From Gammaproteobacteria bacterium (GTDB taxonomy: Bacteria > Pseudomonadota > Gammaproteobacteria > UBA9339), in contig JAZNNJ010000014.1 in the NCBI GenBank assembly GCA_045580225.1, forward strand, positions 1,922-65,921: 64,000 bases of DNA, in the 5' to 3' direction. A program made the translations under genes and the position numbers. Under the pieces are notes generated by a model, which was given only the letters and a program-made list of their open reading frames with translations, did no database searches and was not told where the DNA came from. How positions within the stretch are numbered: the stretch's first letter is position 1; every line of letters starts with the position of its first letter. Below are positions 1 to 64,000 of the stretch, piece after piece.

Positions 1-30785: not shown

Positions 30786-32987
30786 ATGAGTAAAAAGAAA
30801 TATCCAAAAATAAACCGAAACCAACACTCTCATAGAACCAATAACATCATTACATATTGTAAATTTTTTTTAGTCAGTGCTTTAACAATTTTCTGGTATC
30901 TAAGTTTATTTAGTTACTGTTCAGAAGATAATGCATGGTTTTTTGTATCCAATAATATTAATATCGGTAATCTAGGTAATTTTATTGGCGCATGGGTAAG
31001 CGATCTATCTTTCTGTTTCCTGGGATATTTTGCTTATTTACTACCAGGTTTAGTATGCTATCTGGTATTTATATCTTGCTTTAAACTTGAAGAAGCAATC
31101 AATATAAAAATTATTGGTTTATTATGTTTTGGAATAGCTTCACTCATAAGTAGTGAAAGTTATTTACCCTCTGCTTTCATGCCTGTATCTTCGGGAGGAA
31201 TTTGGGGACATTGTTTAAAAAATTACCTTTTGTATTATCTTGGTAATATAGGTATGCAAATTTTATTATTTACTCTATTTTTTATTGGTTTAACTGGTTT
31301 ATTTGGACCAAAATGGCTAAAATTAATCGATTATACTGGCAACTTAACTTTATGGTGCTTTAAATACCTTTCTTTTAAGAAAAAATCATTGGATACAGAA
31401 GATCAAGAAATACCCAAAAATAATAAAGACATTCCCAAAAACAATACAAAAATAAAAAGAAATCAAGTTATTAAAACTGTTCGACCATCTACAACTCACT
31501 GGACTTTTCCTCCTGTTGATCTATTAGACCCTCCCAACAAAAAGTCAACTAAAGAACTCACCGAAAAAGATCTAGATAAAATGTCTCGTAATGTAGAATT
31601 ACGTTTACGTGATTTTGGAATCAATGTCAAAGTAGTTGGAGCCCATACTGGACCAGTAGTTACTAGATTTGAATTAGAATTAGCAGCAGGTACCAAAGTA
31701 AGTCGTATTAGCACTTTATCTAAAGATTTAGCCAGATCTTTATCTGTCCCTAGCGTTCGAATTGTAGAAGTTATTCCTGGCAAACCAGTAGTAGGCTTAG
31801 AACTACCCAATCCCCAACGAGAAATAGTACGTTTAAGAGAAATTATCGCTTCTGAAACTTATGAACAATCTAAAGCCCCTCTAACTCTAGCTTTAGGTAA
31901 AGATATTAGCGGATATCCAGTAATTGTTGATTTAGCTAAAATGCCACATTTACTAGTAGCAGGGACTACTGGTTCCGGAAAATCGGTATGCGTTAACGCT
32001 TTAATTATAAGCTTGTTATATAAATATACCCCCCAAGAATTAAAAATTCTGCTGGTAGACCCAAAGATGTTAGAACTTTCAGTATACGCTGATATTCCTC
32101 ATTTATTAGTACCAGTAATTACTAATATGAAAGAGGTACCGTCAGTATTTCACTGGTGTATTCTGGAAATGGAAAAACGTTACCGTCTTATGTCAGAATT
32201 AGGAGTAAGAAACCTATCTGGATATAACCTCAAAATACGTGAAGCACAAAAAAATAATAAACCTATTATTAATCCGATAAAAACTAATAATAATAATAAT
32301 GATACTGAACCTGAATATCTAACAGAATTACCCTATTTGGTATTAGTTGCAGATGAATATGCAGATATGATGATGGTTGTAGGCAAAAAAATCGAAGAAT
32401 TAATTGCTCGTTTAGCTCAAAAAGCTAGGGCAGCTGGTATTCATTTAATATTAGCTACCCAACGTCCATCAGTAGATGTTGTAACGGGCTTAATTAAGGC
32501 TAATATTCCTTCACGCATTGCTTTCCAAGTATCATCCAAGATAGATTCGCGTACTATTTTAGATCAATCAGGTGCTGAACAATTGTTAGGTTACGGAGAT
32601 ATGTTATACTTAGCGCCAGGTTCAGGAGTACCCATTAGGGTACATGGAGCTTTTGTAAGCGATGATGAAGTTCATCGAATAGTCAATGCACTTAAAACTA
32701 ATGGTAAACCAGAATATTTATTAGATATGATCGATGAAAATTTAGAAGATTTTTCTTTAGATACCAAAATAGCTAATAATGATGATCCAGAAAAAGATCC
32801 TCTTTATGATCAGGCAGTACAAATTGTTATCGAAACTAATCGTGCATCTACTTCCAATATTCAACGACGATTTAAAATCGGTTATAATAGAGCTGCTCGC
32901 ATGATTGATGCTATGGAAAGTGCTGGAATTGTAGGACCTCTAGAAAAAAATGGTTCAAGGAGAGTTTTAATTAATAAAAATCAATGA
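30786..32987 (+). CDS. ftsK: DNA translocase FtsK
   Basis: 733 aa. N-terminal transmembrane domain, Walker A GTTGSGKS, ADEYADMMM, and a C-terminal gamma winged-helix domain. Confidence 0.95.
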   Translation: MSKKKYPKINRNQHSHRTNNIITYCKFFLVSALTIFWYLSLFSYCSEDNAWFFVSNNINIGNLGNFIGAWVSDLSFCFLGYFAYLLPGLVCYLVFISCFKLEEAINIKIIGLLCFGIASLISSESYLPSAFMPVSSGGIWGHCLKNYLLYYLGNIGMQILLFTLFFIGLTGLFGPKWLKLIDYTGNLTLWCFKYLSFKKKSLDTEDQEIPKNNKDIPKNNTKIKRNQVIKTVRPSTTHWTFPPVDLLDPPNKKSTKELTEKDLDKMSRNVELRLRDFGINVKVVGAHTGPVVTRFELELAAGTKVSRISTLSKDLARSLSVPSVRIVEVIPGKPVVGLELPNPQREIVRLREIIASETYEQSKAPLTLALGKDISGYPVIVDLAKMPHLLVAGTTGSGKSVCVNALIISLLYKYTPQELKILLVDPKMLELSVYADIPHLLVPVITNMKEVPSVFHWCILEMEKRYRLMSELGVRNLSGYNLKIREAQKNNKPIINPIKTNNNNNDTEPEYLTELPYLVLVADEYADMMMVVGKKIEELIARLAQKARAAGIHLILATQRPSVDVVTGLIKANIPSRIAFQVSSKIDSRTILDQSGAEQLLGYGDMLYLAPGSGVPIRVHGAFVSDDEVHRIVNALKTNGKPEYLLDMIDENLEDFSLDTKIANNDDPEKDPLYDQAVQIVIETNRASTSNIQRRFKIGYNRAARMIDAMESAGIVGPLEKNGSRRVLINKNQ

Positions 32988-33919
32988 ATATAAAAAAAAC
33001 ATTTTGCATTTTACCATCAGAAGTAGGACTGCGCGTCGACGTTGTATTAACAAAACGTTTAAATTACTCCCGAACAATTATAGCACAATGGTTGAAAACT
33101 AAAAAAATTTTACTTAACAATACCTTTATTTCTCCTAAAAAAAAGGTAAAACTGGGAGATATAATTGAAGTGAGTGTATCAATCGAGACATCCAATGAAG
33201 CTAAGGAAGATAATGGAATATTAACAGTTTTATTCGAAGATTCTGATATAATCGTTATCAATAAACCATCAGGACTAGTAGTCCATCCTGGAGCAGGAAT
33301 TAAAGAAGGAACTTTACTAAACCGCTTGTATTATCATTATCCAGAAACCAAAATTTTACCACGCGGTGGTATCGTACATCGACTAGATAAAGACACTACG
33401 GGATTAATGGTAATTGCTAAAAATTTAACTAGTCATCAAATCCTAGTTAAAATGTTTACTGAACGACAAATCAATAAAATCTACCGTGCTATCGTAATAG
33501 GAAAATTAATTACTGGAGGAAAAATTGAAGCAAATATCAATAGAAACCCTAATAATCGCACACTAAAACAAGTTTGTAACAATGGTGGTTTATATGCATT
33601 AACTTATTACAAAATCATAAAAAATTATCGTAACTTTACCGAATTACAAATTAAAATTGAAACGGGAAGAACTCATCAAATTCGTGTACATCTTAGCCAT
33701 TTAGGATTTCCGATAATCGGCGACCAAGCTTACAATCATCGCACTATATCCCCTAAAGTTGGACAAGTAATTATTGATAATCTTCCAATACGACAACTAT
33801 TACATGCAGAACAACTTAATTTTCTACACCCTACTAAAAAAATAACTATGGAATTTACAGCACCATTACCTAAAGATTTCATTGATTTCAAAACATTATT
33901 AGAACAAAACAACTTATAA
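32984..33919 (+). CDS. rluD: 23S rRNA pseudouridine synthase, RluD-like (RluA family)
   Basis: 311 aa. N-terminal S4 domain and the catalytic HRLDKDTTG motif. 4-nt overlap with ftsK. Confidence 0.82.
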   Translation: MNIKKTFCILPSEVGLRVDVVLTKRLNYSRTIIAQWLKTKKILLNNTFISPKKKVKLGDIIEVSVSIETSNEAKEDNGILTVLFEDSDIIVINKPSGLVVHPGAGIKEGTLLNRLYYHYPETKILPRGGIVHRLDKDTTGLMVIAKNLTSHQILVKMFTERQINKIYRAIVIGKLITGGKIEANINRNPNNRTLKQVCNNGGLYALTYYKIIKNYRNFTELQIKIETGRTHQIRVHLSHLGFPIIGDQAYNHRTISPKVGQVIIDNLPIRQLLHAEQLNFLHPTKKITMEFTAPLPKDFIDFKTLLEQNNL

Positions 33920-34034
33920 TGCAGATTAATAACTTTTCCAAATGCTATATAATTTTTACTCTAAAAATATTCTACCAATAACTCAATAAATCAATCTATA
34001 ATAGTAATCAATAAAATTTACATTTATCTAAAGA

Positions 34035-34871
34035 TCACATCGTTTTTTCTGTATATTTTTTACCATCTATCAATTCTTTACTCAATTTTTGATACAAAGA
34101 CATTACAAGAGACGGAGTAAGAATTAGTGACATGAATACTCTAAATGAAGTAATAATAGACACAAAACATAAAAAAGAAGTAGTAGACGTAAACGACAAT
34201 TCGTCAGAAATTGAAACAAAATACATCCCAATACAACTAGTAATCAAAAATGAAAATGCAGCAAAAATAAAAAAATACCAAATGATTTTAAACTTATGTA
34301 AATTAAATAACTGAAAAGCTAATCTAATCTTTTTAATTAAACTACCATCAGACACAAAAAGTAATACCGGAACAACTAATTTTTGAACAATCATCAACAT
34401 TATTCCGTAACTAATACAAAAAATACTACCAAAAATTTTTAATAACTCTGGGACAGAAGAACCTATTTTATTTACCCAAAATAGATAAATCAATAAAATT
34501 AAATTAGGTATGAATAATATTAAACTAACTGCTAAATATTTAAAAGAAAAAAATACGATATCTTTAAACCACCACTTAAAAGAATGTGATAGCGATTTAT
34601 TATCATCATAATTTTTCAAATTACGATATACCACCACTAGCATACCAGAATAACATAAATAAATAAAAAACAAGCCAAATACCACCAAGAACAAAAATAA
34701 ACAGGCACTAAATAAACTACTTGGTTTACCTAAAATATTTATAACTACTATATACGAAACTATTGATATAATCGACAAAAAAATTAATATAAAAACCTTC
34801 TTTTTTTCTTTAAAAATGAACCCTATTCTCGAAAAAGTATCTTTAACTATATTGGATAACTTTGTACTCAT
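34035..34871 (-). CDS. Multi-pass membrane protein of unknown function
   Basis: 278 aa with about 6 hydrophobic segments. No recognisable motif. Confidence 0.5.
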   Translation of the reverse strand: MSTKLSNIVKDTFSRIGFIFKEKKKVFILIFLSIISIVSYIVVINILGKPSSLFSACLFLFLVVFGLFFIYLCYSGMLVVVYRNLKNYDDNKSLSHSFKWWFKDIVFFSFKYLAVSLILFIPNLILLIYLFWVNKIGSSVPELLKIFGSIFCISYGIMLMIVQKLVVPVLLFVSDGSLIKKIRLAFQLFNLHKFKIIWYFFIFAAFSFLITSCIGMYFVSISDELSFTSTTSFLCFVSIITSFRVFMSLILTPSLVMSLYQKLSKELIDGKKYTEKTM

Positions 34872-34896
34872 AGTTCTATTTCTCCATAATATGTAC

Positions 34897-35640
34897 TTAC
34901 AATTTAACTTCTTTCATCCCCTTCATAATCAAATTACGTGCCTCAATAGCTTGCAATTTAGTTAAAGGTAATATTCCCTTTAAAGGGTAATCAATACCCA
35001 AGTTCTCATATTTAGCAATTGCCATATTGTGATAAGGTAATACATCTAAAGCCTTAATATTTTTTAATTCTGCTAAAAAAACTCCCAATTCCACTAAATA
35101 TTTTTCATCAAAAGTAATTCCAGGAACCACTACATGTCTAATCCAGACCGGTACTGATTTTTCAGACAAATACCTCGCAAAATCTAAAATATTTTTATTA
35201 GATACCCCTGTTAATTTTTTATGTTCACCATTATCAATGTGTTTTATATCCAACAAAACTAAATCTGTAAAACACAACAACTTATCGATTTTTCTCGTAT
35301 CTTTACGATCAAAAATAACTCCAGAAGTATCTAAAGCAGTATGAATATGATACTGCTTTGCATATTTAAACAATTCAATTACAAAATCAATTTGCACCAA
35401 AGGCTCACCACCAGTAACAGTAATTCCTCCTTTGACAAATTCTTTCACTCCATTATATCTATCGAAAATTTCCTCAACCGACATCTGTTGATTAACCTTA
35501 CTCGATAAACTATCTGGATTATGACAATATTTACAACGCAGCGGACATCCCTGCATAAAAACAACAAACCTAACCCCTGGCCCATCGACAGTACCACAAC
35601 TTTCAATTGAATGAATATTTCCTAATATTTTTTTCATCAA
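34897..35640 (-). CDS. pflA: Pyruvate formate-lyase activating enzyme (radical SAM)
   Basis: 247 aa. CPLRCKYCHNPD cluster motif and overall similarity to PflA. Confidence 0.92.
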   Translation of the reverse strand: MMKKILGNIHSIESCGTVDGPGVRFVVFMQGCPLRCKYCHNPDSLSSKVNQQMSVEEIFDRYNGVKEFVKGGITVTGGEPLVQIDFVIELFKYAKQYHIHTALDTSGVIFDRKDTRKIDKLLCFTDLVLLDIKHIDNGEHKKLTGVSNKNILDFARYLSEKSVPVWIRHVVVPGITFDEKYLVELGVFLAELKNIKALDVLPYHNMAIAKYENLGIDYPLKGILPLTKLQAIEARNLIMKGMKEVKL

Positions 35641-35643
35641 AAT

Positions 35644-35684
35644 AAAAAATACCCACTAAATCAAAACAATAAAAGCGGGTATTT
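35644..35684 (-). terminator. Possible terminator or attenuator between the glycyl-radical cistron and pflA
   Basis: On the minus strand: ATACCCGC...(19-nt loop)...GTGGGTAT (one mismatch) followed by TTTTTTATT. Confidence 0.35.
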
Positions 35685-35702
35685 ATCAATATACTAATAA
35701 CT

Positions 35703-35942
35703 CTACATAGAACCATGAAAAGTTCTAGATATTACATCATCCTGTTGCTCTTTAGTTAATTTAATAAAATTAACCGCATACCCAGAAACCCTTACCGTTA
35801 ATTGAGGATATCTCTCAGGATGCGCCTGAGCATCCAACAGAGTTTCTCGATTAAAAACATTAACATTCAAATGATGTCCCCCTTTTTCAACATATCCGTC
35901 TAAAAGACTAATTAAATTCTCTTCTTGTACCGTTGCTTTCAT
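35703..35942 (-). CDS. Stand-alone glycyl-radical domain (C-terminal piece of PflB; GrcA/YfiD-like)
   Basis: 79 aa. [26 protein letters not shown]...[35 protein letters not shown] equals the last ~75 residues of E. coli PflB, including the RVSGYAV radical glycine. It has its own RBS. Confidence 0.88.
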
Positions 35943-35960
35943 ATATCACCTTCTTTATTA
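35943..35960 (-). promoter_or_regulatory. Intercistronic junction: TAA TAA AGA AGG TGA TAT then ATG (three in-frame stops plus a Shine-Dalgarno sequence)
   Basis: Read directly from the sequence. AAGGTGA is centred about 8 nt upstream of the ATG. The same SD form (AAGGTGA) is used by the gene at 11260. Confidence 0.75.
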
Positions 35961-38054
35961 ATCTAAATTAGTTTCACAACATCCACAATCAAAATTTACT
36001 TCTAAATCACTAACAAATACTTCATCCTTACCTAAAGCGTTAGGAATAATTGAAAAAGTATTTGAAATACCATCTTGAGCATAGTTAAATGGCAATTTAG
36101 CTACCGATGATAAAGAAGCTGCCGCACCATTAACATCACGACCGTGCATAGGATTAGCTCCAGGAGCTAATGGAATACCAGCTTTTCTACCATCTGGCGT
36201 ATTCCCAGTTTTTTTCCCATAAACAACGTTGGAAGTAATCGTTAAAATAGACATAGTTGGAATTGAATTACGATAAGTATAATGTTTCCTAATTTTAGCC
36301 ATAAAAGTCTTAACTAAATTCACGGCCAATTGATCAACACGATCATCATTATTTCCATATTTAGGAAAATCACCATTCACTTCATAGTCCACTACAATAC
36401 CACTTTCATCCCTAATAGTCTTCACCTTAGCATACTTTATTGCTGAAAGTGAATCAGCTACAACTGACAAACCAGCAATACCCGTAGCAAAATAACGTTT
36501 AACATCTCGATCATGAAGTGCCATTTGGGCTCTTTCGTAACAATACTTATCATGCATATAATGAATCACATTTAAAGTATTAACATACAAACCAGCTAAC
36601 CATTCCATCATATCATCATACCGTTCCATTACTTCATCGAAATTTAAATATTCCGAAGTAATTGGACGATATTTAGGACCAACTTGAACTTTTAAACGCT
36701 CATCAATTCCACCATTAATCGCATACAATAAACATTTAGCTAAATTAGCACGAGCGCCGAAAAATTGCATTTCTTTTCCCACAACCATTGAAGATACACA
36801 ACATGCAATTGCGTAATCATCTCCATGAGTAACTCGCATTAAATCATCATTTTCATATTGCACAGAAGAAGTTTTAATTGAAATATGAGCACAATATTGT
36901 TTAAAACCATAAGGCAAACGAGTCGACCATAAAACCGTCATGTTAGGTTCTGGTGCAGTACCTAAATTTTCTAAAGTACGCAAATATCTAAAAGAATTCT
37001 TGGTAACTAAAGGCCTTCCATCTACTCCAATTCCGCCAATTGATTCTGTAATCCACGTTGGATCTCCAGAAAATAATTCGTTATATTCTGGAGTTCTAGC
37101 AAATCTTACCAAACGTAATTTCATAATAAAATGGTCAATCATTTCCTGGGCTTCTACCTCAGTAATAACCCCTTCCTTCAAATCTCTTTCAATATAAATA
37201 TCCAAGAAAGTAGAAGTTCTTCCCAAACTCATTGCTGCTCCATTTTGCTCCTTGACCGCAGACAAATAACCAAAATATAACCATTGAATAGCTTCCTTTG
37301 CATTTCGTGCAGGTTGAGAAATATCAAAACCATAAATTTGGCCTAGCTTTTTCATTTCATCTAAAGCTCTAATCTGTTCCGCAATTTCTTCCCTTAATTG
37401 AATCCTATCTGGAATCATTTCTCCTTCTAAAGAAGCAAATTGCTCTTTCTTATCCTCAATTAAACGGTCAATACCATAAAGTGCAATCCTTCGATAGTCA
37501 CCAATAATACGCCCCCTTCCATAAGCATCCGGCAATCCAGTGATAATAGCAGAATGTCTAGCAGCTTTCATTTCTGGAGTATAAACATCAAATACCCCTT
37601 GGTTATGAGTTTTTCTAAACCTATTAAAAATATCAGAAACTTCCGAATCAACTTGGTACCCATAAGCTTTACACGCACTTTCTGCCATTCTAATTCCACC
37701 GAAAGGCTGCATAGAACGTTTTAAAGGAACATCCGTCTGCAAACCAACAATCACTTCTAAATCTTTATTAAGATAACCGGCATTATGCGAAGTAATAGTA
37801 GATACAACCTTTGTATCCATATCAATTACACCACCATTTTCACGCTCCTTTTTAGATAAATCAGAACATTCTTTCCATAATTTTAAAGTAGCTTCAGTTG
37901 GTCCTGTTAAAAAATCAGCATCACCTTCATATAAAGTATAATTACGCTGGATAAAATCCCTAACATTAATCTCTTGTTCCCATTTTCCACCTACAAACTT
38001 AGCTGCAGGATAAAATTTCTTTTCTACATCTTTCGTCATTTTTCCTCTACTCAC
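35958..38054 (-). CDS. pflB: Pyruvate formate-lyase core (lacks the glycyl-radical C-terminus)
   Basis: 698 aa. Colinear with E. coli PflB up to ...[11 protein letters not shown]. It contains the CC active site (IACCVS) and ends in a non-homologous tail, [21 protein letters not shown]. Confidence 0.9.
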
Positions 38055-38202
38055 TTAACCACATTCTATCCAAATAATTTTAACTCATTTTTATTTTTGT
38101 ACAACTAAATTTTATAAAACATCCAATTTTATAAAATAACATCATACAATTACAAGGAAAACTCAGACATCCATGTCCAATTAATATCTTCCCTAATCAT
38201 AA

Positions 38203-41200
38203 TTAATTACCATTTTTATTTACTTCCAAATCTATGCTCAATTGAAATTCCTCATTAAGCTTTTGTAAAACTTTATTAGCTTCGACATTACCCACTTTAG
38301 CCATCACCATTAAATCTTTATTAATCAAATCTCCAATAATTTCATCTATGTCAACTACTCCTTCATCCACCAATCCTAATCCTTTGTAAATCCCATCAAA
38401 AATCTTTTCATTTATTTGATTATCTAACACAACAGGATGATTAACCTCATACCAAACTTTAATTAAAATACATAACTTATTTAACTGATTTTCATCACCG
38501 CTTTGATTTCCTAATAAAAATTTCAACCAATCTCTATTCAAATTTTTTATCTGTTGCACAAAAGTCGCAAAATTATCAAGGTTATTCCTTTGCTTATCAA
38601 ACAACAACTTAAACTTTCTTATCATTTTGCCACGCTCTTCGGTATTAACGACACACGATTTGATCTTAACACTAGACAATACTAATAAAGATAACTCATC
38701 ATTACTACTAACAAGATCATTAAAGCGCCTCCACGATAAAATAGGTTCACCAAACGCAGGCTGAGAATTAACTATTTCTATACTAATTTGTTTAAAGTTA
38801 TCAATTAATTTCATTATTTCAACATAATTACTATTATCAGTAGTAATTAATTTATTACAATGATCAACCAATACCTGTTTTAATAATTCCTTTTGTTTAT
38901 CGGATAAAGCGATATTTCGTAATTTACCAACCATATCCTCTAAGTTATTAACACCTGACAACATACTTAAACAGCGATTTAAATTTTCAAAAGTACTTGA
39001 CCACTCATCAAAATACTCACCAAATAACTTAACACCAACTTCTATAGATTTACTTTTTTCTACTACATCCCTCAAATCTTCATCCAACATCTCATCTTTT
39101 ATAAGATGCCTATTTAGATCACTTTCAATAATTTTTAAAATATCCTTCTTTTTATTGGCAACTGTTGTCCAGTCAAAAAAACATCCCATGTATTCCAAGA
39201 TTTTTTGAGATAATTTATCATCCTGGTTATCACTTAAACTAGACAATTCTATAAATAGATACTGTTCTACTGTAGTAAAACCAATTTTCTTAAGAAAATC
39301 CTTCGTATTTACTTTACCTAAAGCATCAAAATAAGCTCCTAACGAATTATATCTACCTCCAAAGACACCTGTTTTAATCCACAATGCAGCTCTAATTTTA
39401 TCATGGAGTTTTTCTTTAGATGTCAACTTTCCAACTATTTTCCAATTACTACAAATATCCAATAATGTATCCCCATCTGGACTATAATTATTAACCTTTA
39501 TTTTTAAAGCTTCAAAATCATCAAATTTTTCCTTCAATTCTACCCATTGCTTTAATTCATTAATATTTGCTATTCTTACCCTATTTATAATATTATTTAT
39601 CTTATTTTCTATTAAGCTACGATGATTAGGATATTCATTTAACAACATTAACCATTGTTCAACTTCACCTATATTACTAGAAACAGACATACCTTTTATA
39701 ATTTTTTCTATTTTTTTAGTTACTATTCCCGTAGGATTATTATAAGACTTGCCTAAGTCTAACCATGGCTTCAGTTCATCTATAGATTTTGGTTCAATCA
39801 TATCATTTACTTTTTCTATAATGATTTCCTTCAACTCTAGCCACTCTTGTACATATTCCTCATTTGTTTCAAAATCCCTCATTTTAACATTTACCAGTTT
39901 ATCTCCTTTTTCTAACCAACTTTTCAACTCATTTACGTCCTTTGGATCTTGAATATCAGTTATCAACCTAATAAACCAAAGAGCATTATCCCTAAAACAC
40001 TTTTGAATTTCACTATATCCTTCCATTTCAACCAAGTGATCGATAAAAACACGAGCTATTTTTTCAATTTGTAATTTAATTTCTTCAGAGACATTATCTA
40101 TATTTCGAATAATTTCATTCCAAAATTTAAATTTCAGACCATCACCCCAATCAGAATGCTCAATAAAATTCTCAATCCATTCAGAAAACTTTTCTTCGTT
40201 TTCTAATAAATCTTCTAAATTTAATACTCCATCTAATAACTCCTGTTCCGCTCTGTTAAAACCAACATATTCAAGAAATTGATCTTTATCTTCCTGTTCT
40301 ACTAAATTTAAACATTCTTTTAATAATTCGCTATCCTTAATTAATTCTAAAATACCGGTCGGCATAACCCCTACACTTCGTATTGCTCGCCAATAATTAC
40401 AATAAAATACTAATCTATCATCGTCTGTTTTATCTCCATCATTCAAATACTCTTCTATTCTATTTTCCATCAATTTATAATCTTGTATTTCAAAGAAATC
40501 CATAAGGTAATTGCGGCTCTGATATGTTTTTACTTGTTCATATAAATCGATTTCCTCATCAGAATTATTTTTAAATTTAACTCCAATGAAATGTTCAATA
40601 ACATCATCACTGACGACAAACTTATTCTCTACCCCCCAATCATAATTATCTTCCAAACGCTTTAAAATCGCCTGATACCAATCCTCTTGAGAAGAAAAAC
40701 ATTCACTTGGATAATCACTACTATCTAATTTAATATCTCCAGATAAATATTTATTAATTTCGCACAATCTTTGCAATTCTTTTAACTTATCATCTGATTC
40801 TTCCAAACACTTAAATTCCTTAAATGTAAAATCATTTTTTGCTAACGATAATAACCTTTCTTGATTTGTCTCAGATAGCTCAGAAAATTTAAAATCAATC
40901 GCTGACACATAAGATTTCAATAGTTTATTATCATCAATCCAATTAAATATATTTTCAGCAGTAATATTCAAATATTTTAAACCACGTTGATATTTAATAA
41001 GAAAAGTAATTTTTAACTTATCATTTAAACTACTAAAATAATTCTTTAATTCGTCCGCTTGTAATTTACCAGAAACTCTATCAAATATTTTATTTAGAAT
41101 TCCTTTACTTTCATCTACTTTTTTACTGTAATCACTTAATTCTTTTAACAGTTCATTTCGATTTTTATATATCTCTACCTGATCACATAATTTAACTGAA

Positions 41201-47575: not shown

Positions 47576-50290
47576 TTATTGAATTGGTATGCAAACAAAA
47601 TCTGTTAATAAATTTGGTATAAATGGATTGTAACTACTTGTTAATAAATAAAAATACTCTTTACCAATGGAAATTTTAAACTTTCCTCCTTTTATGTGTT
47701 TTAGATCTATTTGATCAAGTAGTTTGAACCATGCCCAAATACCGTGTTGTGATAATGTATTAGTTTTAATATTATCTGTATAATTTAAAATAACAGTTTG
47801 ATTAATAGGCCAATTAAAAGATGGAACCATGGATAAATTTATTGCGTGATTATCAACTATTAAATTTAGTTTACTACTAGATTCTAAATTAGCTAAAGAA
47901 AAACTAAATCCTAGTTTATGGTTTATATAAAAAGCTTTTTGTATTAAAATGCTTCTTATTCCTATATCTAAAAAATAACTACCAAATGGTAATTTATTGT
48001 TTTCTATATTTTTCCAATCCCAATTCAAATGTTCTTTGATTATAACATATGGTTGTAAATAGTTTTTAACGAAATTTTCTAGGATTTGTCCAGGTCCAAA
48101 AAATTTATCAAAATTTTCTTTAGTTAAATCTTTATTACTTAATTTATCAAATGGATAATATCCGTGAATTAGTTGTTGATATTTAGGAATAATTTTATCA
48201 TTCCATTCTTTTTTTATTTCATTAAAAACTTCATGAGCTATTTCATTTAGTGTTTGTTTTTTTATTTGTGATATTAAAGCATCATATCCTGGTATATTTT
48301 TAATGTTTAACGAAAAACTTTGCCAATTTTTTCCATTGGATTGAAAATATTCTTTTAACCATTTGCTAGCATTTAAATTTTTTTGAAGAGTAACAAATTT
48401 ACTTATCTCTATTTTAAAATTTTTCCATTCTGATTGTAATTTTATTTTCCACAATTCAAATTCTTCAATACCGTTTGGTAAATTATTGATAATTGTGTTT
48501 ATCTCTTTTGGTAATTGATTTGATTTATTCCAATCAATTAAAGATTTTGTTAAAGACTTATTACCAAGAAAATTATTTAAATTTTGCCAGAAACTAACAT
48601 AATTATTGATATATACTTGTTGAATGTGTGTAAGTAACTCTTTATTAGTTTGATTTTTTAATTTCGGTAGTTTTAATATTGTTTTGTAACATTGTTGATG
48701 AAAATAATGACTAAAATATTTCTTTAAATACATTTCTGGTACAAAAATGTATTTTTGGTTTAATTTTATCGGTTGTTTAGTAAATTTATTTTTTGATAGT
48801 TGATTATTTATTAATGTTTGTTGAACATCTAATACTAATTGCTTATTAATAGACTCAATATTATTTAATGGATAATTTGGATTTAAATCGATGTTTAATT
48901 GTTTCTTTAACCACTGTGATAAGAATAGTTTTTCAAATTTACTAGTTTGTTGGAAGGCCAAGTAAGCGCGTAAAGTATTAGGTAAAATGTCTAGCTTTTT
49001 TAATTTTATTTGTTCTTCTAGAGCTTTTTCTACTAAATTTTGGTAAAAAAATAATTGTTGACTATTTATTTTCCAACTATGTATTTGTGAAATAATTTTT
49101 TTATAATCTAAATTGTAAAATTTTCCTATGTTATCTTTAGTTGTAAGTGTGATGGGTAAGGAGTTGAAATTTTCTAATTGAAATTCCTTTTTTATTTTTG
49201 AAATAATGTCGGTATTTTTTTTGTATAATGTGCCTAAGAATAAGCTAATGGAAGTAATTATAATTCCTATGAACAAATATAAACTGCGATAATCGATACT
49301 AACTATATTTTTAGATTTATTTGTAATTAATTGAAAAAGTGGCGATGTAAAATAAGGTTTTTGTTCATTATAATAATCAGGTTGATTAAGATTAACTCCT
49401 AATGTTTTCAGGTAATTGTTAGTATTATAATCTATTTCTCCAAATAGTTGACAACTACTAGTAAAAAATATTCCATTTAAATTTATTAAGTTGCTGTTAG
49501 GAATTTTACTAATTATTGAAGATAATATCATTTTTGTTTCACTAAAATGAATATGAAATAGTTTAGTTTTATGTATTGATGTATTATCGGAATTGTTGCT
49601 TATGTGATTATCTATATTATTAATTAGTAAATCAAATTTACTTTGAAAATCTGATACAGTATCTTGTACTTTAGGATTAAATAAAATACCGAATGGTTCT
49701 AACAATTGTTGTTTATCCAATATTTTAAAAAAATCTTTACATCCGATAATTCTGTCGCATTTAGTCATTATTAGGTATATTTGTAAATAATTGACATGCT
49801 CTTTAGTTTCATAAATTCTCTTACGAAAACTAGATAAAATTGTTTCTAATTCTGATTTATTTTCCAGTAGATAAGGTAAATCAAAAATTAACAGTAGAGA
49901 TTGTATTATATTTCCAAAATGTTTTTTTAGCAATTTAATAAGTCCTATCCATATTTTTTGGTTTGAATATTCTCTTTGATTAGATTGAGTATAAAATCCA
50001 GCTGTATCTACAAAAATACCTTCCGATGAATACCAAAAAATGCAAGTTTTGGTAGGGAAGATTGTTGAATTTTTGGGTAATAATGATGAAGTATCTATTT
50101 GTTTAAGATTAGAATTTAATAATAGGGTAGATTTACCGTGTCCTGATGGTCCTAATAATAAAAAAATTTTTTTGTCTCTTATAAATTCATTTTTTTTGAA
50201 AAATTTTTTGGCTTGTTTTATCTTTTCTTTTAAAATAGTTAATTCTTGTTTAGTATATAAGAAATTTTCTTGATTCATTTTAATAAACAT
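47576..50290 (-). CDS. icmF: IcmF/TssM-family protein (Dot/Icm IcmF-like)
   Basis: 904 aa. Walker A LLLGPSGHGKSTLLLNS followed by FWYSSEGIFVDTAGFY (compare the TssM/IcmF form GPPGSGKT...WWFT.EAVLIDTAGRY). One transmembrane segment near aa 340-360. Paired with a DotU-like gene. Confidence 0.6.
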   Translation of the reverse strand: MFIKMNQENFLYTKQELTILKEKIKQAKKFFKKNEFIRDKKIFLLLGPSGHGKSTLLLNSNLKQIDTSSLLPKNSTIFPTKTCIFWYSSEGIFVDTAGFYTQSNQREYSNQKIWIGLIKLLKKHFGNIIQSLLLIFDLPYLLENKSELETILSSFRKRIYETKEHVNYLQIYLIMTKCDRIIGCKDFFKILDKQQLLEPFGILFNPKVQDTVSDFQSKFDLLINNIDNHISNNSDNTSIHKTKLFHIHFSETKMILSSIISKIPNSNLINLNGIFFTSSCQLFGEIDYNTNNYLKTLGVNLNQPDYYNEQKPYFTSPLFQLITNKSKNIVSIDYRSLYLFIGIIITSISLFLGTLYKKNTDIISKIKKEFQLENFNSLPITLTTKDNIGKFYNLDYKKIISQIHSWKINSQQLFFYQNLVEKALEEQIKLKKLDILPNTLRAYLAFQQTSKFEKLFLSQWLKKQLNIDLNPNYPLNNIESINKQLVLDVQQTLINNQLSKNKFTKQPIKLNQKYIFVPEMYLKKYFSHYFHQQCYKTILKLPKLKNQTNKELLTHIQQVYINNYVSFWQNLNNFLGNKSLTKSLIDWNKSNQLPKEINTIINNLPNGIEEFELWKIKLQSEWKNFKIEISKFVTLQKNLNASKWLKEYFQSNGKNWQSFSLNIKNIPGYDALISQIKKQTLNEIAHEVFNEIKKEWNDKIIPKYQQLIHGYYPFDKLSNKDLTKENFDKFFGPGQILENFVKNYLQPYVIIKEHLNWDWKNIENNKLPFGSYFLDIGIRSILIQKAFYINHKLGFSFSLANLESSSKLNLIVDNHAINLSMVPSFNWPINQTVILNYTDNIKTNTLSQHGIWAWFKLLDQIDLKHIKGGKFKISIGKEYFYLLTSSYNPFIPNLLTDFVCIPIQ

Positions 50291-50927
50291 TAAGTTGATA
50301 TTTTAACTTACAGATTGTTATAACATATAAGAAAAACGTAAACGCGGTTACAACAAGAAAAATATAAAAACCTGTCTTGCTGTTTAGTAACTCGTGTATC
50401 GTAATTTTTCTAATTATTGACTGTTGTTTGTCATCCTGGATTAACAATTTATTTTGTGAGTTTTTTAAATTCAGTTGATTCCAGTTTATTACCCAATTAT
50501 TGAATTGATCCTTATTATTTCCAAAAATGGTATATAACTGTGGGTAAAAATTGTTTATTAAATCTAGAAAATTTCCTAAATCGTAATAAGCATAATGTTT
50601 GTATTTTTTTAAGATTTTTTCTAGTAATTGATAATTACTGTTTGTTTCTGAAAATTTATATATATCTTGCATATTTTCTTCTATCGATATTTTTAGGATA
50701 GACAGTTTATCTATAATAATTTTATACATGATTTGAATTACTAATATGATGATTTCTTTTGGATAAATTGTTAATTTAGGATTTTTAATGAACTCATTAA
50801 TTTCTTTAATAAGTTCTTTTTTTAATTTTTGTGTGTCTGTGATAAAAGAAATTTCGTTTAGTATAAAACTATAAACCATAAAATTTTTAGACAAAGTAAT
50901 TAGATTGTATTTTTTAGTAGTTATCAT
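50280..50927 (-). CDS. icmH: DotU/IcmH (TssL-family)-like tail-anchored membrane protein
   Basis: 215 aa. Soluble helical domain plus a single C-terminal transmembrane segment (GFYIFLVVTAFTFFLYVITI). Overlaps the icmF start by 11 nt. Called from topology and position, not from sequence motifs. Confidence 0.42.
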   Translation of the reverse strand: MITTKKYNLITLSKNFMVYSFILNEISFITDTQKLKKELIKEINEFIKNPKLTIYPKEIIILVIQIMYKIIIDKLSILKISIEENMQDIYKFSETNSNYQLLEKILKKYKHYAYYDLGNFLDLINNFYPQLYTIFGNNKDQFNNWVINWNQLNLKNSQNKLLIQDDKQQSIIRKITIHELLNSKTGFYIFLVVTAFTFFLYVITICKLKYQLNVY

Positions 50928-51175
50928 TGATTTATTGATAGTTTTTTTATTTTTTGTTGCAACGTACGTCTACTAATACCTAAACATTTTGCGGCATGTG
51001 TACGGTTACCTTTGGTTTTATCTAATACAATATTAAACAACGGAGCTTCTATTTCTTTTAATACTAAATCATATAGCCCAGTTATTTCATTGGGTGATAG
51101 GCATTCGAAATACTTACTTAATTCTTGATATATACATTTGCTTATGTTAGAAACGAATAAATTTTTTTTATCCAC
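50924..51175 (-). CDS. fis: Fis-family DNA-binding protein
   Basis: 83 aa. C-terminal helix-turn-helix GNRTHAAKCLGISRRTLQQKIKK, typical of Fis. 4-nt ATGA overlap with the DotU-like gene. Confidence 0.8.
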   Translation of the reverse strand: MDKKNLFVSNISKCIYQELSKYFECLSPNEITGLYDLVLKEIEAPLFNIVLDKTKGNRTHAAKCLGISRRTLQQKIKKLSINQ

Positions 51176-51190
51176 GCGATTTCTCCAAAA

Positions 51191-51472
51191 TTATGCTGTA
51201 ATATTAATACCTTTTTTTGTTTTTTTACGTTTAAGTTGTGTTACAGAACGTTTATTAATAATTCTGCTAACATCATCTAGAGGAGTAGTGATTTTATTAA
51301 AAATTATGTTACGTTTATTTTTTTGTCGACGACTAATTTTTATTTGAGAAATAATGTTGCTTGTTTCCAGTGTTTTTTTTTGTACGGATGTTTTAATTAA
51401 ATTATTCGCATTCGATTTATTATTTATTCCAAAAAATTTTAGTATTTTATTTAGCCAATCTGTAATAAGCAA
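51191..51472 (-). CDS. Hypothetical highly basic 93-aa protein
   Basis: ORF only. Lys/Arg/Asn-rich. It ends 15 nt upstream of fis. Confidence 0.3.
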   Translation of the reverse strand: MLITDWLNKILKFFGINNKSNANNLIKTSVQKKTLETSNIISQIKISRRQKNKRNIIFNKITTPLDDVSRIINKRSVTQLKRKKTKKGINITA

Positions 51473-51628
51473 TTATTAATCCTCTATGTACTCAGTATTT
51501 TAATTCTAAAGTATTATTAAATTTTATCAACCTTACTTTTTAAATTATTTAGAGATTTAAAATTATCGGTTGTTCTAAATGAAGAATAGTATATAATCGT
51601 GTTACTATTATCTATATTGTAGGATGTT

Positions 51629-52432
51629 ATGGTTAAAGAAGTAAATGACAATGAAGTAATGTATCATGTTGGTTTATCGAAACATATGTTGGAAGGGGCA
51701 GAATATGTTCTGTTGCCAGGTGATCCTAAACGTTCTGAATCATTGGCTAAGATTTTTGATCATGATGCAAAATTTCTTGCAGATGTTAGGGAACATGTTT
51801 CTTATTTAGCTAATTTTCATGGAAATAAAATTTTAGTGTGCTCTTCTGGGCTAGGTGGTCCTAATATTGGGATTACTATGGAAGAATTAGCTGTATTGGG
51901 TATAAAGTATTTTTTGAGAGTTGGTACTACAGGTGGAATTCAACCTAAAATCAATTTAGGTGATGTGATAGTTAGTACTTCAGCAGTACGTTTAGAAGGT
52001 ACTTCGCAAGATTATGCACCAATTAATTATCCTGCTGTTGCTGATTTAGAATTTACGAATGACATTGTTTGTGGGGCAAAAGAGAGCGGGGTCCCCTTTC
52101 ATATAGGTATCACTGCTTCTACAGATACTTTTTGGCAAGGACAAGAACGTTATGATTCTTATACTCAATATTTGCTTAGAACAAAACGTGGTTCCATGGA
52201 AGAATGGAAAAATTTAAATGTTTTGAATTTTGAAATGGAAGCTAGTGCCTTATTTGTTATTGCGTCGGTAATGGGGCTAAAAGCAGCTTGTATTTGTGGA
52301 GTGGTAGCTAATCGAGTTGAATCGGAAAAAATTTCTACCGAAGTGAAACAAAGTACAGCTAAAGATCATTGGGAACAGGTAGCTAAGGCTGGTATTTATG
52401 CTAGTTTAAAACGACGTAATTTATTGAAATAG
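51629..52432 (+). CDS. udp: Uridine phosphorylase
   Basis: 267 aa. Near-colinear with E. coli Udp (LPGDPKRSE, VCSSGLGGPNIGITMEEL, FLRVGTTGGIQP, FEMEASALF). Confidence 0.9.
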   Translation: MVKEVNDNEVMYHVGLSKHMLEGAEYVLLPGDPKRSESLAKIFDHDAKFLADVREHVSYLANFHGNKILVCSSGLGGPNIGITMEELAVLGIKYFLRVGTTGGIQPKINLGDVIVSTSAVRLEGTSQDYAPINYPAVADLEFTNDIVCGAKESGVPFHIGITASTDTFWQGQERYDSYTQYLLRTKRGSMEEWKNLNVLNFEMEASALFVIASVMGLKAACICGVVANRVESEKISTEVKQSTAKDHWEQVAKAGIYASLKRRNLLK

Positions 52433-52439
52433 AGTATTT

Positions 52440-53747
52440 ATGAATTCAAATCCTTTAGCTAAAAAGTTTTATTTACAAAGTTTTGGTTGTCAAATGAATG
52501 AATATGATTCATCTAGACTTAGTGATTTGATGCTAGCTAGAGGATTTGTAAGAGTTGATTGTCCCGATGACGCTGATCTTATTATCTTGAATACTTGTGC
52601 TATTCGAGAAAAAGCAGAAGAAAAGATTTTTTCTCGTTTAGGATGTTTTAAACCTTTAAAAAAGAAAAATAATAATTTAAAAATTGCAGTAGGTGGTTGT
52701 GTAGCAGTAGCGCAACAAGCAAAAATTTTTCAAAGATCACCGGAAGTAGATTTTATTTTCGGACCTTCTACTATTCATTTGTTGCCTGACTGGTATCAGA
52801 GTCATCATGTGATAAAAATAGAAGGTGATCCTCTTACCAAATTTGCTCATTTTCCAGCTCCTCGTATACAGGGGGTATCTGCTTTTGTGTCTATTATGGA
52901 GGGATGTAATAATTTTTGCAGTTATTGTATAGTGCCTTTTACTCGTGGGCGAGAAATTAGTAGACCGTTAAATGATATTTTGAAAGAAATAGAGGCTGTA
53001 TTAAATCAAGGAGTTAAAGAAATTCATTTGTTGGGACAAAATGTTAATTCGTATTTTGATTTGCAAACTAATTGCGATTTGGCTGATTTACTTGAAAAAA
53101 TAGCATCTTATTCTGAAATTGTTCGTATTCGATTTACCACATCTTATCCTAAAAATTTTACTGAGAAATTATTTAATGTTTATTTAAAAGAGCCAAAATT
53201 GGTAAATCAGCTTCATTTACCAATTCAAAGTGGAAGTAATAATGTTTTACGTGCTATGCGTAGAAAATATAATACTGAAAAGTATATACAAATCATTAAC
53301 GATCTTAAAAAAGTACGTCCTGATATTAGTTTAAGTTCTGACTTTATTGTTGGGTTTCCTGGAGAAACAGATGAGGATTTTAATGAAACATTGGATTTAG
53401 TTGATAAATTAAAGTTTGATCATTCGTTTAGTTTTATTTTTAGTAAACGTCCAGGTACTAGAGCTGCAGAATTGTTCGATGATATTTCTTTACAAACAAA
53501 AAAGAAACGTTTAGCTATGTTGCAAGAAAAGTTATCTAATTATACTGATTATTACAGTAATTTAATGTTAGGTACAACTCAGGAGGTATTGGTAGAAAAA
53601 AGTAAAAATTTGCGTGGTCAATATACGGGTCGCACTGAAAATAATCGTGTAGTTAATTTTATAGGAGATGATAGTTGTTTAGGTAATTTAGTTAAAGTAA
53701 AAATTACGGAAGTATTACCCAATTCACTACGTGGGCAAATGGAATAA
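52440..53747 (+). CDS. miaB: tRNA-i6A37 methylthiotransferase MiaB
   Basis: 435 aa. N-terminus FGCQMNEYDS, radical-SAM motif CNNFCSYCIVP, and a C-terminal TRAM domain. Confidence 0.92.
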   Translation: MNSNPLAKKFYLQSFGCQMNEYDSSRLSDLMLARGFVRVDCPDDADLIILNTCAIREKAEEKIFSRLGCFKPLKKKNNNLKIAVGGCVAVAQQAKIFQRSPEVDFIFGPSTIHLLPDWYQSHHVIKIEGDPLTKFAHFPAPRIQGVSAFVSIMEGCNNFCSYCIVPFTRGREISRPLNDILKEIEAVLNQGVKEIHLLGQNVNSYFDLQTNCDLADLLEKIASYSEIVRIRFTTSYPKNFTEKLFNVYLKEPKLVNQLHLPIQSGSNNVLRAMRRKYNTEKYIQIINDLKKVRPDISLSSDFIVGFPGETDEDFNETLDLVDKLKFDHSFSFIFSKRPGTRAAELFDDISLQTKKKRLAMLQEKLSNYTDYYSNLMLGTTQEVLVEKSKNLRGQYTGRTENNRVVNFIGDDSCLGNLVKVKITEVLPNSLRGQME

Positions 53748-53823
53748 CATCAATCTGAAAATAACCTACCCAACCCGATGATAATTATTATAAAAAATCA
53801 TAATGTTATTACATTGTAAAAGT

Positions 53824-53862
53824 AAAACCGGATTTTGTATATGTGCAATTTCCGGTTTTTTG
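53824..53862. terminator. Bidirectional terminator between the convergent miaB and PMM/PGM genes
   Basis: AAAACCGGA...TCCGGTTTT stem flanked by an A-run and a T-run (TTTTTTG on the plus strand). Confidence 0.5.
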
Positions 53863-53867
53863 TATAT

Positions 53868-55256
53868 TTAAAACGGTAAATCTAAATCAGGAATAATGCG
53901 TATGATTTCTGATTTAAATAAGTGTTGAATACGATCTAGACTATTTTGGTTGTCTCCTTCAAAACAAGCGATTAAGTATGGTGTTGTGTTAGATGGTCTA
54001 ATTAAACCAAATCCGTCTGAAAAATCTACTCTTAATCCGTCAATAGTATCTACTTCTCCATCAAATCGACTGTGTTTAATTAACATTTCCATTATTTTAA
54101 ATTTTTCTTCTTCTGGTACAGGAATTTTTAGTTCTGGTGTGGAATACGAAGGAGGAATATTAGCAAATAATTCGGTAGCAGTTTGTTTTTTCTTAGTTAA
54201 TAATTCCAGAATACGTGCTGCTACATACATACCATCATCAAAACCGAACCAACGTTCTTTCATGAAAATATGTCCACTTAGTTCTCCTGCTAAATAAGCA
54301 CCTGTTTCCTTCATTTTAGCTTTAATTAATGAATGGCCAGTTCTATATCTTAAAGGAATGCCTTGGTGATTTTCAATTTGTTGTTTAATTTGTCGACTGC
54401 ATTTTATATCGAAAATGATAGGTTTATCTTTATGACGAGTTAATAAGTCCAAAGATAAAAGGGTTAGTAATCGATCGGCAGATATAATTTCTCCTGTTTC
54501 TGTTATTATACCAACGCGATCAGCGTCACCATCGAACGCTAATCCAAGATCATATTTATCGTTTTGAATGGTTTTTTTTAAGATTTCTAAATTTTTAGGT
54601 ACAGAAGGATCCGGTTGATGGTTAGGGAAATTACCGTCTACTTCACAAAATAATTCTTTAACTTCACATCCTAGAGACCTAAATAAAGTTGGAGCAAACT
54701 TTCCTCCTACACCGTTGCCACAGTCAATAACTATTTTAACAGGATAATTTAAATGAATATCAGAAGTGATTGCTTTAAGATATAAATCAGTTACTTCTTG
54801 GTTAATTCTGACTCCTTGACCAGTGCGGTAATTACTTTCTAAAATTCTCTGATATAAATTTGTAATTGCTTGGCCATATAAAGTTTCTCCTCCTATGACT
54901 ATTTTAATACCATTATAATTTGGTGGATTATGGCTACCACTTAACATTATCCCGGATTGTGATTCCGATGTAGCTGCAGCATAATATAACATAGGAGTAG
55001 TAACTTCACCGATATTAATAACATGACATCCTGTAGATAAAATTCCAGCAATTAAAGCTTCTACTAATACTGGCCCTGATAATCTACCATCTCTTCCAAT
55101 ATTTACTGAGTTGATTCCCCTATCTATTATTTCTGAACCTAATGCAGCACCTATGGTGTAAATATTATTTTCTGTAAAAGTTTCTTCTACAATTCCGCGT
55201 ATATCATAAGCTCGGAAAATGTTTTGAGATATTTGTTTTTGTATTTGATATGTCAT
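53868..55256 (-). CDS. Phosphomannomutase/phosphoglucomutase (AlgC/ManB type)
   Basis: 462 aa. Active-site MLSGSHNPPNYNGIK, metal loop FDGDADR, and GELSGH. Confidence 0.88.
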   Translation of the reverse strand: MTYQIQKQISQNIFRAYDIRGIVEETFTENNIYTIGAALGSEIIDRGINSVNIGRDGRLSGPVLVEALIAGILSTGCHVINIGEVTTPMLYYAAATSESQSGIMLSGSHNPPNYNGIKIVIGGETLYGQAITNLYQRILESNYRTGQGVRINQEVTDLYLKAITSDIHLNYPVKIVIDCGNGVGGKFAPTLFRSLGCEVKELFCEVDGNFPNHQPDPSVPKNLEILKKTIQNDKYDLGLAFDGDADRVGIITETGEIISADRLLTLLSLDLLTRHKDKPIIFDIKCSRQIKQQIENHQGIPLRYRTGHSLIKAKMKETGAYLAGELSGHIFMKERWFGFDDGMYVAARILELLTKKKQTATELFANIPPSYSTPELKIPVPEEEKFKIMEMLIKHSRFDGEVDTIDGLRVDFSDGFGLIRPSNTTPYLIACFEGDNQNSLDRIQHLFKSEIIRIIPDLDLPF

Positions 55257-55264
55257 ATTTCCTC

Positions 55265-55711
55265 CTATTTTGTTCCTGTATGTCCAAATCCATTAATATT
55301 TCTTTTGGTGATAGCGAAAGAATTTATTTCTGTAAATTTAATTCTAGCTATTGGTACTATTACTAATTGAGCTAAGCGAGCTAACGGTTCTAAAAGATAA
55401 TCATTATTGCTGCGATTCCAACAAGAAATTTTAATTTCTCCTTGGTAATCTGCATCTAGTAATCCTACTAGATTACCTAAAACTATTCCATGCTTATGTC
55501 CTAATCCAGAACGTGGTAAAATTAATCCGGCATAATTGGGGTCAGATAAATAGATTGCAATACCGGTAGGAATTAAAACTACTTGGTTAGGTGCAATTAA
55601 TATTTCTTCTTTAATTGCTGCTCTTAGATCTAAACCGGCTGCATCTGGGGTTGCGTATTTGGGGAAATTATCTTTAAGACGGTTATCTAAAATTTTTAAT
55701 TGGCACTCCAT
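55265..55711 (-). CDS. dut: dUTP diphosphatase
   Basis: 148 aa. AAGLDLRA, PRSGLGHKHGI and GFGHTG motifs. Confidence 0.92.
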   Translation of the reverse strand: MECQLKILDNRLKDNFPKYATPDAAGLDLRAAIKEEILIAPNQVVLIPTGIAIYLSDPNYAGLILPRSGLGHKHGIVLGNLVGLLDADYQGEIKISCWNRSNNDYLLEPLARLAQLVIVPIARIKFTEINSFAITKRNINGFGHTGTK

Positions 55712-55853
55712 GTTTATTTACCTGTAGTTTATTTATACTAATTATTCTGTAATTTTATTAAAAGGTCAAATTTATTATTGAGACTAATTTATTTTTAAGT
55801 ACAATGAATGAAATTATTGCAATTTTGTTATTTTTACTGAGAGTGAATTTAAA

Positions 55854-57137
55854 ATGACAGATACGGTAGAAGTTGTGCGTTTAACTCATGAAGGAAGAGG
55901 AGTTGCTTATTTAGGACAAAAAATTTTATTAGTAGAAAATGGTTTACCTGGTGAAATGGTTAAAATTCGAAACATTTGTAGACGAAGGCGTTTTAATATT
56001 GTTCAAGCAATAGAAATTTGTAATCCATCTCCAGATAGAGTAAATCCAATATGTCCCTATTATCATCAATGTGGTGGTTGCTCTTTGCAGCATCTTTCTT
56101 CTTGTAGGCAGTTGGAATTAAAGCAATTTATGCTAATGGAACATTTGAGGAGTTTTGGTGATTTTGAGGCAGTACCTGAATTATCTTCAACTATTTTAGG
56201 ACCGGTATGTAGTTATCGTAGAAAAGCTCGTTTATCAGTTAAATACGTTTATAAAAAATCAGATTTGATGGTTGGTTTTCATGAAAAACATCGTTCTTTG
56301 GTTACTGATGTACCTGATTGTGCCATTTTAGAATCATGTGTGGGAAGAAAGTTATCAGAAATAAAAAAAGTATTGAAAAGTTTAAGTATTTTTGAATATA
56401 TCGCTCAAATTGAATTTGCGAGTGGAGATAACGGAGCAGCATTAGTTTTTCGTAACTTAACTTCTTTAACTTCAGAAGATTTAAAAAAAATGCGTAATTT
56501 ATGTAATTCGCTTTCAATGCAAGGTTATTTGCAACCGGGTAATTTGGAATCAATTATTAGTTTTACCGAAGAAGTACCTCTTTTTTATAGATATGATGAT
56601 TTAGTTTTTTATTTTAAACCAGTAAATTTCATACAAGTTAATCGAGACGTAAATTTATCATTGATTCGACAGGTTTTAGAATGGTTAGAACCTAGTAGTA
56701 CAGATCGCATTTTGGATTTATTTTGTGGTATAGGTAATTTTTCGTTACCTATAGCTAGAGGAGCTCAAGAAGTATGGGGAGTTGAAGGAAATATTGATGC
56801 AGTAAATTTAGCTAGAAAAAATGCGATACATAACCATTTGGATAATGTTAAATTTTACGTGGAAGATTTATCTAAAGGTTGGTTACCTTATTTAATTGAC
56901 TGGAAACCTAATAAAATGCTGTTAGATCCAGCACGAGTAGGAGCTGAGGAAATATGTAAACAAATTTACTTGGTAACGCAGTTAGAAAGGGTTGTGTACG
57001 TATCGTGTAATAGTGCCACTTTTGCTAGAGATGCTGGATTACTATGTAAGAGTGGTTTTAAGTTAACTAAAATTAAATTAGCAGATATGTATCCTCATAC
57101 TGCGCATATAGAAATATGTGCAGTATTTGAGAAGTAA
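55854..57137 (+). CDS. rlmD: 23S rRNA (uracil-C5)-methyltransferase RlmD (RumA)
   Basis: 427 aa. TRAM N-terminus, Fe-S cysteines CPYYHQCGGCSLQH...DC, SAM motif LDLFCGIGNFSLP, and catalytic VYVSCN. Confidence 0.85.
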   Translation: MTDTVEVVRLTHEGRGVAYLGQKILLVENGLPGEMVKIRNICRRRRFNIVQAIEICNPSPDRVNPICPYYHQCGGCSLQHLSSCRQLELKQFMLMEHLRSFGDFEAVPELSSTILGPVCSYRRKARLSVKYVYKKSDLMVGFHEKHRSLVTDVPDCAILESCVGRKLSEIKKVLKSLSIFEYIAQIEFASGDNGAALVFRNLTSLTSEDLKKMRNLCNSLSMQGYLQPGNLESIISFTEEVPLFYRYDDLVFYFKPVNFIQVNRDVNLSLIRQVLEWLEPSSTDRILDLFCGIGNFSLPIARGAQEVWGVEGNIDAVNLARKNAIHNHLDNVKFYVEDLSKGWLPYLIDWKPNKMLLDPARVGAEEICKQIYLVTQLERVVYVSCNSATFARDAGLLCKSGFKLTKIKLADMYPHTAHIEICAVFEK

Positions 57138-57140
57138 ATA

Positions 57141-57770
57141 TTATCGCGAAGTATATTTTACACAATCTTGCCTGTTAAATCTTAATTCGCAAATATTCCA
57201 GTTAATACCTAAGTTTATTATCTGTTTTAGGTATTCTGTACGGTTATTTTTATAATCTGGGTAATAAGCGTGTTCCCATAGGTCGATAACGCATATAAGT
57301 CGTAATAGCGGGTCTCCTAACGGAGTTTCAGCATTAGTAGTTTGTAAAAAACAAAGCTTATCATTTTGATCAGCTATTAACCAACTCCATCCGCTGCCAA
57401 ATAAACTATTTGCTTCCTTAAAATATTGTGCTAAAAAATTTTTAAAACTGCCAAATTGGTTATCAATTGTTTTTTGAAAATTTCCTTTGGGGTAGGGTGA
57501 TGAAAACAGTAAACTTTGCCAATAAAAATTATGATTAAAAAGTTGTGCAGCGGCATTAAAAATTCTAGGATTATTGATTCTGGAACGAATAATGATTTCT
57601 TCTAGATTGTAATTTTCGTACGGTGTATTTTCTATTAGTTGATTTAATGTGGTTGCATATCCGCAATGATGTTTATTGTAGTGGAGTTCCATGGCTTCTC
57701 TAGAAATGACTGGATGCATAGAATATTCTTTAGGGATCTTTGCTGTAAACGGTTTCATATAATTACTCAA
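57141..57770 (-). CDS. sodB: Fe superoxide dismutase
   Basis: HYNKHH, AAQLFNHNFYWQSL and DLWEHAYY metal-ligand motifs. Confidence 0.9.
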   Translation of the reverse strand: MSNYMKPFTAKIPKEYSMHPVISREAMELHYNKHHCGYATTLNQLIENTPYENYNLEEIIIRSRINNPRIFNAAAQLFNHNFYWQSLLFSSPYPKGNFQKTIDNQFGSFKNFLAQYFKEANSLFGSGWSWLIADQNDKLCFLQTTNAETPLGDPLLRLICVIDLWEHAYYPDYKNNRTEYLKQIINLGINWNICELRFNRQDCVKYTSR

Positions 57771-57953
57771 AATCTTTAGGTGAAATGAATTTTACATATT
57801 TGGTTTTATTTTTTCAATTTTGTTTAATTATTATTTCAAAATTGAAAATAAAATGGATCACTTAATGTTTTATTGGATAGATGATAAAAAAAATTATTTT
57901 ACTTGCAAAAAAATAGAAATAAATTATCGTATAGCATGTGTTGTTTATATAAA

Positions 57954-58035
<82 letters not shown>

Positions 58036-58072
58036 TTTTTTATTTGTTTCGGTTAGCTGGGAGGTAATTGGG

Positions 58073-64000: not shown

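Follow-up and report, generated by a model that had tools for sequence, protein, structure and literature searches.

A probable two-subunit pyruvate formate-lyase with a separately encoded glycyl-radical subunit of the GrcA3 family

A pyruvate formate-lyase (PFL) gene in the window, by which we mean the whole 64,000-nt stretch of DNA analysed here, is interrupted by three stops in an otherwise colinear frame, and the sequence for its glycyl-radical domain lies beyond them. Is this a gene in decay, or an enzyme that is made as two polypeptides? Judged from sequence, the locus very probably encodes a functional, evolutionarily maintained two-subunit PFL. The feature is a member of a known but barely described family, GrcA3, and not a one-off. 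The window is chromosomal; a phage or plasmid origin was rejected because it contains dnaN, recF, ftsK, enolase (eno), CTP synthase (pyrG) and uvrB. The features of the locus are given below in the order in which they are read.

38126..38155, minus strand: promoter-like hexamers TTGTAA-18-TAAAAT upstream of the core, from a consensus scan alone (9/12 positions)
38054..35958, minus strand: longest reading of the core open frame, 698 aa from GTG 38054
35958..38039, minus strand: PFL catalytic core without the glycyl-radical half-domain, 693 aa from ATG 38039
35961..36023, minus strand: C-terminal tail of the core, 21 aa, without counterpart in canonical PFL
35943..35960, minus strand: core/grcA3 junction TAA TAA AGA AGG TGA TAT, three in-frame stops and a Shine-Dalgarno sequence, read directly
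35952-35946, minus strand: Shine-Dalgarno sequence AAGGTGA within the junction
35703..35942, minus strand: grcA3, 79-aa glycyl-radical subunit (NF038360 match, PflB alignment)
35772-35792, minus strand: RVSGYAV of grcA3, residues 51-57
35781-35783, minus strand: radical glycine G54 of grcA3
35639..35684, minus strand: hairpin AAAUACCCGC...GUGGGUAUUU and then a U-run, between grcA3 and pflA (RNA fold)
34897..35637, minus strand: pflA, radical-SAM PFL-activating enzyme, 246 aa from ATG (TIGR02493, Pfam)

The true start of the core is likely ATG 38039, which is preceded by an AGAGGA Shine-Dalgarno sequence, and a 693-aa core was also obtained from independent gene calls on other contigs. At its other end the core runs into the sequence TAA TAA AGA AGG TGA TAT ATG, in which the final ATG opens grcA3 in the frame of the core after a spacer of 15 nt. 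The three in-frame stops, the AAGGTGA and the same-frame ATG described in the first-pass annotation can all be read here, and the same AAGGTGA form, said to be shared with another gene, also precedes an ATG at 11261. The tail of the core had been given as 20 aa, but 21 residues were counted. As had been proposed, pflA comes next, after a 65-nt spacer. It is intact, matching TIGR02493 (285.8 bits against a cut-off of 231.75) as well as Pfam Radical_SAM and Fer4_12, and its translation shows the cluster motif CPLRCKYC (the CxxxCxxC radical-SAM motif). Inside the spacer lie a hairpin (-16.7 kcal/mol, z = -3.1 relative to shuffles) and a T-run, which together resemble a terminator or attenuator; a consensus scan for terminators missed this hairpin, as its loop (>8 nt) is longer than the scan allows. 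The promoter-like hexamers upstream of the core were not enriched over shuffles. A scan of positions 33900-38400 against Rfam returned no match, and hence no intron, riboswitch or recoding element.

Core and small ORF are complementary parts of one PFL. The core aligns with E. coli PflB residues 13-679, which bears out the colinearity first claimed for the 698-aa reading (693 aa being the likely length), and its Cys-Cys loop AIACCVSSM and its FFGARAN motif are intact in this alignment. The 79-aa ORF aligns with PflB 680-759, RVSGYAV included, and its identification as the C-terminal glycyl-radical domain of PflB therefore stands. Against TIGR01255 the core scored 1135.4 bits (cut-off 994.2) over profile positions 5-663 of 744, and the small ORF covers positions 664-744; the glycyl-radical domain expected of a TIGR01255 PFL is missing from the core polypeptide and sits on the 79-aa protein. 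Pfam Gly_radical is likewise divided, with positions 2-49 of 106 on the core, which also matches Pfam PFL-like, and positions 51-106 on the small ORF. By alignment, the core holds the whole barrel minus its last strand (beta10) and the glycine loop, the Cys-Cys active site included, and GrcA3 supplies a helix, strand beta10, the RVSGYAV glycine loop and the C-terminal helix. Judged by Pfam and TIGR profile matches, neither of the two parts nor pflA carries any further lesion.

The 79-aa protein passes the NCBIfam model NF038360, "autonomous glycyl radical cofactor GrcA3", at 160.4 bits against a cut-off of 158 (E = 8e-48, profile positions 4-78 of 78). Its form is that of the family: a free-standing protein of 79 aa (family ~78-85 aa), with its own Shine-Dalgarno sequence and ATG and the RVSGYAV loop. 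Moreover, it adjoins a core without a radical domain, which ends 15 nt upstream at PflB-equivalent residue 679; adjacency to a domain-less PFL core is our own operational criterion for GrcA3 and not that of the NCBIfam curators. Compared with proteins named or clustered under NF038360, a model used by PGAP, the window protein is 81-96% identical, has their length, start (M..QEENLI.LLDGY) and RVSGYAV loop in common, and shows no difference of substance; it is a member. GenBank already uses the name GrcA3 within the 90% cluster, for example for Ruminococcus flavefaciens MDE6424975.1. The feature had been presented as unique, which has to be given up, as the protein belongs to a curated family and the split is common to many gut and rumen bacteria. 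In the literature searched, neither a natural split PFL nor "GrcA3" nor the PDB entries 38LA/38LB were described, and it contained no biochemical or proteomic evidence that any such natural enzyme is made. A review of glycyl radical enzymes from June 2026 gives small subunits for HPAD, BSS and MASS only and mentions spare-part proteins as repair devices only (PMC13450708).

The junction was checked against other read sets, as had been proposed at the outset. Two Logan assemblies of different runs (DRR768644 and DRR768650) match the window at 99.9% identity along 5.8-6.0 kb. Their 4-5 mismatches over ~6 kb lie outside the junction, which is the same in both as in the window. The search of relatives for the same split, also proposed then, was carried out with the small protein on one genome per species and gave at least 561 loci, of which the best 80 were analysed. 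A search of a 50%-representative library gave mostly fragments and does not enter the counts of split and fused forms. The glycine-loop ORF was short in 79 of the best 80 loci, and in the other one (L020) the glycine loop was not recovered by motif search. Both core and small ORF were resolved by our scripts in 63 of the 80, and 62 of these 63 are split at the same residue, with the core stopping shortly after ALGK(D/E). Relatives with the split have a separate small ORF with its own Shine-Dalgarno sequence and ATG. Their spacers between core and grcA3 are either 11-170 nt, with the small ORF in any frame, or ~200-450 nt with a third ORF inside, and in most loci core, grcA3 and pflA are neighbours. 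Isolates are found among the split loci (Ruminococcus sp. YE71, Lachnoclostridium phytofermentans and Beduini massiliensis), and in Ruminococcus callidus ATCC 27760 tblastn placed the end of the core at about residue 686, the GRD being on a short ORF of its own.

The window's nearest relatives are gut MAGs of Gastranaerophilales (Melainabacteria). When 79 loci were compared with the window, the small ORF had a mean pN of 0.056 against a pS of 0.90, with synonymous sites saturated; the last 150 core codons, again compared with the window, gave 0.12 against 0.83. The small ORF is under strong purifying selection, and these values, with the like split of 62 of 63 resolved loci, uphold the view that the arrangement is not random decay. 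The 120 nearest core homologues are all 688-717 aa long, and no close full-length homologue was present among them. On a neighbour-joining tree, which carries no support values, the split cores form one clade apart from the canonical fused PFLs. This clade spans Clostridia, Erysipelotrichia and Gastranaerophilales and includes the window, with the Gastranaerophilales cores nested among split cores of Firmicutes. The sole fused protein found, 794 aa from a Treponemataceae locus, is also nested inside the split clade. This branching suggests that the gene was split once, long ago, that the split form spread laterally and that it was re-fused once.

An assembly or sequencing artefact at the junction has little but its general possibility to recommend it, and the chance of one is negligible given that two independent Logan assemblies of different runs agree at the junction and that isolate genomes are split as well. 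Recent pseudogenisation, by a nonsense mutation or a small insertion that broke pflB, would explain why three stops interrupt an otherwise colinear frame. However, the same architecture occurs in dozens of species at saturated synonymous divergence, the distal piece has a pN/pS of ~0.06 and is provided with its own Shine-Dalgarno sequence and ATG in every relative, and the core, the small ORF and pflA are without other lesions; we consider such a recent loss very unlikely. That the window's small ORF shares the frame of the core could also point to programmed readthrough or recoding, with a single fused polypeptide as the product. Such a mechanism would need to bypass a tandem TAA TAA as well as a TGA, whereas the ORFs of relatives lie in any of the three frames behind spacers of 11-170 nt, or of ~200-450 nt with a third ORF, and no Rfam element is present; it, too, is highly improbable.

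A different reading accepts both products as real and takes GrcA3 to be a mere spare part for a full-length PFL elsewhere in the genome, the truncated core being inactive or repurposed. The NCBI family name, "autonomous glycyl radical cofactor", fits this, as do the many relatives in which GrcA3 is unlinked to any core and lies near Crp/Fnr-type regulators. Moreover, PFL genes were surveyed within the 64-kb window, and a full-length PFL could lie elsewhere in the genome. However, purifying selection acts on the core, whose catalytic motifs are all intact, the two parts complement each other exactly at the split point, the 120 nearest core proteins include no close full-length homologue, and core, grcA3 and pflA adjoin in most loci. 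We therefore regard the spare-part reading as unlikely and prefer the maintained two-subunit PFL.

A structure prediction was compatible with docking of the two subunits. With the core and the small protein joined as one chain and an alignment of 68 rows, AlphaFold2 (AF2) gave a model of pLDDT 89.8 and pTM 0.91, in which pLDDT fell below 50 only at the N-terminus and at residues 671-695 (tail and junction). The model superimposed on full-length E. coli PFL with a TM of 0.96 and an rmsd of 1.4 A, and GrcA3 was placed in the canonical radical-domain fold and position. Because a single chain was used together with an alignment containing fused PFLs, the model is not independent evidence of docking and indicates compatibility, not proof. 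A run on the concatenated core and small protein without an alignment was discarded (pLDDT 35.5).

A precedent for activity exists in an engineered enzyme, in which E. coli tPFL(1-695) with truncated YfiD(61-127) reached a kcat of 204 /s, against 105 /s for the wild type, per radical (PMC8683613). The same E. coli tPFL binds and activates YfiD poorly, YfiD binding requires residues 696-733 of the cleaved PFL, a duplicate beta10 strand, and YfiD is not activated in the absence of a PFL partner (PMC8683613). Since the truncated E. coli core performs so poorly in binding and activation, an efficient natural split assembly must use further features.

Free-standing copies of the PFL radical domain comparable to GrcA3 are known in E. 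coli GrcA/YfiD and phage T4 Y06I, which are activated by PflA and can stand in for the missing domain of a PFL (PMC8683613; PMC13450708). The window's system differs from these in several respects. YfiD has 127 aa, with a disordered N-terminus of 60 residues that is needed for binding, whereas GrcA3 has 79 aa and lacks it, beginning 13 residues earlier than YfiD in PflB numbering (680 as opposed to 693). The window small protein fails TIGR04365 (spare_glycyl) with 94.7 bits against a cut-off of 170, its match being limited to residues 20-79 (profile positions 67-126) and devoid of the N-terminal region of ~60 residues. YfiD serves full-length PFL only after oxygen cleavage, but the window core never has its own domain; and yfiD is unlinked to pflB, whereas grcA3 in the window lies between core and pflA.

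E. coli PflB itself (PDB 1H16/2PFL/1MZO) has the same catalytic residues and is 64-65% identical in structural alignment. The canonical enzyme is one chain, whereas that of the window is broken between PflB-equivalent residues 679 and 680 and its core gains a Cys-bearing tail. The best PDB matches to the core were two entries entitled "Formate acetyltransferase", 38la (687 aa, 1170 bits) and 38lb (739 aa, 1109 bits). The first ends one residue past ...SLGKE, a split point that it shares with the window core, and the second runs on into a non-radical, Cys-bearing tail, GNVMFGECDM...DCACA, similar to that of the window core. Both are ~75-78% identical to Gastranaerophilales or Ruminococcus cores and so come from other organisms, and they are presumably newer than our structure library, which ended on 2026-04-08 and from which they are absent. 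The 79-aa query matched no small-subunit chain from either entry. Extra small polypeptides on a glycyl radical catalytic subunit also occur as HPAD gamma, BSS beta/gamma and MASS beta/gamma/delta (PMC13450708). These are Fe-S or rubredoxin-like accessories of enzymes whose radical glycine stays on the large subunit, whereas GrcA3 is the radical domain itself; it has no Cys and thus lacks the HiPIP-like four-Cys pattern of the HPAD gamma and BSS beta/gamma type.

The tail of the core has three Cys, one of them invariant in the family, and AF2 gave it no confident structure. The consensus in Gastranaerophilales is EVFMGDLxIxLDCGCCE, in which F3, D6, G14 and C15 are invariant, and pN is 0.26 against a pS of 0.80. 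The last five residues vary among relatives (EGTCQ, EDTVE, ENNLN and others), but VF.GDL....D.GC just before them is conserved, which marks the tail as a feature of the family kept by selection and not as a scar. A junction duplication had been proposed from the echo between ETNLD at the end of the core and EENLISLLD at the start of the small protein. The ETNLD of this echo coincides with the five variable residues, which makes the echo weak evidence. A better register exists in the window, an in-frame direct repeat of 19/25 nt between tail VSDLEVNFD and GrcA3 ISLLDGYVE, which was reached by ~1% of shuffles; it was not reproduced in relatives (17-24/48 nt in the same register). A junction duplication is possible, but the proposal in its original form did not hold up.

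Ruminococcus, Lachnoclostridium and Erysipelotrichaceae have a shorter core tail (EVFAGDLDLDKLRGE) and a third ORF of ~70 aa between core and grcA3. The N-terminal half of this ORF is homologous to the helix and beta10 strand of GrcA3 (hhalign probability 88%, E = 2.8e-6; hmmscan E = 4e-5), and in place of the glycine loop it ends in DCG.KGAC.QPTE and an acidic tail. It has 363 detectable relatives, all called "hypothetical protein" and without a Pfam domain. Profile-profile comparison of the core tails with this Firmicute middle ORF gave no match, nor did profile comparison of the core tails with GrcA3. We tentatively raise the idea, which we think somewhat doubtful, that a Cys-bearing peptide between core and radical subunit is a third functional element of split PFLs. 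It may take the form of the core tail (VF.GDL....D.GCC) in Gastranaerophilales and of the separate ~70-aa ORF in Ruminococcus, Lachnoclostridium and Erysipelotrichaceae. By analogy with PflB 696-733, which YfiD needs, this element could serve as a placeholder or as a strand for docking; another possibility is a gate, sensitive to redox state, on the engagement of the core by GrcA3 or PflA. If true, such an element has been described by no one before.

GrcA3 genes also occur away from a core. In at least 14 Gastranaerophilales loci no core lies within 4 kb of the GrcA3 gene, three of the loci examined have a divergent Crp/Fnr-type regulator alongside it, and one MAG contains both a linked and an unlinked GrcA3 (L029 and L040). 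The unlinked copies fit a replaceable, separately regulated radical module. The presence of these extra copies in relatives, together with the activity of engineered E. coli tPFL with YfiD, makes it plausible that the radical domain could be exchanged without remaking the core.

Based on these observations, the two-subunit PFL may work as follows. Core and grcA3 would be co-transcribed, with GrcA3 translated from its own strong Shine-Dalgarno sequence, 15 nt after the core stop, and the hairpin and U-run would lower transcription into pflA. GrcA3 would then take up in the core the place that the covalent domain has in E. coli PFL, and PflA would abstract a hydrogen from the glycine G54. Damage by oxygen would call for a new 9-kDa subunit only. 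The tail of the core, conserved and Cys-bearing, probably serves in the docking or recognition of GrcA3 and/or PflA, though this is speculative.

For the window itself the outcome mostly clarifies matters: the feature is real, it is conserved and it has a name already. A natural split PFL bears on two questions about glycyl radical enzymes, namely how the activase gains access to a glycine loop that is buried, and how a spare-part domain comes to be recognised and put in place. Automated pipelines label the core as "formate C-acetyltransferase" and the small gene as "GrcA", leaving a possible dependence of one on the other unflagged. In Ruminococcus, Lachnoclostridium, Erysipelotrichaceae and Gastranaerophilales, all abundant in gut and rumen, PFL is normally split, and the arrangement therefore matters for annotating and modelling formate production in gut and rumen communities.

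Among the loci encoding relatives of the 79-aa glycyl-radical protein GrcA3 (the best 80 of at least 561, one genome per species), at least 14 have no PFL core within 4 kb of the GrcA3 gene (L013, L015, L021, L023, L028, L030, L031, L034, L035, L038-L040, L042 and L046). In three of these (L013, L030 and L034) a divergent regulator of the Crp/Fnr family lies immediately upstream of the unlinked gene. The MAG CALUPJ01 contains two GrcA3 copies, one linked (L029) and one unlinked (L040). Locus L037 has about 3.2 kb between its core and grcA3, a stretch that carries several ORFs, including a histidine kinase and a response regulator; the pair is therefore not adjacent in every locus.

Firmicute split-PFL loci contain a third conserved small ORF of about 50-110 aa between core and grcA3 (L045, L052, L055-L060, L062-L065, L067-L069, L072-L077, L079 and L082). 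The ORF has the pattern ..EELADLIDKLMxQGxGHVNI...LKVDTVxSTDCGxKGAC[CAM]QPTE and ends in an acidic tail, and the N-terminus of GrcA3 is homologous to its N-terminal half. All of its relatives (363/363) are annotated 'hypothetical protein', and none of the 363 contained a Pfam domain. Some GrcA3 proteins (P0077, P0096, P0099, P0017 and P0024) are extended at the C-terminus by about 55 aa that include the conserved motif TPRTS[VI]GSMSMPSDF, whilst in P0095 the extension is instead N-terminal and contains CCCGG.

Natural-looking truncated PFL cores are also found in recent PDB entries titled 'Formate acetyltransferase' (38la_A and 38lb_A, the chains best matching the core in the window), one of which stops at the split point whilst the other bears a Cys-containing tail. 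A PDB sequence search with the 79-aa query found no small-subunit chain for either entry, and a literature search found no publication on them.

The following features of the window lie beside the PFL locus or elsewhere in the stretch:

38203-43077, minus strand: 1624-aa ORF directly upstream of the PFL core
34035-34871, minus strand: 278-aa multi-pass membrane protein directly downstream of pflA
45144-47356 and about 46000-50000: recF and dnaN, at the GC-skew minimum
18807-25389, plus strand: secretin, T2SSE-type ATPase and neighbouring ORFs

Neither flanking protein has a Pfam match. The 1624-aa ORF has a hydrophobic segment near residue 330 and a long internal duplication, with ...LQRLCEINKYLSGDIK.D..DYP...FSSQEDWYQAILKRLEDNY.WG.ENKF... 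present twice. The 278-aa protein is also encoded on the Logan contig L001, and its gene may therefore share a transcription unit with pflA. Further away, the minimum of the cumulative GC skew (-1.93) falls at 46-48 kb, where recF and dnaN sit, and G+C drops to 0.23-0.24 around them; this is probably the chromosomal replication origin region. The genes for the secretin, the ATPase and their neighbours make up a cluster of the type IV pilus / type II secretion-like kind.

Lastly, a single fused PFL was found among the best 80 of at least 561 loci, in a Treponemataceae MAG (L080, 1844-4225, 794 aa), with GNCMSCD in its linker. Its position within the split clade of a neighbour-joining (NJ) tree suggests a secondary re-fusion.
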